A stretch of 64,000 nt of DNA, taken from the NCBI RefSeq assembly GCF_003790525.1, contig NZ_CP033636.1; one strand, written 5' to 3'. A model generated the notes under the pieces. That model made no database searches. It worked only from the letters and a program-made list of their open reading frames with translations, and was not told where the DNA came from. The DNA comes from Escherichia coli (GTDB lineage Bacteria; Pseudomonadota; Gammaproteobacteria; Enterobacterales; Enterobacteriaceae). Both the position numbers and the translations under genes were made by a program. Positions 1 to 64,000 of the stretch are shown piece after piece. Every line of letters starts with the position of its first letter. Position 1 is the stretch's first letter.

Positions 1-685
1 AGTGAGCAATCTGCGTTCTTGCCACGGGGAGCCCGTACTGGCCGAGAAGTACCGAGCAGAGCCATTCATTTTCAACCGACGAGCTCATGTCGGCTTTCAT
101 GTTCCCCACAAGTCCGAGCGGTAGCTTGAATATATGCGTCGTTGGTGTATTACCCTCCGGCATACACCACCGATCTTCATGCCACAGTAGGGCTGTTTTC
201 TCCTGAGCACCGGCAATAGATAAACGTAAGTCGTCGTTATCTTCTGGCCTGCCCGGTAGCAATGTCTCCGTGGTATTACGCAAAGTTGCCGCAATTTCTG
301 ATTCAGTAAGCGGGTGATACTTCACGGAATATAAATCAGTGGGTTCATCTCCGTCATGAAGCAGCTGTATCGCGCCCACGCAGTCTTTTCCCAGCTCCGT
401 CAGCAGATCAAAAGGCTCCAGGCTATCGGCCTTGTAACGCATTGCCAGACGTCTGCGTATGCCTTCGCTGTCCGGCAGTAAATTATCAAAATAGTCACGT
501 ACCACATTTCCACGCCAGACCTGGTTCCCGGGAGTAAAAGGAAGGGACAATGACAGCGGCCTTCCCTGTTCGTCAGCAACCCATTCAGGAAGGTATTCTA
601 AGCTGTCTACCCCTTTGCTTTTTTCCCAGTACCCGACTTTGATGCCGTTCATCCAAATTACCAGACGTTGCTGTTTCCGGCTCAT
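1..685 (-). CDS. hipA: HipA-like Ser/Thr kinase toxin, N-terminal part (gene continues past window start)
   Basis: Open minus-strand frame from ATG (complement of 683-685) to the window edge; translation MSRKQQRLVIWMNG...SIAGAQEKTALLW...THIFKLP resembles the HipA N-domain; starts 4 nt after the hipB stop. Confidence 0.7.
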   Translation of the reverse strand, partial: MSRKQQRLVIWMNGIKVGYWEKSKGVDSLEYLPEWVADEQGRPLSLSLPFTPGNQVWRGNVVRDYFDNLLPDSEGIRRRLAMRYKADSLEPFDLLTELGKDCVGAIQLLHDGDEPTDLYSVKYHPLTESEIAATLRNTTETLLPGRPEDNDDLRLSIAGAQEKTALLWHEDRWCMPEGNTPTTHIFKLPLGLVGNMKADMSSSVENEWLCSVLLGQYGLPVARTQIAH

Positions 686-689
686 ATCG

Positions 690-986
690 TTACCAATCCT
701 CCTGTCGTGCAGGTGAGTTTGATTTAAGCATTTCTTCCGTCTGCTTCCTCTCTGAAGAGGTGGTTGCCGAGGAGAAGCTGATTTTTACGCCCAGGATGGA
801 AAACACCTTGAATAGCCGTTCAATGCTCGCACTGGCAGGGTTGGCTTCCAGACGTGAGTATGTCTGTTGAGTGACGCCTAACCTTTCGGACAGGTCTTTT
901 TGCGTCAGGCCATTCGCCTTGCGAAAACCAATGAGCAAGGGACGCAGCTGGTTGAGCGTGTTTAACGGGTAATCATTATTGATCAT
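690..986 (-). CDS. hipB: HipB-like HTH (XRE family) antitoxin/transcriptional regulator
   Basis: 98-aa ORF with helix-turn-helix segment GLTQKDLSERLGVTQQTYSRLE; immediately upstream of hipA in the same orientation. Confidence 0.7.
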   Translation of the reverse strand: MINNDYPLNTLNQLRPLLIGFRKANGLTQKDLSERLGVTQQTYSRLEANPASASIERLFKVFSILGVKISFSSATTSSERKQTEEMLKSNSPARQEDW

Positions 987-1040
987 AAGCTGGCCTCAGT
1001 AGTTTCCTCTGATACACCTTGCAGGCTGTTTCCTAAACAT

Positions 1041-1114
1041 ACACCCTAAAAGCTGTAATATCAAATTAACAGCCTAAAAGCTGTTAAATAGGGCGTACAA
1101 CTTTTAGGCTGTTA
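1041..1114. promoter_or_regulatory. Three copies of an inverted-repeat operator ACAGCCTAAAAGCTGT upstream of hipB (putative autoregulation site)
   Basis: Read directly: acaccctaaaagctgt (1041-1056), aacagcctaaaagctgtt (1068-1085) and its reverse-orientation copy acaacttttaggctgtt (1098-1114), 55-130 bp upstream of the hipB start. Confidence 0.55.
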
Positions 1115-1586
1115 CTATGTGGCAGCATAAATCTTGTTAGCGATACAACTTTATTGTCTCATCGCTCCTCTTTGCAACCAGCTACATACGATCATAAGTG
1201 ACACAACATTAATATGAAGCGACATTCACCAAATTAACCTTCGTCATTTCAGATAGTTAGCTTACTTGCATGTCCTCATCCCATGAAGGGGAGGGCCTAC
1301 CCCTGGCATCGAGCAAAACTGACCACCCTGCCCTTATTAAGACCCCACATGCGGCAATGGTGCCCTGTCCACGCCGCCCGCGATTTTTGAGGAAATGGGA
1401 AGAAAATAAAAAGAAAACAAAAAGTTATCGGCTGAAGTATCGGCGCAGATCGGGAATCAGGCGAAGCCTGACAGCACGTTGGGGCCTGGCAGGGGGCTTG
1501 AGGGATGAGGACATGCAACTCTGATAGCCTTCCCGCCACGGGGTCGGTTAAATTCGTATCCGGCCGGTGCAATTCCAACGGCCGCG

Positions 1587-1979
1587 TTACCAGTTCGCCG
1601 GGTAGCATGGCCAGCAAAGCCAGGCATCGAGCACCCGGGTTTCACTAACGGCCGCTGCATAGACGCCGGTATCCGGAAAGAAATAAACCGGGGTGGCGTT
1701 GTTCAGCTGGTCGCCTTCATCGGCCAGAGCGCCGATCACCTCATGAGGCTTCAGCAGCATATCCGTTAAATATTCATCCGGGTGGATGGCATTCAGCGAT
1801 ATGGCCATCTCCAGAAATTCATCCAGTGTGTGGCGGGTACGATACCCCCGGAAAACCTCGTATGAAGGCGTGACGCATTCACCATCCAGGGAACAGGCAT
1901 CGTACCCGGCCAGCTGCTCTTCGGTGAGTCCGGAGGCATGCTTTGCCACAAGATTCGTAAACTGCTCTTTATCGTCCAT
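1587..1979 (-). CDS. hypothetical protein (about 130 aa)
   Basis: ORF with ATG at 1979 preceded by AAGGA; the track ORF 1587..2018 begins at an upstream GTG; no motif recognised. Confidence 0.4.
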   Translation of the reverse strand: MDDKEQFTNLVAKHASGLTEEQLAGYDACSLDGECVTPSYEVFRGYRTRHTLDEFLEMAISLNAIHPDEYLTDMLLKPHEVIGALADEGDQLNNATPVYFFPDTGVYAAAVSETRVLDAWLCWPCYPANW

Positions 1980-2321
1980 CACAATCCTTACTCTGTAGGG
2001 GCCTGTTTGTGTTATCACTGCTTCCGGATTTTACATCGCACAACCCGGCAGGTATCCGGTCGCCCGGGCGTCCTTTGCGGTCATGTTAGCCTTTGGCCTG
2101 TATTACGACGAATCCCTTTCACTACACGGGCTCGCAGGGTGACACCTCCCCTTTTCACCGGAAGCGAAAGAGGAAGAACAGTTTAACAGCCCGGATCCTC
2201 AATAATTTTTGCATAACGGACTAAATGACCGGTTTATGCAGCCCCTGTTACTTACTGTCGCGGTAAGGATAAAACCCTGGTTATGAAACAGAGTTTGTAT
2301 CGACGTTTAGGTTTTGGTTGA

Positions 2322-2693
2322 ATGAGTAACTCTAAGCAACCGGAATATGACATGGCCAAAGTACAAGGGCTCTTTGTTGGATACCGAAAATTTGCTGTTG
2401 ATCGCGAGTGGCTTCGGCAGCAGGAAGAACAACGTTATCGGGATCGCCAGCGACAATTTGATGAATGGTCCAGAAAATGGGTCACTGTAACTAGGCTAAA
2501 AGAGACTCGTTTATGGACTGACGGAGCCATCAGGCGATGGCTGGGTGAACCTCAGCAACAGGGTAAATATAAAGTTTTCCCCGTTGAAGCGGTTTTGGCT
2601 GCTGAGAAGTTGAATGAGTTTCAGCTCTGGCTTAAACCCCGGCTGGAAAAGAAACGTGCCCAGCATCACCACTTTTTAATTCCATTTCTGTAA
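2322..2693 (+). CDS. hypothetical protein (123 aa)
   Basis: ORF from track; charged, Arg/Gln-rich; no recognisable domain. Confidence 0.35.
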   Translation: MSNSKQPEYDMAKVQGLFVGYRKFAVDREWLRQQEEQRYRDRQRQFDEWSRKWVTVTRLKETRLWTDGAIRRWLGEPQQQGKYKVFPVEAVLAAEKLNEFQLWLKPRLEKKRAQHHHFLIPFL

Positions 2694-2784
2694 AGTAGAA
2701 ACAACGACAGTTCCGGCTGCATTCAAGGCTTCGGCATCTGGTCAGAAGTAAAGCGCCATTTTTCATTATAAGGGAGGTTAGATA

Positions 2785-2976
2785 GTGGAAGGTATTGAGA
2801 CACTGAGTTTGCGGCTTGATGAGAACGAAACTATGGCCCTTGCTCAATTTGTTAAACGTCTGAGCTGGAGCGATCTACGTGGTTGTGCTGTGAGTGACGA
2901 AGAAGCCTGGGTAATGAAAAGCGCAGTTGATAAATTACAACAGGCGTTAAGGGAAGAAGGTTATGCGCCTCGATGA
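2785..2976 (+). CDS. hypothetical small protein (63 aa)
   Basis: GTG start preceded by AAGGGAGG Shine-Dalgarno. Confidence 0.35.
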   Translation: MEGIETLSLRLDENETMALAQFVKRLSWSDLRGCAVSDEEAWVMKSAVDKLQQALREEGYAPR

Positions 2977-3025
2977 TGCAGGCTTCGTGTTATTTTCCGA
3001 TGACAAATTTTCTTAAGGACTAAGT

Positions 3026-3307
3026 ATGAGCCAGCACTGGTATGAGGTGAAAAGCAATCAGGGAATTGTTCAGGTGATGTTAGGCTGGGATCCACCTTTG
3101 CAGTGGTTTCATATGTGCATTGATTATGACATTAATGCAGCAGAAGACCCACTCTATACTAATCTGGCTGAACCTGATCCCTACTACGTTACTCCGGAAT
3201 ATCTGCAATTTGTACTTGAACGCTTCGAAATAACGGATATTGTAATAAAGCCCGATACCTCTGGGCTTTACGAAGAATTATTAATGGATCAGCTTTTAGA
3301 CCGATAG
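3026..3307 (+). CDS. hypothetical protein (93 aa)
   Basis: ORF from track; ATG preceded by AAGGA. Confidence 0.4.
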   Translation: MSQHWYEVKSNQGIVQVMLGWDPPLQWFHMCIDYDINAAEDPLYTNLAEPDPYYVTPEYLQFVLERFEITDIVIKPDTSGLYEELLMDQLLDR

Positions 3308-3647
3308 CTAAGCTGCCAGCAACAGACGTGCTGACATAATCGTCACTTAACTGTAATGTCAGATACTTCAGGTACAAATGTCCGGACTCGTTTGAAACCT
3401 ATCCAAAACTGTAAATATATTTTCGTTATAATATAACCTTAATTGAATTGCTTTCTAACAGTTCCCACTCTTCTTTTCTAAGTACATTTTTAATTATTGT
3501 TCCATTGGCAAGCGTCAGCTCATACTCCCTGTCACTATAAATAAGGTTTTTATTTTCGACTCGTCGAAAGCTGGTAATGGCAACCTTTCTTTATCCACCT
3601 AACGAATAATTATCTTTGATTTCTGCGAACATTTAAACTCCCGTATA

Positions 3648-3780
3648 TTAACGTCTTAAAGACAACTGAACCTTCTCGGCCCTTTCTGCGCCCCGACTAA
3701 TGATACTATCGTAGTTGTCGATTTCATCATCAGTTGGTGATTCTTCAGCTATCCATTTCAGGTACTTGATGCGGTCCATA
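3648..3780 (-). CDS. possible small protein (43 aa), not in ORF track
   Basis: Minus-strand ATG at 3778-3780 preceded by strong SD CAGGGAGGAGCAT; translation MDRIKYLKWIAEESPTDDEIDNYDSIISRGAERAEKVQLSLRR; below the track length cutoff. Confidence 0.3.
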
Positions 3781-3869
3781 TGCTCCTCCCTGTACGATTT
3801 CCAGTGAACAAAGGCTCTACAGTATTAAGCTGCTGTAGAGCTCCTTTAACCATGCGAAAACTGTGCGTA

Positions 3870-5111
3870 TTACAGGATGCCTAACCTTTTTGTTTCATCG
3901 ATCCACGGTCTGAATTCTTCCAGTAAATTATCATATAACTTTTCATCGCTGATCGAACCGAAATCATCCATGGCAAAGAAGTGGGTGTTATCAACCCGGC
4001 GGTCAGTAAAGTCATCCAGATTTTTGAGGATACCGTAGCTTGAACCACCCAGGCCGACAAACTTCCAGAAGATGGGGTAGTTGGCAGAACGCCGGATTGC
4101 ATCTTTAATCGCCCGGGTCTTGCTGATCCCGCCATCGGTAATAAATACAACATATACCGGGATTTTCGAGTCCTTAAAGTAGTCGACAATTTCTTCCATC
4201 ACAGGGGGCTCATTGTTTGTCCCACCAAGTCCCGGCAGGTTCTCCCAGGCTGAACGCTTTCCAGACCCGCGAATGGACTGAATATATGTGTCCAGGTTGT
4301 CCAGTGTGACGTTTGGATACTTCTTGTGCTTCTCTCCAAATCCCCAGACATCCATTTCACCGTCGTCGTCGAACTGGGCGGCAAGAACGGCGATGCGGTC
4401 CAGCACAGACTGAACGTTGCCCTTACTGAACTGGCCACTCATTGAGCCGGATGCGTCAAGTACAAATGCAACCGCTGCCTCAAGGGTGTCCAGTTTATTT
4501 TTAGTGAGACTGACCGAGGCTTTTTTAGCGAGGCTTACGAGGCGCGGAGATCTGGTTTCAAGTTTCTTTTCCAGACTGATACGAGCAGGCTTTGCTGGCT
4601 GCGGAGCTGGCTGTGCGACATCAACGCCAAAGCTAATGGCCAGAGGCTCAAGACCACCGTTGAAACCCTGCCCGAGCGCACGAAGCTTCCAGGCGCCATT
4701 GTGCCGATATACTTCACCCAGGATGATTGCTTTCTCACTGCGGCCCTGAGTCTCAGCCTGAAAATCAGCGATACCAGGAGCCTGAATGCTCAATAAACTG
4801 AGCCCACTGATAGTATCTTCACCATCAATGACAACGGTGATCGCAATCTTACTGACGTTCGCCGGAACACGATCCAGTGCTATCTCAATGCTGGACTGCT
4901 GAGAACCGGTAACGAGCTTTACTGCCCCTTCAGGAGAAGACAGATTATTATAAAAGATAAAGTCAGAATCGCCGGTTACCTTTCCCTGAGCATTAAGCAG
5001 GAAGAGGCAGGTATCGGGTTCGCCTTTAAAGCCGGATTTGGCAGGGTACTGAAGATTCAGCCTGATCGCAGATTGCTGAAGCGGTATGTTTTGTCCGGAT
5101 TGTAGATTCAC
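3870..5111 (-). CDS. terF: TerF-like tellurite resistance protein (N-terminal TerD domain fused to C-terminal vWA domain)
   Basis: 413 aa; N-terminal TerD-type sequence ([10 protein letters not shown]...[19 protein letters not shown]), C-terminal vWA MIDAS motif (VLDASGSM...FITDG); AGGAG SD before the ATG. Confidence 0.8.
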
Positions 5112-5206
5112 ATTAACTCTCCTGATTTTTGATTATTTTTAAAGCGCAGCGCTTATATATGTTCCCCAGGCTTAGTTCAGGACGCTGGATTTCTGGTGAG
5201 GCGTAT

Positions 5207-5225
5207 ATATGGTGTGACACCATAT
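5207..5225. promoter_or_regulatory. 19-bp perfect palindrome ATATGGTGTGACACCATAT upstream of terF (candidate operator)
   Basis: Read directly; about 95 bp upstream of the terF start, in the terE-terF intergenic region. Confidence 0.4.
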
Positions 5226-5497
5226 TTCATCACGCTGAAGTTTCTATACCTGTTGAACTGGAATTTTGATTGACCGGGTATCTTATGTTCCAGATCCCGT
5301 TCCTTCATAAACCGCAAAAGTAACATATATCAGAGGGGCATTCTGTTGATAAAAGGCACGGAATACCGGCTTTAACCAGCAACCAGAGATAAATCCGTTT
5401 CCTGCCTTTAAAAGGCTCAGGTCTGAATTAACATGACCTGCTTTCTGAAATTTCCAGTCCCCTTTCTACTACTCCCTCCTGAAAGCGGATCGCAACC

Positions 5498-5522
5498 AAA
5501 AAAAACCCCGGCATTGCCGGGG
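5498..5522 (-). terminator. Rho-independent terminator after terE
   Basis: On the minus strand: CCCCGGC-AAT-GCCGGGG hairpin followed by a T8 run, about 20 nt past the terE stop. Confidence 0.65.
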
Positions 5523-5539
5523 TATGATTCAGCGTTGTT

Positions 5540-6115
5540 TTAGATGTTAACGCCGTGCTGGGAGGCAAGAGCCGCCAGGCCACCGGCAAAGCCCTGACCG
5601 ACAGCTTTAAACTTCCACTCAGCGCCATGACGATACAGTTCACCGAAGACCATAGCGGTTTCGGTTGAGGCATCTTCAGACAGATCGAAACGGGCAATTT
5701 CCGTGCCGTTGTCGTTGTTGTAAACGCGTATGAAGCTGTTGCTCACCATGCCGAAGTTTTGTTTACGCGCTTCTGCATCATAGATGGTAACGGCAAACAC
5801 CAGTTTTTTGATATCTGCTGAGACTTTGGTCAGATCGATTTTGACCTGCTCATCGTCACCGTCGCCTTCACCGGTACGGTTGTCGCCCTGGTGCTCTACC
5901 GCGCCATCAGGGCTGGTTTTGTTATTGAAGAAAATGAAATGCGCATCTGACAGCACTTTACCGTCTTCGCCTACTGCGAACACGGAAGCGTCCAGGTCAA
6001 AAGCCTGACCGTCAGTTACACGGGCATCCCAGCCGAGGCCAACCATAGCGATATTCATGGTTGGTGCTTCTTTGGTCAGAGATACGTTGCCGCCTTTTAC
6101 GAGAGAAACTGCCAT
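5540..6115 (-). CDS. terE: TerE tellurite resistance protein (TerD domain)
   Basis: 191 aa from the internal ATG at 6115 (AGGAG SD); [13 protein letters not shown]... shows the TerD-family pattern; the longer track ORF (to 6319) is an in-frame upstream extension. Confidence 0.85.
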
Positions 6116-6167
6116 TTTTAGCTCCTGCAAACAGTTGAATGAGGGCTGCATTAACAGCCCCGGGTGA

Positions 6168-6178
6168 AAAGTTACTTT
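6168..6178. repeat. AAAGTWACTTT palindrome copy 1 (intergenic terD-terE)
   Basis: Exact match gAAAAGTTACTTTTc read from sequence. Confidence 0.9.
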
Positions 6179-6182
6179 TCGA

Positions 6183-6761
6183 TCAGGACGCGTTAATGCC
6201 GTACTGAGCACATACAGATGCCAGACCACCAGCATAACCCTGGCCCACTGCGCGGAATTTCCACTCACCATTGTGGCGATACAGCTCGCCGAACAGCATG
6301 GCAGTCTCAGTGGACGCATCTTCGGTCAGATCGTAGCGAGCGACTTCAGTCTGGTTATCGTCATTGACCAGGCGAATAAACGCACCGGATACCTGACCAA
6401 AGCTCTGGCGACGAGCCTGAGCATCATGGATAGTGACAACGAAGATGATCTTGTCAACATCAGACGGGACGGCGTCCAGTTTAATTTTCAGCGATTCATC
6501 ATCACCATCACCTTCACCGGTACGGTTATCACCGGTATGGGTTACGGAACCGTCAGATGACGTCAGGTTGTTATAGAAGATGAAATCTGAATCGCCGCGC
6601 ACTTTGCCGTTTGAGGCCAGCAGGAACGCTGAAGCATCCAGGTCAAAGTCCTGACCGTCTGTTGAACGCGCATCCCAGCCAAGGCCCACCAGGACGTTTT
6701 TCATTGACGGAGCTGCTTTACTCAGGGAGACGTTCCCGCCTTTGGAAAGAGAAACACTCAT
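6183..6761 (-). CDS. terD: TerD tellurite resistance protein
   Basis: 192 aa; [15 protein letters not shown]...[10 protein letters not shown]...[19 protein letters not shown]; AAGAGG SD. Confidence 0.9.
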
Positions 6762-6809
6762 AAAATAACCTCTTCGATTAGTAATTGTTCAGGTTAACAC
6801 TTAAGGGGA

Positions 6810-7850
6810 TTAACTCCCCTTTTCCTCAGATTCAGGTTTGCCCGGGAACATGACGCTTGCGAGAATGCCCAGCGCCAGTACACCCAGTACAACATACAGG
6901 CTGGTTGTTGCCGCGATGCTGTAACCATGATGCCAGATGTGATCGGTCGCATTCAGGCCGAGTTTTGCCGCGATGAAGAACAGCAGCACGATAACGGCCT
7001 TCTCCAGATGAACCAGGTACTGTTTCAGTGCCTCAAGGACAAAGTACAGAGTACGCAGGCCCAGGATAGCAAACATCATGGCACTATAGACGATAAGCGG
7101 TTCACGACTGACGGCAATGATTGCCGGTACCGAGTCAAACGCGAACATTACGTCCGAGAGTTCAACCACAGCTACACACAGGAACAGCGGGGTCGCATAC
7201 AGCGCCGCTTTTTTACCACGGCCAATGGTGACATCGCTGTTTTCTGGTTTCGCCAGTTCAGCATCCACTTCCTTCTGGTTAAGCAGGAAGGCATGCCCTC
7301 TGAGCTTCGGCCAGATAGGGAAGAAGCGTTTAACCATGCGGTAAGCCAGATGCTGGGAGTAATCCTCAATTTCATCATCGTCATCACCGCTTTTAAGCAT
7401 CATGACCGCTGTCCAGGCAACGATAATAGCGAAGACAACTTCAACGTACGGCCCCAGACTCAGCAGGCTCGTACCGATGGCGACAAAGATGCCCCTGAAG
7501 ACAATGGCACCAATGATCCCCCAGTAGAGAACACGGTGGCGATAACGATCCGGAACGGCGAACCAGGAGAAGATGGCCATCATGACGAACAGGTTATCGA
7601 CCGACAGCACTTTCTCCAGCGCATAACCCGTGACAAACAGACTGGCAACCTCAGCACCGTGGTGGATATAGAGGAAACCGGCAAATGCCATCGCAACCAC
7701 AACCCAGAATACGGACCAGAGCGCCGCACTCTTCAGCGAGATAGGCTTGTCATCACGGTGCATAAACAGGTCAATAAAGATGGCACCGACTGAAAGCGCA
7801 ATAAAAACAATGACCGTTTCAGTCGGGAAGCCGATGTGTGTGGAAACCAT
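6810..7850 (-). CDS. terC: TerC integral membrane protein
   Basis: 346 aa, multiple hydrophobic helices and an acidic loop (DDDDEIED); position between terB and terD. Confidence 0.85.
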   Translation of the reverse strand: MVSTHIGFPTETVIVFIALSVGAIFIDLFMHRDDKPISLKSAALWSVFWVVVAMAFAGFLYIHHGAEVASLFVTGYALEKVLSVDNLFVMMAIFSWFAVPDRYRHRVLYWGIIGAIVFRGIFVAIGTSLLSLGPYVEVVFAIIVAWTAVMMLKSGDDDDEIEDYSQHLAYRMVKRFFPIWPKLRGHAFLLNQKEVDAELAKPENSDVTIGRGKKAALYATPLFLCVAVVELSDVMFAFDSVPAIIAVSREPLIVYSAMMFAILGLRTLYFVLEALKQYLVHLEKAVIVLLFFIAAKLGLNATDHIWHHGYSIAATTSLYVVLGVLALGILASVMFPGKPESEEKGS

Positions 7851-7872
7851 ATTTTACCCTTAGGGATGTGGA

Positions 7873-8328
7873 TCAGAGGCCAAATTCAGCCGGGTCGAAG
7901 CCCAACGCGATAGCGATCTCGCGGGAGGCCAGTTTCTCGTCCTGATCGAAGTTACCGTCACTTTTCGCAACGGCAATACCAACACGTAAGGCCAGCTGAG
8001 CGGCCTCAGGCTGATCTTTCAGCGCCAGGATGTATTTCATGGTTTCGCCCTTGCCGATTTCAACATCGAAATCGAAGCTTGAAACCAGTTTATTGAAGAA
8101 CTCAATCACCTCATTGGTATCGAAGACCTTCAGCTCTTCTGAAGAGCGCAGAAAGCCCATCATTTTCTGCTTTTCTTCCGAACTTACGCCGTCACTCGAT
8201 ACGGCAATACGGGCACATACAGCAACGGTGCCCTGCATGAATTTTTTGTTTTTGAAACGGCCAACCTGGCGGGTCAGTTCGTCACGGCCTGAGTTAATGG
8301 CACCTTTAACTTTGTCGAAAAAGCTCAT
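7873..8328 (-). CDS. terB: TerB tellurite resistance protein
   Basis: 151 aa from the internal ATG at 8328 (AGGA SD); MSFFDKVKGAINSGRDELTRQ...; the track ORF extends 20 codons upstream. Confidence 0.8.
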   Translation of the reverse strand: MSFFDKVKGAINSGRDELTRQVGRFKNKKFMQGTVAVCARIAVSSDGVSSEEKQKMMGFLRSSEELKVFDTNEVIEFFNKLVSSFDFDVEIGKGETMKYILALKDQPEAAQLALRVGIAVAKSDGNFDQDEKLASREIAIALGFDPAEFGL

Positions 8329-8350
8329 ACCTGTTTCCTTTGTTGCTGTG

Positions 8351-9508
8351 TTATTTAGAACCGGCGCTCCAGCGAAATCCCCAGCCAAATGCCCGGTCCA
8401 TTTCGTCCTGGCCTTTGAAGTACTGGTTAATTCGCTCGACTTTAATTGCGCCGTTTTCGTTTACGAGTCTGGCAATGGCGCACAATGTGCGACGGTTTTC
8501 ACCTTCGGTCAGGCGGGTCTCAATGGGCGGTTGATCCGGCACATGAATGGTGACCACACCATCAGTCTTGTCCCAGCTGGGAACACCTTCATAAATAAAG
8601 GCGTAAATCAGCACTTCGCGGATATGCTTCCATTCACGTCCATTGATATGCAGCCACTCGCCGTCTGATACATCACCCGTACGGTCATCGCCCTTGAGCT
8701 GAACATACGGTTCATCCCGATAATTACCGAATGCATTACCGAGCGCCTGAATGACCGATTTATACCCGTCCTGAAGCTCAACAAAGGCCCCCAGATCCAG
8801 GTCGATTCCTTTGGAGCCGAACATGCCTGCAAAGCCTGATTTGCCGCTGCCCCGGTGCCAGTTCAGGTTGATCCGGATTTCACCGAAGTTATCCCGTTTG
8901 GTCAGGCTGATTGCAGGCTTCTCTTTTGTCAGCGATACCTTGCTCAGGCTGATTTTTGTCTCAACTGGCGGAGGGGTTACAACCGGAGGAGTCGGGGCTG
9001 CGGGAGCCGGTTCGTCGGCAATATTTACGCCGAAATGCTCTGCCAGCGGTTTAAGTCCACCGTTGAACCCCTGCGCAACGAAGCGGAATTTCCAGTCATT
9101 ATTACGACGGTAAAATTCACCCAGAATTAAGGCTGCTTCCTGACGGCCGCTCAGTTCGACACTGCCGCTAACCAGGCCGGTAGCCCCTTGCTCCACGTCG
9201 ATGGAAAGATTACGAAGACCGGACACCGTCTGCCCACCGTCACAGGTCACGGTGAACGCAATTTTCTGGACATCAGGTTTCAGCCGGTTGAGCGCGACAG
9301 TAAAGGTTGAGTACTGGCCTTCACTGACCAGGCTGACGGTACCATCATCGTTACGTGGCTGACCATAAAACACCATGTCCGCATCACCCTGCACCTTCCC
9401 GTCGGCATACAGGCGAAACGCCGAAGCATCCACCTGGCCGCCCGAGGTGATCCGGACCCGCAACTCCTGGGCTGGAACGGGGGCATTGCCCCCCGGCGTC
9501 AGGTTCAT
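8351..9508 (-). CDS. terA: TerA tellurite resistance protein (tandem TerD-like domains)
   Basis: 385 aa; TerD-like blocks; start overlaps the terZ stop by 1 nt. Confidence 0.8.
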   Translation of the reverse strand: MNLTPGGNAPVPAQELRVRITSGGQVDASAFRLYADGKVQGDADMVFYGQPRNDDGTVSLVSEGQYSTFTVALNRLKPDVQKIAFTVTCDGGQTVSGLRNLSIDVEQGATGLVSGSVELSGRQEAALILGEFYRRNNDWKFRFVAQGFNGGLKPLAEHFGVNIADEPAPAAPTPPVVTPPPVETKISLSKVSLTKEKPAISLTKRDNFGEIRINLNWHRGSGKSGFAGMFGSKGIDLDLGAFVELQDGYKSVIQALGNAFGNYRDEPYVQLKGDDRTGDVSDGEWLHINGREWKHIREVLIYAFIYEGVPSWDKTDGVVTIHVPDQPPIETRLTEGENRRTLCAIARLVNENGAIKVERINQYFKGQDEMDRAFGWGFRWSAGSK

Positions 9509-10089
9509 TAGCGAATAACCGCTGAAACGATATCGGAGTGCATATCGTCAATTGTGCGGCCGCGACAGGCATGGCCAAGGGCGGTAAAGTCCCAGTTGCC
9601 GTTATTACGGCGCAGCGAAGAAATAACGATCCCGGTATGTGAGCCCTGCTCAGTCAGCTTGTAGCGAGCCAGCTCTTTGCCGGTTTGATCGACAACGCGG
9701 CAGAACGCGTTTTCGACGTCATTGAACGACTGACCACGGAAGCTGTTTACCGTAAACGCCAGGTATTCAACGTTTGCAGGCAGTCGGGAGAGGTTGACCT
9801 TAATCACCTCATCGTCACCGTCACCCTCACCGGTCAGGTTATCGCCACTGTGCACAACAGCGCCGCAGGTGGATTCCAGTTTGCGGAACCAGATGGTGTC
9901 AATTGTTTTACCGGTGCTGTCCATTAATACGCAGCCAGCATCGAGATCGATTGAGTCGTTGCCTCCAAACAATCCTCCAAGAAGACCTTTTTTCTTAACC
10001 GGATCCCAACCGAGACCGAAATGAAGCTGGCTTAATGCAGATGATTCTTTGCTGAGTGATACCGTCTGGTTCTTAACTAATGAAACCAT
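9508..10089 (-). CDS. terZ: TerZ tellurite resistance protein (TerD domain)
   Basis: 193 aa; MVSLVKNQTVSLSKE...[13 protein letters not shown]; AAGGA SD; first gene of the minus-strand ter operon. Confidence 0.85.
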   Translation of the reverse strand: MVSLVKNQTVSLSKESSALSQLHFGLGWDPVKKKGLLGGLFGGNDSIDLDAGCVLMDSTGKTIDTIWFRKLESTCGAVVHSGDNLTGEGDGDDEVIKVNLSRLPANVEYLAFTVNSFRGQSFNDVENAFCRVVDQTGKELARYKLTEQGSHTGIVISSLRRNNGNWDFTALGHACRGRTIDDMHSDIVSAVIR

Positions 10090-10335
10090 GTTTTATTCCT
10101 TAAAATGGTAATGACCGAGACAATCAAAGGTATATTTAGTAACTGACGAAGAAAATCATATCATGATGAAGTTCTCTGACAAGGGAAATTTTGGTAGTTT
10201 TCTTCAAAAACACAAAAATAAATCCTTTTCATGGTGTTCATTTTTCTATTTTTAATTTAAATATCAATACGTTATAAGGTACTAAAAAAACACTGACGCA
10301 CTCCATAACCACTGAAGTTATTAATCATATTATGA

Positions 10336-10364
10336 TTGACATGTAGCGTAGACACTCATAGACT
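10336..10364 (+). promoter_or_regulatory. Candidate sigma70 promoter for the plus-strand ter-associated biosynthetic operon
   Basis: TTGACA (10336-10341), 17-bp spacer, TAGACT (10359-10364), in the AT-rich divergent intergenic region between terZ and the ATP-grasp gene. Confidence 0.35.
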
Positions 10365-10411
10365 CACTTCTCAATCATAAATTTGCATGGCGTTCCGGAT
10401 AATTAAAAAAA

Positions 10412-11470
10412 ATGAACAAGAAAATTTGGTTTATGGAAGGTTTGTCCTCCCAGCGAGATATTATTCAGGGGGTAAAATCATTTGCACAAAAAAATAATTT
10501 TGCTATTACCGTATTTGCCTCCCACCGTAACGAAAGACATGAAATTCTTTCCGTTGCCGATTATTCTTTGACTGAACCTGAAGATCCTCAAAAACGTCTT
10601 CAGTTTATTCAGGAAACCATTCAGACCTACGGCATCCACCATATTCATACTGGCCGTAACAGCCAGTGGTTTGAAGAACACCGTTCAGCCATTGAATCGA
10701 CCGGAGCCACCCTTACTACCGGTGCAACAGGCGTCGACTGGTTAACTCTGGCTGACGAAAAAGTTACTTTTGCTCAGTTTATGGAGCAAAACGGGCTCCC
10801 GGTCGTACCGTCCTGGCGGGTGAATACGCTGGCAGAATTAAAGACGCACCTCGCGGCCCCGCCGTTCTCGGACAGCCCGGTATGCGTGAAGCCGGTGACG
10901 GGTATCTATGGCATGGGATTCTGGCGCTTTGATGACAGTGCTTCGCCCATGGCCGTCTTTAATCATCCCGAACATCGTCTGGTCAGTCCGCAACAGTATA
11001 TTGCAGCAGCATCGGCTTCTGAGTCGTTTAAACCCCTTGTTTTGATGCCGTACCTGCCAGGCCCGGAATTTTCCGTCGATATCCTCGCGGATAAGGGCGA
11101 AATACTCGCAGCCGTGGGACGCCGTAAGGAAGGGGCTATCCAGTATCTGGTAAACGAAGGAAGCGCCTGGGAACTGGCTTGTGACTGCGCCCGGGTTATG
11201 AAGGCCGACGGGCTGGTGAATGTTCAGACGCGAAACGATGTGAATGGCAACCCGGTGCTGCTTGAAACCAACATGCGTCCGTCAGGCGGGGTGGGTTATA
11301 CCCTTCACAGCGGGGTGAACCTTCCCGGGTTGTTTGCTGCCTTTAAGCTCGGTCTGATGTCTGAAGATGCGGTGATCCAGAGCGCCAGAAATACCTTTTC
11401 TCCGGTTGCAGTGAGATCCATCACAGATGTCATCGTTTACCCGGAATCACTCTCTAACCATCTGAATTAA
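10412..11470 (+). CDS. ATP-grasp family protein (ter-associated biosynthetic module)
   Basis: 352 aa; ATP-grasp-like fold pattern; gene order matches the ter-linked biosynthetic operon described in comparative genomics. Confidence 0.7.
   Translation: MNKKIWFMEGLSSQRDIIQGVKSFAQKNNFAITVFASHRNERHEILSVADYSLTEPEDPQKRLQFIQETIQTYGIHHIHTGRNSQWFEEHRSAIESTGATLTTGATGVDWLTLADEKVTFAQFMEQNGLPVVPSWRVNTLAELKTHLAAPPFSDSPVCVKPVTGIYGMGFWRFDDSASPMAVFNHPEHRLVSPQQYIAAASASESFKPLVLMPYLPGPEFSVDILADKGEILAAVGRRKEGAIQYLVNEGSAWELACDCARVMKADGLVNVQTRNDVNGNPVLLETNMRPSGGVGYTLHSGVNLPGLFAAFKLGLMSEDAVIQSARNTFSPVAVRSITDVIVYPESLSNHLN
10760..10770. repeat. AAAGTWACTTT palindrome copy 2 (inside ATP-grasp CDS, encodes K-V-T-F)
   Basis: Exact match cgaAAAAGTTACTTTTgc. 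Confidence 0.9.
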
Positions 11471-11473
11471 GGC

Positions 11474-12622
11474 GTGTTTATGTCTGATACCCTCGAAGAT
11501 ATGATTTATCGCCGTACCCTCTCATGCGGTACGATACAGGTAACCCGCGACCAGGGTGATGTTTCGCTCGATGACCTGTTTGATATCGCTGAAAGACGTA
11601 ACCCGAAACGCGCCTTTCTGTTTGTCAGCAAAGTACTCGGCAGGCACATTCCCGTGCCACCCTCAGTCATGCGGCAGGCCTACAGACAGCTTGCCAGCCA
11701 GTTCCCCGCAACGCTGACAGGGCCCGTACTTTTTATCGGTATGGCTGAAACCGCCGTTGGGCTAGGGGCCGGTGTGTTTGATGAAGTGCGCCACCAGCAT
11801 CGTGAATCTGTCTATCTGACCTCTACCCGTCACCCGGTTGATGGCACGTTACTTTGCGAGTTCAAGGAAGAACACAGCCACGCCACCGATCATCTGATCT
11901 ATCTGCCAGATGATGAAGAGAAAAGACGTCGTGTTACCAACGCACGAACGCTGGTTTTGATTGATGACGAGGCAACCACCGGTAATACCTTTATTAACCT
12001 GCTTTCTGCCCTGCGTAATACCGGCAAGCTTCAACATATTGAACAGGTTATCGCCGTTACGCTTACCGACTGGAGTAGCAACGCCCTGTCGGAGCGCACA
12101 TCCTTGCCCGTCACTTCGGTTTCGCTTGTAAGCGGTCAGTGGGGATGGACCCCATTACCTGATGCACCTGTCCCGGACATGCCGAAAGTCAACGTAACTT
12201 CACGCGGAGAATGGGACATCCTGGGAAAACAGTCCTGGGGTCGACTGGGGATGCTCGCACCTGCGGCCGATCTCGGCCATGAGGTCTCCGTCCGCAAGGG
12301 GGAACGTATTCTGGTTCTCGGGACCGGGGAATTCGTCTGGGAGCCGTTCCTGCTTGCTGAACGGCTCGAAGCTGCCGGAGCACAGGCACTTTATGGTTCG
12401 ACCACCCGCTCCCCTATCGCCGTTGGTTATGCCATTGAGTCCGCCATTTCCTTTACGGATAACTACGGGCTGGGCATCCCCAATTTTGTCTATAACGTCG
12501 CCCACCAGCAGTTTGACCGTATTCTTGTGTGTACTGAGACACCCGCAGAAAGTATTGACACGCAGCTTCTTAAAGCCCTGGCTGAGGTTGCGCCCGTCGT
12601 GGAGATTGTTACCTATGAATAA
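11474..12622 (+). CDS. Phosphoribosyltransferase (PRTase)-type protein with C-terminal extension (ter-associated)
   Basis: 382 aa; PRTase PRPP-binding-like motif TLVLIDDEATTGNT; stop overlaps the next start (ATGAATAA). Confidence 0.7.
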   Translation: MFMSDTLEDMIYRRTLSCGTIQVTRDQGDVSLDDLFDIAERRNPKRAFLFVSKVLGRHIPVPPSVMRQAYRQLASQFPATLTGPVLFIGMAETAVGLGAGVFDEVRHQHRESVYLTSTRHPVDGTLLCEFKEEHSHATDHLIYLPDDEEKRRRVTNARTLVLIDDEATTGNTFINLLSALRNTGKLQHIEQVIAVTLTDWSSNALSERTSLPVTSVSLVSGQWGWTPLPDAPVPDMPKVNVTSRGEWDILGKQSWGRLGMLAPAADLGHEVSVRKGERILVLGTGEFVWEPFLLAERLEAAGAQALYGSTTRSPIAVGYAIESAISFTDNYGLGIPNFVYNVAHQQFDRILVCTETPAESIDTQLLKALAEVAPVVEIVTYE

Positions 12623-13388
12623 ACCCGTTGTTCTGAGCGACCTTGACGACACGCTCTTTCAGACCCGTCGTAAAATGGTGGACGAGCTGGCCCTGGAGCC
12701 ATTCCGTACCGGTGCCGTTGATCGCACCCTGAATCCACGAAGCTTTATGACGGAAGAACAGTCCATGTTGGTGGACTGGCTCCTGGAGCAGGCTGAACTC
12801 ATACCTGTTACCGCCCGGGGAACTGAAGAAATCAGCCGCGTCCGGATCCCTTTCCACTCCTGGGCAATCACCACGCACGGGGCCGTCATTCTCACGCCTG
12901 AAGGCAAACCCGACGAGGAGTGGAAGGCCCATATGCTTGGCCAGCTGGCTCCCTACCAGGAAAAGCTGACATCGATGCAGCGTCTGATCACTGAAATGAT
13001 GGACGCAAAAGGGATCAATGCCTGGGCAAGGCTGAACTTCGAATACGGTGAAACGGCGGTTTATATGGTGATGAAGCACCGCGACAGCACCCGCCTTGAC
13101 GAGCTCAATGCCATTGCAGATGAGATAGAAACGGTGTTTCCGACCGAGGGCTTCTACATCCACCGCAACAGTAATAACGTGGCCTGGCTTCCCACCCCGG
13201 TTGAGAAAGGGCTGGCCGTCAGATGGCTGCTTGAAAAACTTCGGGCTGAACGCGGAGTCTTCCCCGTAATTGGCCTGGGCGACAGCCTGAGCGATCATCG
13301 TTTTATGAAACTGTGCAGCTGGTTTGGCATCCCGCGTCAGAGTCAGTTTGCAGATGCCATTTCACAGCGAATTTTTGGAGAAAATTAA
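12615..13388 (+). CDS. HAD-superfamily hydrolase/phosphatase (ter-associated)
   Basis: 257 aa from ATG 12615; HAD motif I VLSDLDDTLF at the N-terminus; the track ORF from 12279 is an upstream extension overlapping the PRTase gene. Confidence 0.7.
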   Translation: MNKPVVLSDLDDTLFQTRRKMVDELALEPFRTGAVDRTLNPRSFMTEEQSMLVDWLLEQAELIPVTARGTEEISRVRIPFHSWAITTHGAVILTPEGKPDEEWKAHMLGQLAPYQEKLTSMQRLITEMMDAKGINAWARLNFEYGETAVYMVMKHRDSTRLDELNAIADEIETVFPTEGFYIHRNSNNVAWLPTPVEKGLAVRWLLEKLRAERGVFPVIGLGDSLSDHRFMKLCSWFGIPRQSQFADAISQRIFGEN

Positions 13389-13389
13389 A

Positions 13390-14469
13390 ATGCAGCCACA
13401 TGACACATTTACCGGCTCATACCAGCCCGGTGACGTGGAATTTCTGCTAAAGCCGGTTGTCATTGAGATGACGCCGGTTGAGCAAAAAGAAGAGCTGATT
13501 CAGTCAGGGAAGAAACATTATTCGGACATGCTCAGTCAGGAGCCAGCGCCAACACAATGGCATCTTGATTTGTTTCACCGGGCGCTGGATCGGGGCGCAG
13601 AGAGACTTGCAAAAGAAGTCACACAGCTCGCTATTGCTCTGGCCAAACGCTTTGGTGATGAGCCCATTGTACTGGCCAGTCTTGTCAGGGCTGGCGTGCC
13701 GCTCGGCGTTATGCTGCACCAGGCCCTGCGTGACATGGGGAAAACCTCATGGCATTACGGTATCAGCATTATCCGGGATCGTGGAATTGACGGTGCAGCC
13801 CTCGACGTCATTGAAGAGCGGCATGGTACCAGCGGTATTGTCTTTGTTGACGGATGGACAGGTAAAGGCGCAATTACCGGAGAGCTTGTACGCGCACTGA
13901 AAGATCGCCCGGGCTATCCTGAGCAGCCGCGACTGGTTGTCCTGGCCGATCCCTGTGGCTGCTCCTGGCTTGCAGCCAGTGATGATGACTGGCTCATTCC
14001 TTTTGGCATCATGGGTGCGCCGGTGTCAGGCCTGATCTCCCGGTCAGTGTGGTCCTCTGAAGGATTACACGGGTGCATGGTTTGCGAGCATCTCAGTGAA
14101 TTCGAATGCAGCCGGATGCTTGTCGATACCGTCGCTCATTTCCGTAAGAAGTTAACCCCGTCATCCCTCGCTCCCCTGAGCTGGAATACGGAGTCAGCCC
14201 GGATCTTATGGCAGACAAGTCGCGACGTTATCGCGTTCCTGGCCGATGAATTTAAAGTGGACAGCGTCAATCGTATAAAACCCGGTATTGCTGAAGCAAC
14301 CCGGGCTGTATTACGTCGGGTACCGGACCATGTATTTGTGCGTTCTATTGACGACCCGGACGTTGCCTTGCTTGTAGGGCTTGCTCGTGAAAAGGGAATA
14401 GTTGTTACAGAAATGGGGGGAACCCTCGGCCAGTATCGGGCTGTAACCATTATCAAGAAGGTACTTTGA
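13390..14469 (+). CDS. ter-associated protein with PRTase-like segment and conserved cysteines (possibly StiP-like)
   Basis: 359 aa from ATG 13390; segment GIVFVDGWTGKGAITGEL resembles a PRTase nucleotide-binding loop; CGCSW and CMVCEH cysteine clusters; exact family not certain. Confidence 0.5.
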   Translation: MQPHDTFTGSYQPGDVEFLLKPVVIEMTPVEQKEELIQSGKKHYSDMLSQEPAPTQWHLDLFHRALDRGAERLAKEVTQLAIALAKRFGDEPIVLASLVRAGVPLGVMLHQALRDMGKTSWHYGISIIRDRGIDGAALDVIEERHGTSGIVFVDGWTGKGAITGELVRALKDRPGYPEQPRLVVLADPCGCSWLAASDDDWLIPFGIMGAPVSGLISRSVWSSEGLHGCMVCEHLSEFECSRMLVDTVAHFRKKLTPSSLAPLSWNTESARILWQTSRDVIAFLADEFKVDSVNRIKPGIAEATRAVLRRVPDHVFVRSIDDPDVALLVGLAREKGIVVTEMGGTLGQYRAVTIIKKVL

Positions 14470-15425
14470 TGAAAAATCGTCTTTCTCCCTGGAATCTGGG
14501 AGCCACGCTATACATGCCTGCAACACGGGAAGATATTGCTGATGCCGTCCTGCACGGGAAAATCCCGGGTTTGCGCTCTCTGGTGATTTGCCTGGAGGAT
14601 GCTGTCAGTGAAGCAGACATCCCCGTCGCCCTCAAAAATCTGGAGCACCTGCTGCACGAGCTCAGTAACAGCATGCATAGCCTGGGTAAAAATGACTGGC
14701 CTCTGGTGTTCATTCGCCCCCGGCATGCCGAAATGGGCAGATGGTTAAAAGCGCATTATGATCTTTCCGCTGTCGACGGGTTTGTGTTGCCGAAATTTAC
14801 CCTCAGTTCGTTAGCTGAATGGTGGGATATCATGGGCGGGACTCACCTGTGCATGATGCCAACGCTGGAAACAGAAGACGTCTTTGACGTGGTTCAGATG
14901 CGGGAGCTGGCCACCCGTCTGGTGGAACATCCCTGCCACGACCGCATTATTGCGCTTCGAATCGGCGGCAACGATCTTATGAACGTTGTGTCGCTTCGCC
15001 GTCCCCGGGACCTGACGCTGTATGACAGCCCGATGGGCTACGTCATCAAAATGCTCGTTTCGGTCTTCGGCCCGCGTGATTTTGCCCTGACCGCGCCCGT
15101 ATGTGAGCATATTGACGATCATGCCGTAATGGCCAGAGAGCTGGCTCTTGATATGGCACATGGGCTTGTTGGGAAAACGGCCATTCACCCGGGTCAGATA
15201 GAGGTCATTCAAAACGCGCTGATGGTCACTCAGGGTGAGCATTCTGACGCTCTGCGGATCCTGAACTCTACCCAGGCCGTGTTTAAGTCGCAGGGAGCAA
15301 TGTGTGAACCCGCCACACATCGCCGCTGGGCGGCTGGCATTCTGGACAGAGCTCGTTTTTATGGGTTACAGAACGAGCAAAGCGCTGATGGAATCAGATT
15401 ACTTACCGTGACCCAGCATCATTAA
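14469..15425 (+). CDS. HpcH/HpaI aldolase / citrate-lyase beta-like TIM-barrel protein (ter-associated)
   Basis: 318 aa; motif VICLEDAVSEADIP; ATG overlaps the upstream stop (TGATG); AAGAAGG SD. Confidence 0.65.
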   Translation: MKNRLSPWNLGATLYMPATREDIADAVLHGKIPGLRSLVICLEDAVSEADIPVALKNLEHLLHELSNSMHSLGKNDWPLVFIRPRHAEMGRWLKAHYDLSAVDGFVLPKFTLSSLAEWWDIMGGTHLCMMPTLETEDVFDVVQMRELATRLVEHPCHDRIIALRIGGNDLMNVVSLRRPRDLTLYDSPMGYVIKMLVSVFGPRDFALTAPVCEHIDDHAVMARELALDMAHGLVGKTAIHPGQIEVIQNALMVTQGEHSDALRILNSTQAVFKSQGAMCEPATHRRWAAGILDRARFYGLQNEQSADGIRLLTVTQHH

Positions 15426-15435
15426 GGAAATCATA

Positions 15436-16644
15436 ATGGGGTTCAGATTCAGAAAGTCGATCAACATTATTCCTGGTGTTCGCCTCAACCTGAGTAACGG
15501 TGCACCGAGCCTGAGTGTCGGGCCGAGAGGTGCTTCCGTTTCTTTTGGAAGCCGGGGGACCTATGCCAATCTGGGCTTGCCCGGTACCGGGCTGAGTTAC
15601 CGTACCCGGCTTGATCGGGCCGCGCGTTCCGGAGGTGGGAACCGGACGGCTACCGACCCGGGGCTCAGACAGGCGCTTGAGGAGGAAGCCGCTGATCTCA
15701 TGTCAGCGGTGACCGCAATCCGTAATATTCACGAGCTGACGCCGGATCCTAAAACAGGCATCAGCTGGGCAGAGCTGGAAGCAGTATACCTGCATAACAG
15801 AACGTCGCCTTTTCAGGTTCCGGCACCGGTGCGTCCAGAAAAGCCAGACTATCTTGCATTGCCGGAAAAGCCTGCCGAGAGCGAAGGCATTAGTTTTCTG
15901 GGTAAATGGTTTGAATCGGAATCAGCTAAAGCTGAGCGCCACGCCGAAAATCTTCGCCGGTGGCAGCAGGAGCTGATTGATGTGGAGCGTGAGAATACCC
16001 TTCGACAGCACCGGTACCAGCAACAACGGACGGCCTGGGCCGAACAGTATGCAAACTGGAAGTTTGAGGCTGAAGAACATGAAAAACGGCTCGCCACGGC
16101 TCAGGCAGATGCCCGGCAGCAGTTCCGGACAGACGCCGCGTTTTTCGAATCATACCTGGCGGGTGTGCTGGCAGAAACTGAATGGCCGCGTGAAACGCTT
16201 GTTGCATTTGAAGTAAAGCCGGAGCTATCAGCAGTCCTGCTGGATGTTGATTTAGCTGAGATTGAAGATTTCCCTGATAAGATTTACGGCGTTAATGCCC
16301 GGGGCACGGAGCTGACGGAAAAAGCCATGACGCAAAAAGCCGTACGCGAAAACTATGCCCGCCACGTCCATGGCTGCTTGTTCCGCCTGGTCGGTATCGT
16401 TTTACATACGCTACCGTTCGACAACGTGATTGTGTCAGGCTTTACGCAACGGGTCAGTAAGCGGACCGGCTATCTGGAGGATGAGTATATCCTGTCCTGC
16501 AAATGCAGTCGCAGCCAGATGTCGTCAGTAAATTTTGCAGGCTTAGAACACATTGATCCGGTTGAAGCGTTAGGCGATCACCCGGTTATTCGAAAGATGA
16601 GCAGTACCTTCATTTTTCAGCCTATTGAACCACTAACCCTTTAA
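15436..16644 (+). CDS. DUF4236-like protein
   Basis: 402 aa; N-terminus MGFRFRKSINIIPGVRLNLSNGAPSLSVGPRGASVSFG resembles the DUF4236 signature; remainder charged and helical. Confidence 0.55.
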   Translation: MGFRFRKSINIIPGVRLNLSNGAPSLSVGPRGASVSFGSRGTYANLGLPGTGLSYRTRLDRAARSGGGNRTATDPGLRQALEEEAADLMSAVTAIRNIHELTPDPKTGISWAELEAVYLHNRTSPFQVPAPVRPEKPDYLALPEKPAESEGISFLGKWFESESAKAERHAENLRRWQQELIDVERENTLRQHRYQQQRTAWAEQYANWKFEAEEHEKRLATAQADARQQFRTDAAFFESYLAGVLAETEWPRETLVAFEVKPELSAVLLDVDLAEIEDFPDKIYGVNARGTELTEKAMTQKAVRENYARHVHGCLFRLVGIVLHTLPFDNVIVSGFTQRVSKRTGYLEDEYILSCKCSRSQMSSVNFAGLEHIDPVEALGDHPVIRKMSSTFIFQPIEPLTL

Positions 16645-16661
16645 GCAGGCTAAATCTTACG

Positions 16662-17129
16662 ATGCAATTAAATACCAGACAGGCCCGGATTTTTAAGCTT
16701 GCCAACTTACTGGGCACCGGCAAGCCCGTTTCCGCTGCCGACATTATAACCAGTCTGGAATGCTCAGAGCCGACATTAACCCGGGCACTCAAAGAGCTAC
16801 GCGAGTCATATTCTGCGGAGATCAAATACAGCAAGGCAGGTCATTCCTACCATCTCGTTAATCCGGGCCAGCTGGATAAAAAGACCCTTCGCCGGATGAA
16901 TGAAGCGCTCGCACAGAATGCTGAACTGAAAACCGGTGAGTCCACAGGGAAGGTCGTACTCGATAAGGATAAAAAAACAGCCGTGTCATTATCGCTACGC
17001 ATGCGGATTTTAAGAAAAATTGACCGTCTGGCTGCGCTGAGTGGCTCGACCCGAAGTGAAGCGGTAGAGAAGCTGGCTCTGCACTCCGTTGATGAACTGA
17101 TAAAAGAATACAGCGCTAAAAAGTCCTGA
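16662..17129 (+). CDS. terW: TerW-like DNA-binding protein
   Basis: 155 aa; size and position (just upstream of the terY/terX module) match terW; HTH-like segment SAADIITSLECSEPTLTRALKEL. Confidence 0.7.
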   Translation: MQLNTRQARIFKLANLLGTGKPVSAADIITSLECSEPTLTRALKELRESYSAEIKYSKAGHSYHLVNPGQLDKKTLRRMNEALAQNAELKTGESTGKVVLDKDKKTAVSLSLRMRILRKIDRLAALSGSTRSEAVEKLALHSVDELIKEYSAKKS

Positions 17130-17142
17130 CGCTAAATCTCAG

Positions 17143-17168
17143 ACCGGGGTGAAAACCCCGGTTTTGTC
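17143..17168 (+). terminator. Rho-independent terminator after terW
   Basis: ACCGGGGT-GAAA-ACCCCGGT hairpin followed by TTTGTC, 14 nt after the terW stop. Confidence 0.6.
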
Positions 17169-17591
17169 ATATTTCACCTCTGTATCTGCGTGACGGAGTT
17201 TTGATCTATTCTCCTCCCGCAATGTCAGCAGCGCCTTTCTGCCTACAAAACCTGGTGTCTTGACATCCTCTTGTGCTACACATCAATCTTTGGGCGATTT
17301 ACACTCCATTCATGCAGATCTGTGATGTATGATGATTTTCATACATAAGAAAGTTTATTTTTGCCGGAGTTTTTTTCAGAAATTTATATTCCAGTACGGT
17401 CTGAATTTTTTTCTCTGATAAGAGGCCATTCACATGTCGGTAATTCAATGGTGGTTAACTTATTTCTTTAATGCCGCTTCTGAGTATTTAATCTCCACCC
17501 GACAGATGTCGTGCCGTTTTATCAAATCTACAAACTCTGGCCTCTTCCTGAAACTACTCTCCTCTTCCGATCTCTTAAGAAGGAATTACAT

Positions 17592-18230
17592 TTGAGACGC
17601 TTACCCGTATATCTGCTACTCGACACGTCCGGCTCTATGCACGGAGAGCCTATCGAAGCGGTTAAGAATGGCGTTCAGACGCTGCTTACCACGCTGAAAC
17701 AGGATCCGTATGCACTCGAAACGGCTTACGTGTCAGTGATCACCTTTGATTCTTCAGCCCGACAGGCAGTCCCCCTGACAGACCTCCTGAGTTTCCAGAT
17801 GCCAGCACTAACAGCCAGCGGCACCACCTCTCTTGGCGAAGCGCTTTCCCTCACGGCCAGCTCCATTGCCAAAGAAGTACAGAAAACGACGGCTGACACT
17901 AAAGGTGACTGGCGTCCCCTTGTATTCCTGATGACGGATGGAAGTCCGAATGATGACTGGCGTAAAGGCCTGAATGACTTTAAAGCGGCCAGAACCGGCG
18001 TTGTTGTGGCATGTGCAGCCGGGCATGATGCCGATACCAGCGTCCTCAAAGAAATCACTGAAATCGTGGTTCAGCTCGATACAGCTGACAGTTCGACGAT
18101 TAAAGCTTTCTTTAAATGGGTCAGTGCGAGCATTTCGGTAGGCAGTCAGAAAGTGGAGTCCAGCAAAAAAGAAGTGATCGGTCTTGAAGACCTGCCACCG
18201 CCGCCGCCAGAAGTAAACGTGGTCTTATAA
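17592..18230 (+). CDS. terY: TerY-like vWA domain protein
   Basis: vWA MIDAS motif LLLDTSGSM...LMTDGSPND; proposed TTG start at 17592 preceded by AAGGA, in the same context (AGGAATTACAT) as the next terY paralogue; the track ORF starts at ATG 17511 without an SD. Confidence 0.65.
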   Translation: MRRLPVYLLLDTSGSMHGEPIEAVKNGVQTLLTTLKQDPYALETAYVSVITFDSSARQAVPLTDLLSFQMPALTASGTTSLGEALSLTASSIAKEVQKTTADTKGDWRPLVFLMTDGSPNDDWRKGLNDFKAARTGVVVACAAGHDADTSVLKEITEIVVQLDTADSSTIKAFFKWVSASISVGSQKVESSKKEVIGLEDLPPPPPEVNVVL

Positions 18231-18252
18231 TTTTATTAATTAAGGGGATGTC

Positions 18253-18894
18253 ATGTCTGTCAGTCTGAGCAAAGGCCAGGGCGTAAGCCTGAAAAAAAAT
18301 GAATACGATCTCTCGTCCGTTACTATCGGCCTGGGTTGGGATATTAATGAGGAAAAGAAAGGTTTCCTCGGCGGGATCTTTGGTAAAAAAGAAGAAGAAT
18401 ACGACCTTGATGTGATCGCTTTCCTGTGTAATTCAGCCGGAAAGGTGACCGATCTCGGCAATGTGGAAAATGGTAAACCAACGCTTGTGAATGGCGATAT
18501 CATCTTTTTCAACAGCCTTCGCCATAAGTCAGGAAATATCTGGCTGACGGGCGATAACCGAACCGGAGCCGGTGATGGTGACGATGAGCAAATTATTGTG
18601 CGCCTGAATTCCCTTGACGCTCAGTACGAGAAAATTGTGTTCATCGTTCAGATCTACAATGGTGAAAAGCTCCAGCAGCACTTTGGTAAAGTTCAGAATG
18701 CCTTCATCCGGGCAGTAGATGCCCGTAATATTGAAATGGCACGATTCGATCTTTCTGGCGGACCCGCCTTCGCCAGCCAGCGCTCCATGGTTTTTGCCGA
18801 GCTGATACGCGAGGCTACAGGCTGGAAACTCAGGGCAATTGGTGAGCCTTCAGAATCAGATTCGTTTGTCTCGCACCTGAGGAATTACATGTGA
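18253..18894 (+). CDS. terX: TerX-like TerD-domain protein
   Basis: 213 aa; [15 protein letters not shown]...GDNRTGAGDGDDE TerD-family pattern; AAGGGGA SD. Confidence 0.8.
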   Translation: MSVSLSKGQGVSLKKNEYDLSSVTIGLGWDINEEKKGFLGGIFGKKEEEYDLDVIAFLCNSAGKVTDLGNVENGKPTLVNGDIIFFNSLRHKSGNIWLTGDNRTGAGDGDDEQIIVRLNSLDAQYEKIVFIVQIYNGEKLQQHFGKVQNAFIRAVDARNIEMARFDLSGGPAFASQRSMVFAELIREATGWKLRAIGEPSESDSFVSHLRNYM

Positions 18895-19532
18895 TGCGCC
18901 GCCTGCCTGTTTACCTTGTTATCGACACATCCGGCTCGATGCGCGGTGAGTCCATCCATTCCGTTAACGTTGGAATTCAGGCGATGCTTAGCGCTCTTCG
19001 CCAGGATCCCTACGCCCTCGAAAGCGTTCATATCTCCATTATCACCTATGACAATGAGGCGCGTGAGTTCATTCCTCTCACGCCGCTGGAAGACTTCCAG
19101 TTTTCTGACATCGTTGTGCCAAGCGCAGGCGGGACGTTCACCGGTGCTGCCCTTGAATGTCTGATGCAGTGTGTTGAACGGGATGTACGTCGCTCAGATG
19201 GTGATACAAAAGGAGACTGGCGTCCTCTGGTATTCCTGATGACTGATGGAACCCCTTCTGATGCCCTGGCGTACGGTGAAGCGGTAAAAGCGATTCGCGG
19301 CCGGGGATTCGGATCCATCATTGCCTGCGCCGTTGGTCCTAAAGCAGGCCATGAGCACTTAAAACAGCTCACCGATAAGGTTGTGTCTCTGGAGACGCTA
19401 GATTCAACCGCGTTTGCAGGTTTCTTTAAATGGGTATCGGCCAGCGTGTCTTCCGGCAGCACAAGCGCGGGGATCAATAACGGAACTGATACCCTTCCCC
19501 CTCCTCCACCAGAAATCCAGCTGGTGCTCTGA
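18894..19532 (+). CDS. terY: TerY-like vWA domain protein (second copy)
   Basis: MRRLPVYLVIDTSGSMRGE...LMTDGTPSD; ATG overlaps the terX stop (TGATG). Confidence 0.7.
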   Translation: MRRLPVYLVIDTSGSMRGESIHSVNVGIQAMLSALRQDPYALESVHISIITYDNEAREFIPLTPLEDFQFSDIVVPSAGGTFTGAALECLMQCVERDVRRSDGDTKGDWRPLVFLMTDGTPSDALAYGEAVKAIRGRGFGSIIACAVGPKAGHEHLKQLTDKVVSLETLDSTAFAGFFKWVSASVSSGSTSAGINNGTDTLPPPPPEIQLVL

Positions 19533-19535
19533 CAG

Positions 19536-19572
19536 ACAGAAAGGTGCTGCTTTCCGGGCAGCACCTTTCTGT
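19536..19572 (+). other. Perfect 15-bp-stem hairpin between two terY genes (intercistronic RNA structure)
   Basis: ACAGAAAGGTGCTGC-TTTCCGG-GCAGCACCTTTCTGT; no U-run follows, so not a canonical intrinsic terminator. Confidence 0.6.
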
Positions 19573-19617
19573 ACAGCAACGTTTTCTGCTGGCCGTACCA
19601 GCCGTACGAGGAAAATT

Positions 19618-20658
19618 ATGAGACGCCTTCCCGTGTTTTTTGTCCTGGACTGTTCAGAGTCCATGATTGGTGAAAACCTGAAAAAAATGACTGATGGTCT
19701 GCAAATGATCATCGGAGATTTAAGAAAGGATCCACACGCACTTGAAACAGCCTGGGTTTCGGTAATCGCATTTGCCGGTGTAGCCCGTACGATTGTACCT
19801 CTTCACGAAATTGCCTCGTTCTACCCTCCCCGCCTTCCCGTTGGCGGCGGTACGAGCCTTGGGGCCGCATTGCGTGAGCTGACCGTACAAATTGATACCC
19901 AGGTCAGAAAAACCACTCATGAGGCTAAAGGCGACTGGAAACCCGTCGTGTATCTCCTTACCGACGGACGTCCGACTGACGACACAACCGCAGAAGTGAA
20001 GCGCTGGAAGGATCACTACGCGAGTAAAGTGAATCTCATTGCCGTTGGCCTGGGGCCGTCAGCGGACCTGAATACCCTGCGGCAACTGACAGAGAATGTC
20101 ATGCTGTTCACCGAGTCTCAGGAAGGGGACTTTACCCGCTTCATCAAATGGATCACAGCCTCGGTTACGGCGCACAGCCGCAGCGTCGGAGACGACAAAC
20201 AACCTGAGCTCAGCCAGACTGAATACATAGTCCGGCTGGCCAAGGACGAGCCAGTAAAAGCGTACGACGAAAACTGCGTTACGCTTACCGGCCGTTGCAG
20301 CAAGACCCGTCGTCCGTATCTGATGAAGTATGAACGGCCACCAGCAAGGATTTCCGGGCTCGATTTCAGCCTGAACCTGAACAGCTTTAATATTGCCGGA
20401 TGCTATCCCATCGATGAAGACTATTTTGCATGGTCAGATGCCACCGCTACCGGTTTGCAGGTAAACACCAGCGAACTGCATGGCGTACCGGGTTGCCCTC
20501 ACTGCGGTAATGCCAGTGCGTTTGCCCTGTGCTCATGCGGAAAATTGCTGTGCATTGACGGCCCGGATGACGTGATCTGCCCGTGGTGTGAAACAGGTCT
20601 GTCATTCAGCAATGATGGCGGAAACACTAACTTCGACGTAAACAGAGGGAGAGGTTGA
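19618..20658 (+). CDS. terY: TerY-like vWA protein with C-terminal cysteine-rich zinc-ribbon-like domain
   Basis: 346 aa from ATG 19618; MRRLPVFFVLDCSESM...LLTDGRPTDD; C-terminal CPHCGN...CSCGKLLC...CPWCE; the track ORF from 19414 is an in-frame upstream extension across the hairpin. Confidence 0.7.
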   Translation: MRRLPVFFVLDCSESMIGENLKKMTDGLQMIIGDLRKDPHALETAWVSVIAFAGVARTIVPLHEIASFYPPRLPVGGGTSLGAALRELTVQIDTQVRKTTHEAKGDWKPVVYLLTDGRPTDDTTAEVKRWKDHYASKVNLIAVGLGPSADLNTLRQLTENVMLFTESQEGDFTRFIKWITASVTAHSRSVGDDKQPELSQTEYIVRLAKDEPVKAYDENCVTLTGRCSKTRRPYLMKYERPPARISGLDFSLNLNSFNIAGCYPIDEDYFAWSDATATGLQVNTSELHGVPGCPHCGNASAFALCSCGKLLCIDGPDDVICPWCETGLSFSNDGGNTNFDVNRGRG

Positions 20659-22295
20659 TGTCGCAAAATGTTTTACTTGAAGAGAAGATTATCCGCTTAG
20701 TGCTGTCTGAGCTGGGCCACCCTGTAGAAGGTGAGCGGCTTTTTCTTCTATCGCACGACCCTTCCCTTACTGAAGAGATTATGCGGCTTAAAGAGCGGAT
20801 TGAGAGCCTTGCACAGGGTTTATCTGCGCGGGTTAGCGAAGGTTATAACGACGCAGAGATCGCCCCCTCGTCAGCATCCAGCCTTTCCGATCAGCAACAA
20901 ACGGTCGTAAGTGATGCTGATAACCCGGGCATTGACGCTACCGATACACCATTACTGCAACCCCTGCCAGAAAATGAACCTCATCCTCCGTTCTGGAAGC
21001 TGATGCCTTATTACGAATTTGATAAACCAGCACAGAGGGAAGACGAAAACCTGTCTTCCCTGGTATTAAAACCCGGGCAGATACCGACAGGCCAGCAGCG
21101 GGCCGGATTAGCTGTGCCACCTGCCGTTCCCCCGAGAGCTAAAATAGTTATTCCCAACGCCCGCGCAGGCGAACGTTTCTCTTCGCCGGTTGCTATAGTT
21201 CTGGATGAGGGCCAGCAGGCTACTGTCAGGGACGTTGTCTTTCCCAGGAACATTGGCCTGACCTTTGACAAAGAGCATAAGTTGCTGACAGGTACACCCA
21301 CCGAAAGCGGCGATATAGAGCTTTCAGTACTCTGGTCATGCGCTTCGCACGACGAATGCGAAACAAAACAGCTTTTTATAGTCAATCCCGATCCGAGAAG
21401 CCTGTGGAAGGTGGTAGAGCCACCAGCAGACGCTTCCTACCCTAAGTCCCATCTGGACGCTGCTGGCCTGGTCAGGGGTGACATACGTATTGCTGCCGCC
21501 AGTCGCCGGGGACGATCTCATGAGCATGCCGGGAGCTTCAGAGATGACGACTTCTATATCAACCACTGCCAGGAAACAGGATGGTCTGTCATGCTGGTCG
21601 CAGACGGGGCCGGTAGTGCGGTAAATTCCCGGGAAGGCTCCCGGATTGCAGTCCAAACGGCTGGCGATTACCTTTTCAATCAGCTCAGTGGTTTGAAAGG
21701 CGTCCATCTAAAGCAGCACATCACGGCGTGGGAAGGGAGCGATCAGCAGGCAACCATAAACGCCATGCTTCATCATTTTAAACAGGCAGCTACGCTCGCG
21801 GTCAACAGTATCCAGAACGAAGCCATTTGTGCAGAACAACCTGTGAAATCCTATTCAACAACCCTACTGGCAACTGTAGCGCTACGAACTGATAACGAGC
21901 TGTTTGCGGCTGCATTCTGGCTTGGTGATGGTGCGATAGGTGCATACAGCCCTTCCGGTAAAGTCAGGATACTGGGAAATCCCGATAGCGGAGAATACGC
22001 AGGACAAACCCGCTTTCTTGACCAGAGCATTATCGCAGACCCCTCGTTTAGCGGCCGCATCAGCGTGGGTAAATGGAATGATGTATCTCACTTGATCCTC
22101 ATGACAGATGGCGTATCAGACCCTCTGTTTGAGACAGATAACGGGCTTCGCAGTGACGAAAAATGGACCCGTCTCCTTGATGAGCTCATCCCTGTCCTTA
22201 CAGACGCCAGTATTGCGCCTGAGAGGTTAGGCGACTGGCTTAACTTTTTCTCCACAGGGAACCACGATGACCGCACTATTGCGGTGTTGTGGTAA
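20655..22295 (+). CDS. PP2C-family Ser/Thr protein phosphatase (ter-associated)
   Basis: 546 aa; PP2C-like motifs (RGRSHEHAGSFRDDDF, LVADGAGS, LMTDGVSD); GGGAGAGG SD; ATGA overlap with the upstream stop. Confidence 0.75.
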   Translation: MMSQNVLLEEKIIRLVLSELGHPVEGERLFLLSHDPSLTEEIMRLKERIESLAQGLSARVSEGYNDAEIAPSSASSLSDQQQTVVSDADNPGIDATDTPLLQPLPENEPHPPFWKLMPYYEFDKPAQREDENLSSLVLKPGQIPTGQQRAGLAVPPAVPPRAKIVIPNARAGERFSSPVAIVLDEGQQATVRDVVFPRNIGLTFDKEHKLLTGTPTESGDIELSVLWSCASHDECETKQLFIVNPDPRSLWKVVEPPADASYPKSHLDAAGLVRGDIRIAAASRRGRSHEHAGSFRDDDFYINHCQETGWSVMLVADGAGSAVNSREGSRIAVQTAGDYLFNQLSGLKGVHLKQHITAWEGSDQQATINAMLHHFKQAATLAVNSIQNEAICAEQPVKSYSTTLLATVALRTDNELFAAAFWLGDGAIGAYSPSGKVRILGNPDSGEYAGQTRFLDQSIIADPSFSGRISVGKWNDVSHLILMTDGVSDPLFETDNGLRSDEKWTRLLDELIPVLTDASIAPERLGDWLNFFSTGNHDDRTIAVLW

Positions 22296-22320
22296 GGGAT
22301 ACGCTTCTTCGGTGATCAAT

Positions 22321-23820
22321 ATGGCAAATATTGTTACGTGCAAAACAAAGGACGGCGAAACAGTCCAGTATGTTGACGAGGTAATTGGTTCGGGCTCGAT
22401 GAAGGATGTTTACTTCTCGCCTGATAAATCATACGTCGTCGCTTTTTATCATAAACCGCAGAACGAGCAGGCCCGGGATCGGATTGATATGATCACCGGA
22501 CGCTACAGGCAAAACATTTTTGGCCAGTCCGGAGGTGAATACTGGAAGGACCTGTTTTGCTGGCCGACCCACGTTGTTGAGCATGGGGATAAAATCGGCA
22601 TCGTGGTTCCAACCTACAAAAGCTACTTTTTCTTTAAATACGGCTCTAAAAACGATGATTTTCTTGGCATAAAAGGCCGTGAAAAGGAAGGCAAATGGTT
22701 TGCCAGCGCCAGCAACCAGAATAAATTTCTCGACCCACGTGAACGAGGCAATACGCTTACCTATCTCAAGGTCTGTCTGCTGCTAACAAGAGCCGTCAGA
22801 AGGATGCATGCGGCAGGTCTCTGTCACAGCGATCTAAGCTATAAAAACGTGCTTATCGATCCAGAAATGGGACATGCCTGCATCATTGACGTAGACGGCC
22901 TGGTTGTCCCTGGAAAGTATCCTCCCGACGTCGTGGGCACCCCGGATTTTATCGCTCCGGAAGTGGTGAAAACCAGCCATCTTTCCAAAGAGGATCCGAA
23001 CCGCGTATTGCCAAGCATTTCTACTGACCGTCATGCGCTGTCGGTGCTTATCTACATGTATCTGTTCTTCCGTCATCCGCTACGTGGCGGAAAAATACAT
23101 GACATGTCGGATGAAGTACGTGATGAGACCTTATCTATGGGTGAGAAGGCACTCTTCATTGAACATCCGACAGACAAAAGCAATGCAGTCAAAGTCAGTC
23201 AGCTATCCTCCTTTTCACTGCCCTGGGCTGACCCGGAGAAAATTCCTTACACCATCATGGGCCCTTATTTGACGCCTTTGTTTGAACGCGCCTTTATTGA
23301 TGGCTTACACGATGCCAATAAACGCCCGACCGCCGATGAGTGGGAAAGTGCCCTGGTTAAAACAGTCGATCTGATACAGCCCTGCCAGAACAAGGCGTGT
23401 GAACAGAAATGGTACGTTTTCTCAGGTAAGACAAAGCCGGTTTGTCCCTACTGCGGTACGCCATACAAGGGTAAATTACCGGTTCTAAATTTATATTCAT
23501 CCCGAAAGGAAGGCAGTTATCGTCCTGACGACCACCGGTTGATGGTGTGGAGCGGGCAGTCAATCTATGCGTGGCATGTGAATCGCCTCATTGCGCCAAA
23601 TGAGCGCACAACCGATGCACAAAGGAAACGAGTTGGGTATTTTGTTTTCCATAACGATCAGTGGTGGTTAGTAAATGAAGGCATAAATGGGCTTATGTCA
23701 TTACCGGATAAACGACAGATTGCCATTGGGGAAAAAATTGAACTGACGAATAACGCTCAGTTTGTTCTGTCAAAGGAGGAAGGCGGCAGGCTGGTCGTCG
23801 TTCAGTTAGTTGAAAACTAA
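22321..23820 (+). CDS. Ser/Thr protein kinase with C-terminal zinc-ribbon (ter-associated)
   Basis: Kinase catalytic-loop-like HSDLSYKNVLID and IIDVDG; C-terminal CQNKACEQ...CPYCG; start taken at ATG 22321, track ORF starts at 22267. Confidence 0.7.
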   Translation: MANIVTCKTKDGETVQYVDEVIGSGSMKDVYFSPDKSYVVAFYHKPQNEQARDRIDMITGRYRQNIFGQSGGEYWKDLFCWPTHVVEHGDKIGIVVPTYKSYFFFKYGSKNDDFLGIKGREKEGKWFASASNQNKFLDPRERGNTLTYLKVCLLLTRAVRRMHAAGLCHSDLSYKNVLIDPEMGHACIIDVDGLVVPGKYPPDVVGTPDFIAPEVVKTSHLSKEDPNRVLPSISTDRHALSVLIYMYLFFRHPLRGGKIHDMSDEVRDETLSMGEKALFIEHPTDKSNAVKVSQLSSFSLPWADPEKIPYTIMGPYLTPLFERAFIDGLHDANKRPTADEWESALVKTVDLIQPCQNKACEQKWYVFSGKTKPVCPYCGTPYKGKLPVLNLYSSRKEGSYRPDDHRLMVWSGQSIYAWHVNRLIAPNERTTDAQRKRVGYFVFHNDQWWLVNEGINGLMSLPDKRQIAIGEKIELTNNAQFVLSKEEGGRLVVVQLVEN

Positions 23821-23986
23821 CGGACGCCCATTACGACTAAAACGTTCTGGCAGCATACTGAACCTGTTTAATGAATCACTATATTAAGCAGTGTCAAATT
23901 TAAGCTGCCAGAAAAAACTGACTGTCTGTGCCGGATATGCGGTACACCGCCTGCGGCAAGGGTTTAATGCGCAAAGCCCAAGTTAT

Positions 23987-25069
23987 TTATAAAAGTGAAT
24001 AATTTTGTGACTCTACCCTGCCGCTCTTCTTTCCAGTGTCATGGTTTTTAACATCTGAAATACTGACATTGTTAAGCCGGTGATTGTAAAAGGCGATGCG
24101 GACAATCTCATGAAGATATTCAAGTTCGTTTTGTGTCAAGGACTGGCCTTCCTGGGTTTTTGAAATCATTTCCTGCCAGCAGATCAGTCTTTCGTAACTG
24201 ACATGTTCGCTGTTTTCCAGGCAGTGCAACCTGAAATAGCGAAGGAACAAAGGAAATTCATCGGTCTGAGCGATGTCATAAGCCCGAACCGTTAACCGAC
24301 ACAGACATACAATCGTATCCTGCTGTAACCTGACTAGCGCGTTATGACTGCCCGGAAGGATATCAGGCAATTTCATCTTACAGTCAGCAAGGCGCTGAAG
24401 AAGAGGCCCTTCCTCTGAAGGCTCCCGTCCCCGATACTCCTGAAGAGGTTCAGATTCAAGTTCATGCATTAATGGATGATATAGCCATTCCCGGGAACTG
24501 GTCTCATCAATGATCAGGCTTTCAATGCACTCACTGTATGTTGTTTTACGTCGCCCGAGCTGCACCTGACTGATTTCATATTCAATATCAGGAAGATCGA
24601 TACGCAATGCGGCAACTCTTTCGGAAGGATGAAGATGGTCAAAGGTTAACTTCTCTGAAATGCTGCGATCCCTGTCCAGAAAGACGGCCACACATAAATC
24701 ATTAACCTTTACGAACAGATCAGCTGTGCCTCCGAACATACTGCCGCTTCCACTAACCTCATTCAGTGAAACCGGCCCACCATCGTCGCCAGCGAGAAGA
24801 TTTGGGAAACCAAGAACCTGGTGCTCGTTGATGACTTCAATAATCTTTCCCCGGATGGCTTCCATCAGACCATCACAGTCACCGGCTACAGCTGTACTGT
24901 GTGAGAAATGCCAAAGCTTGACCTCCCCCTGCTTTGCTAACAGATCAGTTTTGCAAGCGGGGCAGATGCAGTTACAGTCAATACCCCGGCTGACCTCTGT
25001 AATATCTAAAAAGAGTCCTGATTCTCGCTGGAGTCCAAATGGAATACCAAATGTATAACTCTTACGCAT
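23987..25069 (-). CDS. hypothetical protein with CoiA-like N-terminal zinc-finger motif (possible nuclease-related)
   Basis: Motif CNCICPACKTDLLAKQGEVKLWHFSH resembles the N-terminal motif of CoiA-like proteins; start ambiguous (TTG 25099 or ATG 25069). Confidence 0.4.
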   Translation of the reverse strand: MRKSYTFGIPFGLQRESGLFLDITEVSRGIDCNCICPACKTDLLAKQGEVKLWHFSHSTAVAGDCDGLMEAIRGKIIEVINEHQVLGFPNLLAGDDGGPVSLNEVSGSGSMFGGTADLFVKVNDLCVAVFLDRDRSISEKLTFDHLHPSERVAALRIDLPDIEYEISQVQLGRRKTTYSECIESLIIDETSSREWLYHPLMHELESEPLQEYRGREPSEEGPLLQRLADCKMKLPDILPGSHNALVRLQQDTIVCLCRLTVRAYDIAQTDEFPLFLRYFRLHCLENSEHVSYERLICWQEMISKTQEGQSLTQNELEYLHEIVRIAFYNHRLNNVSISDVKNHDTGKKSGRVESQNYSLL

Positions 25070-25228
25070 GGCTGCACCCCGTTTTTGATAATGATTCAAA
25101 CTATATCCGAAATAACGGAGGAGGATTTCTGTAAAACGTATTAAAAGAAATGATTTTTCCGTCTTCCAGATTAATGTTTGACAAAAATCAAATGAGAGCC
25201 TTACAAATATTGAGAGAGAAGTTTAGGT

Positions 25229-25239
25229 AAAGTAACTTT
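25229..25239. repeat. AAAGTWACTTT palindrome copy 3 (intergenic)
   Basis: Exact match ggtAAAGTAACTTTTatc. Confidence 0.9.
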
Positions 25240-25429
25240 TATCACTTCTAATAAAATGAAGGAGAATATCGGATGTATTTAGCAGTGGGCTTGGCTTATG
25301 ATTAAAGTTTTTCTCCGAACTTAATAAACAACTTTAAAAGACAGGCTATTACAATGCCTTTAGCCCCGAAAGGGGCATAAACTATTTTCAAATCTAGGCA
25401 CAGTCTTTTTGTTGTGCCAATATTAATAA

Positions 25430-25648
25430 TTACTCGCGAACAAAGGTCCACACACTCGCAGGAACTTTGTCATATAACTTTTTCATTGTCAGTTCGGCTT
25501 TACGATGATCATAAGCACCAGAAATTTCAAGAGAGGCGACACCCGAGTTTTTTTCACATAACCTTTCAAATACTTTTTCGAGCGTTTCGAACGAACTACA
25601 CTTACGGAATTTCATTAAATAAGACTGCTTTGTGTCAGACATAATCAA
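25430..25648 (-). CDS. hypothetical small protein (72 aa), divergent from the recombinase gene
   Basis: ORF from track; no motif recognised. Confidence 0.35.
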   Translation of the reverse strand: MIMSDTKQSYLMKFRKCSSFETLEKVFERLCEKNSGVASLEISGAYDHRKAELTMKKLYDKVPASVWTFVRE

Positions 25649-25803
25649 CCTTCTTTAGACAGGCCTCAACTGGCCAGGGATAATCTTAATATCATTTTTC
25701 ACTTAAGCCTAACGATTTCACAACCTTTTTCGTTGTTTCCACCCTGTTCATAACCAGGTACATGAGTGCTAAAATGACCTGTAATTAAAACCAGTGTATC
25801 CCG

Positions 25804-26988
25804 GTGAGCAGGATGAAGAATCAATCAGTGATCAGACAGTTTTCGGAAAGCGAATTGCATCAGCAGCTGGAAACGTTCGGCAACCATGATAAACAGCTTT
25901 CACGCTTGATCCGTTACTTTTCCCATCTGAGATACAACACTGCTAAAACCTATCTGCACTGGCTACGAGTATGGAACGAATGGTATCTGGCGAATGCCCG
26001 GTTGCATACAGACTGGCCAGTAAGTTCGCTCCCCGTGTCTGAGGACGCTCTGCTTGCGTTTATGGGGCATCTTGAAGGCAAATTGTCACGAAGCAGCATA
26101 AACAGCTGTCTTCAGGCCTTAAATAGTATCCATAAAAAAGGGCTTAACCTGCCCGGGATTATTACGTCTGAAGCATGGTACATGCTGGAAGCCTTAAAAC
26201 AATCGGAAGCCCGGAAGCGAAAGACGACTAAACAGGCAACTCCCTTTCTTATTGGCGATCTCAAGGCTCTGATAAAGTTACGCAGTACTACAAACTCAGT
26301 TCGTAAACTTCGTGACCTGTGCCTGATCTGGACAGGCTTTGAAACACTGCTCCGTTCATCCGAAATTCGACGTATACGTCTGAAAGATCTGTCTCTGGAT
26401 AGTATGACCGGTGAATTTAACCTGACGGTATACCGTACAAAAACGAACATTAGTACACTTCTTACCTACCGGCTGACACGTCAGTTAACTAACTGCCTCT
26501 TGAGATTGATGAACCTCGTGAAAATGGATCAGCACAGTCATCCGGATGAATTCCTTTTCCAGGCCGTAAATTTCCATGATACAGGCTATATGCCACCCGG
26601 CTGGAAGCTTCGGAGTAAGGGGAATGAGCTATCTGAACTTCTTAAAAGGCATAACCTACCCTATCGTGCTAAGCAAAGTCTTCTGAACGATGAAGATGAA
26701 GAAGACACTGTGGACGATGCCGGTATGCTCAGCAAAAATTCCCTTTTACGAGCATTTAAAGAGATGTGGAATGAGCTTTATCCAAATGAGACTAAAACTC
26801 GTTACTGGACAGGGCACAGCGTTCGTGTAGGCGGAGCGATACAGCTAAATATTGAAGGTTACTCGCTACCACAGATTATGGAAATGGGGAACTGGTCGAA
26901 TGAAGAAATGGTTATGCGCTACATTCGTAATATTGAAGCTGGTAAAAAAGCAATGATCAAGCTTATGCGAAATGCCTTTGATGAATAG
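25804..26988 (+). CDS. Tyrosine site-specific recombinase (phage-integrase family)
   Basis: 394 aa; C-terminal catalytic-region pattern HSVRVGGA...GNWSNEEMVMRYIRN (His-x-x-Arg, terminal Tyr) and upstream Arg block LRSSEIRRIRLKDL; alternative ATG at 25813. Confidence 0.75.
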   Translation: MSRMKNQSVIRQFSESELHQQLETFGNHDKQLSRLIRYFSHLRYNTAKTYLHWLRVWNEWYLANARLHTDWPVSSLPVSEDALLAFMGHLEGKLSRSSINSCLQALNSIHKKGLNLPGIITSEAWYMLEALKQSEARKRKTTKQATPFLIGDLKALIKLRSTTNSVRKLRDLCLIWTGFETLLRSSEIRRIRLKDLSLDSMTGEFNLTVYRTKTNISTLLTYRLTRQLTNCLLRLMNLVKMDQHSHPDEFLFQAVNFHDTGYMPPGWKLRSKGNELSELLKRHNLPYRAKQSLLNDEDEEDTVDDAGMLSKNSLLRAFKEMWNELYPNETKTRYWTGHSVRVGGAIQLNIEGYSLPQIMEMGNWSNEEMVMRYIRNIEAGKKAMIKLMRNAFDE

Positions 26989-27018
26989 CGCCCTCACGGG
27001 CGCATAACTTTATTTTTT
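26988..27018 (+). terminator. Probable terminator after the recombinase gene
   Basis: GCGCCC-TCAC-GGGCGC hairpin at the stop codon, T-run 27011-27018. Confidence 0.45.
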
Positions 27019-27354
27019 CTTGAACGGGTTAAGTCTGGTGAGATTAGAGAGTGCCCCTCCCGGAGGCAAAATTCCCGTTCTTTTATATTTGTACACGCCA
27101 TTTAATTTCATTGTCTGGATTCCAAGATTAATAAGCGTGACAAGTTTAAGGGTATACAGAAGTGTAAATTGTGGAGCAACCTGAATAAAAACCAATAACA
27201 AGCCTGCACACATTACACGTAGCCATGCCGCGTACTCCATGCTCAGCGGACGCTTGAAATAGAATCTTTCGAGCAAATCAACTGTCTTATTACTGATCCA
27301 CGCCGCCGCCACGGAGAGTAACAACACGATGCACACCATAATGCCCAGTTCCAT
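27010..27354 (-). CDS. hypothetical membrane protein
   Basis: Hydrophobic N-terminus (GIMVCIVLLLSVAAAW) and second helix; GAGAAGGGA SD. Confidence 0.4.
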   Translation of the reverse strand: MELGIMVCIVLLLSVAAAWISNKTVDLLERFYFKRPLSMEYAAWLRVMCAGLLLVFIQVAPQFTLLYTLKLVTLINLGIQTMKLNGVYKYKRTGILPPGGALSNLTRLNPFKKK

Positions 27355-28195
27355 TTTCACTCCCTTCTCTTTTAGTCTCTTTAAGTTGAGGCTTAGCCAC
27401 AGTAGTTTTGTTTTTTGCTTTTTTCTTAGGTTTGGTATGATGAAACAGAAAACAATCCACCATTACCCAACCATTTTTATATCGAGCCACCAGCATCTTC
27501 TGGCTGGGGTAATGAGCATGAAACAGCATTTTCACGTCCATGGTGCCCATCAACGACTGTTTGCGCTTTAGCTCATCCTCAGCCATCTGAAATTCTTGTA
27601 AGAATTCTGAAGACAGACGCTGACGCAGGATTCTTATGGCACTGGAGTTTTCATCATTCTTTGCCAGATGCCCGAAGCGTACTAGTGCCTTGTGGGTTAT
27701 CTGGATGGGTCCCAGATGAGAGCTGAGCTGTTCGTACTGCCAGAAGTAGGTCAAATCCACCTTAACCCAGCTGATGCTGTCCAGCAGAGCCTCGTTCATG
27801 ATGGTTCCGGACATTGGTACCATTGTCAGCCTGGCCAGACGCATATGTATGTAGTCCGTAAGCAACCTCAGCGACTCAGGAACGTTTTTATTGAGCAGGA
27901 GATGCTGAAGCACCGGGGTTGCGGTCTGCCAACACAGATTGCGCCCGTCAGGCAGGAAAGCAAACTTTTGATCGTCAGGCGCAGAGTTCGAAGCGTTTTC
28001 CTTACGAAGCAAAAAATAATGGCCGCACAGCAGCTCTGCTCTTACCTGGTCCTCGTCAGGGTCATGTCGGGCTTTACTTAGATCAACGGTAAGCACAACG
28101 CGGTTAATCGCATCAGCGTGATATTTTTTTACCCAGACGCAGACACGATAGAGACGCTCATCGATTTTCTGGCTGGCTGTGGAAATCCATTGCAT
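27290..28195 (-). CDS. hypothetical protein (301 aa)
   Basis: ORF from track; lysine-rich C-terminal tail overlaps the next gene by about 65 nt. Confidence 0.45.
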   Translation of the reverse strand: MQWISTASQKIDERLYRVCVWVKKYHADAINRVVLTVDLSKARHDPDEDQVRAELLCGHYFLLRKENASNSAPDDQKFAFLPDGRNLCWQTATPVLQHLLLNKNVPESLRLLTDYIHMRLARLTMVPMSGTIMNEALLDSISWVKVDLTYFWQYEQLSSHLGPIQITHKALVRFGHLAKNDENSSAIRILRQRLSSEFLQEFQMAEDELKRKQSLMGTMDVKMLFHAHYPSQKMLVARYKNGWVMVDCFLFHHTKPKKKAKNKTTVAKPQLKETKREGSENGTGHYGVHRVVTLRGGGVDQ

Positions 28196-28204
28196 TGTTG
28201 TTCC

Positions 28205-29185
28205 TTAATTTTCGGGGCTGACAATGAAAATGCCCAGCTCAGCCCCCGGCACGAGTTCTGTATATTTCAGGCTCAGCTTCCGTTGGTTGGACGGGCCCTG
28301 GCTGTTTTCAGGAGCCCAGTCAGAGAGCGTTTTTAATTGAGGTATGTTGCCTGCTGCGAAAATGGGCAAGGATGCTTTTACTACTGAATAATCAGTCTCA
28401 GCATATTTATTCCCGTTTCGTTCCTGCCCTTCAGGCCTAAATGCAAAAATGTGAGCAATCGGAACAGGGAAAGAGTTAGTTCGACAAAGGCGATAAGATT
28501 CGCCCTGCTTCAGTGGGTGAAATTCAAGACGGTGTAAAGCCTTATCGATATTAGACACGACATTCAAATTGGTAGTTGCTACATTTTTTACTTCTGAGGC
28601 TCTCCTGCGCTCCAACAAACTCACAAGTTGCTCTGCTGTTTTAACTTCCTGGTTTCGGTTTAGCCGCCATGAAAAAGTAACTTTTTTAAGCTGGGACTTG
28701 ATGAAAAGGACATTTCTTGTTGAGTGCATAGCGACAAGGCCCGGGAGCTTCTTGTGCACTTTATCAAAACGGACATTCTTTTTATTATCGATACGCCTCA
28801 TTGCCGCAGCAAAATCATTTTTTGCTTCATTTATAGATGTGATCAAGCTTTCGAGAAGATCTGCTCTTTCTGGGACAATGATAAGACCCGGGTATTTAGT
28901 GGTCACTTTGGTGGAATCATGACTTAATGACTCTATGTCATCCACACAGATGTCAGTAAGTGCCTGAATAATTTCCTCAACCGAAGCATCGTCTTTAACA
29001 CTAACCCTGATGGGTTTAACCTGCTTCAGTCGCTCTTCTGTTCGAGATACGGTGGAGACAGTCATCAGGTTTGCCATCAGCGGGGGGGTGTTCGAAAGAA
29101 AACACTTAAGCGAGTCGATACGTTCCAGAATCTGGTCACGAAAATAGGGCAAATCGTCATAACTCATACGTTTCTCCAGGCTCAT
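28205..29185 (-). CDS. hypothetical protein (326 aa)
   Basis: ORF from track; codirectional tightly packed gene. Confidence 0.45.
   Translation of the reverse strand: MSLEKRMSYDDLPYFRDQILERIDSLKCFLSNTPPLMANLMTVSTVSRTEERLKQVKPIRVSVKDDASVEEIIQALTDICVDDIESLSHDSTKVTTKYPGLIIVPERADLLESLITSINEAKNDFAAAMRRIDNKKNVRFDKVHKKLPGLVAMHSTRNVLFIKSQLKKVTFSWRLNRNQEVKTAEQLVSLLERRRASEVKNVATTNLNVVSNIDKALHRLEFHPLKQGESYRLCRTNSFPVPIAHIFAFRPEGQERNGNKYAETDYSVVKASLPIFAAGNIPQLKTLSDWAPENSQGPSNQRKLSLKYTELVPGAELGIFIVSPEN
28675..28685. repeat. AAAGTWACTTT palindrome copy 4 (inside CDS 28205..29185, encodes K-V-T-F)
   Basis: Exact match tgaAAAAGTAACTTTTTTaag. Confidence 0.9.
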
Positions 29186-29257
29186 GTTATTTCAAATCAA
29201 TTTTGCTGCCCTGGCTGACCTTGCAGAACATAAATGTCATGTAAACCTCTAAAGAAG

Positions 29258-29704
29258 TCATTTTGAAACAGCTTTCACAGCATGCGATTTATGTTCGATA
29301 GGGCTCATGAACAAAGGATGATAATGGAGACGCCATGGATAGTGGATAGTCTTACCCACCTGGGTGATCCGATTGAGGCGAAAACGACCATTTATACAGT
29401 CAACTGACCAAAGCCCGGGAGAAACTAACCTCTTCCAGCGGTAAAAAGAGAAACCTGCAACACAGAGGTCATGCTCCAGGAAATGTTGAGTTTCGACGAC
29501 GCGAACTTTTATCAAAAACCCCAGCATTGGCGAAAACCAGATCAACAACCATGTTGGCGGCAGGATGACTTTGTTCAGGAGATGATCTGTCATAAGCAAG
29601 GCAGATAACATCAGAAAACTGATAGTCAACCACAGGGCCATCCAACCGGCCCATACGCGGCTCTGACAGGGTTTCCATTCGAGAAGAAAAAGTTTTTTAT
29701 GCAT
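29258..29704 (-). CDS. hypothetical membrane protein (148 aa)
   Basis: Two to three hydrophobic helices (WAGWMALWLTISFLMLSALLM, LLIWFSPMLGFLI). Confidence 0.4.
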   Translation of the reverse strand: MHKKLFLLEWKPCQSRVWAGWMALWLTISFLMLSALLMTDHLLNKVILPPTWLLIWFSPMLGFLIKVRVVETQHFLEHDLCVAGFSFYRWKRLVSPGLWSVDCINGRFRLNRITQVGKTIHYPWRLHYHPLFMSPIEHKSHAVKAVSK

Positions 29705-29720
29705 TCTGCCCCGCCTAATT

Positions 29721-30257
29721 TTAATGTATTGCCGAAGTATGCTGCATCATGATGGTGGTGCGGGGAAAGATTTCAAACTTCCACAATTCTGAAGCCGTGT
29801 TCCAACCATGAAAGATCCCGTCTCCACAGCGAGTGTTAAAAGCAAGAATTTCATCCCTGACCTGGTAAGCGAGCACTTCTGGCATATCAATAAATTCAGG
29901 TAAGGAAAGAAGAATCCCATGGATAACTTCTCCGGTTAACTTACTCATAACCTCTTCCTCAGACAGGGCAGCGTCCGGGAACAAACACGACGGAAGTGAA
30001 AAACAACATAGGTCAAGACCAAGAGCAGCCCTTCCTGCGTCGTAGCCTTCTTCATTAACGACAAAACGAAAGAATTTTTCAGCCTCACCCAGTAATGTTG
30101 ACGGTCCTTCAGACGGAACTTCAATACCACTGAAGACTTTATCGGTCCAGTTGGTAAATGGACTGGTGAAAACCCAACAAATTAAGGATAACGCCAGCTC
30201 TTCCTTAAACATACGTTCAGTGCCGGTTGTTCTGGAAAGTTGCTTTTGAGTACTCAT
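29721..30257 (-). CDS. hypothetical protein (178 aa)
   Basis: ORF from track. Confidence 0.4.
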   Translation of the reverse strand: MSTQKQLSRTTGTERMFKEELALSLICWVFTSPFTNWTDKVFSGIEVPSEGPSTLLGEAEKFFRFVVNEEGYDAGRAALGLDLCCFSLPSCLFPDAALSEEEVMSKLTGEVIHGILLSLPEFIDMPEVLAYQVRDEILAFNTRCGDGIFHGWNTASELWKFEIFPRTTIMMQHTSAIH

Positions 30258-30330
30258 GTTTTACCTGTTGCATGAAATTATTGATGTTATATAAACACAA
30301 CCGGCATTTTATCTAATAGGTTTGAAAACA

Positions 30331-30588
30331 CTAAAAATCGCAAATGCTGGTACCTTTCTGTTTTAAGAGATTTTCAAGGTAAAGTGAGCCGAGATCAATT
30401 GGCTGGTTCTCTTCAAGACAGGCTCGCACAAGATCTTCAATAGAGACCGAATCAACCCCCCTTCCCTGTAAAATTTCTTTAGCAGATGCCAGCGTTTTAT
30501 GAACGCTTCGACTTAGTTGTAATCTGACTTGTGTGCGGGTATCAAAAAGACAATCTTCTGTGACACTTTGTGAAACGGTTCTACTCAT
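30331..30588 (-). CDS. hypothetical protein (85 aa)
   Basis: ORF from track. Confidence 0.35.
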   Translation of the reverse strand: MSRTVSQSVTEDCLFDTRTQVRLQLSRSVHKTLASAKEILQGRGVDSVSIEDLVRACLEENQPIDLGSLYLENLLKQKGTSICDF

Positions 30589-30595
30589 TGAAAAA

Positions 30596-31186
30596 TCACT
30601 CCATTTCTGGGATCGAATGAAAATTAACAGCTATAGATGTATCAGGTTTCCCATTTTCTACGATACTCAACCACGTACGCGCTGAGATTTGTTGTTCACA
30701 GACGAGTATGTAACCTGTTCCCTGTTGATGATGTAGCTCAAGAGCTTTTAGGATAGGCCCTGAATGAGGTCCGAGAGCATCACGCGTGTGAATAAGCGTT
30801 TGCTCTGGCAATACGTTGCTAAGCATAGACAGCAGAACATTACGCTCATCCTCATTATCCGACAAAACAAGAATTATACGAAAACCCGTTTTTATACGAA
30901 ATCTGATCTCTGAAACTAACTTTCTTAATCTTAATTTATATATGACCAGGCGGAATCGAGTCATCAGTAAAGAAACCACTGTGAAGATAACGATTACTGC
31001 GCCATATTTTGACCTGTAGAACCACCAGTTAAGGCCTCCAGCAACTATCAGGATTAACATTAAAATTAAACTCCCATAGAAAAAAAGTGCTGGGTAGCGA
31101 GTTGTCTTTCCTTCAATTAGTGCTGAGGCAAATATCAAAATGGATATTCCGTAAATTACCCAGTCAAAAATACTTTCTCCAATCAT
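30596..31186 (-). CDS. hypothetical membrane-anchored protein (196 aa)
   Basis: Three N-terminal hydrophobic helices then a soluble C-terminal domain. Confidence 0.4.
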   Translation of the reverse strand: MIGESIFDWVIYGISILIFASALIEGKTTRYPALFFYGSLILMLILIVAGGLNWWFYRSKYGAVIVIFTVVSLLMTRFRLVIYKLRLRKLVSEIRFRIKTGFRIILVLSDNEDERNVLLSMLSNVLPEQTLIHTRDALGPHSGPILKALELHHQQGTGYILVCEQQISARTWLSIVENGKPDTSIAVNFHSIPEME

Positions 31187-31230
31187 TCTTTAGTGAACAT
31201 CCTTAAAAGTGGAAATGTAGGTTTATGGGT

Positions 31231-31536
31231 TTATGCATTTTCCTGATGGCCTTGACAACCAAGGATTTCACAGAAATTGTCACAGTGTGAAGCTGTAACA
31301 AAGCGCTCTCCACGTTCGAATCGCTCAACCAAATCCTTTCTTACTTCACTTCCAGGTTTCTGGAAGATGTACTCAAGCTGGAGATCCTCGGCCGTAGAAA
31401 GTAGTCGTTCTATGCTGAAATCAACATGGTAAAAGCAAAACTGATTATCAACCGGGGGAAAGTTGCTTTTGGTACTGTTCTCGTTTTTGGATTTTAGTTC
31501 ATTCATGAGCTCTCCTTGGTTGAGAACAGTATACAA
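31231..31536 (-). CDS. hypothetical protein (101 aa)
   Basis: ORF from track. Confidence 0.35.
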   Translation of the reverse strand: MYTVLNQGELMNELKSKNENSTKSNFPPVDNQFCFYHVDFSIERLLSTAEDLQLEYIFQKPGSEVRKDLVERFERGERFVTASHCDNFCEILGCQGHQENA

Positions 31537-31704
31537 ATCTCTTTAGGGATTTTTTTTCGTTAATAGCACTTTTTTGAGTTTAAAGAGTATGTTCATACCA
31601 GAGCATTAGAGGCTACGAAAAGGATAATGGAATTAGAAAGATAGATTTTAAGTGGTGATGTAAGGTGGGATAGGTAGAAGAGGAGTAGACGCTTGTAAGC
31701 GAGG

Positions 31705-31730
31705 CAAAAAAAAGGCACGGAAACCGTGCC
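31705..31730 (-). terminator. Rho-independent terminator ending the paralogue array
   Basis: On the minus strand: GGCACGG-TTT-CCGTGCC followed by T8; about 40 nt past the P5 stop. Confidence 0.65.
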
Positions 31731-31769
31731 ATAAGAGTATGTGAGAAAAAATCAAAATCAGGGAAAGAA

Positions 31770-32726
31770 TCAAGCAGCTTGTGAAACTGAATCTCCAACT
31801 GCAAGATTTAAATTTCTTAGGTTATCGAAAACTTCAGATACTAAGTCATTACGGTCGTGGATTTTAATCCGCCCACCGGTTAACTCTGAAACATAAACGG
31901 TATGGCAGAGGTCAGTAACCACTTCGCCGTATTCATCAACGACTTCCAAAGATGCAATCATCGGAATATAAGAAGCCGCAGCATAGCTCTCATAAATACT
32001 TATTATGGAGTCATTGTTGCGTCGAGAAATTACCCTACCAGAAGGTAAAGCCTCATCTTCCATATAGCAATCAGATAGGTCCTCACAGAAGTCATTTTCT
32101 TTAAGTGAAATATTAAGGGTCAATTCACTGTTGATAGAGCGTGAATAAGAATATTCACTCAGTTTATAGCAAGCCAAACTAATATCACTAAAAGTTTCAT
32201 AAGCTTTATAGAGGCTCGATGTTATAGACTCAGATACAAATGTTATTAGTCCAATAAAATGAGTATCCCAGAACTGTTGCAAAGCAAAACGGGCAATCAT
32301 AACCTGACCATCAACCTGCATCAGTCTGTTATATTCATCCCGGTCATAACCTTTCGACTGAGAAACATCATTAGACATGCTAAGAACTTCACTACAAACA
32401 TCATCATATTCAAAACGACTAGTTGCAAAGTGTTTTCCTGAAATTTCAAGGTACTGACCAGAGACTGCGTCAAACACCTCAAGAAAGTAACAGAGTCGCG
32501 ATTTTAAAGATTCTCTGTTTAAAGCTTCTATTTCATTCTCAGAGATACTATCGACATATAAATCAACAACATTCTTGAGTTCAATAGCTTTGATATTACA
32601 GGTAAAAGAAAGCTCGTCACTTTGACAATGGCAAACACTTAATACTATATCCGCCTCATCAAAATCTATGCCAAGATAACTCAGAACTGCTCGGACATAG
32701 TTTTTATCATCAGATGAATGTGTCAT
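31770..32726 (-). CDS. paralogue-array protein P5 (about 318 aa, unknown function)
   Basis: Clear similarity to P4 (e.g. QVDGQVMIARFALQQFWDTHFIGLITFV versus KVDGKVLVAKFALKQFFHSDFGDFISFV); ATG 32726 preceded by GAGGTAGTGTAT as for P4. Confidence 0.55.
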   Translation of the reverse strand: MTHSSDDKNYVRAVLSYLGIDFDEADIVLSVCHCQSDELSFTCNIKAIELKNVVDLYVDSISENEIEALNRESLKSRLCYFLEVFDAVSGQYLEISGKHFATSRFEYDDVCSEVLSMSNDVSQSKGYDRDEYNRLMQVDGQVMIARFALQQFWDTHFIGLITFVSESITSSLYKAYETFSDISLACYKLSEYSYSRSINSELTLNISLKENDFCEDLSDCYMEDEALPSGRVISRRNNDSIISIYESYAAASYIPMIASLEVVDEYGEVVTDLCHTVYVSELTGGRIKIHDRNDLVSEVFDNLRNLNLAVGDSVSQAA

Positions 32727-32866
32727 ATACACTACCTCGAATTTGAGAGGAAGTGCCCCAGAAGGGAAGCGACTTCCCCACTGGGTTAGATAAAAATTTG
32801 GTTAAGCTAAAAGAAGATGCCAGCGACAGATTTTACATTGTCATAGACAAGTGTCTTCAGCCAACC

Positions 32867-32877
32867 AAAGTTACTTT
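32867..32877. repeat. AAAGTWACTTT palindrome copy 5 (intergenic P4-P5)
   Basis: Exact match ccAAAGTTACTTTTTTgg. Confidence 0.9.
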
Positions 32878-32897
32878 TTTGGACTGAAGCAAAAGGA

Positions 32898-33836
32898 TCA
32901 TTGAGACGCGTTACGAAAATCGTCAAAAGCTTCAGTTATTAGTAATGTGCGATCAGTTACTCTGTATCGGTCATTACTTTCGAGAGATACGTAAGTTGAA
33001 TGCGAAGAATCACAGACAACACGCCCTCTTTTATTGATCAATCTTACTTCCATCATCACCGGCACATTGATAATTGAAGCAACATCGGTATAGAGGGATA
33101 TGAGGGCATCATTGTCACAATATAACGCCCCGTTCCCATCAAATGTATCGTTAAACTTAATATATATATCTGGCATATTTGCCGGATAATCATCAGTATT
33201 GAAATCAATGCATAACTTTAAGTCATCATTAATACGGCGATTAATCTTATGCTGCCCTACACGTACAAAGCCATGTTCAACAGCTTTGATAATCCTTAAA
33301 GTTTCATTAAGACAATCTGTAATTCTTTTCTCGACAAATGAGATAAAGTCACCAAAGTCGGAATGAAAAAACTGTTTAAGTGCAAATTTCGCAACTAACA
33401 CTTTCCCATCCACCTTCATTTTATCGAGATAAAGATTTCTTATAGCATCAGTAGAAGAATTAGCTTTAGATAACTCTTCACAGTCATTAATAATCATTGA
33501 AACAATATCAATAACTTTAACTGGGCTTAAAGTATTACTATATCCGCGAATATCAAACGTAAAAAATCCGAAATTCTTAAATACTCCAAGAAAATAAATT
33601 ATTTTTTGTTTCAAAAGAATAGAATCGGAGTAAGATGCGTTGTGCTTTATTAGCTCAGATATGTAGAGATCCAACATACAATTTAAATTATCGATATCTA
33701 CATCGTAATCAAAGGTTACTTTGTCGAACGAAGTATCAGATAATTGAACGGTTATATCGTCAGCGGAAACATTAAGGCCTAAATTTTGATAAAGAAAGGC
33801 ACTAACAAATTCCACGTGGTCAGATTCTTTAAACAT
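32898..33836 (-). CDS. paralogue-array protein P4 (312 aa, unknown function)
   Basis: Paralogous to P5; GAGG SD. Confidence 0.55.
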   Translation of the reverse strand: MFKESDHVEFVSAFLYQNLGLNVSADDITVQLSDTSFDKVTFDYDVDIDNLNCMLDLYISELIKHNASYSDSILLKQKIIYFLGVFKNFGFFTFDIRGYSNTLSPVKVIDIVSMIINDCEELSKANSSTDAIRNLYLDKMKVDGKVLVAKFALKQFFHSDFGDFISFVEKRITDCLNETLRIIKAVEHGFVRVGQHKINRRINDDLKLCIDFNTDDYPANMPDIYIKFNDTFDGNGALYCDNDALISLYTDVASIINVPVMMEVRLINKRGRVVCDSSHSTYVSLESNDRYRVTDRTLLITEAFDDFRNASQ

Positions 33837-33902
33837 TTACACTACCTCATGACTAAAAAGGAAGTGCTTCCCACCGGGAAGCAGGTTCCCGGATGGGTTA
33901 GA

Positions 33903-34823
33903 TTAATTATAAAAGAGTTCTTCAGAAGGTACATGCATTTCTGGTTTGAACTGTTTTAAGGAGTTGTTTATAGCTTTTCGATATAACCCTGAAGAGTGTG
34001 GCTTAAACATTTGATATTCCGTAACGAGCAGAGGAGACGTAAAGCATCCTAAGTTCACTAGTGAAATACTTGATGTTTCTTCACAAACATCTAATTCAGC
34101 GTATATCCGCCTCTTCATTACCCTGCCTGCTAAATAGCGACGAACATGATTTATAAACTTGTCCGCATCTGATATAGAATTAACTATATAATCAGATGTG
34201 ACTATCTGATTAGATACAGTTTCAGGTATAGCTTCGGCTATTATTTTTACGTTCATTTCATAATCAACACTATGGAAGCAAGCAAGAATTTGTGGCTTCG
34301 CGCTTTCTAAAATCTTTTCAAGAACAGAAAAAATCAGAGAGAACTCGTTTAAAATTCGCTTTTGTATAAGTCCATGTAGATGTTTTATGAAAGGAGAACC
34401 GTGTTCAACAAGGCCTAGTATAAGATCCTTAGAGGCCAAATCTGAGCGGTAATAAACGTATTCTAGATTATCCCGGTTAAATCCTTTGAAAAGCAAATCA
34501 GGCTGCTCTGAGACCAGTCGTAAATGAGTTGAAGCTATAGAAACTTCAAAACGAAAGTTCGCGAGATTTACAGGACCTGCTTTTAATGTAGCCGCTTCGG
34601 AAAAATAAATGAAAAGAGGATGCAAATCATCGTTACCACTGTAAAGATGGTCTGCACCCTTAAGATATTTCACCAAATGAGGTAGAAAAGATATTACTGG
34701 AATATCAGCCACAAATCGAATATGCCGAAATGGTTTTGAATCCAAATATATATTTTCCACTACAGCGCCAACAAAACCCATTTTAACAAGAATAGATTCA
34801 ACTAACTTTTGTATAGCATTCAT
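33903..34823 (-). CDS. paralogue-array protein P3 (306 aa, unknown function)
   Basis: Same size class and array position; AAGAGGG SD; homology to P4/P5 not verified. Confidence 0.5.
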   Translation of the reverse strand: MNAIQKLVESILVKMGFVGAVVENIYLDSKPFRHIRFVADIPVISFLPHLVKYLKGADHLYSGNDDLHPLFIYFSEAATLKAGPVNLANFRFEVSIASTHLRLVSEQPDLLFKGFNRDNLEYVYYRSDLASKDLILGLVEHGSPFIKHLHGLIQKRILNEFSLIFSVLEKILESAKPQILACFHSVDYEMNVKIIAEAIPETVSNQIVTSDYIVNSISDADKFINHVRRYLAGRVMKRRIYAELDVCEETSSISLVNLGCFTSPLLVTEYQMFKPHSSGLYRKAINNSLKQFKPEMHVPSEELFYN

Positions 34824-34843
34824 TTCAATACCCTCTTAATAGA

Positions 34844-34879
34844 GGGATTTCTCCCATAGGGAGAAATCCCTATGGGAGA
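34844..34879 (-). repeat. Two overlapping, mutually exclusive perfect hairpins between P2 and P3
   Basis: GGGATTTCTCCC-ATA-GGGAGAAATCCC (34844-34870) overlaps TCTCCCATAGGGA-GAAA-TCCCTATGGGAGA (34850-34879); followed by CCCTCT-ATTA-AGAGGG which pairs with the SD of P3. Confidence 0.7.
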
Positions 34880-34891
34880 AAATAATTTTAA

Positions 34892-35827
34892 TTAATAATT
34901 ATAGCGAAGCGCATGTTCTTTTTCACTAAGATGGTTTTCATATTCCGACTTACCAGAACTTAAACACTCTTTGAAAAAGACCTTTGAAAAATTCTTCAAG
35001 TCACTTCGGTTATTAATTTCTTTGTCAGACATCAACTTAGCTGAGTGTGAGGTATCAACAGGCCCCAACCACCATTCATATTTAATATAAACACAATTGG
35101 TTTGTGTATGTCCATTTAGAAATCGTTTTGCATTTCTAAGTATTTTTCTACAACCGTTAAGGTCTGAAAGTAAGATATCTGGAGCAATGAGCTCTTCCAG
35201 AATATGACCAGGTAAGCCTTTCCTAAAAAGCTCAACATCGTAACTACAATACCAGTCACGATAATTAAAAGCTTTAATAAGTCTTTCAGGTGTATCCAAA
35301 GATATCTTATTCAGGATTTTTAATGCAAAGCATACAGCATCTTTTAACAACTCGTGCACCTCAACATTGATAAATGAGAAAAACGAGCTTAATTCTTTCT
35401 CTAAGGAATTATACAACTTACCGTAAATATCCTGAGAAAAAAGATACTGCAATCTTTCTTTATTATAAGTGCAATTCGAAATTGAATAGACTTCTCCTCT
35501 TTCGATTTTGCACCCTTCCCTTAAAACTATAGGAAACCTCAAATGGTTAACAAAGAAAGAATGATTCTTTCTTTGCTTCAAAGCATCTAATTGAAATTTC
35601 GTAATTTCCTCCAGATTTGCATCTTCAAAACCTGGAAAGGGAATATCACAGAAACAAGAACTATATGCTTTTGCTGATTCATACATAAACTCCAGTGAAA
35701 CATCAGCATCAAAAGACATACCAGAGAACATGCCCTGCCCATTGTCTAAAAATGTAATGTTTTTAACCTGTATTTTTTTATGTTGAACAACCAAAAAGGC
35801 ATTAATGATTTTTTCGATAATTTTCAT
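34892..35827 (-). CDS. paralogue-array protein P2 (about 311 aa, unknown function)
   Basis: ATG at 35827 preceded by GAGAGAGG; the track ORF starts at an upstream TTG (35842). Confidence 0.5.
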   Translation of the reverse strand: MKIIEKIINAFLVVQHKKIQVKNITFLDNGQGMFSGMSFDADVSLEFMYESAKAYSSCFCDIPFPGFEDANLEEITKFQLDALKQRKNHSFFVNHLRFPIVLREGCKIERGEVYSISNCTYNKERLQYLFSQDIYGKLYNSLEKELSSFFSFINVEVHELLKDAVCFALKILNKISLDTPERLIKAFNYRDWYCSYDVELFRKGLPGHILEELIAPDILLSDLNGCRKILRNAKRFLNGHTQTNCVYIKYEWWLGPVDTSHSAKLMSDKEINNRSDLKNFSKVFFKECLSSGKSEYENHLSEKEHALRYNY

Positions 35828-35843
35828 GTGATCCTCTCTCAAT

Positions 35844-35879
35844 AAAAAAAGGGATCACTCCCATATGGGGTGTGATCCC
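35844..35879 (-). terminator. Terminator-like hairpin with U7 between P1 and P2
   Basis: On the minus strand: GGGATCAC-(13-nt loop containing palindrome CCCATATGGG)-GTGATCCC followed by T7, then the SD and start of P2. Confidence 0.6.
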
Positions 35880-35897
35880 CACATGGGTATAATTTAA

Positions 35898-36776
35898 TTA
35901 AAAATCTGTAAGACCTAAATCTTTATTTCTACCACAAACTGTAGAAGATATAAGACGTTTTACTCGCTTTCGAGCACTTCGGCCTGACGTATCTTTCAAG
36001 TACATCGGTAATGACAATGATGAAATTTGATTACTTCGCTTATGATGGCAGACTATATAGCCCTGCCTCCACCCCGAACGCACAAACTCACGGATGCGGT
36101 TAATATATGCCGAAGCTTGAGATTTTGTACTTATCGATTCAGAACACTTTAAGTTCTGTTCGATAGAGTAAAGCTCAGCCGCCATGAATTTCACCTCATA
36201 CAGCTCATCGCCATAACTTATAGTTTTCAACAGCTCTTCCTTTTCCCGAATGAAAAATACTTGCTGCATTCCAAGGATCAGGTCATAGGCCTCTCGAAAG
36301 AGGTCGATAAGCTTATTACGAACATAAATCATAAACTCCTCAAAGTGCTGAAGCCAGAAATAAGCCGCATTACTTATTTGTGAATTGTGAGAACAAACAA
36401 GCCCTTTAGCAAGCTCGACCTCTTCCTCCCGAAAAGTAAAGTTACTTTTCTTAAACCGACTTTGTTCAAAAATGCTTTGATGCATTTCTATCCATACAGA
36501 AACAAAACCGAGGGATTCAAATTCTTCGTTTAACAAATGTAAACTTTCGAAGATTTTCTGAATTTCGATCCCGATGTCATATGACAGTGGACATTCTTTT
36601 ATAGAATAAACATAACCGGGTAGGAAGTGAGATAAATGCTCAGTTCGCAAATATAAACTGAATTTAAGTTCTGTCAGTGGTTGTTTCAAAGATAACTTAG
36701 ATGATTCGCTTATATTTACTGGTTCAACGCCATTTCTAATCAAAATAGCTTTTACCAGGTCCGTAGCTAACTTCAT
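35898..36776 (-). CDS. paralogue-array protein P1 (292 aa, unknown function)
   Basis: First gene of the array; GGAGG SD. Confidence 0.5.
   Translation of the reverse strand: MKLATDLVKAILIRNGVEPVNISESSKLSLKQPLTELKFSLYLRTEHLSHFLPGYVYSIKECPLSYDIGIEIQKIFESLHLLNEEFESLGFVSVWIEMHQSIFEQSRFKKSNFTFREEEVELAKGLVCSHNSQISNAAYFWLQHFEEFMIYVRNKLIDLFREAYDLILGMQQVFFIREKEELLKTISYGDELYEVKFMAAELYSIEQNLKCSESISTKSQASAYINRIREFVRSGWRQGYIVCHHKRSNQISSLSLPMYLKDTSGRSARKRVKRLISSTVCGRNKDLGLTDF
36438..36448. repeat. AAAGTWACTTT palindrome copy 6 (inside P1 CDS, encodes S-N-F register)
   Basis: Exact match gaaaagtAAAGTTACTTTTc. Confidence 0.9.
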
Positions 36777-36854
36777 ACAGCCTCCATTCGTTATTGAGGC
36801 CTCCCTGATGCAGGTTGGCCATCAGGGAAAATATGTAAATCAATTAGCAATCAA

Positions 36855-37376
36855 TCAGACCGTTGCCATGACATTGTCAATGTATCTGACAAGGGATGGG
36901 CGGTCGTCCTGTAAGGCAAAACGGCGAAGGTCATCAAGATTATACGCAGGAAGATAATCAGCGTAACCTCGAATACGAAGGTCCTCAACCACAACTTTTA
37001 TATACTCAAATCGTCCAAGATTCCCTTTTAATGGGGGTTTTCCTGGACTAGACAGCATATCGTCTGCTTGCTCCCATGTGATTTCTTTAGCTTCACCACT
37101 ATGTAGATCAAGATGGACATATATGAATGACTTATAATCTCCACGGCAACGAAGATAATATTTCGGATAGAAATATTTGTCACAACGCAACAAACACGTT
37201 CCTGAAGGACGAACTACGTACAACAGGTTTCTGTCATTTTCTAATATGCTATGTTTCAAAATCGTTATATCTATCTCATTATCATGCAGCAAATAGCATG
37301 ACGATGGTTCATTGACGATGCGCGATTTTATAACAGCAGCAAATTTATTAAAAACTTCGTTAATTTGAAAATTCAT
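36855..37376 (-). CDS. hypothetical protein (173 aa)
   Basis: ORF from track. Confidence 0.4.
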   Translation of the reverse strand: MNFQINEVFNKFAAVIKSRIVNEPSSCYLLHDNEIDITILKHSILENDRNLLYVVRPSGTCLLRCDKYFYPKYYLRCRGDYKSFIYVHLDLHSGEAKEITWEQADDMLSSPGKPPLKGNLGRFEYIKVVVEDLRIRGYADYLPAYNLDDLRRFALQDDRPSLVRYIDNVMATV

Positions 37377-37569
37377 TAAAATGCTCTCCGATGTAAAACG
37401 ACGAGCATCACCATAACGGTAATACTCCCGTTATGGGTTTTAATAGTTTATGGAATAACCATGTCATACAACCGACCATAGCCAGTAGTACCGCACATTT
37501 ATTTAACTGAGCAAGCATCTCAGCCGTGAAAAGACCTTAAAGGCAGGTAATTATCACGAAGGAAAGCGG

Positions 37570-37613
37570 TTATCTTATCAATACAATTTTAAAATATAAT
37601 ATTGATAAGATAA
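37570..37613. promoter_or_regulatory. 14-bp perfect inverted repeat TTATCTTATCAATA / TATTGATAAGATAA with 16-bp AT-only spacer (candidate operator or origin-like site)
   Basis: Read directly; immediately followed by the CCCCCGC-AAAAA-GCGGGGG hairpin (37614-37636); lies between the primase stop and the next gene. Confidence 0.5.
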
Positions 37614-37646
37614 CCCCCCCCGCAAAAAGCGGGGGAGTTATCGTTG

Positions 37647-38879
37647 TTACAGCTGATTAAGACATTCAGGAGCCCAGTGAATCGGGAATCCATCCTGCCC
37701 TGTTAACTGGAGAACATCGTTCCAGTCGATACCCTTTTTCCCATCAGGAATATCTTGTGCTGGTTCGAAGACTTCAATTGTCAGCTTTGATGCGGGATAT
37801 CGTTTAGCCAAAAACTCAACCATGCGGCTTTGAAGTCGCTGAGCAGCTTCAATACCGGCACGAGTGCCTTGTGAGTTAGCAATATCCTTATCCGCCCAGA
37901 TATAAAAGTTTATAGATTTTACATCCGGCGGAGGCAGTAAAAAATCAGGAACAGTAACGTTTTCAAGGCACCATGCGGAGCTGGCTGCCCAGCATGGTGT
38001 TGAAGTCGCTTCTACAACAGAAAGCGCGTTCTCGATCCCTTCAGCCACTCCCAGTGTCCAGGTCGAACTACCTGAATCATAGTGAGGGTCAAACAACTGA
38101 ATTGAGCCACCTGTCATATCGGCAGGAGGCTTCATCATCAGCTTTGGATTTTCTACAGGTGCCTTATCACCATTTTTGTCTACGTATGTTCTATGAATAG
38201 TCAGAGGCCGACCTCGGGTGTCACGATAGATCGCAATCATTCCCGGATAGATAATCGATTTCTGCTTATCTTTATCCCAATAGTAGATCCGGTTATTAAA
38301 GCCTAAATCCTTTGGTAAGTGACTCAGTAAGCGGGAGATCCCACGATTACGGAGGTACAAAGCAACAGGAGTATTAGGCTTGATTTCACCGGTATAGTGA
38401 TACATCACATCAAGTTTTCGCATTCGCTTTGCCACTTCCTCTCGGTCAAGAGTTTCTGTGGCACGAACTGCTGATTTATAGCGTCGTTCATTTTCAATGT
38501 CGGCGTCAGTTAACGGAGCATGCAGATCCATCCCGAAAAAATCTGAGAGAATCTTTTTGCAAGTCTGCGTTTTACTTAATTCATAATATTTCGCCAGAAC
38601 ATCAATTCCGTCGCAAAACTCATTTACCGGAAAGTCATTATGGATCGCACATCCGGTATAAAGGTCTTTTTGTCGGAAACGAAACTTCGATTTCCCTGCG
38701 CCAGTAAACGGGCAAGGAACCTGGCTCGGGGCTTTTGCACAAGCGTCTTTGAAAGCAGGTATTCTTTCGAATATATACTTCCAGCCAGACACTTCAGCAA
38801 TTCGAGCATGAACGAGTTTAATAAAGTGTTCAGATACTTCCTGTGGATTACGACGAAGAGCCGGGGATGCATAAGTCAT
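37647..38879 (-). CDS. DNA primase-like protein (CHC2 zinc finger plus TOPRIM domain)
   Basis: Zinc-binding motif CPFTGAGKSKFRF...C.H; TOPRIM-like GVAEGIENA and WADKDIANSQG; start taken at ATG 38879, track ORF starts at 38951 and overlaps the upstream terminator. Confidence 0.65.
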   Translation of the reverse strand: MTYASPALRRNPQEVSEHFIKLVHARIAEVSGWKYIFERIPAFKDACAKAPSQVPCPFTGAGKSKFRFRQKDLYTGCAIHNDFPVNEFCDGIDVLAKYYELSKTQTCKKILSDFFGMDLHAPLTDADIENERRYKSAVRATETLDREEVAKRMRKLDVMYHYTGEIKPNTPVALYLRNRGISRLLSHLPKDLGFNNRIYYWDKDKQKSIIYPGMIAIYRDTRGRPLTIHRTYVDKNGDKAPVENPKLMMKPPADMTGGSIQLFDPHYDSGSSTWTLGVAEGIENALSVVEATSTPCWAASSAWCLENVTVPDFLLPPPDVKSINFYIWADKDIANSQGTRAGIEAAQRLQSRMVEFLAKRYPASKLTIEVFEPAQDIPDGKKGIDWNDVLQLTGQDGFPIHWAPECLNQL

Positions 38880-38960
38880 GATGATCTCTCTTATCTGGCA
38901 TTGTGAGTTTCTCAATGCCTTCTGCGGTGCAGAAGACAGGGAGAAACCCACAACGCAGAA

Positions 38961-38987
38961 TTTAAGAAAGAGGGCCCGGGGGCCCTC
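38961..38987 (-). terminator. Terminator-like hairpin after the 73-aa gene
   Basis: GAGGGCCC / GGGCCCTC stem followed on the minus strand by a U-rich tract (TTTCTTAAATT). Confidence 0.5.
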
Positions 38988-38992
38988 AACAT

Positions 38993-39214
38993 TTATGCTT
39001 CAGTCGTGAAGCCATTATTCTCAAGACACTGTATGTAGTTATCTACAAGTAACGCAGCCTGCTGGCTATTACCCTCCGCTATAGTGACTTCGCGGAAGAT
39101 TCTTTCCTGAGGGCTATCATTGCTTATAACTTCACCAACACGTCCGAAAATACGGACTTTATGCATCGCACCGACTTTTTCATGTTCTACACGGTAAGTT
39201 TTTATCTGAGTCAT
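38993..39214 (-). CDS. hypothetical small protein (73 aa)
   Basis: AAGGAG SD; no motif recognised. Confidence 0.4.
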   Translation of the reverse strand: MTQIKTYRVEHEKVGAMHKVRIFGRVGEVISNDSPQERIFREVTIAEGNSQQAALLVDNYIQCLENNGFTTEA

Positions 39215-39242
39215 ATTTTGCTCCTTATTCCTTCATGGAGCA
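39215..39242 (-). other. Hairpin that pairs with the SD of the 73-aa gene
   Basis: TTTGCTCC (39215-39222) pairs with GGAGCAAA (39235-39242); on the mRNA the AAGGAG SD lies inside the stem. Confidence 0.45.
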
Positions 39243-39285
39243 AAAAGACCCACCGGGGCCTTTTGCCCCGATTGGGTAGAGTTTA

Positions 39286-41298
39286 TTAAGAAAGTATTTG
39301 ATGAACTAGCTTACTGACTTCAATAGACAATAAAGAAGTATCATCAACTGTTACGAAAGTGTCCGTTTCAAAACCAATTATTTCATCAGTCTTAATACCA
39401 ACACCAACGATTTCTATTCCATTACATTTAGCCTTTTCCATAACTTCGCCGATAGTAAATTCCGATTTATTCGGATAACCATCAGTTATAAGAAAAATTA
39501 TTTTCCTATCGAATTGGCTGTCAAGTAACAGATCAACAGCTGCCATTAAAGCCGATCCCGTAGGGGTATAATAACCCTTACATCCAAGAGTGAATTTCGA
39601 TAGAGATTCCTCAACGCTTTGATCAAACGTTTTGATAATCTCAAATTCACTTTCCTTGAAGGGAAAGACTATATTGGAGACATGCATTTTTGACAAACTT
39701 TCAGCGGCCATCGATAAAGCAAGATCTGACTTAATGGCATGAATATATCTTTCATCATTAGCCATTGACGCTGAAATATCACGAACTAATACGAGGCCAA
39801 CATGCCCTCTATTTTTAGATTCGCTTTGAGCTCTGAAGACATCACGAACTCCCATTGGTGACAGAATTAATCGATTTCCATCGAAGGTAATTCCACGCTC
39901 ATGAGTTTTGTTTCGGCCACGCATTTTAACCTGCTGTAAAACAGACAAGTCGCTACCGATTGAATGACTCAGAGACAAAGCCTCATTGTAAACATTCAAA
40001 TCGATAAGGAGATCAGGGATATCCCATTCAGAAGCACCGAATTCGGCTTTCACGTCATCGGATACTTTTGATGCAATACCTTCAATCTCTTCAGCCAAAG
40101 CATCGTGATAATCTTCGCTATCCTCATCACTGCCAAGAAAGGCATCCAACAAATCTGCCAGTATCTCCCATTGAGCCGATGAAAAGTTACTTTCATCTTC
40201 AACGTTAGTCGAACTGGCTTCATCTGATTCACTCTCGGAAGGGTTAATCGCATCAGTATCGTCTTCAATAATGTTATCACCTGTGGGATTGCCACCGGTG
40301 GGTTCATTATTTCCCTCGTTATCTTCAGCAAGTTCTGAAGGCTCAGAACATCCCTCTTGAGCAAGATCAGAGTTATCGGAAGTATCTGCCTGACCTTCAC
40401 TATCGTCCTCAGAATCATCCTCACGACTATCAGTCGACTCAAGCGATTTATCTTCTGATTCGGTATCGGTATCGGTATCGGTCTCGGATTCATCATATGC
40501 CTCCTGCTCCTCCTGCTCTGTCTGCTGCTGTTGTTCCCTTGCCTCATCCCGCAGTCTCTCTAAAAGAGCCAGGGTCTTACGAGCAAGGGATTCACAGCCC
40601 TGAGTATTTTCACAACCAAGAGCATCATGAAAAATTTCCTCAACATCAGAAATTACTGGAGAAAGTATCTTTTGGGCATAGTCAAAAAACGGATCGAGTG
40701 TTTCTTTGTGACCTGCCTGCTGAAGGACTTTTACTCGCAATGAGTTAAGCAGATACCACTCAATAAATAGGACAGGATTTTCCGGACGAGAAGATATATC
40801 AGGAGTCATCCTTCCGGCTTTAACCATCAGTGCGTAAGTGGCTGCAAGCCGCCGCTTTGCATCCGGATAATCGTTACCAACCTTCTCTTCCATCTGTACA
40901 TCATCGAACAGATTTATAAGCCCGGTAAGACGTTTTGCCCTGCTATAAGCTTTACGTTTCTCAGCGAGGCTCTCAAACTCTGCATTCATTCCGTCATCGA
41001 AGCGTGTAAACCCTTCAGATGACTTGAGAACACTATTAAAGGCGTCACTGTAAACCTCGCTGTCGGTATAGCGACCATGACCAGCTTCATGACAGGTAAA
41101 ACCTTCAATCAGACTGACAAAGTCATCATCGCTATAATCGCCGTTTGGTAAAACACAAACTTTATTTACAGGATCAAAATACGGTCCTTTGGTATTGTCG
41201 TCTATTACAACTCTTACATCGCCTAAGCCGCTAATGACTTTTGCTATATTCTGTAAACGCTTAATATGGCGCGGTGATGATTTAAGATCTAATTTCAT
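39286..41298 (-). CDS. vWA domain protein with acidic low-complexity region (CobT-like)
   Basis: 670 aa; C-terminal vWA (LVLVRDISASM...FLITDGYPN); central acidic, Asp/Glu/Ser-rich region with TDTDTDTE repeat; AAAGAGG SD. Confidence 0.65.
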   Translation of the reverse strand: MKLDLKSSPRHIKRLQNIAKVISGLGDVRVVIDDNTKGPYFDPVNKVCVLPNGDYSDDDFVSLIEGFTCHEAGHGRYTDSEVYSDAFNSVLKSSEGFTRFDDGMNAEFESLAEKRKAYSRAKRLTGLINLFDDVQMEEKVGNDYPDAKRRLAATYALMVKAGRMTPDISSRPENPVLFIEWYLLNSLRVKVLQQAGHKETLDPFFDYAQKILSPVISDVEEIFHDALGCENTQGCESLARKTLALLERLRDEAREQQQQTEQEEQEAYDESETDTDTDTESEDKSLESTDSREDDSEDDSEGQADTSDNSDLAQEGCSEPSELAEDNEGNNEPTGGNPTGDNIIEDDTDAINPSESESDEASSTNVEDESNFSSAQWEILADLLDAFLGSDEDSEDYHDALAEEIEGIASKVSDDVKAEFGASEWDIPDLLIDLNVYNEALSLSHSIGSDLSVLQQVKMRGRNKTHERGITFDGNRLILSPMGVRDVFRAQSESKNRGHVGLVLVRDISASMANDERYIHAIKSDLALSMAAESLSKMHVSNIVFPFKESEFEIIKTFDQSVEESLSKFTLGCKGYYTPTGSALMAAVDLLLDSQFDRKIIFLITDGYPNKSEFTIGEVMEKAKCNGIEIVGVGIKTDEIIGFETDTFVTVDDTSLLSIEVSKLVHQILS
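40183..40193. repeat. AAAGTWACTTT palindrome copy 7 (inside vWA CDS, S-N-F register)
   Basis: Exact match tgAAAAGTTACTTTcat. Confidence 0.9.
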
Positions 41299-41314
41299 AG
41301 AATACCTCTTTATA

Positions 41315-41362
41315 AAAAAGGGGTACTCACCCAGATGGTGAAGTACCCATCTGGGGTTTTTA
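41315..41362. terminator. Bidirectional terminator-like palindrome between the 379-aa gene and the vWA gene
   Basis: AAAAAA-GGGGTACTCACCCAGATGGTGAAGTACCCATCTGGGG-TTTTT; nested stems CCCAGATGG/CCATCTGGG and GGGTACT/AGTACCC flanked by A6 and T5. Confidence 0.6.
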
Positions 41363-41375
41363 ATAAAGCAAACAG

Positions 41376-42503
41376 TTACCAGCCTTTGAGCTCGATATCA
41401 AAACCATTTTCAACATTGTCTTCCTGTTGCGAAACTGATTTCTCAGGTTCAGCTACAGGATCAGTGTTTGAAAACGTGCTGTTATTTATATCGTTCTCTA
41501 CGACAGGTTCAACCTGGAACACATTTGTTGAATCTAAAATAGCTTCAATACCTGTGTTCTGTAGCGCGTTCGGTTCTGTTTGTGAGCTTTGATTAAATGA
41601 TCTGGTAATAGATTCCAACCAGTCAGTAACCTTTTGCTCTCCTGAAATAATACGCTTTAACATTGAAGCATCACTCATGAAATAAAACCACTGCTGTAAC
41701 ACCGCAACGTCGCGAGGTTCAGAAATGGCACCTTTAGGTAAATTATTCATTATGTGTTTTATAGCTTCTGCAAGTACTGCCGCCTCTTTATGTATAAACA
41801 TGAAGCTAATGATCTTATTTTGCATTTGCTTCAGTCGGTCAATAGTACTTGAGCGCAAATTGTTATTTTTGCTAATTTTTTCATAAACCTTCATTGCTTC
41901 TTCTGCCAGATCTGTTATCAATTGTTCCTGATAGTAGTCCTGGGTTTCATCACCTTCAACGCTAATAGGCGTAAAAGGAATAAAGTGAGCAATATTAAAT
42001 CTAAAGGATTTTATGAAATCATCTTTAGTTAATTTCAACTGATCAATCAAAGAAGACATTCTTGGGCTTCTATTTTTTTCAGCCTCAATATGCATCTCAT
42101 AATTGTCTACAACGTTTTGAATACCTGCCTGAAACTCTCGTTCAATCTCTTGGGCCCCTTCCAGAAACTCTTCCATACTGGATACTGGTAAAATCCACAT
42201 ATTGCTATAGCGGATGCACAAGCGTGAGCAAAGAGTTGATATTCTGCTGGTAATCGTACTTTTGAAGCTAAGGGCTTTTATGTCAATCCAGCGTACTTCG
42301 CTTTTAGATACGCTTTTTTGATCCGTAATATCATCTCCATCATAAGACAAATCGATTTTATCGGTTCGACGCGATCCTTGACAGCCACTTATTTCAATTT
42401 TTGTTATAACTGCACCTTCCAGTAAATCTGGATATGATTTTGCAAAATTCTCAGAGATTTGTTTTGCAGATACTTTGTTAAGCATTGAAGTATTTAAAGT
42501 CAT
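41376..42503 (-). CDS. hypothetical protein (about 375 aa)
   Basis: ATG at 42503 preceded by GGAG; the track ORF starts at TTG 42515; sits between the AAA+ and vWA genes. Confidence 0.45.
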   Translation of the reverse strand: MTLNTSMLNKVSAKQISENFAKSYPDLLEGAVITKIEISGCQGSRRTDKIDLSYDGDDITDQKSVSKSEVRWIDIKALSFKSTITSRISTLCSRLCIRYSNMWILPVSSMEEFLEGAQEIEREFQAGIQNVVDNYEMHIEAEKNRSPRMSSLIDQLKLTKDDFIKSFRFNIAHFIPFTPISVEGDETQDYYQEQLITDLAEEAMKVYEKISKNNNLRSSTIDRLKQMQNKIISFMFIHKEAAVLAEAIKHIMNNLPKGAISEPRDVAVLQQWFYFMSDASMLKRIISGEQKVTDWLESITRSFNQSSQTEPNALQNTGIEAILDSTNVFQVEPVVENDINNSTFSNTDPVAEPEKSVSQQEDNVENGFDIELKGW

Positions 42504-42871
42504 GGGTTTCTCCAAAAAAAAGGGGAAACCCTCCCCAACGGGAAAGATTTCCCGATAGGGTTGATATTAAAGCTTCTCTGGTGAAATTAAAAGAATACCG
42601 GGAAACTCAGCAACAACATCATCATTGCCCATTGCTCCCTGATACATATAACCTTTTAATTCCATTTGTTTAATCAGACCTTCCATATTTATTTTACCAT
42701 CATGATAAAACAATAAAGAATAGTCGTTATTCAGTTGCATAAGTCCAGTAAAATTAGTTCCGTTTTTTGCTATAGCAATGGTAGCAGCACCATCCGTACT
42801 TAAAAACGCACTAAATTCAAGATGGGATAACTCTGAGATACAAATATCAGAGGTTTCATAACAAATCCCAT

Positions 42872-43930
42872 CTAACTCGACTTTTTTGCTGTGAAATACT
42901 CCAGCGATTTATCCTTGTCTTCGCCAAGAGAAAGATCTATAGCTTGAAGAACAAGATCGACCACATGTAAAGGTAAAGCAGAAGCAAAAGCTATTTTGAA
43001 AGTGTCAAGAAGACTAAAGGTTTTTAACGTCATCGACGTGCCAACCCAAGCTACTAATTGACGAATATCCATCACACTGTCTTCTGTACCAGAGTCATTT
43101 ACTGCAATCGCTACTCTTACGAACTTCTCAATGACCTGAAAAGGCAAAGAGCTATATCGTTTAGTAAGCACATTGGTTAAAGCAACTTTGTCGGGCTTCT
43201 CCATTTCAACTATCAAGAACCGCTTTATAAAAGCTGCATCTTGACGTTGAGAAGAAACGAACCGGCGAGCGCCTCCACTCATGTTTGTGTTTGCAGTACC
43301 AATAAATCGCGTGTAGCCATTAGCAGTTATAACCTCACCACCATTAGCACTGAGTGACCAGGGCTTACGTTCAATGGGCATGTGAAGTTTTGCTGCCGTA
43401 TCAGGATCGATTTTGTCCACTTCATCCAGAAGAATGAGGTGACCATTACGAAATCCCGTTACCAAATCGCTGTGTACAAAACCTGTATTACCACCATTAA
43501 GACTGCGCTCACCTTCAAGCTCATCAACTCGAATATTGCTGTTGATCTGCTTAATTGTCAGCGGCCAATTCATCATGTGGCTAATGTACATTACCATTTC
43601 AGTCTTGCCAGAACCGGACTCACCTTTAAGACACACACTTAAATCTATATCCGGACTGATAAGCAGTTTAACCACTTGTTCAAGTATTCGGGGATTTGGT
43701 ATGTAGTCTTTGTTCAGCGGAGCTCGATACGAGGTTTTAGTTTTGAAAACAGGCACAGCCATCTTTGGATCCATTTCTGGAATACCAAAAAGGTCCTTTG
43801 CTAGAACTAAAAGATACTCACCTTTATCCACATAATGTTTTAACTTTATAACATCCGGGGAAAGAAGAGCTTCTAATTTTTCATAAGCATCAGAAGATGT
43901 TTCATTTAACTTCATAGCGGCATTAGACAT
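42872..43930 (-). CDS. AAA+ ATPase (MoxR/CbbQ/CobS-like)
   Basis: Walker A GESGSGKT and Walker B LILLDEVD; 352 aa; paired with the downstream vWA gene as in MoxR-vWA and CobS-CobT systems. Confidence 0.7.
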   Translation of the reverse strand: MSNAAMKLNETSSDAYEKLEALLSPDVIKLKHYVDKGEYLLVLAKDLFGIPEMDPKMAVPVFKTKTSYRAPLNKDYIPNPRILEQVVKLLISPDIDLSVCLKGESGSGKTEMVMYISHMMNWPLTIKQINSNIRVDELEGERSLNGGNTGFVHSDLVTGFRNGHLILLDEVDKIDPDTAAKLHMPIERKPWSLSANGGEVITANGYTRFIGTANTNMSGGARRFVSSQRQDAAFIKRFLIVEMEKPDKVALTNVLTKRYSSLPFQVIEKFVRVAIAVNDSGTEDSVMDIRQLVAWVGTSMTLKTFSLLDTFKIAFASALPLHVVDLVLQAIDLSLGEDKDKSLEYFTAKKSS

Positions 43931-43987
43931 TTTTAACTCCGGTAAAATGCAAACACCGCCCTCTGGCAGATGTTTGCCAGTGGCATT

Positions 43988-44965
43988 TTATTTGAGATTC
44001 ATTTGGCAAATAGTTGCCATCAGTTTCCTGATTTGAGGCACATTATAACCAAGATGATTTCCCACTATTTCAAAAGCTTCAGACATGATCCATTCAAAAT
44101 GATTTTCGAATATTGGATTGATTTCTAACTTGCCAAAAGCGTTTCGTTTAGTTAACAGATCACATGAAACAAGCTCGTCAAACAACTCTAATGTGGATTT
44201 AAAAGCTTTTATGTAAACATCCATAATTTCCCTGTCAGTCCATTTAACAGCCAGTTTTTTTTCTGACATTAAATAATCCTGATCAAAGAAGATGTCCCAG
44301 CCCATATCGTCATTGCAATCATGCAAAATGATTTCATCATCATTCCTGCATTCAGCTAATTTCGTGTTTTCACTAATCGAACGATGCGAATGATAATAGA
44401 GCCATGATTTTAATTCCGCTCTAAATTCACATGCATCAAGTCCATGACATAAACAAGTGTATTCAAATGATTTTGACATATACCACCGTGTTTCAGCTTC
44501 TAAAAGTGGATTCACTGTGATATTACCATTGTCATCTTTGAAGAATAACTTTCTCCTCAACACTAGTTCTTTAATGATTTCCAAAGACTCTTCCATAGCG
44601 GATAGAAAAACAACATACACATCCTCAGGGGTCCATTCTATTACCAGACCACCCAAATCTGGGTTATATTCTTCAACCGTATATAGATAATCTGTTTCTG
44701 CTGCAAAATTAATTGTATGCAAAATCTGATTTTTAAGTAATTTGGATTTTTCATAAAGGTGATTTTCACGCCTTTCAGAATCATAATTTATCTCAGAAAT
44801 GTTACTTTCTTCTGATTTAAAGTTTAATCCGGACGTGTAAGCATCATTTAAATGCTCTTTGGGTGAATCAACTATTTGCGTTATTTCATCTTCATCTATA
44901 TCGAGTATAGAAAAAAAACTAAGTTGATTACTACTTATTGCAGTAGCCCTAAATTTTTGTTTCAT
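43988..44965 (-). CDS. hypothetical protein (325 aa)
   Basis: ORF from track; GGAG SD. Confidence 0.45.
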   Translation of the reverse strand: MKQKFRATAISSNQLSFFSILDIDEDEITQIVDSPKEHLNDAYTSGLNFKSEESNISEINYDSERRENHLYEKSKLLKNQILHTINFAAETDYLYTVEEYNPDLGGLVIEWTPEDVYVVFLSAMEESLEIIKELVLRRKLFFKDDNGNITVNPLLEAETRWYMSKSFEYTCLCHGLDACEFRAELKSWLYYHSHRSISENTKLAECRNDDEIILHDCNDDMGWDIFFDQDYLMSEKKLAVKWTDREIMDVYIKAFKSTLELFDELVSCDLLTKRNAFGKLEINPIFENHFEWIMSEAFEIVGNHLGYNVPQIRKLMATICQMNLK

Positions 44966-44978
44966 GGGGACTCCAAAA

Positions 44979-45005
44979 GGAGAAATCCCATGAAGGGATT
45001 TCTCC
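44979..45005 (-). repeat. Perfect 11-bp-stem hairpin, arm-swapped relative of the hairpin at 34844
   Basis: GGAGAAATCCC-ATGAA-GGGATTTCTCC; same stem sequence as 34844-34870 with the two arms exchanged; followed on the minus strand by UUUU, SD and ATG. Confidence 0.7.
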
Positions 45006-45025
45006 CCTTTAGGGTGGGTTTAATG

Positions 45026-45403
45026 TCAGATCTGATTAAAGCTACTTTGTCCAAAACCTTTTAGAGGTTTAGGTATGTGAGCCAACTTACTTGTTGCTAC
45101 CACTCTCATGTAGTCAAGAGGATGTTCTCTCCCTTCAATCATAATAGTATCGACAACAATATAACCGGAGACCATCAACTCATCACCCTGATTTATACCA
45201 GTGAAACAGGTTGAATACATTTCAGGCGACACCTTGATTTGAACTGAAAATTCTCTCTCAGTGATTTCACCATCAACTTCTGTCTTCATCCTATTTTTGA
45301 GCTTTATTAACAAACCTATACTCTGGTCAGTCATTTTTTTCTCCACAGCACTGATAACTATCCCGGACACTTTTACTTCATTGATATATTCAAGATATGA
45401 CAT
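45026..45403 (-). CDS. hypothetical protein (125 aa)
   Basis: GAGGAG SD. Confidence 0.4.
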   Translation of the reverse strand: MSYLEYINEVKVSGIVISAVEKKMTDQSIGLLIKLKNRMKTEVDGEITEREFSVQIKVSPEMYSTCFTGINQGDELMVSGYIVVDTIMIEGREHPLDYMRVVATSKLAHIPKPLKGFGQSSFNQI

Positions 45404-45460
45404 TTTCCGCTCCTCGATTTGTTCAAAGAGAAGCCCCGTTAGGGTTCCCCCTTAACAGGA

Positions 45461-46333
45461 TTAAATAAATTTATTAGTTACATACATGAACGTGCAGACT
45501 ACCAAACAGGCAATTCCGGCAATATGTAACCAATTTCTTGTTGGTTTAGTTGGTGCAATCGCTAAAGAGTTCTCCAACTTCTCTGTTACAAGACGTCGAT
45601 TCTCTGCTTTAGCCGCATCATCTAAATATTGAGTTTCACGCTTAGCGAGAGTCTCAATTTTCGATTTTATTGCATGGTCCCATCCTTTAGTTTCAAAAAC
45701 GCTTAACTCACTAAAGGTGTGCGTCATGAGATCTTCTGGGAAACCCAGTTTTTTCATTAACGGACGAATGGTATCATACATTTTTTCTACATTTTCGTAG
45801 TGGGCCTTTACTGCGACATCAAAACGCTTACGTAAAGTTAATTTTTCACGTTTGCAAATGATGTCCGAAACCCAATTTATTAACTGCTCATTTTTGAGTT
45901 CACTGGCTTTTTCAAGTGAGTAATCCAGATTATCCACGTCAAGAAATGAATTTAATCCGTATTTTTCAAACTCCTCAACAAGATATTTATCCAGTTCAGT
46001 TAAGCTTTTAAAAAGTGGTACATCTGGGGAAGCTTTAAGAAGCTTATAAGCTCCTTCGAAATCAATTTTCTTGACCACGAGCTCCACAACATCCACATGA
46101 TAATAGCTTGAATAAGCAGAAAGCTTTTCGGCCAACAAAGACACAGGCTTAAGAGACTTAAGTTCAATGATATTTGGGCCGTCCTCATTCAAAATAACAA
46201 TCAGTTCATTATCACGTTCTGTATATTTCATCAGAACTTCTAAGAGCTGTTTGTTTAGCGCCTTATCCATCTCTGGAATAATTTCACTAAAGGTTTGATG
46301 AAGGGCTTTACTGCGAGCTTTATTTTTAGACAT
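45461..46333 (-). CDS. hypothetical protein with C-terminal membrane anchor (290 aa)
   Basis: C-terminal hydrophobic helix WLHIAGIACLVVCTFMYV; AGGTGA SD. Confidence 0.45.
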   Translation of the reverse strand: MSKNKARSKALHQTFSEIIPEMDKALNKQLLEVLMKYTERDNELIVILNEDGPNIIELKSLKPVSLLAEKLSAYSSYYHVDVVELVVKKIDFEGAYKLLKASPDVPLFKSLTELDKYLVEEFEKYGLNSFLDVDNLDYSLEKASELKNEQLINWVSDIICKREKLTLRKRFDVAVKAHYENVEKMYDTIRPLMKKLGFPEDLMTHTFSELSVFETKGWDHAIKSKIETLAKRETQYLDDAAKAENRRLVTEKLENSLAIAPTKPTRNWLHIAGIACLVVCTFMYVTNKFI

Positions 46334-46462
46334 TTGGGGTCACCTATATATAGTAAGAAGGAAGAAACAATTTTTTGTTTCAACACGAAGGCAAAGCCTG
46401 TCATTCATCTCCCGTAAGCTATGAACCGCCTGATTTATACTATCTGGCATTAGAAGTACGCA

Positions 46463-46487
46463 ACAAAAATAGCTCCAGGAGGAGCTA
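46463..46487 (-). terminator. Rho-independent terminator about 240 nt downstream of the helicase gene
   Basis: On the minus strand: TAGCTCC-TCCT-GGAGCTA followed by TTTTTGTTG. Confidence 0.55.
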
Positions 46488-46628
46488 AATTAGTTACGGT
46501 TTGGTAAATTCAGATTGCCTTTTTCAGGCATGGGAAGTGCACCAGCGACAAAGGTGACATTTTGCCGGTGGTGTCTTACAGCTTGTTTAAGCTGGCCGCT
46601 TTTCACGGCTAAATCAACGCTTAACGCG

Positions 46629-46639
46629 AAAGTAACTTT
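46629..46639. repeat. AAAGTWACTTT palindrome copy 8 (intergenic), paired with an inverted partial copy
   Basis: cgAAAGTAACTTTaagcAAAGTTACTcaa; the two copies can form a 9-bp stem. Confidence 0.9.
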
Positions 46640-46727
46640 AAGCAAAGTTACTCAAATTTGGGAGCTGATATTTAAGCTCATTGTTTTTATACTATAGCTT
46701 TAAGCATAAGTAAATGCCCATATCGAA

Positions 46728-48512
46728 TTATTCTGTATAAACTGGAGAAATTCGAATATTAGCTGCTTCTTTTATCTTTTCTTCACTGCATTCTCTTAAA
46801 AAGAAAGAAGGGTCACCATACCACATTACAAAAAGTTGCTTTTCTGCACGCGTAAATCCAACATAAAGCAAACGTCTTTCTTCTTCTATTGCCTCCTCCC
46901 CAACTGATCTTTTACTTGGTATCTGATCCGCATTACAACTCATTATTATTACTTTATTCCACTCAAGACCCTTTGAACCATGCAAGGTTGATAGGACTAC
47001 TTTCTCTGGGCTGTATTCCTCGTCCTTCTTCCTAGGGCCTAATGACATTGCAGCAGCACGATTGATCATATTCATCCAACCAGTCTTTTCTGCCCACTGT
47101 TTACAAGTGTCTAAAGCAATTTTTGTTAAGGTTGCTGTACCTTTATTACTCCTCATCTTGATTGACGACGATTCCATCCATTTCGTAAGGTTGGCGAAAC
47201 GTTTTGCTATCTCAACTTTATCAGTACTTTCCTGGGTAAAGCGCACGAAGTTTGAATGTAATGTTTTTGTTTCGAGAGAACTGTCCTCCGGGATGGCAAG
47301 GTCGCCAAAAGTAACTTTTCTTCCTCTCATACTCAATGCCACATCATCCAAAACTGATTCCTGTTCTCCAAACAATGCCAATACTCTCTTCATTAAGCGA
47401 GGATCATTTGATTGTCGGAAAAAGGCCATAAGGCTTAACACATCGCTTGTTTCTTTTTCATCCCAGAATGATTTACCTCCGTAACGAATTACTGGCTGTT
47501 CGATCAAACTTTCTAGCTCATCCAAGTGAGCATTATTGCGGCTTAGAATTGCCCATCCATGTGGATCCTGATTTATAAGGCTTAAAATACCCTGTATCTG
47601 TTCCTCCATATCTACATATGAACGAAAAGTGACCTTTCCTCCTCCCTTTTTTGCCGAGCGTAACTCTTTGGCATAACGGTAAACATTCTTTCCTATCAGT
47701 GCTCCGGCCACCTCTAAAATTTCAGGTTCACACCTAAAGCATGTGTTTAAGTAAAATATGTTAGGTCTGAAGTGTTTTTCAAACTGTTGAAATATTTTGA
47801 CTCCTCCTGAGGATCTGAAGGAGTAGATGGCCTGATCATCGTCTCCAACTATACTCGTATAGACTCCAGCTCTTGTATGCAATGCTATCCATGAGAATTG
47901 TATAGAGTCAGTATCCTGAACTTCGTCTACTATCAAATGTGTCAAATCTAACGTGCGCATTTTTCCCGAATGCATTTGACCGACAACAAATTTTGAAAGA
48001 GCATTGAGGTCCGCCACATGGTCTTTCTGGCATAACGCCTGATAGGTATTAAATAAATGGATCTGTTGTCTGTTATGCCGAACTGAAATCACATCCGTAT
48101 CCATTTCTCTGCCGATAGCATCAATAACGAATTCAGCTTCAGCAAACTTCATCGTTACACCGGATTCTTTCAAAGCCCGGTGAATGACAGATCTCTGTGC
48201 TGGCCCTATCAACATCTTTCCCGGCCAGCGAATCATGTCCAGTTGCTTCTTAACGAGTCCGTGAAAAGTATCCACCAGCACCCGGTCAAGATCCTTCTTG
48301 CTCAATCGCTTTTGTAACTTTGCTGCAAGTGCGTTTGTTGCAGCGCGAGTAAAGGTCACCATCCCGATTCTTGCATATGGATACTTTTTGAGAATCGATA
48401 TAACCGCTTCTATCATGGTGAATGATTTGCCTGATCCAGGCGCTGCTATCACCATATTGTTTGCGCTAGCATTCTCGATAACAGGTCTTTGCTCTTCTGT
48501 TGGCTTACCCAT
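46728..48512 (-). CDS. UvrD/Rep-type superfamily-1 DNA helicase
   Basis: 594 aa; N-terminal Walker A AAPGSGKS; UvrD-like layout; GAGG SD. Confidence 0.7.
   Translation of the reverse strand: MGKPTEEQRPVIENASANNMVIAAPGSGKSFTMIEAVISILKKYPYARIGMVTFTRAATNALAAKLQKRLSKKDLDRVLVDTFHGLVKKQLDMIRWPGKMLIGPAQRSVIHRALKESGVTMKFAEAEFVIDAIGREMDTDVISVRHNRQQIHLFNTYQALCQKDHVADLNALSKFVVGQMHSGKMRTLDLTHLIVDEVQDTDSIQFSWIALHTRAGVYTSIVGDDDQAIYSFRSSGGVKIFQQFEKHFRPNIFYLNTCFRCEPEILEVAGALIGKNVYRYAKELRSAKKGGGKVTFRSYVDMEEQIQGILSLINQDPHGWAILSRNNAHLDELESLIEQPVIRYGGKSFWDEKETSDVLSLMAFFRQSNDPRLMKRVLALFGEQESVLDDVALSMRGRKVTFGDLAIPEDSSLETKTLHSNFVRFTQESTDKVEIAKRFANLTKWMESSSIKMRSNKGTATLTKIALDTCKQWAEKTGWMNMINRAAAMSLGPRKKDEEYSPEKVVLSTLHGSKGLEWNKVIIMSCNADQIPSKRSVGEEAIEEERRLLYVGFTRAEKQLFVMWYGDPSFFLRECSEEKIKEAANIRISPVYTE
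47308..47318. repeat. AAAGTWACTTT palindrome copy 9 (inside helicase CDS, encodes K-V-T-F)
   Basis: Exact match ccAAAAGTAACTTTTct. Confidence 0.9.
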
Positions 48513-48691
48513 TTCAACCTCATTACTTCGTTTTAATAATTATACATTTTTATAAAAGCGCTTTTCTTGTGTACTGCTGGTTCTACTGGAAATCACTTTT
48601 TTTCCTTTTTTATGCAATCAGGTTGTTTGTGAAACGCGTGACTATGGAATAATGGTTCCATCTCCAAAAGACATTACAAAAAGGGCTTTAA

Positions 48692-49564
48692 ATGAAACTT
48701 TTACGTTTAGTATCTCTGGTCTCTTCTGTCGTCATTGGTTTTTCCCTATCGGGTTGTGCCGGTGACACCGGCACTACGCCAGGCACCGCTCTGAATGCGT
48801 ACAGTCACGGCCAGTACTGGCATGCTAAAGCAAATGATTCTGTCGCCAAGAATGCCTATTCGTTTGCTGGTTTCGACGTTAATTTTAAGGAGCAAGAGGT
48901 TACTCCTGGAGGGGATGCCGACAACTTTCTTTCTAAGTATCTCATCAATAGTTCGATGGGCTACGTAACAGGCGGTCTAAAAGGTTTTGGGATCATGAGC
49001 CTCGGCTCTTTGTACAGTTCTTCTGACGCCGAATACATCCAGGTCAATCAATACCTAGTGTTCGTCCCCAATCCAAAAAAATTGCCTTACAATGATGAAA
49101 GTTTGGTACGTGAAGGAGCTAAGTATGTTTTTGAGCATACAAAAGCAACTCAGGCCTCATTTGGATACAACCCTGAAAAACAGAAAGCAGCTCTGGCCAC
49201 ATGTAAAATTGATATGGCAGTCGTCAATAAATGGAGTACCTGTGATCTGCCCTCTAAGCCTGATGCTGATGTTTTCCCTACAGATTCAATGTACAGCTTT
49301 CAGGCGATTCGCCCCGCAACAGGAACCGAAACTCCTCAGCTAAACCTTCCCGCTGGTGATTACGCTGTAATTCGTTATGTGTTCATCCCATTTAAAGGAA
49401 ACGAAACAAGCGCTGATTTTTCGGGTATCATTTTCCGTTCTGATAGCCCAAATACAACAACTCCAGGGGGTGTTGCAGCCTCCATCAACGGAAAAGATTA
49501 TTACCTCTTTACCGGTGAATACGGTAAAAAAGGCTTCCCAGAAAAAACATTGAAAGCCAAGTAA
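48692..49564 (+). CDS. putative lipoprotein (290 aa)
   Basis: Signal peptide with lipobox MKLLRLVSLVSSVVIGFSLSGC; only sizeable plus-strand gene in this region. Confidence 0.55.
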   Translation: MKLLRLVSLVSSVVIGFSLSGCAGDTGTTPGTALNAYSHGQYWHAKANDSVAKNAYSFAGFDVNFKEQEVTPGGDADNFLSKYLINSSMGYVTGGLKGFGIMSLGSLYSSSDAEYIQVNQYLVFVPNPKKLPYNDESLVREGAKYVFEHTKATQASFGYNPEKQKAALATCKIDMAVVNKWSTCDLPSKPDADVFPTDSMYSFQAIRPATGTETPQLNLPAGDYAVIRYVFIPFKGNETSADFSGIIFRSDSPNTTTPGGVAASINGKDYYLFTGEYGKKGFPEKTLKAK

Positions 49565-49565
49565 T

Positions 49566-49592
49566 TAAAAAAGGGGCCTAACGGCCCCTTCT
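49566..49592. terminator. Bidirectional terminator between the lipoprotein gene and the traN-like gene
   Basis: AAAAAAA-GGGGCC-TAAC-GGCCCC-TTCTT; T-run on both strands. Confidence 0.65.
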
Positions 49593-52500
49593 TCAATATT
49601 TCGGCAACTGCTTGCCCGTAACCGGATCCAGCGTAGTTGAACCTACCTCACATATGGCCGGTCGAGGTAAATAGCTACAATCTACATTTTCCTCTTTTAT
49701 AGCCTGAGCATTTTCTTGTCTGGCCTTTATCATATTTTCTTCACCGCCCATTGCTTCCTTGGTACGTTCTGATGGAAGTTGATAGTTCTCATTCTGGAAT
49801 GGTAAGTTTTCCACAATTGATTCTTCGGAGAATTTTGAATATTGATCAGGAACTTCTCCTACCTGAACTGCATCATTAATCCACTCCGTCAGATCAATTT
49901 TATCGAAATCCAGTTGCTGTATTTGCTTTATTGATAGCCCCACGCAATTAGAGGCGACAGGGTCTATTCCTAATTGCGGATAAGCTTGTTGCATAATAAC
50001 GCGTGACAACATGGAATTATAACAGCACATGTCTGTTGCTTTTTTAACGCATTTCTTTGTGAAACCAACATTCAGATATTTGACGCATCGTTCCGTATCT
50101 AATGTAAAACAGGATTTTTGATTCTTATGAATAGAAGCTTCCATCTCTTTCTGGTCGCATGCTACCAACATTTCTAAAAGCATTTTAGTGACCTGATAGG
50201 CTGTATAAATCCAACCGATCACGTTTAATGCAAGCATAAAGTTTTGAACCGCAGCCGAGAAGACAACCTCTCCTCCGGTAGTAGCAACGTTCTTAAAGAC
50301 AAAGTCTCGAACTGTATCTGGTAGCAATTCGTAGGCTTTCTTCATTGCCATCTGCTTAAGCTGACCTATACCGAAGCTGGACATTGTTTCCTGTGCCAAC
50401 TGGCCAGCACCTCCTGCCCCTCCAGAAGTTGCGGAAGACCCAACTGCCCTGCTTAGATTACCAGCGACGTTTTCATATACGCTCGTTAAGGAGCTCGTGA
50501 CATTGTTCCACATTTGCCCTACTGTTTTACCAGCTGATGCAGTCCACTCACCGACCGCATTGGACATAGAAGCCCATGTACCTGTATCACCGCCGGTCCA
50601 TTTTATTAGCTGAGCATTAACTCTGGTCCAGTTAGTGTTTCTGATCATAGATCCGGCAAGCATGATACCTTCAAGTGCTCCTGCGGTTCCCTGCGGTGCT
50701 TCGCAGCAGTCCGTCTTTGCCAGGCCATTTACAAAGCCTACTGAACGACCACACCATTCAGGTTTTCCTTCAAAGACAGAACAGGAATTGGCATCGTTAG
50801 GGTCTTCGCATTTGGCTTCGCCCTGCATGTACTGAACCATGTTTGAATAAGCCGCAACTTTTCCAAAATCGTTGTTCTCTTCCTTTGGCCCAGTTTCGCA
50901 TGTTCCTCCAGAACATGGGATCATGCCAACACAGGCATTTGTAGAAGATTCAACCTCACGAACTACATCCTTACCTCTGTCACAGGTGTATTTCTGTTCA
51001 TACATGTAGCAGCTGTTAGTGCCCTCATCGAACCAACCCTCTGCACATGTTTGTTTATCGAGTACACATGCTGCATCATTTTTATAAGAACTACATGCAT
51101 CAGGCATACTCTTAATTTCTTCGTAGTTGTAACAGAGGTCCTTTCCATTAGCGTCTTTCATAATTTTCCCACTGGCGTCATAAGAGCAAATCTTGTCTTT
51201 AGCCAATGGATCACAAAAATAGCCTTCAAGGTTAGTCTTCCAGGTAAGAAAGCCTTTATCGCCTTCATACAGCGGCTTTGCCATAGAAAGCACGCTTTCC
51301 GGAAGCCGCTTCGTGCCAACATCCATATCTTTAAACCGATCGAAACGGCAGAATGTATTTGGTGTTTGTACAGCATCGTAACAACCAGCTGGTTCCTGGA
51401 CGTGCTTATCTTCGAGCTTCATATTTTCAAACGTCAGCTCAACCTCAAAGTACCCTTCACCTCCCCCACCAACCCAGACTCTGGATGCCATTGTCACTTC
51501 ACGATCAGGTTCTTCATAAACTGATTTTCTGACCTTTTCAGTTACATCGTATACTTTGTCGAGTTTCCACGATTTTTTTAACTCCCAAGATCCCTTTGGA
51601 GCCGGATAGTCACTTTCTCGATATGCACCATCTATGTGAGCAAAAATCTGCGTGCCATCAAGTGTTACCCGCATGTGGTCATCCCACTCCGCGTTAACAA
51701 TCTTTGCTGAGGCCAATTTTGCATCCGGATGGAATTTTAATGTCAGTTCGTTATCAAATACCCCGTCACTCCAGTAGTTGTCATCACGGCGACCAAACCA
51801 TATACGCACACAATTATCGCCGCACATCGACATGTCTCCGTTTCCGCCTGAAATGTATACAGGAACAGAGAAGTCACGAGTTATCGTGCAGCTGCTGAAG
51901 TTATCTTGCTTAGGCGAGTTACAGTAGAACTCTTTGTAATCAGGATAGTGTGTGGTTACTGTTTTTTTGGAGGTCTCAACATTACAGTTCTGAAGCCAGT
52001 TTCCAGTACCAGCAACAGCATTGGTTATCTCATTTCTCCCCGCAGTAAACATGGGATCGTTAGGCTTTACAGACGATGCCGGGTTGTCCTTGTTAGCATT
52101 TACGAGGGTGCGGTAGGCAACGCCATCATAACTTTGAGCATCAAATAACTGGCTTTTCCGATTCTTTATATCGTTAACAAAGCCATCCTCATCCCCATAA
52201 CGATCTGCGGCGTTGAACTTTATATCGCTGTGCTTTTGCTCTGAGCTGAAAATCTCTCCCGTATTTGTTTTGGTTCCAGGAGTAGTATTGGGATTACTGC
52301 TTATACCAATGTTGCCATTAGCATCACGAGAGAGCAGCTTTGCCCCTTCCTTGGTGTAGTTTGAATTGATTGTCCCTCCAGACATACTCGGCAGTTGTAC
52401 GGCGCTACCAATAGACTTTCCATCGGATGCGGCATTTTTCATGACACTTTCATTAGAGTTCCCTGCCCCATACTTCCCGAGATTAAGATTAGCGGATTCG

Positions 52501-52781
52501 GCTTTACCCACGTATTTCTCGGTGATCTTCCCACTGACATTCTCGCCTGAATCCGCGTTCTTGTATTTCTCCACAATGTCCTGAGCACTGGTGGTTGCAT
52601 TGCGATTTGCGTTAGGATTTGCAAGGTTAAAATTATTTTCGAGCTGGTCAAATATAGCGTCAGCAGCGTAAACACGTGGTGTCATTACCATGTTTATGAG
52701 TGTGACATAAAAAGCCCAACTCATAGTATTGGCAACCATTGATGCAATAATCGCTGAGGTGATTGTTTTTCTAAGTTTCAC
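49593..52781 (-). CDS. trhN: TraN-like cysteine-rich outer-membrane mating-pair stabilisation protein (IncH TrhN-like)
   Basis: 1062 aa; signal-peptide-like N-terminus; many cysteines in the C-terminal half; gene order peptidase-traW-traU-traN; GTG start preceded by AAGGAG. Confidence 0.6.
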   Translation of the reverse strand: MKLRKTITSAIIASMVANTMSWAFYVTLINMVMTPRVYAADAIFDQLENNFNLANPNANRNATTSAQDIVEKYKNADSGENVSGKITEKYVGKAESANLNLGKYGAGNSNESVMKNAASDGKSIGSAVQLPSMSGGTINSNYTKEGAKLLSRDANGNIGISSNPNTTPGTKTNTGEIFSSEQKHSDIKFNAADRYGDEDGFVNDIKNRKSQLFDAQSYDGVAYRTLVNANKDNPASSVKPNDPMFTAGRNEITNAVAGTGNWLQNCNVETSKKTVTTHYPDYKEFYCNSPKQDNFSSCTITRDFSVPVYISGGNGDMSMCGDNCVRIWFGRRDDNYWSDGVFDNELTLKFHPDAKLASAKIVNAEWDDHMRVTLDGTQIFAHIDGAYRESDYPAPKGSWELKKSWKLDKVYDVTEKVRKSVYEEPDREVTMASRVWVGGGGEGYFEVELTFENMKLEDKHVQEPAGCYDAVQTPNTFCRFDRFKDMDVGTKRLPESVLSMAKPLYEGDKGFLTWKTNLEGYFCDPLAKDKICSYDASGKIMKDANGKDLCYNYEEIKSMPDACSSYKNDAACVLDKQTCAEGWFDEGTNSCYMYEQKYTCDRGKDVVREVESSTNACVGMIPCSGGTCETGPKEENNDFGKVAAYSNMVQYMQGEAKCEDPNDANSCSVFEGKPEWCGRSVGFVNGLAKTDCCEAPQGTAGALEGIMLAGSMIRNTNWTRVNAQLIKWTGGDTGTWASMSNAVGEWTASAGKTVGQMWNNVTSSLTSVYENVAGNLSRAVGSSATSGGAGGAGQLAQETMSSFGIGQLKQMAMKKAYELLPDTVRDFVFKNVATTGGEVVFSAAVQNFMLALNVIGWIYTAYQVTKMLLEMLVACDQKEMEASIHKNQKSCFTLDTERCVKYLNVGFTKKCVKKATDMCCYNSMLSRVIMQQAYPQLGIDPVASNCVGLSIKQIQQLDFDKIDLTEWINDAVQVGEVPDQYSKFSEESIVENLPFQNENYQLPSERTKEAMGGEENMIKARQENAQAIKEENVDCSYLPRPAICEVGSTTLDPVTGKQLPKY

Positions 52782-52799
52782 TTATTTTCTCCTTAGAAA

Positions 52800-53861
52800 T
52801 CAAACGCCTGGAACGTAGCGAACACAACAGTCATTGTAACGCCACAACATATAGACATAATTATCGTTGCCTATTTTTTTGCGCCCACCTTTAAGGGTTG
52901 ACCAGTCGTGTACCGAATCACCAAGACGATGACAGCAATCCGGTCCCTTCGCCTCAGGAGTAGGGAAAAGCATTGAAAGCCGATACTGGGAACGTGGTGT
53001 AAAGTATTCCCACGTTTTCTCACACATTGCGTCTGCTCCCATCGTTCGCATCAGCATGCCTTGGCGATGTAGTTTTGTCAGAAGACGCTGGGTAATCAGT
53101 GAACTCGTCCTTACAGCGTCATCATTTGCGTAAATGTGGCCGGTTAATGGGTAAAGGTTGCCATCGCATCCGGCACAAAAGTATGCAGCGAGATTATCCT
53201 TTCCTGCTGTTACTGCTACACAGTCAGCAGCGCACACCATTGAGGCAATTGGGTTTGCAAAAACTACTGCCTCGGGATTCAGGACGAGTGTAAGCAGATC
53301 ACTTTCCCACATAGGGTCCACTTCGCTTATATAGGTCAGGCTGGCATCTATATAGGGTTCAGCAGTGCACTCGCCAATAATCAGTAATTTGAGCATTGTC
53401 ATGATTGGGAACTCCCAAAGATGAACATCGTAAAATCCGGCTTCAGTTGCTGTCATTGGCTGATTAGTGTTGCTTTTACCAATATCAAACTGCGATTTTT
53501 GAAGCATCGTGCCTTCAAGAAAGGGGCTGCACCAGGGGCTCTTTACAACTTCTACAATCTTCACCGGCTGAAAGAAGCTCAATTGCCAACCTATTTCCGG
53601 TACGCCGTTCTGATCTGTGCAGTAGCAACCCGGACGTGAAGGTGCAGCGCCTTCTGGAGCAGCCCCTATGCCCATTATCCTCATGGGAAAAATGCAGCTC
53701 CAACAGATATTCTTAATCAAGCCCTGCCACACTCCAGCTGACTGACACATAGCCCCAGGGACTCCAGCATCTGCTGCCATAGCCATACCAGGTATAGAAA
53801 GCGAAAGCATAACTGCTACAATGAACTCTAAAAGTAACTTTTTGAATTTTTTCACCATCAT
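52800..53861 (-). CDS. trhU: TraU-like conjugative pilus assembly protein (TrhU-like)
   Basis: Signal peptide MMVKKFKKLLLEFIVAVMLSLSIPGMAMA; cysteine pattern CWSCIFPM, CYC typical of TraU as I recall it; start taken at 53861, track ORF extends to 53960. Confidence 0.6.
   Translation of the reverse strand: MMVKKFKKLLLEFIVAVMLSLSIPGMAMAADAGVPGAMCQSAGVWQGLIKNICWSCIFPMRIMGIGAAPEGAAPSRPGCYCTDQNGVPEIGWQLSFFQPVKIVEVVKSPWCSPFLEGTMLQKSQFDIGKSNTNQPMTATEAGFYDVHLWEFPIMTMLKLLIIGECTAEPYIDASLTYISEVDPMWESDLLTLVLNPEAVVFANPIASMVCAADCVAVTAGKDNLAAYFCAGCDGNLYPLTGHIYANDDAVRTSSLITQRLLTKLHRQGMLMRTMGADAMCEKTWEYFTPRSQYRLSMLFPTPEAKGPDCCHRLGDSVHDWSTLKGGRKKIGNDNYVYMLWRYNDCCVRYVPGV
53831..53841. repeat. AAAGTWACTTT palindrome copy 10 (inside traU-like CDS)
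   Basis: Exact match ctAAAAGTAACTTTTTga. Confidence 0.9.
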
Positions 53862-53999
53862 GCTCACTTGGATGTAATAAATGTTGCAACACTTTCGATA
53901 TAGTCGACGGCTTTGGTAAAATAACTTCTCATCTGGTCCGGATAATTTAGCGTCAGCCATGTTGCAAAGAGAGCGCCTATAATAAATCCGAGTTTCATA

Positions 54000-55511
54000 T
54001 TATTTTTCCTCTGAAAGATTTGGGGCTCCGATTCCACGGACTTCTGCCTCGCTAAACAGGGTGATCCGGAATTTATCTTGGTCAGTAGTTATAAGCGCAG
54101 GTGTATTTTTAATCTGAAAGCGTGAGATAATCTGTTCGTTTACTTTAAACACCTTACCGTTAAATTTTTCACGTAAATCATTTAGGTGATCCCATCCATT
54201 ATCTTTTTGGATACGGGTAAACATTGGCATTACTTTTCCACTACCCAGACGTTGTCGATACTGCTGCTCAGCCCATACCAGCTGGCCCGGATTGAGTGGA
54301 TCGAAAATTATCATCGTCAGGTTTTGAGGAAATCTCGAAAGTGGATTAATCAACTCCCCGGCGGAAGCTATTACACGGCCCTGCTTATCTTTTACGTCCT
54401 GAGTGACCCTCACTGTAGGGTCAATTAAAAATTCTTTGTGTTCCTGGGCAGGAGGGAGATCGACCATCCATTGATTTTTCCAGGTGTCCGCAACGGCCCT
54501 TTTTTTTGCACCTTCCCAGTCATATTTTTGTGCGCGTTCTTCCAGTTCTTTAATGATGCTCTTTTCTTCAACGGGATAAATCGTACCAGCAACAGGAAAA
54601 ATGTCCTGATCGGGTTTTTTAGCAAGTTCTCGCTGAAAAAACTCAACGTTGAAGGACCCTACCATTTTTGCAAAACGAGCTTGCTCCCGAGAAATAATTG
54701 TCGGTACTTGAGTTACTTGATACTGACTGAAGCTATCAGGATCAATTGTAATCAAAGGAGATTCAAATTTTCCTTTGACAATCATTTGGTTTATTGCTGC
54801 CTGTGTCTCTGGTAGCCGAGTAGTTCCTTTCTTTAGACCATTGAAAACTACACGAGCTTTATGCTCTGAGGCCGTACGTAAAAGGTCTTCCAGTACATAA
54901 TCCGGTAAGCTAAATGAAGCAAAGATCGTTATACCATTTTCAGTTGATAGTGCTTCTTCACGTGTGCTATCCATTTTTCTTTCGAAGTCAGCAGCTGTGA
55001 TGCCCGAGGAACCAAACAATTTTTCGATATTTTTAGATTGTCCTCGCATGACTTCCGGCTTATTTTCCACAGCTTTCAGAGCCGCTTCATTAAGGCTGGC
55101 GTTTTCCTGAATTTCATCACGTCTTCTAATTATATCGTTGACAGCATCAGAGTTATTACTTTGGGCCCTTATAGCCTGGGTATGGTCTATAACTGCTTGA
55201 ACACTATCCGCATTCATACCGGGCACGTAACCACGGTTTGTTTGCCTGCTCAGGTCCTGGTTTTTTTTGAGTGCTTCAGATTGCGCAATGTACTTCTGCA
55301 CATCTGGTGAATTTAGCGTAGCATCAAGGCTAAGAGCCCCATCTGGCTGCTGTGCACCTTTAGCCTGAGCGCCAAGCCCTTTTGCTTGCTGAGCGATTAG
55401 GTCAGCATCATGTTGATACTCAGTGCTTGCATTTGTATTACTTAAAACTGCACATAACGCAAGTCCAGGAAGTATTGGTAAATATTTTTTATTTACATTA
55501 AAAGATCGCAT
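54000..55511 (-). CDS. trhW: TraW-like pilus assembly protein with long N-terminal extension (TrhW-like, possibly a TrbC-TraW fusion)
   Basis: C-terminal region (GRVIASAGELINPLSRFPQNLTMIIFDPLNPGQLVWAEQQ) resembles F TraW as recalled; signal peptide; ATG 55511 preferred over the track TTG at 55523. Confidence 0.55.
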   Translation of the reverse strand: MRSFNVNKKYLPILPGLALCAVLSNTNASTEYQHDADLIAQQAKGLGAQAKGAQQPDGALSLDATLNSPDVQKYIAQSEALKKNQDLSRQTNRGYVPGMNADSVQAVIDHTQAIRAQSNNSDAVNDIIRRRDEIQENASLNEAALKAVENKPEVMRGQSKNIEKLFGSSGITAADFERKMDSTREEALSTENGITIFASFSLPDYVLEDLLRTASEHKARVVFNGLKKGTTRLPETQAAINQMIVKGKFESPLITIDPDSFSQYQVTQVPTIISREQARFAKMVGSFNVEFFQRELAKKPDQDIFPVAGTIYPVEEKSIIKELEERAQKYDWEGAKKRAVADTWKNQWMVDLPPAQEHKEFLIDPTVRVTQDVKDKQGRVIASAGELINPLSRFPQNLTMIIFDPLNPGQLVWAEQQYRQRLGSGKVMPMFTRIQKDNGWDHLNDLREKFNGKVFKVNEQIISRFQIKNTPALITTDQDKFRITLFSEAEVRGIGAPNLSEEK

Positions 55512-56010
55512 ATGTTTTCCCAATTACTGAATTCAGCTTTACTGTTCCCCAAAAACGGGAATCCCATGAGTGATCGGTTTGCCCAATTAGGAAAACTTCG
55601 CCTTCAGGAATTATCAATTCTTTTTCAATCAAAATGGACGGAATACTGTATTTCTTTGAAATACGACGTGCATTAGCTTCAAAAAATTTGTCCCCGTTAT
55701 AAACCCCATCCATTGTTACTTTGAGTTTGTCACCGCCCACACCGGCAACAATTTTTATGACTCGTTCATTTTCTGGGATAAAACGAACCGATTTCGGCAT
55801 GTTGAAAGCTATGAGTTCACCAGTTTTAATAGTTTTATCCGAATGATCAATCATATAAAAATCAGCAGGCAGGCACCCATTCAATAAACCGTATCCAAAT
55901 GTATAACGGGTGAAAAAGACACACATAACGAGAATCAGCAATAAAATATTAATGGGGACATACCAATCCAGTATAAGCAGCCCTCTCTTTTTAGGTATGT
56001 AGTCGCTCAT
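55498..56010 (-). CDS. trhP: S26-family signal-peptidase-like protein (TraF(RP4)/TrhP-like pilin-processing peptidase)
   Basis: 170 aa; N-terminal membrane anchor; C-terminal signal peptidase I-like motif GQTDHSWDSRFWG. Confidence 0.55.
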   Translation of the reverse strand: MSDYIPKKRGLLILDWYVPINILLLILVMCVFFTRYTFGYGLLNGCLPADFYMIDHSDKTIKTGELIAFNMPKSVRFIPENERVIKIVAGVGGDKLKVTMDGVYNGDKFFEANARRISKKYSIPSILIEKELIIPEGEVFLIGQTDHSWDSRFWGTVKLNSVIGKTYAIF

Positions 56011-56194
56011 ATTTTTCTCACTAGCACTGAAGAATATTTTTACTAAGTAGATACACCTCTATCCAAGTAACTATTATCCATGTTTTTCAACGCTCGGAAG
56101 TCTGCAAACTAACCTAATATTAACCTATAAGGATGTTAATTTCTCAGCATGTAGACGCAGCCTTGTTAGCGGCCATGAAAGATACCTTTGTAGC

Positions 56195-56205
56195 AAAGTT
56201 ACTTT
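56195..56205. repeat. AAAGTWACTTT palindrome copy 11 (intergenic)
   Basis: Exact match gcAAAGTTACTTTcc. Confidence 0.9.
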
Positions 56206-56241
56206 CCGGTATTAATTTTTCAAAGGTCCAATTGTTGGGCA

Positions 56242-56276
56242 TAAAAAAGCCGGGACAAAATGTCCCGGCTTTATAT
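56242..56276 (-). terminator. Rho-independent terminator after the 1434-aa gene
   Basis: AGCCGGGAC-AAAAT-GTCCCGGCT with T6 on the minus strand (A6 on plus). Confidence 0.65.
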
Positions 56277-56287
56277 TTAAAAATTTA

Positions 56288-59200
56288 TTACTCACTGCTT
56301 GGTATTGATACAGTGTTTTCAGACTTACTTGCCTCTTCAGCCGGTCCGAAAACTGTCACGTGCTGCGTTGCAAAGTCTCCACTATCATCATAAGCAATTA
56401 CTTTTATGTCCTGCTTACCACGGTTAAGGTTTTTAGAAAGTGTAGCCGTACTACCGAAAACGTTCCTTAATTCGCCGTTGATGAACCATTCATATCTAAC
56501 CATTTTTCCATCAGTATCATCACATTTATTGGTAAAGCTCCAGCTTAGGTTGGTTTCCGTGTAGCTCAATGTACAATTAGGCACTGCGTTTTTAACGACA
56601 TCAAACTCAACAGATGCTGAACCTCTCTGTCCAAGTTTACTAACAACATCAATTGTGATCTCGTATTTCTTTTCTTTTAAACCCGAAATCAGTTGAGCCC
56701 AATAATTTTTGCCGCTGGGTATTACCTCACCGTTCACCTTGTATGTGACCGTATCTATCGAGTCCGCCGAATGAGATAGCTTGATGTTTGACCTTAAGGT
56801 TACATCGAGTGGAGCTCTCATATATTTGTTAGAGAACTTGGGTGTCATCTCAACGTTCATTGGCGTTTGTTCATCGACAACAAAGGTATTTTCGATACGC
56901 TGTTCATTGTTGCGGTTATCTTTGAAAACAACCATCAATGTATATTTGCCAGGATTTTCAATTGTAAATTCTTTGGTGTCACCTTCATCTTTAGTGATTA
57001 CCAGATTCTCTTTGTCGTAAATCCATTCTCGGGAATAAGTAACACCAGGATAGTCTCCATCCTTAATACCGCTCAACGCAACGCGTAGGGTGGTCGGTGC
57101 CATGTCGTATTTAAGTTTGGAGCTTATTTTCATTTCGGGGAATTTATAAACCCACGATTTGACAGAAACTCTACGGGTAGAAACCGTATTCACCTTATTG
57201 TCCGCTAACCATGCACTGTATTCAAAAGCAGCATATCCCTGTTTATCCAACATTTGCTCAGTAAGGGTAACAGACAGTGTAGAGCCTTTAAATGTCTGGC
57301 CATCCGGTGTTTTCCATTCTTCAACTACGTTATTACCATTCTGGTACTTACTGTTAGGGTTCGTGAACTTACCTTCCAAAGTAACTTTTTGACCAACCTC
57401 TACCTTAGAAACCCCCGTTACCGAGACAGAAAGGCGCTTGGGTTTTGCGGCTGCCAACCGAGCAGACGTTTCCTTCCATGAAGACTCCTCTGCCAGTTCA
57501 TCGGAATCAAGGTAACGCATCCGGGCATAAATCGTAGACGGTAGGGTATCAGCTGAAGCCACAGTGTAAGTTGTATCTCCCTGCACCCAGTTGACTTTAT
57601 CCTCTGACCAGAGAACCTCAGCGGTGCCTGCTGGTATAGGCTCATCGTTATCAAGCAGGGTTACAGGTACATCTGAGCCCTGAAGAATGTCTGTCACATC
57701 TATACTGAGCTTAGGCTGCTTGTAGGTAACTACCGTTAAGGCATCTGTGTAGGAAACCTTAGATGTGAATTTATTGGTCATTTTTGCCCTATAAAGCCAC
57801 TTTCCTACTTCTGTCTTTTTGATACTTACACTTCTCTTTCCGGTCATGTCGGAAAGCATATTCCAGGTTTGACCATTATCAGAGGACTGCTGCCATTCGG
57901 TGGGGGCAAGTGCGTCAGAGTTAGCAGTACTGGCAGATTTGAAGCTTACCAGAGTACTAAGTGGGATCCTTCCGATAATAAGGCTTTTCGACAGGTTACC
58001 CTCCAGTTCCTCACCTTTATAGATTCGAATGCCTACAGCACTGGTCTCACGTTTCATTTCAAAATCAGAGAATGGCGATCTGACCTTAGCCACACCAACC
58101 AGACGCATATTACCCAGATCCATATTTTCAATTTTAATCTTGGTTTCGACAATGCCCGCATCATTGACCGGCAATGCTTCAGTCAGCGCAGTTCTTTCGT
58201 ATGTAGTTTTATAACGGCCTGTTTCTGGATCTTTGCCGTATACACTTTTTTGCGAGTATATCGTGACGTCCCATTCTCCCATTGTTTTACGGTCAAATGC
58301 ACTTTTACGTGTGGAGTTGTTATAACGCCCCACTGTTACCTTTAAGGGCACTTCAAGAGATGTGGCTGTTTTTCTGTCATCCACTTCCATCGATGCTCGA
58401 ATATTGAAATCAGGCACCGTATATACGTTGAGTGTGTCTGTAGTTCTTAATTCTGGATCCTTTGAGTATTCTACAGCTATGTCAAAGACGTTCTTTGTCC
58501 ACAATGGTGCAGCAGCAACCTTAACCCTTTGTACAAAGGTCGTTGCATCGTTGTTTGAGGAACGATTTTTAAATGACGTTTTGACAGCCTCAGAGCCGTT
58601 TTGAGAGACGATCATCGTAACGTCAGCTGGTACCACCTTCGCTAATATTCGAGCGGCCTCCCCCCCGGTCGTATAAGCCAGAGCAGTGTTCGGATTGATG
58701 CCAGCTATGACTTTATTCTTTTTGTAAGAGATGATCGGGTTGTATGGTAATTGTGTGGTCAGAGTACGGCGATTCCTTGCGGATACCGCTTTAGAGCCCT
58801 TCCCGTTAATCATATAGACTTGATAGTCGAGCAGATTCTCACCTGTTTTATTAAAGAATCCAGTTAGACCCGGGGTACGTCCTTTAAAATAGAACTCCAA
58901 CCCATCAGGGACATTGTTCCACTGAGGGTAGCATGCTGTAACATCTGATTTTTCCCCATACCAGGCGAGGTAAGCATTCGCATTTTCCTCTGTGGTAAAC
59001 AGAGTGCATTTATCACCAGCTGTTTGACTAAGCAGGTCCGTATACTGACGTACACGCGAGTAAAGAGTTACGTTTTTTTCCAGATTCTTGAGAGTGAATC
59101 CAGTAGGTTGATAAGTGAAAACGGTACTGAAATTAACGTTTTTTCCATAAAGGTTTTCAGCCACCACAGTAATCTCGTGATCCGAATTAACTGCTAAATC

Positions 59201-60592
59201 GTCTCCAACCGGCAGGTAGTAAATACCTCTATAATTTGTAGGTGTTAACGAAACTACTTTGTTGTCTATTGTTACTGATTTTATGTCAGCAACCCCAGCC
59301 TGCCCCTGGAAAGCTGCAACGATAATCTCGTTCAGGAAGTATACGGGTGCTCGTTTAGTTAATACCTGCCCATCTTTGAGAACCATAAGCGTTGGGTTAT
59401 CAGACAGCATCAGTTTGCTTTCAGGCTCAGTGTACGTAGAAGAGTTTTTGCTCGTATTTTCTACTGTAAAAGTCGCTGCGTAGGACCCGTTTATAAGATC
59501 CGTTAAGTCGAAGATATAGAGGTACTCATCACCGACTTTTTGAGGTCCACTTACCGGCTGTAAAGTTCTACGTAAAGGGGTTGCCCAGGACTGTTTGAAA
59601 TCAATCTCAGTGCCATCATCTAAAGTCACTTTAGTCGTCGGTTTAAACACGCCATCCGGAGTCATAGTGAGCGACATAGCTGTTGGGAGCCACCATTCAC
59701 CTTCTGTTTCTTGCTGGGGTACCTTAACGGCCACAGCAACGGTTTTGGCTCCGGTATAGATGTCCTGGCCACCTACTTTGATTGTTTTAGCCTCATCGGT
59801 AAAATTCCAAAGTGTATGGTCTACTACAGGAGGCCGATAATCCCAGTTAACAACAAGCTTTTTGGATTCAGGAGGTGCGAAATAATTATTCTTAGAGTTT
59901 GCTGTAATTGTGATATCACGTGAACCCAAAAGTTCATCTGTATCACTGGCCTTAATGCTTCCAACTTCAATGGTACAGGAAGTTCCGCCAATAGGAACTT
60001 CACAGGCGGAGCCTGAACCTATTGAGATGTATTGAATATAATTGCGGGGCTCAACAGAAACAGCGATATCTTTGATCGCTTCATCCTTTAAATACGATTT
60101 GAAAGAAAAGCCGTCATAGACTAATCCGTTCAGGGATGATTTAAGACCGGTGATAGTAGGTTTTACCGGTGCCACACTTTTGATTGAATATTCACCTTTT
60201 ACTATTTCAACTTTTTTCCGTTCAGAACCAGAGAAGTAAGAAATCTTGTAAGGTAGTTTTAAATCACCGGTGGTGTTGGGAACGCCTGAAAGAGTGAAAC
60301 CGTTAGAAGTAAATCCCAAGGTATTGGGTAACCACTCAAAAAAACAAACGAGGTTATCAACAGAGGAAGTCGCTCGATCATCAACCGTTACATTACAGGC
60401 TGTGCCTGCACCTGAGGCAGTGATAGTGTTAGAATTAACGTATGCAACAAAGTCGCCCGGCCCCGGGTCAAAGGATACGGCTGGCAAATCAGCCTGTAGC
60501 TTTCCTGAAATCATAATCGCTTCGGCGTAGACCGCTTTAATCGGAGCAATTAAAGAAAACAACAGGGCTAAACCTAAACCTGATTTTCTCAT
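56288..60592 (-). CDS. large exported protein (1434 aa), beta-rich, possible surface or adhesin-like repeats
   Basis: Signal peptide MRKSGLGLALLFSLIAPIKAVYA; Thr/Ser/Val/Asn-rich composition; no nucleotide-binding motif seen; function unknown. Confidence 0.5.
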   Translation of the reverse strand: MRKSGLGLALLFSLIAPIKAVYAEAIMISGKLQADLPAVSFDPGPGDFVAYVNSNTITASGAGTACNVTVDDRATSSVDNLVCFFEWLPNTLGFTSNGFTLSGVPNTTGDLKLPYKISYFSGSERKKVEIVKGEYSIKSVAPVKPTITGLKSSLNGLVYDGFSFKSYLKDEAIKDIAVSVEPRNYIQYISIGSGSACEVPIGGTSCTIEVGSIKASDTDELLGSRDITITANSKNNYFAPPESKKLVVNWDYRPPVVDHTLWNFTDEAKTIKVGGQDIYTGAKTVAVAVKVPQQETEGEWWLPTAMSLTMTPDGVFKPTTKVTLDDGTEIDFKQSWATPLRRTLQPVSGPQKVGDEYLYIFDLTDLINGSYAATFTVENTSKNSSTYTEPESKLMLSDNPTLMVLKDGQVLTKRAPVYFLNEIIVAAFQGQAGVADIKSVTIDNKVVSLTPTNYRGIYYLPVGDDLAVNSDHEITVVAENLYGKNVNFSTVFTYQPTGFTLKNLEKNVTLYSRVRQYTDLLSQTAGDKCTLFTTEENANAYLAWYGEKSDVTACYPQWNNVPDGLEFYFKGRTPGLTGFFNKTGENLLDYQVYMINGKGSKAVSARNRRTLTTQLPYNPIISYKKNKVIAGINPNTALAYTTGGEAARILAKVVPADVTMIVSQNGSEAVKTSFKNRSSNNDATTFVQRVKVAAAPLWTKNVFDIAVEYSKDPELRTTDTLNVYTVPDFNIRASMEVDDRKTATSLEVPLKVTVGRYNNSTRKSAFDRKTMGEWDVTIYSQKSVYGKDPETGRYKTTYERTALTEALPVNDAGIVETKIKIENMDLGNMRLVGVAKVRSPFSDFEMKRETSAVGIRIYKGEELEGNLSKSLIIGRIPLSTLVSFKSASTANSDALAPTEWQQSSDNGQTWNMLSDMTGKRSVSIKKTEVGKWLYRAKMTNKFTSKVSYTDALTVVTYKQPKLSIDVTDILQGSDVPVTLLDNDEPIPAGTAEVLWSEDKVNWVQGDTTYTVASADTLPSTIYARMRYLDSDELAEESSWKETSARLAAAKPKRLSVSVTGVSKVEVGQKVTLEGKFTNPNSKYQNGNNVVEEWKTPDGQTFKGSTLSVTLTEQMLDKQGYAAFEYSAWLADNKVNTVSTRRVSVKSWVYKFPEMKISSKLKYDMAPTTLRVALSGIKDGDYPGVTYSREWIYDKENLVITKDEGDTKEFTIENPGKYTLMVVFKDNRNNEQRIENTFVVDEQTPMNVEMTPKFSNKYMRAPLDVTLRSNIKLSHSADSIDTVTYKVNGEVIPSGKNYWAQLISGLKEKKYEITIDVVSKLGQRGSASVEFDVVKNAVPNCTLSYTETNLSWSFTNKCDDTDGKMVRYEWFINGELRNVFGSTATLSKNLNRGKQDIKVIAYDDSGDFATQHVTVFGPAEEASKSENTVSIPSSE
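57378..57388. repeat. AAAGTWACTTT palindrome copy 12 (inside 1434-aa CDS, encodes K-V-T-L)
   Basis: Exact match ccAAAGTAACTTTTTga. Confidence 0.9.
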
Positions 60593-60711
60593 GACGAATA
60601 CCTGTTTTTCTGAGCAAAATTAAACTCACTTTACGATGAAAAACAGAAATATCCGTTCGTATAACATTTAAAAAAACCTGTATTTTTCCATGTATTCCGT
60701 ATGTTAATACG

Positions 60712-61293
60712 CTATTTTGAATTCTTGGCTTCAGATAAGCGAAGCGCGGTAATTATAGACTCGGAGCTTACCCAAGGCGTTTTTTGAGCAAGATATCCAA
60801 GTATGTAGAGGCCAATTTTAACGCAGTCCATTTGTGAGACGGGGACCATGTGCATGAAGGGTTTTAAGCCGTCTTTATCGACTGGAACTATCCCTGCTGA
60901 TAACAACAAACCGCCCCTCTCGTTTGGGGTAACGCTTATATTTTTGTATACGACGTGGCCATGATGTGAGGTTTTCCTCTTATCAATTTTTAAAGTATGC
61001 ATGATTCTAAGAAATACAGATGCCATCTGCATAACTTCATTCGTCGACAATTTTAGAAGTACAGAACGGTTTGAGCCCCAGTCATAATCTTTTTTGGCGT
61101 TCCTCGGAGCGACGTGCAATGTAAGATAATAATTATCAATCTCATTTGAAAAAGGTGAAGGTTTTGATGAGCTAACATCTTCATTGTTCATCTCAATGAC
61201 AAGTGCTGCATCCTGACCAAAAGCTTTTACATTATGGTTTTTAAGAGAGAAGTCTGAAGTTGCCATATAAAAAGTCACTTTTGATAAAACCAC
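60712..61293 (-). CDS. hypothetical protein (193 aa)
   Basis: GTG start at 61293 preceded by AGGTGG; a near-variant motif AAAGTCACTTT lies in its first codons (61270-61280). Confidence 0.45.
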   Translation of the reverse strand: MVLSKVTFYMATSDFSLKNHNVKAFGQDAALVIEMNNEDVSSSKPSPFSNEIDNYYLTLHVAPRNAKKDYDWGSNRSVLLKLSTNEVMQMASVFLRIMHTLKIDKRKTSHHGHVVYKNISVTPNERGGLLLSAGIVPVDKDGLKPFMHMVPVSQMDCVKIGLYILGYLAQKTPWVSSESIITALRLSEAKNSK

Positions 61294-61700
61294 ATACCAC
61301 CTAATGATTCATCATCGGCAAGATGCTTGAAATTTGAGAGTGTATATCCTGTTTTGGTTTCAGAAATCACCATGCTGTAAGATGCCGTATGTACAAGGCG
61401 AGAATTGTTTAGATCAAGATCATCACAAAAACCAGGGCTTTTGACGGGGTCAGCCTTTTCAACAAAAGTTACTTTTGAAGCGATGCCGTTGATCACGATT
61501 TTCTCGTTATCAGCAATTTTAATGTTTAAAGAAGGCGAGCTTTTATCACATGGCAGGAAGAGTGATGTCTTTTTAAATGTGTTTCCAGTGAAGTCCAAAA
61601 GGTCAGGTTTAACCGGAACATTGTTTAGGATTTTATAAACTCCAGCAAATGCACATATCACAACAAAACCAGATAAAACATATCTAATCTTAGACTTCAT
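61275..61700 (-). CDS. hypothetical exported or membrane-anchored protein (141 aa)
   Basis: N-terminal hydrophobic segment YVLSGFVVICAFAGV; GAGAGGA SD. Confidence 0.45.
   Translation of the reverse strand: MKSKIRYVLSGFVVICAFAGVYKILNNVPVKPDLLDFTGNTFKKTSLFLPCDKSSPSLNIKIADNEKIVINGIASKVTFVEKADPVKSPGFCDDLDLNNSRLVHTASYSMVISETKTGYTLSNFKHLADDESLGGMWFYQK
61465..61475. repeat. AAAGTWACTTT palindrome copy 13 (inside CDS 61275..61700, encodes K-V-T-F)
   Basis: Exact match caAAAGTTACTTTTga. Confidence 0.9.
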
Positions 61701-62142
61701 CCCCCAGTTCCTCTCCTAAAAGTTTTAACGCACTTACGCACATAAGCCTCAACTGATACAGTAAGTTATCAGCGGTTATTCCACCAACGAAGGTAACTGT
61801 ACGTCGTATTGATGCTCCGCCAGGCTCGCACTGGATATGGCCGATACCAGAATCACGGAGGAAGTCATTTTCTGCACTTACAAGGTCTGACTCTACAGGT
61901 GGAATGATAACTTCAATGAGTATTGTATCAACTGGGGCCCACTCCCAATCGAACTTAAGAGAGGAAATTGGGGATATAGAAACAAGAAGCTCATCAATAT
62001 TAAAAATTACGGGTTTTATTCCCATAACCTCAGACTGAATGAAGTGGCTTTCTACCATAACTACCGGAAACTCTGAAATAGTCAGAACTCCGATTAACTG
62101 GTCTCGGCGTAAACCATGTATTAGTGAGTTGCGAGATAGCAT
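61690..62142 (-). CDS. hypothetical protein (about 150 aa)
   Basis: ATG at 62142 preceded by AAAGG; the track ORF starts at TTG 62169. Confidence 0.4.
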   Translation of the reverse strand: MLSRNSLIHGLRRDQLIGVLTISEFPVVMVESHFIQSEVMGIKPVIFNIDELLVSISPISSLKFDWEWAPVDTILIEVIIPPVESDLVSAENDFLRDSGIGHIQCEPGGASIRRTVTFVGGITADNLLYQLRLMCVSALKLLGEELGDEV

Positions 62143-62467
62143 TCGATCAGCCTTTATTATAATAATCAAACATTTGGGACAAGAACAAAAGGGATTACAG
62201 AAACGAAGATTCTACATGAACATCGTTGTCAGTGACCTTAGGTCCATCGGGTATAAGGGTATCAAAAAATCCTTACATAACCATTAAAGCACAGAGACTT
62301 TATAAGTAAAATAATAATTAAGTACCAGATTTATTAAGATAATTCTTAGGTTTTTTACAAATTTAGGAAAAATCCGCACTTCCTGTAACAGCACCCAAAT
62401 TAACCTAAAATACCGTTTCATTAACAGTAATTTTACATACCCAGGTGAAGCCTGAAATTATTATAAC

Positions 62468-62497
62468 AAAAAAAAGGCCAGCAAGTATGCTGGCTTT
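62468..62497 (-). terminator. Rho-independent terminator after the 212-aa gene
   Basis: A8 then GCCAGC-AAGTAT-GCTGGC on plus, i.e. hairpin followed by T8 on the minus strand. Confidence 0.6.
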
Positions 62498-62545
62498 CCT
62501 GGTAAGACAAGTTGGAACTCAGAAGTCGATTGTACTGTCTCTCAC

Positions 62546-63184
62546 CTATCTTGCCAAAGTTGCCAGTCGCTTGTTTGCCTTAGCTTTAGATTTTATGCTT
62601 ATGGAGGCGGTTTGATTTTCATCCGATACTTTTTCTAGCACTGGCACCACAGCGGAAATGGACTTTTCTTTTGAAATTTTGGATGCATCTGAAGAAAGTG
62701 GGCTTTCAGATGGTATAGAGGTATCGCTTCCCTCATTTTCAATCTTCACACCAAAGCAGGCATGTTCCTTTTGTACAAGGAAGGTTTCTTTTACAGAAAC
62801 AGAATCCTGCTTTGAATTATCTAATTGTAGAGGTGTTAAATACTCCTTAAACTTTTGATCTAAGACATTCTCTAGCAATACATTAATAGGAGGCTTAGGT
62901 TCAGTATCTATAGTATTTCCATCATTCAGAAACCTATTAAGATCTGCAAGTGTTAATCTTTCGTTTAAACCATTTATAAAATTTGCCAAGTCAGGAAATA
63001 AATTATTCAATACCAACCCGGTACTAATAGCCGACCTAATTAAATCCAGTTGGTCACCCCTATGAGAAAGTTCTGTTTTTTTCAAGAAACTATAAACATA
63101 GGGTGCTTTTCTTTCGGATATCCAGAAAGACCGGATCTGAATCCGGTCGTTATCTGCCTTATTTGAGATAGGGTTTTTAGCCAT
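62546..63184 (-). CDS. hypothetical protein (212 aa) downstream of the parM-like gene (possible partition adaptor)
   Basis: Position is where a ParR-type adaptor would sit; no sequence motif recognised. Confidence 0.4.
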   Translation of the reverse strand: MAKNPISNKADNDRIQIRSFWISERKAPYVYSFLKKTELSHRGDQLDLIRSAISTGLVLNNLFPDLANFINGLNERLTLADLNRFLNDGNTIDTEPKPPINVLLENVLDQKFKEYLTPLQLDNSKQDSVSVKETFLVQKEHACFGVKIENEGSDTSIPSESPLSSDASKISKEKSISAVVPVLEKVSDENQTASISIKSKAKANKRLATLAR

Positions 63185-63195
63185 GTTCTAGCTCA

Positions 63196-64000
63196 TTATT
63201 CTGAATAAATAGTATCAGCAATTGCCAAAGATAATGCGAACTGCGGATTGTCTACCATGATAACTTTAGCCGTTTCAAAATGTTTACGAATAGCTGTTTC
63301 GATGAGATATGAACCTCCCCCAACAAGGAAAACATTATGAGGCCTCTCTTCGACTTGTGTAACCGCTCTGATTACTTTACTTTGCAACTTCTGTACCGCA
63401 GAGTTTACCGCATCAAAAACACCGTCACGCTTGTCCTCTGCAACCTTCAAAGCTGATTTATCATGACGATTATCAACAAGATGATGAATGTAAGCATTAC
63501 TCGTATTCAGTTTCTCAGATTCAAGATACCTGCTGATCTCATCGTAAACAATAGAACAACCAATACGGTCAAAACCTTTTACTTTCGAAATCTGTTCTAA
63601 TTGCCCAGTAATACTTGCAACATCAAGAGTAGTACCACCAAGATCAATTACCAAACTTGATTCAAATGAAGCAATATCCTCAATTTCATCTGCCCGGGTC
63701 ACAGCTGGTAAAGATTCAGGGAAAACAGTCACAGACAAAACGTTGAAAGAATAGCGTTTACCGTCAAGATAACGCTCAACTGGTTTCATCAGGTTATCTT
63801 TTTTTCTCTGAATATTTTCAATATTCGTTTCCCCTAAAGCAGTATAGAACTGGCTAAGAGGTAAAGTAACAAAGAGGTGAACATCCTGAGGAACTAAACC
63901 AGAAGCATGAAGTGCATGGTGAACATTTAACCGGCTAATTTCATCGTATTGGTGAGATACATCAGTCGATTCCAGTGAGTTACTAGATTCGCTGTGATGC
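63196..64000 (-). CDS. parM: ParM/StbA-like actin-type partition ATPase, C-terminal part (gene continues past window end)
   Basis: Actin-fold phosphate-binding-like motifs LVIDLGGTTLDV and VFLVGGGS; frame stays open upstream of the first Met to the window edge. Confidence 0.55.
   Translation of the reverse strand, partial: HHSESSNSLESTDVSHQYDEISRLNVHHALHASGLVPQDVHLFVTLPLSQFYTALGETNIENIQRKKDNLMKPVERYLDGKRYSFNVLSVTVFPESLPAVTRADEIEDIASFESSLVIDLGGTTLDVASITGQLEQISKVKGFDRIGCSIVYDEISRYLESEKLNTSNAYIHHLVDNRHDKSALKVAEDKRDGVFDAVNSAVQKLQSKVIRAVTQVEERPHNVFLVGGGSYLIETAIRKHFETAKVIMVDNPQFALSLAIADTIYSE

Follow-up and report, generated by a model that had tools for sequence, protein, structure and literature searches.

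Eleven intergenic spacers in one gene block of an IncHI2 plasmid carry a conserved module of two adjacent RNA hairpins that folds away the ribosome-binding site (RBS) of the next gene, and the modules therefore most likely serve translational control rather than the making of transcript ends. From the folding predictions and the comparison of relatives, they are probably cis-acting RBS-masking structures of a polycistronic mRNA, controlling translation initiation cistron by cistron. The window (the stretch of 64,000 nucleotides that was analysed) is IncHI2 plasmid backbone adjoining trhI (Tra2), and this plasmid copy bears NDM-5. A phage origin of the window was rejected, as it belongs to an IncHI2 plasmid and has no megablast match in the phage collection.

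One architecture is found on the mRNA strand of eleven spacers between co-directional minus-strand genes at 32.7-45.5 kb (Table 1). The first hairpin, H1, is G+C-clamped (CCC..GGG-loop-CCC..GGG, with a conserved ACCC...GGGU at its base), has a stem of 6-16 bp (median 10) and a predicted stability of -13 to -25 kcal/mol, and mostly starts 1-10 nt past the upstream stop codon. The second hairpin, H2, has a stem of 5-14 bp and loops that are 78% A+U; it begins 0-4 nt after H1, and the Shine-Dalgarno sequence serves as its 3' arm, which ends 0-7 nt before the ATG. Module spacers are 57-78 nt long. The distance from the upstream stop is 1-26 nt or 105-200 nt to H1 and at least 35 nt to H2, and four modules lie 20-200 nt from that stop. 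Two adjacent hairpins are the most stable fold in 40 of 46 distinct spacer sequences when all lineages are taken together.

Table 1. The eleven two-hairpin modules (positions in the window; H1 and H2 are read on the mRNA strand).
Module	Strand	Downstream gene	H1	H2	Features
32729..32785	-	31770-32726	32757-32785	32729-32756	~105 nt from upstream stop
33839..33897	-	32898-33836	33870-33897	33839-33867	
34831..34881	-	33903-34823	34848-34881	34831-34846	H1 15 bp, loop UUUC; H2 CCCUCU-AUUA-AGAGGG, masks Shine-Dalgarno
35828..35887	-	34892-35827	35860-35887	35828-35858	H2 ends at the base directly before ATG
36779..36828	-	35898-36776	36802-36828	36779-36801	
37380..37436	-	36855-37376	37411-37436	37380-37409	~200 nt from upstream stop, within a 270-nt spacer
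39216..39277	-	38993-39214	39248-39277	39216-39245	H2 UUUUGCUCC..GGAGCAAAA
41300..41355	-	39286-41298 (VWA gene)	41330-41355	41300-41328	H1 loop GUACUUCA, complementary to X'
42504..42560	-	41376-42503 (DUF3150 gene)	42533-42560	42504-42531	H1 CCC..GGGAAA-UC-UUUCCC..GGG; H2 GGGUUUCC..GGAGAAACCC
44963..45015	-	43988-44965			Shine-Dalgarno GGAG 44971-44974; ATG 44963-44965
45409..45459	-	45026-45403	45435-45459	45409-45434	H1 begins 1 nt past upstream stop; H2 includes GAGGAG

The spacers at 32.7-45.5 kb have folding z values of -1.3 to -8.7 (-2.2 or lower in 11 of 13), and those just beyond the block (29-31.6 kb, 46.3 kb) have values near 0. For the 11 module genes, opening of positions -15 to +3 is predicted to cost 10.8 kcal/mol, compared with 6.0 for the remaining 47 genes in the window (Mann-Whitney p = 6e-6). 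The modules also hold a third element. The loop of H1 and the upper part of its 5' arm, together called X1, resemble the Shine-Dalgarno arm (X2) and are complementary to X', the 5' arm of H2; thus X' has two alternative partners, X1 and X2. The 5' arm and loop of H1 pair with their own X' at about -10 kcal/mol, and with the X' of other modules at about -6. This specificity is significant in each of three lineages (permutation p <= 5e-5), and also when only the loop and two nucleotides on each side are used (p <= 0.002). In most modules X1:X' is predicted to be less stable than H1 plus H2 in the ground state.

Two hairpins with the same stem and exchanged arms, at 44979 and 34844, had been taken in the preliminary description as a sign of selection on structure. 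Both are there: an exact-stem scan located GGAGAAATCCC-ATGAA-GGGATTTCTCC at 44979-45005 (perfect stem of 11, loop of 5) and AGGGATTTCTCCC-ATA-GGGAGAAATCCCT at 34843-34871 (stem of 13, loop of 3), the latter stem containing the 11-mer of the former with its arms exchanged. GGAGAAATCCC has exactly four copies in the window, one in each arm of both hairpins and with strands exchanged between the hairpins, a number reached in 1 of 100 shuffles (mean 1.05). Both hairpins are in non-coding spacers flanked by minus-strand genes, one of 60 nt (genes 45026-45403 and 43988-44965) and one of 68 nt (genes 34892-35827 and 33903-34823), and the sense RNA folds with z = -2.4 (44963-45028) and z = -6.0 (34821-34894) against dinucleotide shuffles. 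The exchange of arms, however, is not in itself evidence for selection. Both exchanged arms are of the form GGGA-N4-TCCC, and as the outer parts are self-complementary, the exchange reduces to a central GAAA versus TTTC. Further, the IncHI1 orthologues of the 34.8-kb hairpin differ in sequence (GGGAATTCTTCCC / GGGGAGGATTCCC), which makes the match between the two stems a peculiarity of the IncHI2 lineage.

Neither of the look-alike hairpins is a stand-alone unit; both are the competing X1:X' pairing within a larger module. At 34.8 kb, the 34843-34871 hairpin joins the top of H1 to X' and is overlapped by the 15-bp stem at 34848-34881. When enforced it gives -26.6 kcal/mol and is not the most stable fold, which consists of the 15-bp hairpin together with the Shine-Dalgarno-masking hairpin (-34.7 kcal/mol). 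In the 44963..45015 module, X1 (44995-45005, GGAGAAATCCC) also makes the GGGA-GAAA-TCCC top of H1, and X' is at 44979-44989 (GGGATTTCTCC). Here the X':X1 pairing extends further, with the GGAG pairing with ACCC at 45012-45015. In an alternative fold at 44963-44992, X' and the loop CAT are part of an H2-type hairpin (CAUGGG:CCCAUG plus CUCC:GGAG). This module is predicted to be bistable in IncHI2 (best fold -24.4 versus -21.2 kcal/mol for the H2-type fold), and the alternative that masks the Shine-Dalgarno sequence and AUG is the most stable fold in six other lineages (L003, L005, L007, L008, L011 and L015). X1 of this module is invariant across 8 lineages, even where the upstream protein has only 32% identity, and the 44979-45005 stem is too conserved for covariation (1 pair changed on both sides).

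An annotation-free two-hairpin detector, permissive in G+C-rich coding regions, was run on the whole plasmid (258 kb). The module was found before 10 annotated genes, all of them within the block, and before no other annotated gene in the 258 kb scanned; the copies are confined to record positions 75.9-89.6 kb. The detector also gave about 55 matches at internal ORF starts, and among annotated starts it matched this block only. The related stems listed in the preliminary description (33860-33890, 32755-32785 and 42530-42560, with further sites at 35844-35879 and 41315-41362) are genuine hairpins in spacers of the same block, and the family of structured intercistronic elements restricted to the block, as proposed there, is real. 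The genes downstream of the modules encode a CobS-like ATPase, a DUF3150 protein, a CobT-like VWA protein, a primase-like protein and a series of uncharacterised 300-residue proteins; in PHROGs, matches among 20 block proteins were limited to the CobS-like, CobT-like and primase-like ones. Genes 31770-32726 and 32898-33836 are the only detectable paralogues (27% identity). Thus, the modules stand before unrelated genes, and tandem gene duplication was rejected as the source of the family.

The modules share little sequence with each other. A MAFFT alignment of modules from different spacers has no common core beyond the CCC/GGG clamps and a consensus energy of about 0 to -4, and a family-wide covariance model was abandoned because the alignment across spacers was too poor for a common structure. 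Searching 27-49 kb with Rfam 15 covariance models gave no relevant match at E <= 1, the four weak matches (microRNA and other models) being at chance level and far below gathering scores. No description of these intergenic hairpin elements was found in the literature searched on IncHI/IncHI2 plasmids.

Relatives were found at 2 loci in a scan of genome contigs and 13 in a scan of metagenomes, and are mostly IncHI1-like or pNDM-MAR-like. The modules are absent from one distant relative (L020, ATPase identity 33%). In IncHI1, HI1B-like and pNDM-MAR-like plasmids they are at the same positions, with compensatory changes. Between IncHI2 and IncHI1 the modules share 77% identity, compared with 68% for the genes beside them and 48% for third codon positions. 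The preliminary description had named stems that are neither conserved nor fixed in position in related elements as the outcome that speaks against it; since the modules are conserved and hold their positions in the corresponding spacers across three or four divergent lineages of IncHI, that outcome was not what was found. Selection on structure is instead borne out by this positional fixity, by compensatory changes and by conservation above that of the neighbouring coding sequence.

The consensus H1 plus H2 fold is recovered in alignments of orthologous spacers. Thirteen structured spacers were aligned, namely those of the 11 modules and the two in front of the AAA gene and the primase-like gene. 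Their predicted pairs total 245, with about 95% of cells paired and with changes on both sides in 20-21 pairs. Covariation per helix is modest, as there are about 5-8 independent lineages per spacer. The 42504..42560 alignment (A3; 6 lineages, 3 pairs changed on both sides) is 95% paired, versus 45-80% when slid, and its score was reached by 0 of 500 shuffles; the 35828..35887 alignment (A4) likewise confirms structural covariation. In pNDM-MAR-like plasmids the H2 sequences are entirely different, that of 42504..42560 being wholly re-written, and pairing is nonetheless maintained. Pairs changed on both sides number 4-5 in 41300..41355 and 4 in 33839..33897. The clearest three-way covariation is seen in 35828..35887, where GAUCAC / GUGAUC / GAUCAC in IncHI2 corresponds to GAUUAC / GUAAUC / GAUUAC in the IncHI1 types, one position covarying jointly in X1, X' and X2.

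The same alignments indicate that selection acts on the RNA. The summed consensus energy is -284.9 for the sense strand versus -232.8 for the antisense strand, the sense strand being lower in 12 of 13 spacers and having 123 G-U pairs versus 60, with G-U pairing tolerated on this strand only. This strand asymmetry makes it scarcely credible that the modules are DNA-level elements, such as palindromic protein sites, hairpins in conjugative single-stranded DNA or mobile repeats of the REP or MITE kind. Such elements would suit perfect palindromes, which can form on either strand or serve dimer binding, a block that adjoins Tra2 on a conjugative plasmid, and an 11-mer that is common to two spacers, although to these two only. 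However, all 11 copies are on one strand and in a fixed register to the Shine-Dalgarno sequence and ATG, ending 0-7 nt from the start codon; the modules differ in sequence beyond the clamps, and no copies are found elsewhere on the plasmid. In addition, the relaxase/oriT region (mobH, mobI) is about 105 kb from the block, which is therefore not the leading region, and single-stranded DNA promoters of the leading-region type were rejected for this reason.

With respect to mechanism, the RBS of the next cistron is predicted to be masked by H2 in the ground state, because the 3' arm of H2 comprises the Shine-Dalgarno sequence and the spacer to the start codon. With X' paired to X1, the RBS would be free. 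We infer that each module in this way sets or gates the initiation of translation at its cistron. The most likely trigger for opening would be disruption of H1, for example by a ribosome terminating on the upstream cistron; translational coupling would then run as a relay. Such a link to upstream termination is partly supported, and for some modules only: in a model of the terminating ribosome's footprint, the predicted opening cost of the RBS falls by at least 3 kcal/mol in 11 of 32 module instances with the footprint at +12 nt and in 5 of 32 at +9 nt.

Similar logic is known from other plasmids. Pseudoknot-dependent translational coupling is described for repY-repZ of the IncI-alpha plasmid ColIb-P9 and repB-repA of the IncB plasmid pMU720 (PMC8053102). 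The IncHI modules have no sequence or Rfam relationship with these, no antisense RNA is known for them, and they are repeated eleven times before unrelated genes instead of forming a single-copy replication control. In the replication systems, as reportedly described by Asano & Mizobuchi in 1998 and by Praszkier & Pittard in 2002, a hairpin locks the downstream RBS, a further hairpin upstream has a loop complementary to the 5' side of this lock, and the long-range pairing is said to be required for activating translation once the upstream frame has been translated. The IncHI modules resemble them in the sequestered RBS, with the raised opening energy given above, and in the complementarity of the H1 top to the 5' arm of the masking hairpin. 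However, the upstream frame of the IncHI modules ends before H1 and not inside the locking hairpin. As H1 and H2 abut (0-4 nt), an H-type pseudoknot would be sterically possible only once the lower stem of H1 opens.

In classical translational coupling through RBS masking (for example, MS2 coat-replicase and rpmI-rplT), the masking arm is inside the upstream coding sequence and is unwound directly by ribosomes. The modules are similar in that the downstream Shine-Dalgarno sequence is under local structure, for which upstream translation is the natural opener. However, both arms of H2 are intercistronic, and a relay through H1 would therefore be needed; modelling lends support to this relay in only about one third of the instances. 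A bolder and tentative proposal, which we consider more doubtful than the general masking role, is a relay code in which each cistron is unlocked only by the ribosome that finishes the previous one. The finishing ribosome would pry the base of H1 apart, and the decoy top of H1 would capture X', the anti-Shine-Dalgarno arm, in a hairpin or in a compact pseudoknot. Genuine full-length operon mRNA would thus be translated one gene after another, and the many spurious internal transcripts expected from the A+T-rich, H-NS-silenced plasmid DNA would stay untranslated. In an alternative reading, the ACCC...GGGU base of H1 may be a shared site for a putative RNA-binding regulator of the plasmid, through which the entire block would be linked to the temperature-controlled programme of transfer; a PHROGs search of 20 block proteins gave no RNA-binding candidate.

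The modules are most probably not general terminators, mobile repeats or thermometers. As intrinsic terminators or attenuators, which would be very unlikely, either H1 itself would terminate transcription, or X1:X' with a U-run would do so and H1 would act as antiterminator. Mutually exclusive pairings are indeed present, a consensus scan gave 29 terminator-like sites in 29.0-48.9 kb versus 13.5 expected, several of them in module spacers, and X' is followed by 4-8 T in several IncHI2 modules (T8 at 42504-42531, T7 at 35828-35858). A terminator role, one of the functions named in the preliminary description, fits only a minority of modules (H1 at 39248-39277 being among the copies that agree with terminator criteria), because at least 5 T in the 8 nt after the stem are found in just 11 of 40 sequences for H1, and in 11 of 40 for X'. 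The U-tract is often not conserved between orthologues, and the feature constant to all modules is that the next gene's Shine-Dalgarno sequence and start codon are masked, not a U-tract. Thus, although they resemble Rho-independent terminators in being G+C-rich stem-loops in spacers, some with U-runs, the modules differ in missing the U-tract in about 72% of sequences and in their place inside a co-regulated operon in a fixed register to the next start codon. About a quarter of sequences have a U-rich run after H1 or X', so some modules may attenuate transcription as well. A role for H1 as terminator of antisense transcripts was rejected, as an A-run 5' of H1 is found in 11 of 36 cases and H1 has G-U pairs.

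Expression data from R27 also argue against efficient termination. The first nine genes of the block are the R27 cluster R0204-R0002 (mapping checked here) and span six module spacers, and this cluster is co-induced 5-23 fold at 25 C (PMC7366339), which suggests read-through. From R0002 to R0204 the microarray signals at 25 C are 172, 1306, 1201, 310, 268, 921, 197, 352 and 403 (PMC7366339).

This non-monotonic series would also be expected if the hairpins punctuated the mRNA for stability or processing, an explanation that is fairly unlikely as an account of the modules and that is compatible with translational control. H1 would then protect the upstream segment at its 3' end and H2 the downstream segment at its 5' end, with endonuclease cleavage falling in the A/U-rich H2 loop or the linker, or the hairpins would act as barriers to RNase E scanning; steady-state levels would differ between cistrons. 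The stable H1 hairpins between every pair of cistrons and the A+U-rich H2 loops fit with this, as do the processed transcripts reported elsewhere on R27 (PMC7366339). Punctuation leaves unexplained the invariable use of the Shine-Dalgarno sequence as the 3' arm of H2, with its end at the start codon, and the specific complementarity between each H1 top and the X' of its own module. Stabiliser hairpins, REP elements and the RNase III sites of phage T7 early genes are known examples of multiple structures punctuating polycistronic mRNA, as is seen in the IncHI operon. Unlike these, the modules have no repeat sequence, are in one orientation, incorporate the Shine-Dalgarno sequence and are limited to the block. 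RNase III prefers about two helical turns, or about 20 bp of (coaxial) double-stranded RNA, and module stems of 6-16 bp are short for such processing and shorter than typical substrates. The hairpins probably also buffer mRNA segments against decay, alongside the preferred role in translation.

IncHI conjugation is temperature-dependent, and melting of H2 could in principle tie translation to it. Such RNA thermometers, of the ROSE or fourU type, would be in keeping with Shine-Dalgarno sequences masked by hairpins with G-U pairs and with thermoregulation of the operon at the transcript level (PMC7366339). However, the predicted stability of H2 at 37 C is -8 to -14 kcal/mol, and its fully open state is predicted to reach 50% no lower than 80 C. 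Melting would give more expression in the warm, opposite to the induction at 25 C, and no Rfam thermometer matched. Thermometers are thus highly improbable.

IncHI plasmids are among the major vehicles of resistance to multiple drugs, colistin and carbapenems, and the genes behind the modules are backbone genes that are induced together with conjugation at low temperature. If the modules were ordinary stabilising hairpins, the practical value of the finding would be limited to improved annotation. As RBS-masking structures, eleven conserved modules point to a layer of post-transcriptional control that is new to the literature searched. They amount to eleven natural variations on a single three-part design of RNA switch, useful for studying how coupling and gating are built and as parts for synthetic operons.

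Read on the gene strand, eleven spacers between the minus-strand genes at 32.7-45.5 kb share one common design, a two-hairpin RNA module. The upstream hairpin (H1) is clamped by G+C (consensus ACCC[A/U]-n2-4-GGG..loop..CCC-n2-4-[U]GGG, median 10 bp, predicted energy -13 to -25 kcal/mol) and starts 1-10 nt past the upstream stop codon in seven IncHI2 spacers and 20-200 nt from it in the remaining four. After a gap of 0-4 nt follows H2, with an A/U-rich loop and a 3' arm made of the Shine-Dalgarno sequence; this arm stops 0-7 nt ahead of the start codon. This two-domain structure is the most stable predicted fold in 40 of the 46 distinct sequences from all lineages, and exposing positions -15 to +3 would cost a predicted 10.8 kcal/mol in module genes vs 6.0 kcal/mol in the window's 47 other genes (p = 6e-6).

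Positions of the hairpins and neighbouring features (window coordinates unless stated)
Feature	Position	Strand	Details
Hairpin at 45.0 kb	44979-45005		stem 11 bp, loop 5 nt; 60-nt spacer, genes 45026-45403 / 43988-44965
Hairpin at 34.8 kb	34843-34871		stem 13 bp, loop 3 nt
Five successive genes	31770-36776		292-320 codons each, module before every one
Small upstream reading frames	37437-37480	minus	e.g. AUG GUU AUU CCA UAA; also in the L003 (IncHI1) equivalent
Terminator-like hairpin, strong	37615-37637	minus	CUCCCCCGC-UUUUU-GCGGGGGGG
A+T-rich inverted repeat directly after it	within 37568-37637		16 bp; GGTTATCTTATCAATA-N16-TATTGATAAGATAACC
Nearly perfect hairpin just upstream of primase-like toprim gene	38895-38987	minus	~25 bp; GCGUUGUGGGUUUCUC...GAGAAACUCACAAUGC
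Separate G+C hairpin ahead of it	38970-38987
Module relative, AAA ATPase spacer	43931-43987	minus	CUGGCA-AACAUC-UGCCAG
Last ~95 nt of 394-nt spacer, trhI / first block gene	46334-46430	minus	nearly identical, IncHI2 vs IncHI1
Homopolymeric C tract, pNDM-MAR-like plasmids	L005 ~17600-17690 (as fetched)		C7 to C15; also L015, L016, L017
blaNDM-5	NZ_CP096588.1 11568-12380 (L021)		outside the window

The whole window is 100% identical to positions 44171-108170 of pEC6622-1 (NZ_CP096588.1), a conjugative IncHI2A/MOBH plasmid of E. coli that also carries, outside the window, blaNDM-5 and a large multidrug-resistance region. The ter operons come first, then some 24 genes all read in one direction on the minus strand (27.0-48.5 kb), the last being the Tra2 helicase gene trhI, and then Tra2. 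Most of these genes carry a hypothetical annotation; the recognisable products are a CobS/MoxR-like AAA ATPase, a DUF3150 protein, a CobT-like VWA protein and a primase-like toprim protein. The genes downstream of modules are unrelated to each other, except for a single detectably paralogous pair. Among the five successive genes of similar length, only 31770-32726 and 32898-33836 show detectable paralogy (27% identity), and none of the five has a PHROG match. The block is not leading-region DNA, as the relaxase/oriT region lies ~105 kb away. The first nine block genes correspond, in a checked mapping, to R0002, R0001 and R0210 to R0204 of R27, which form one cluster of unknown function induced 5-23 fold at 25 C (Gibert et al., PMC7366339). 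The hairpins are mentioned neither there nor in a comparative IncHI preprint, and a wider literature search was likewise empty. The conserved stretch at 46334-46430, next to which the encoded protein is only 60% identical between IncHI2 and IncHI1, probably serves the cold-induced operon as its promoter or regulator target.

The preliminary description had singled out the hairpins at 45.0 and 34.8 kb as one stem with exchanged arms. Both are present as described, and the remaining sites it listed are all hairpins within spacers of this block. There are exactly four copies of the 11-mer GGAGAAATCCC, which make up both arms of both hairpins in exchanged order (chance expectation 1.05). Each hairpin is a pairing within a larger module, between X1 (upper H1 5' arm plus loop) and X' (H2 5' arm). 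At 45.0 kb in IncHI2, X1:X' is the most stable predicted fold (-24.4 kcal/mol), extended by pairing of GGAG with the ACCC base of H1. An alternative fold (GGGA-GAAA-UCCC top, CAUGGG..CUCC-UUUU-GGAG..CCCAUG below) is only 3.2 kcal/mol higher there and has the lowest predicted energy in six other lineages; this alternative also accounts for the conserved CAU in the loop, which it pairs with the start codon. At 34.8 kb, H1+H2 is predicted to win (-34.7 vs -26.6 kcal/mol). In both hairpins the arms have the form GGGA-N4-TCCC, and the exchange amounts to GAAA vs UUUC at the centre. In IncHI1 the hairpin orthologous to the second one (GGGAAUUCUUCCC/GGGGAGGAUUCCC) pairs, but differs in sequence. Thus, judged from these sequences, the identity of the two stems is a lineage-specific coincidence in a family of Shine-Dalgarno-like and anti-Shine-Dalgarno-like words, and the arm exchange, absent in IncHI1, does not serve as evidence for selection on structure. 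The stem at 45.0 kb has 88.5% of cells paired and one pair changed on both sides, covariation being low because the stem is almost invariant; two central pairs are broken in IncHI1 types.

Selection on structure itself is supported by orthologous positions, by pairing kept across rewritten H2s and by pairs changed on both sides. The same modules are in place in the orthologous spacers of an IncHI1 plasmid (L003, DNA ~72% identical) and of another, HI1B-like lineage (L004, L006, L011, L012). They also occur in pNDM-MAR-like plasmids and a K. grimontii contig, wherever these have the genes (proteins 24-57% identical). When orthologous spacers are aligned (the eleven modules together with two further structured ones, ahead of the AAA and primase-like genes), consensus folding yields the structures again: there are 245 pairs, pairing holds in ~95% of cells, and both sides have changed in 20-21 pairs. 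These counts come from few independent lineages, and all structures and energies are predicted. The DUF3150 spacer is 95% paired vs 45-80% in slid controls, and its covariation score is reached by 0/500 shuffles. In pNDM-MAR-like plasmids, H2 sequences are entirely different and pairing is kept; examples of such rewriting are GGGUUUCC/GGAGAAACCC vs GAUAUUUUUCCGG/CUGGAGAAAUAUC and GAGUACC/GGUAUUC vs GCGCCCAU/AUGGGUGC. The C tract of these plasmids, directly 5' of H1 in the AAA ATPase/DUF3150 spacer, could be slippage-prone. Between IncHI2 and IncHI1, identity falls from 77% in modules to 68% in the genes beside them, and third codon positions reach 48%.

As sense RNA, all spacers at 32.7-45.5 kb fold better than dinucleotide shuffles (z -1.3 to -8.7; z <= -2.2 in 11/13; -2.4 at 45.0 kb and -6.0 at 34.8 kb), and those just outside the block fold no better than shuffles. 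The summed consensus energy is -284.9 for sense vs -232.8 for antisense (sense lower in 12/13 spacers), with 123 vs 60 G-U pairs. This strand bias points to modules acting as RNA rather than duplex DNA. An annotation-free detector was run over 258 kb of plasmid, requiring two abutting hairpins, a Shine-Dalgarno in the final 3' arm and an ORF of 50 codons or more. It matches 10 of the 11 modules; the one it missed is at 45.0 kb, where the best IncHI2 fold is a single long X1:X' hairpin, not two domains. Beyond these it matches only internal ORF starts, in accessory DNA rich in G+C; over the 258 kb it matched no annotated gene start outside the block, in agreement with the block specificity first proposed.

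X1 resembles X2, the Shine-Dalgarno arm of H2, and is complementary to X'. X1:X' duplexes average ~-10 kcal/mol within a module vs ~-6 between modules, and this preference for the own partner is significant in each of three lineages (permutation p <= 5e-5), also for the H1 loop plus 2 nt each side alone against X' (p <= 0.002). Before gene 34892-35827, one position co-changes in X1, X' and X2 (GAUCAC/GUGAUC/GAUCAC vs GAUUAC/GUAAUC/GAUUAC). As X' is complementary to both, it can pair with either: X':X2 pairing would mask the ribosome-binding site, and X':X1 pairing would free it. In these models, conserved sense-strand RNA modules are shown to mask each downstream ribosome-binding site, with a specific competing pairing, and we infer that they would set or gate translation initiation. 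A candidate trigger is a ribosome terminating on the upstream cistron, which would disturb the module and ease opening of the site. Modelling gives this partial support. A footprint imposed at +12 nt lowers the opening cost by at least 3 kcal/mol in 11/32 instances, strongly for the spacers before the DUF3150 gene, 34892-35827 and 32898-33836; at +9 nt only 5/32 respond, and four modules are too distant from the upstream stop. The module before gene 36855-37376 is far from any annotated stop; small frames read there end ~10 nt before its H1, and could supply the terminating ribosome that coupling needs.

As terminators, REP-like repeats or thermometers, the modules fail the defining tests. A U-tract follows H1 in only 11/40 sequences and X' in only 11/40, and is not conserved, which speaks against termination or attenuation; the predicted fold of H2 persists at temperatures far beyond the physiological range, which speaks against heat melting. 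Stabilising or processing punctuation may co-exist with translational control, but accounts neither for the register with the start codon nor for X1:X' complementarity. The earlier interpretation thus holds for the family, its selection and its block specificity, and is revised as to what the units are, what the arm exchange means and which function is likely.

Other structures also occur in the block. The ~25-bp hairpin before the primase-like gene (spacer z = -8.7) is kept in IncHI1, HI1B-like and pNDM-MAR-like loci and differs in kind from the modules; it could be an RNase III site, small RNA or operator. The terminator-like hairpin and inverted repeat share the 270-nt spacer that follows the primase-like gene; this is likely where the nine-gene operon ends and where the next unit has an operator or promoter. 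The AAA ATPase spacer holds an atypical module relative, invariant between IncHI1 and IncHI2, with a loop (GCAAACA) complementary to UGUUUGC 12 nt downstream, then AUUUU; the Shine-Dalgarno of this gene is not masked (predicted opening energy 6.4 kcal/mol).

The closest logic is that of repY-repZ and repB-repA: there a hairpin locks the ribosome-binding site, and its 5' side pairs with the loop of another hairpin upstream. The modules likewise set an upstream loop against the 5' side of a locking hairpin. Coupling in repY-repZ (IncI-alpha) and repB-repA (IncB) is pseudoknot-dependent (PMC8053102). However, the upstream frame of the modules does not end inside the locking hairpin, no antisense RNA is known and homology is absent, and the eleven copies belong to an operon, not to a region controlling replication; on these points the modules fall outside that type. 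On the modelled folds, the modules are mRNA structure masking the ribosome-binding site, with an anti-sequestor. Their interest is moderate, and would be higher if the relay-coupling reading were true.

Follow-up and report, generated by a model that had tools for sequence, protein, structure and literature searches.

A candidate structured non-coding RNA gene between trhI and orf290 in the IncHI plasmid backbone

What occupies the 240 nt that follow the helicase gene trhI on an IncHI2 plasmid, and do they serve only as the tail of its mRNA? The DNA considered here, 64,000 nucleotides referred to throughout as the window, is an IncHI2 plasmid with 100% identity to, e.g., pAPEC-O1-R and many mcr-1-type plasmids, and the locus is present in 1,396 plasmid records. 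The interval in question (46488-46727) makes up the first 240 nt of the 394-nt intergenic region leading from trhI to orf290, and the minus strand carries all of the local genes. The region is bounded as follows.

48512..46728, minus strand: trhI, encoding the IncHI conjugal-transfer UvrD-type helicase (from annotation and the open reading frame)
46730-46728, minus strand: TAA stop codon of trhI
46333..45461, minus strand: orf290, homologue of R27 R0002, with its start codon at 46333

The gene orf290 opens a long co-directional backbone array, among whose products are a MoxR-type AAA ATPase, a DUF3150 protein, and a vWA protein; R27 has R0002, R0001, and then R0210 through R0204 downstream of this point (a numbering confirmed on the R27 record). 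Between the trhI stop codon and 46487 there is no terminator, so the trhI mRNA must contain the interval as its 3' UTR. The original prediction saw in it a structured tail that could be either a small RNA derived from that 3' UTR or a cis-acting site.

The best explanation, which we hold with moderate confidence, is that the interval is an independently transcribed, structured non-coding RNA gene of about 215 nt, belonging to the IncHI backbone and equipped with its own promoter and terminator. There is support for three points, namely that the interval does not code for protein, that its structure is strong, and that selection acts on it as an RNA of the minus strand; we turn to these before weighing the alternatives.

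Homologues were gathered from plasmid records and from pattern scans of genomes and metagenomes with the most conserved downstream motif. The 25 distinct intergenic versions collected fall in two classes, and the scan of the genome collection added two loci only, both of classes already represented. The IncHI1/HI2 class (hereafter the HI class) has seven members: the window, R27-like, pNDM-CIT-like, and Leclercia plasmids, and the metagenomic contigs L021, L029, and L037. The Klebsiella IncHI3/5-like class (hereafter the Klebsiella class) consists of 16 variants. Synteny is identical in the two: helicase, 330-395 nt of non-coding DNA, three hypothetical genes, and AAA ATPase. Protein identity to TrhI falls from 82% in IncHI1 to 76% in L029 and about 49% in the Klebsiella class; the orf290 protein shares 43% with its L029 counterpart and 26% with that of the Klebsiella class.

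A search in distant mode found the interval from 46694 on to be about 84-85% identical in IncHI1 (R27-like) and pNDM-CIT-like plasmids, where no feature is annotated. When 5.8 kb of IncHI2 are aligned with IncHI1, most 100-nt stretches of coding DNA have 65-80% identity (about 72% in the coding flanks), while positions 46608-46309 reach 86-92%, the highest block except for the small orf125. Conservation within the non-coding unit is uneven. With the hairpins numbered as below, H4-H6 are 92-96% identical between HI2 and HI1, the part from H7 through the terminator 81-85%, and H1-H3 57-62%, with the hairpins still kept.

Folded as RNA, the minus strand from 46684 to 46457 attains a minimum free energy of -76 kcal/mol, against -47.3 ± 3.9 for its dinucleotide shuffles (z = -7.27), and none of 200 shuffles did as well; the plus strand in the same test has z = -3.19. 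Sense folds of the homologues, both classes included, give z = -2.9 to -7.2, the antisense folds usually being weaker. The minus-strand fold consists of seven hairpins and an intrinsic terminator.

46462..46679, minus strand: predicted non-coding RNA of about 215 nt, based on the fold z-score and a covariance-model match, with both ends predicted
46662..46679, minus strand: H1, the 5'-terminal hairpin GAGCU-uaaauauc-AGCUC, from the fold; GGAAC/GUUCU in L029 still pairs
46630..46653, minus strand: H2, GAGUAACUUU-gcuu-AAAGUUACUU, from the fold; loop variable, GUAGC/GCUAC in L029
46618..46628, minus strand: H3, CGC-guuaa-GCG; GCGC/GCGC in IncHI1 and L029
46595..46609, minus strand: H4, GCCGU-gaaaa-GCGGC; no change of stem or loop in any variant of the IncHI1/HI2 class
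46579..46594, minus strand: H5, CAGCUU-aaac-AAGCUG; loop different in every lineage
46540..46573, minus strand: H6, the long hairpin CACCA-C-CGGCAAA ... UUUGUCG-C-UGGUG, from the fold and the alignment
46516..46530, minus strand: H7, UGCCU-gaaaa-AGGCA; UGUCU/AGGACA in IncHI1, a change of C-G to U-A
46499..46511, minus strand: conserved A/U-rich single-stranded stretch GAAUUUACCAAAC, directly 5' of the 3' hairpin
46461..46487, minus strand: intrinsic terminator UAGCUCC-uccu-GGAGCUA followed by UUUUUGUUG, common to the trhI mRNA

The hairpins of the original prediction are real, coordinates included, its count being too low for the minus strand. The AAAGTAACTTT/AAAGTTACT pair that it singled out is present at 46629-46652 and is H2 (46653..46630, minus strand); CAGCTT-AAAC-AAGCTG is H5, at 46594..46579 in minus-strand orientation; and its terminator is found as a stem at 46487..46470 and a U tract. 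The covariance-model search that it had proposed returns the RNA of the window at 46456-46685, minus strand, with 248 bits. Built on the HI class, the model also finds the Klebsiella RNAs in the syntenic place, marginally (17-18 bits, E about 0.02). Both classes visibly have in common the base of H6, a single-stranded stretch leading up to the 3' hairpin, and the compound form of that hairpin: the CACCA/UGGUG at the base of the H6 stem is kept in the Klebsiella class, where the upper part is remodelled and still pairs, and AUUUACCAAA with CGUAAC, invariant in the HI class, has a similar UUUCCACAACUCGUAG as its Klebsiella counterpart.

If the RNA itself is the object of selection, then its stems should change in a concerted way. 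An RNAalifold alignment was turned into a covariance model, to which the seven HI-class sequences were realigned, and pairs were counted on the realignment. RNAalifold gives 58 pairs, 11 of them with changes on both sides, and in the realignment 96.1% of the cells pair (seven sequences, in an alignment fitted to the model). Double changes occur in 11 pairs and 17 cells, compared with 3.8 ± 1.4 pairs and 4.4 cells in column shuffles, and none of 500 shuffles reaches the observed number, most of the double changes being due to L029, a divergent metagenomic contig, or to H2, where the register shifts by one base. When the partners are slid by 1-3 columns, 1-4 double-change pairs and 30-42% pairing are left.

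The contribution of L029 is easily seen in individual stems. There H1 has gone from GAGCU/AGCUC to GGAAC/GUUCU and H2 from GUAAC/GUUAC to GUAGC/GCUAC; H5 has become CAGCCU/GGGCUG, with one U-A replaced by C-G and another by U·G; and an A-U pair of H6 has become U-A. Loops, on the other hand, turn over between lineages while the stems stay, as in H2 and the terminator, and in H5 the loop may be AAAC, TCTA, ACTT, TGTC, ACAC, or ACCA. Among IncHI2 plasmids, five polymorphisms fall in the RNA: two in single-stranded positions, one in the loop of H7 (46524), one in a linker (an inserted base), and A46474G, found in other IncHI2 plasmids, which changes a U-A pair of the terminator to U·G. The 16 Klebsiella variants are too uniform to show double changes and have none; their sole pair-keeping substitutions are of the wobble type (U-A to U·G and A-U to G·U), and at five pairs, one or two of the sequences have lost the pairing. 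With compensatory changes and folding beyond chance both found, the HI-class element qualifies, on seven sequences in an alignment fitted to the model, as a conserved structured RNA.

Which strand is under selection is indicated by the wobble pairs. G·U accounts for 30 of the 406 paired cells, and three G·U pairs are invariant; on the opposite strand these would be A·C mismatches, which argues for selection on the minus-strand RNA rather than on the plus strand. An RNA from the plus strand was considered and rejected, its fold being weaker and the G·U cells becoming mismatches. Read on that strand, H1 resembles a terminator that in IncHI1 has no U-rich tail, and neither L029 nor the Klebsiella class keeps the promoter-like site found at 46327-46354.

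A structured RNA of this kind could arise by processing of the trhI mRNA or by initiation of its own. At the end of the helicase gene, just beyond its stop codon or overlapping it, all lineages carry a promoter-like pair of hexamers, called P1.

46709..46714, minus strand: candidate -35 of P1, TTTACT in the window and TTTACA in every other variant
46686..46691, minus strand: candidate -10 of P1, TATAAA, with TATAA invariant and the sixth base A, C, or G

The pattern TTTAC(A/T)-N17-TATAA is present in all 23 full-length distinct variants, the spacer always 17 nt long and its sequence free to vary, and it occurs once in the window, where 0.01 occurrences would be expected by chance. Conserved hexamers separated by a variable spacer of fixed length are the signature expected of a sigma-70 promoter. 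The -35 hexamer matches TTGACA at 4-5 of 6 positions; the weak point is position 6 of the -10, which is not the T usually conserved there, so that a consensus promoter scan does not call P1. P1 lies 14-42 nt past the trhI stop codon; in the Klebsiella class, where the helicase ends in an unrelated C-terminus, the -35 of P1 overlaps the last codons and the stop of that gene. We infer that P1 is a sigma-70-type promoter driving an RNA of its own. Its position, directly after the stop codon or overlapping it, favors an independently initiated RNA over a processed tail. Seven bases past the -10 lies the predicted +1, G46679; as H1 begins with this same base, the RNA would open with a 5'-terminal hairpin.

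At the other end, the terminator has a 7-bp stem with 4 G-C pairs, a 4-nt loop, and a U tail, as befits an intrinsic terminator, with a hairpin energy of -10.6 kcal/mol; a terminator scan calls the stem at 46487..46470 and the TTTTTGTTG behind it. It is kept, with U·G substitutions and a varying loop, in IncHI1, L021, L029, and L037. The 3' end of the RNA would probably lie in the U tract, around 46465-46462. The energy of the 3' hairpin is -7.5 to -10.6 kcal/mol in the HI class versus -0.8 to -2.5 in the Klebsiella class, where, the hairpin being very weak, the predicted RNA may read through. Read-through would also allow a further structure.

46459..46498, minus strand: outer stem of CGUAAC (46498-46493) with GUUGCG (46464-46459), invariant in the HI-class alignment

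The outer stem encloses both the terminator and its U tract and is possible only where the RNA reads through; its counterpart in the Klebsiella class is UCGUAG/CUACGG. In predicted alternative folds, CGUAAC pairs either with GUUGCG past the U tract or within a small UUAC/GUAA hairpin.

Taken together, a simple course of events can be proposed. RNA polymerase would start at P1 (TTTACT-N17-TATAAA, 46714-46686), right after the trhI stop codon, and the transcript would open with H1 and end at the terminator near 46462. The same terminator would close the trhI mRNA and would shield P2, a second promoter-like block described below, from upstream transcription. The product would then be a small RNA of the 3'-UTR type with a promoter of its own. 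The original prediction of a 3'-UTR-derived small RNA agrees with this in topology, the terminator being shared with trhI, and P1 points to separate initiation rather than to a processed tail. More speculatively, the module of H4-H6 and the A/U-rich strand might be the working surface for an Hfq/ProQ-like protein or for a target RNA: the near-invariance of H4-H6, loops included, together with the A/U-rich strand suggests sequence-specific recognition by protein or RNA. Perhaps, also speculatively, the RNA regulates the neighboring conjugation-linked operon, which is induced at low temperature.

Precedents exist among small RNAs. DapZ and MicL are 3'-UTR-derived small RNAs, each transcribed from a promoter of its own that lies within the preceding gene or at its end. 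The predicted RNA resembles them in having a candidate promoter at or over a stop codon, in being co-linear with a 3' UTR whose terminator it shares, and in the A/U-rich stretch before the terminator hairpin. It differs in being carried on a plasmid, in being far longer (about 215 nt) and richer in structure (eight hairpins), and in being a prediction. Hfq or ProQ may bind the predicted RNA, in which the A/U-rich single strand precedes a U-tailed terminator. FinO-domain proteins recognise a terminator hairpin, and like FinP/FinO and ProQ-bound RNAs, the predicted RNA is highly structured, lies beside transfer genes on a conjugative plasmid, and ends in a terminator hairpin. Unlike FinP, it is antisense to no gene, the opposite strand being without a conserved ORF or promoter. 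No gene with a FinO or ProQ domain was found in the 49 kb of annotation read, and the RNA has no similarity to FinP-type RNAs, whether in sequence or through Rfam.

Among the models of Rfam 15, the best scores in and around the interval are 17-20 bits against gathering thresholds of 45-75; at those thresholds, no match was found in the homologous loci, nor anything in an Aeromonas spacer. A full-text search of the literature returned no RNA described at this locus, and a deletion study of Rts1 held nothing relevant. We take the predicted RNA to be an undescribed, lineage-specific plasmid RNA. Within the 64-kb window, the P1 motif, the P2 motif, and the covariance model each find one locus, and the element has no repeat copies there.

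The strongest competing account makes the same parts serve the operon downstream. P1 would be the promoter, or one promoter, of the orf290 operon, the hairpins its leader, and the terminator a regulated attenuator, read-through of which possibly contributes to induction at 25 °C. The order of elements is indeed that of attenuators and long leaders: promoter, structured RNA, intrinsic terminator, condition-regulated operon. In R27, the nine-gene cluster R0002..R0204, i.e., the operon directly downstream of the interval, is induced 5-23-fold at 25 °C relative to 37 °C, alongside the transfer genes (PMC7366339). The list of thermoregulated genes from the same microarray does not include trhI, and the array carried ORF probes only, without probes for intergenic RNA (PMC7366339). 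The conserved outer stem also speaks for this account, as it needs sequence past the U tract and would exist in read-through RNA only, and so does the 3' hairpin of the Klebsiella class, too weak for good termination. What lies beyond the terminator bears on the question in both directions.

46426..46452, minus strand: P2 block, TAATGCCAGATAGTATAAATCAGGCGG, with a candidate -10 TATAAA at 46439-46434, nearly invariant in IncHI1, IncHI2, and Klebsiella IncHI3/5-like plasmids
46334..46428, minus strand: conserved structured 5' UTR of orf290, 90-94% identical between HI1 and HI2

The P2 block, unique in the window, lies outside 46488-46727 and within the same conserved intergenic unit. The sequence TAATGCCAGA(A/T)AGTATAAA-TCAGGCGGTT (46452-46423) and much of the 5' UTR that follows it are almost invariant, Klebsiella class included; the 5' UTR forms three hairpins with covariation, the first of them at the predicted +1 of P2. 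P2 has the same GTATAAA as P1. Its -35 is poor in both classes, which may be counted in favor of P1 as the operon's promoter; the conservation of its "spacer" combined with that poor -35 would also fit an activator-dependent promoter.

Against an attenuator stand several observations. A second, near-invariant promoter-like block between terminator and operon, with a hairpin at its own predicted +1, sets the locus apart from attenuators, and the terminator of the HI class is canonical and strong. Nor was a conserved antiterminator or alternative fold found: folds of the nascent RNA give the terminator's 5' arm nothing conserved to pair with upstream. An exchange of arms between H1 and the terminator was considered as antiterminator and rejected, the sequence similarity being lost in L029. 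The cis-leader account is, on balance, unlikely, though plausible enough to be taken seriously.

More modest is the proposal that the interval is nothing but the 3' UTR of trhI, its hairpins guarding the mRNA from 3' exonucleases and its terminator insulating the next operon. The trhI mRNA must in any case run through the interval, there being no terminator before 46487, and the terminator sits exactly between the two transcription units. One hairpin at the 3' end would suffice for stabilization, however, not eight. A passive role also leaves unexplained why the hexamers of P1 keep a fixed spacing across lineages whose TrhI proteins are only 49% identical, and why H4-H6, loops included, are 92-96% identical next to coding flanks at about 72%. 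We regard a purely passive UTR as improbable.

Still less probable is a site acting as DNA: an ssi or primosome site used in transfer, inverted repeats bound by protein, or a Tus/Ter-like barrier. Hairpin-rich non-coding DNA adjoining a helicase gene on a conjugative plasmid invites the idea, clustered hairpins in non-coding plasmid DNA being a trait of ssi sites and of Frpo-type single-stranded DNA promoters, and single-stranded DNA tolerates G·T pairs too. But the hairpins are short and independent, unlike the one long imperfect hairpin by which Frpo rebuilds a promoter, and the unit is framed by a duplex-type promoter motif and a U-tract terminator, neither of which has a role in a single-stranded site. 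The element is also not repeated in the window. The IncHI oriT, which from the R27 literature we take to lie in Tra1, would place the interval outside the leading region. As for double-stranded DNA, the cis-acting site offered by the original prediction fits poorly with seven unrelated palindromes, which would require seven different binding proteins, with variable loops and G·U substitutions, and with the asymmetry between the strands. The octamer GTAACTAA at 46497-46490 is similar to a Ter core, and a Tus-like protein is among those that the plasmid encodes; a Ter site was nonetheless rejected, as the interval has no match within 2 mismatches of the 12-nt core ATGTTGTAACTA, and the window has 6 such matches where 5.6 are expected by chance.

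Finally, there is the matter of coding. Two open reading frames can be drawn through the interval.

46645..46490, minus strand: 51-aa ORF starting with TTG, annotated once, as hypothetical protein AVE23738.1 in MF344581 (a RAST-type call)
plus strand: 60-aa ORF starting with TTG

Neither is annotated by PGAP, neither keeps its frame or extent among the homologues, and no ORF retains its start, frame, or length across the seven HI-class variants, in agreement with the original prediction that no convincing ORF is present. That the 51-aa frame encodes a small protein is hardly credible, and a small protein at the interval can be considered excluded for practical purposes: the single annotation and the persistence of part of the frame (VKSGQL...RHHRQNVTFVAGA) in IncHI1 and L037 are outweighed by start codons that are TTG or GTG depending on the variant, by indels of 1-2 nt that separate close relatives and shift the frame (as in pNDM-CIT-like and Leclercia plasmids), by loss of the ORF in L004, L005, and L029, and by substitutions that track the boundaries of stems and loops rather than codon positions.

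If the interval is an RNA gene of its own, then one would like to know its partner. Neither complementarity to Shine-Dalgarno sequences and 5' UTRs nor a search of the window for the complement of the RNA's single strand pointed to a target or partner; with up to 3 mismatches allowed, the complement of the conserved single strand matches the locus itself only. Two pairings with the operon were tried and rejected. The H6 loop GUCACCU might act as an anti-Shine-Dalgarno sequence on AGGUGAC of orf290, as might AUACCUUU on the corresponding site of the Klebsiella class; the duplex energies are no better than those of shuffled RNA (the fraction at or below the observed value is 0.06-0.64), and the H6 loop is not kept in L029. 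Contiguous pairing between the RNA and the 5' UTR behind P2 has best stretches that change from one lineage to the next, the sole 11-bp match occurring in one Klebsiella subtype.

A bolder version of the RNA-gene reading, which we offer tentatively and think rather unlikely as it stands, is that the RNA represents a dedicated IncHI riboregulator family which, together with the block of P2 and the 5' UTR, controls the low-temperature-induced operon of the R0002-R0204 type. Such control might be exerted in trans, on the operon leader or on a protein that partners the RNA, or by a switch in which read-through responds to temperature.

In typhoid Salmonella, IncHI plasmids are carriers of multidrug resistance, and in Enterobacterales they bring with them much of the mcr-1 and carbapenemase burden; H-NS/Hha, TrhR/TrhY, and HtdA account for the temperature dependence of their transfer only in part. 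What makes the predicted RNA interesting is above all its place in front of a thermoregulated cluster in this clinically important group. The non-coding unit is the best-conserved stretch of its neighborhood in IncHI1 and IncHI2, its promoter and layout recur in IncHI3/5-like plasmids, and few parts of R27 are more strongly induced by cold than the nine genes that it heads. To arrays of ORF probes and to genome annotation, such an RNA would have been invisible. Were it expressed, it would add one more family to the short list of plasmid-backbone RNAs and would offer a concrete, easily mutated handle on the control of the cluster, perhaps of transfer as well. And if the RNA should turn out to be a riboregulator, then an RNA layer would be added to the thermosensitive transfer of IncHI plasmids.

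The RNA locus extends, in altered form, to plasmids resembling IncHI3 and IncHI5, here called the Klebsiella class (loci L006-L008 and L011 together with metagenomic loci; for example, L006:4792-5030). The -35 element of P1, the candidate promoter of the RNA, overlaps the helicase stop codon in these plasmids. The predicted RNA body is about 185 nt, its hairpins mostly differ, and the hairpin at the 3' end consists only of A and U and is very weak, so the transcript may run on into the operon. One metagenomic contig (PPYF01612598.1, locus L012) keeps its homology to the rest of the Klebsiella class until a point within the 5' UTR of the operon, after GGTGATAAACGAC, about 60 nt past the -10 element of P2, the candidate promoter beyond the terminator. 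The sequence that follows is unrelated. This is a rearrangement breakpoint at which the RNA and P2 have been retained and the operon has not.

A more distant locus lies on pMC64A of Aeromonas media (L009:4744-5893), where a helicase homologue with 34% identity is again followed by a long stretch without annotation, here 1.15 kb. TTGACA-N17-TATGTT stands at the start of this spacer, and a segment of about 100 nt occurs in it twice, the copies being some 309 nt apart and 80-94% identical; the spacer gave no matches in Rfam.

Three other candidates at or beside the RNA were set aside. Within trhI (46817-46911, minus strand) there is a weak match to Rfam n00280, "Clostridioides difficile sRNA included into helicase gene", scoring 20 bits where 65.2 is the threshold (E = 9.3). 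It is read as chance, and the helicase in its name as coincidence. AVE23738.1, a 51-aa "hypothetical protein" with a TTG start (MF344581.1 41148-41303, equivalent to 46645-46490 of the window), overlies the RNA, and the comparative data indicate a spurious gene call. Finally, on the plus strand at 46662-46679, the first hairpin of the RNA (H1) and the ATTGTTTTTA that comes after it resemble a terminator by score. This is probably incidental, because the T-rich tail is missing from IncHI1.

A second conserved unit upstream of orf290, the homologue of R0002 of plasmid R27, comprises the P2 block and the 5' UTR:

46334-46458, minus strand, second conserved unit, directly beyond the terminator
46423-46428, minus strand, GGCGGT, the first bases of the 5' UTR

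Between IncHI1 and IncHI2, the block TAATGCCAGATAGTATAAATCAGGCGG and a 5' UTR of three hairpins are almost invariant, and the Klebsiella class retains much of this unit. The hairpins covary, with stems UUCAU/AUGAA versus UUUGU/AUAAA, AGGC/GCCU versus GGCA/UGCC, and GAAACAA/UUGUUUC versus GGGAU/AUUCC versus GGAAUA/UAUUCC. The ops element of RfaH, GGCGGTAGCGTG, opens with these six bases, GGCGGT, as well. The leader is not read as an ops element, however, since the remainder fails to match (7/12 positions in the HI class, 8/12 in the Klebsiella class).

In contrast to this nearly unchanged noncoding region, orf290 itself (45461-46333), which opens the operon downstream, evolves fast. Its identity is 43% in metagenomic locus L029 (3066-3965), where that of TrhI is 76%, and only 26% in Klebsiella plasmids (L006:5134-6153), where that of TrhI is 49%. 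The protein belongs to no Pfam family; its C-terminus in the window (...IAGIACLVVCTFMYVTNKFI) appears hydrophobic by eye. The R0002-R0204-type operon of R27 shows 5-23-fold induction at 25 °C, and the unit at 46334-46458 looks like the activator-dependent promoter and leader of an operon of this type.
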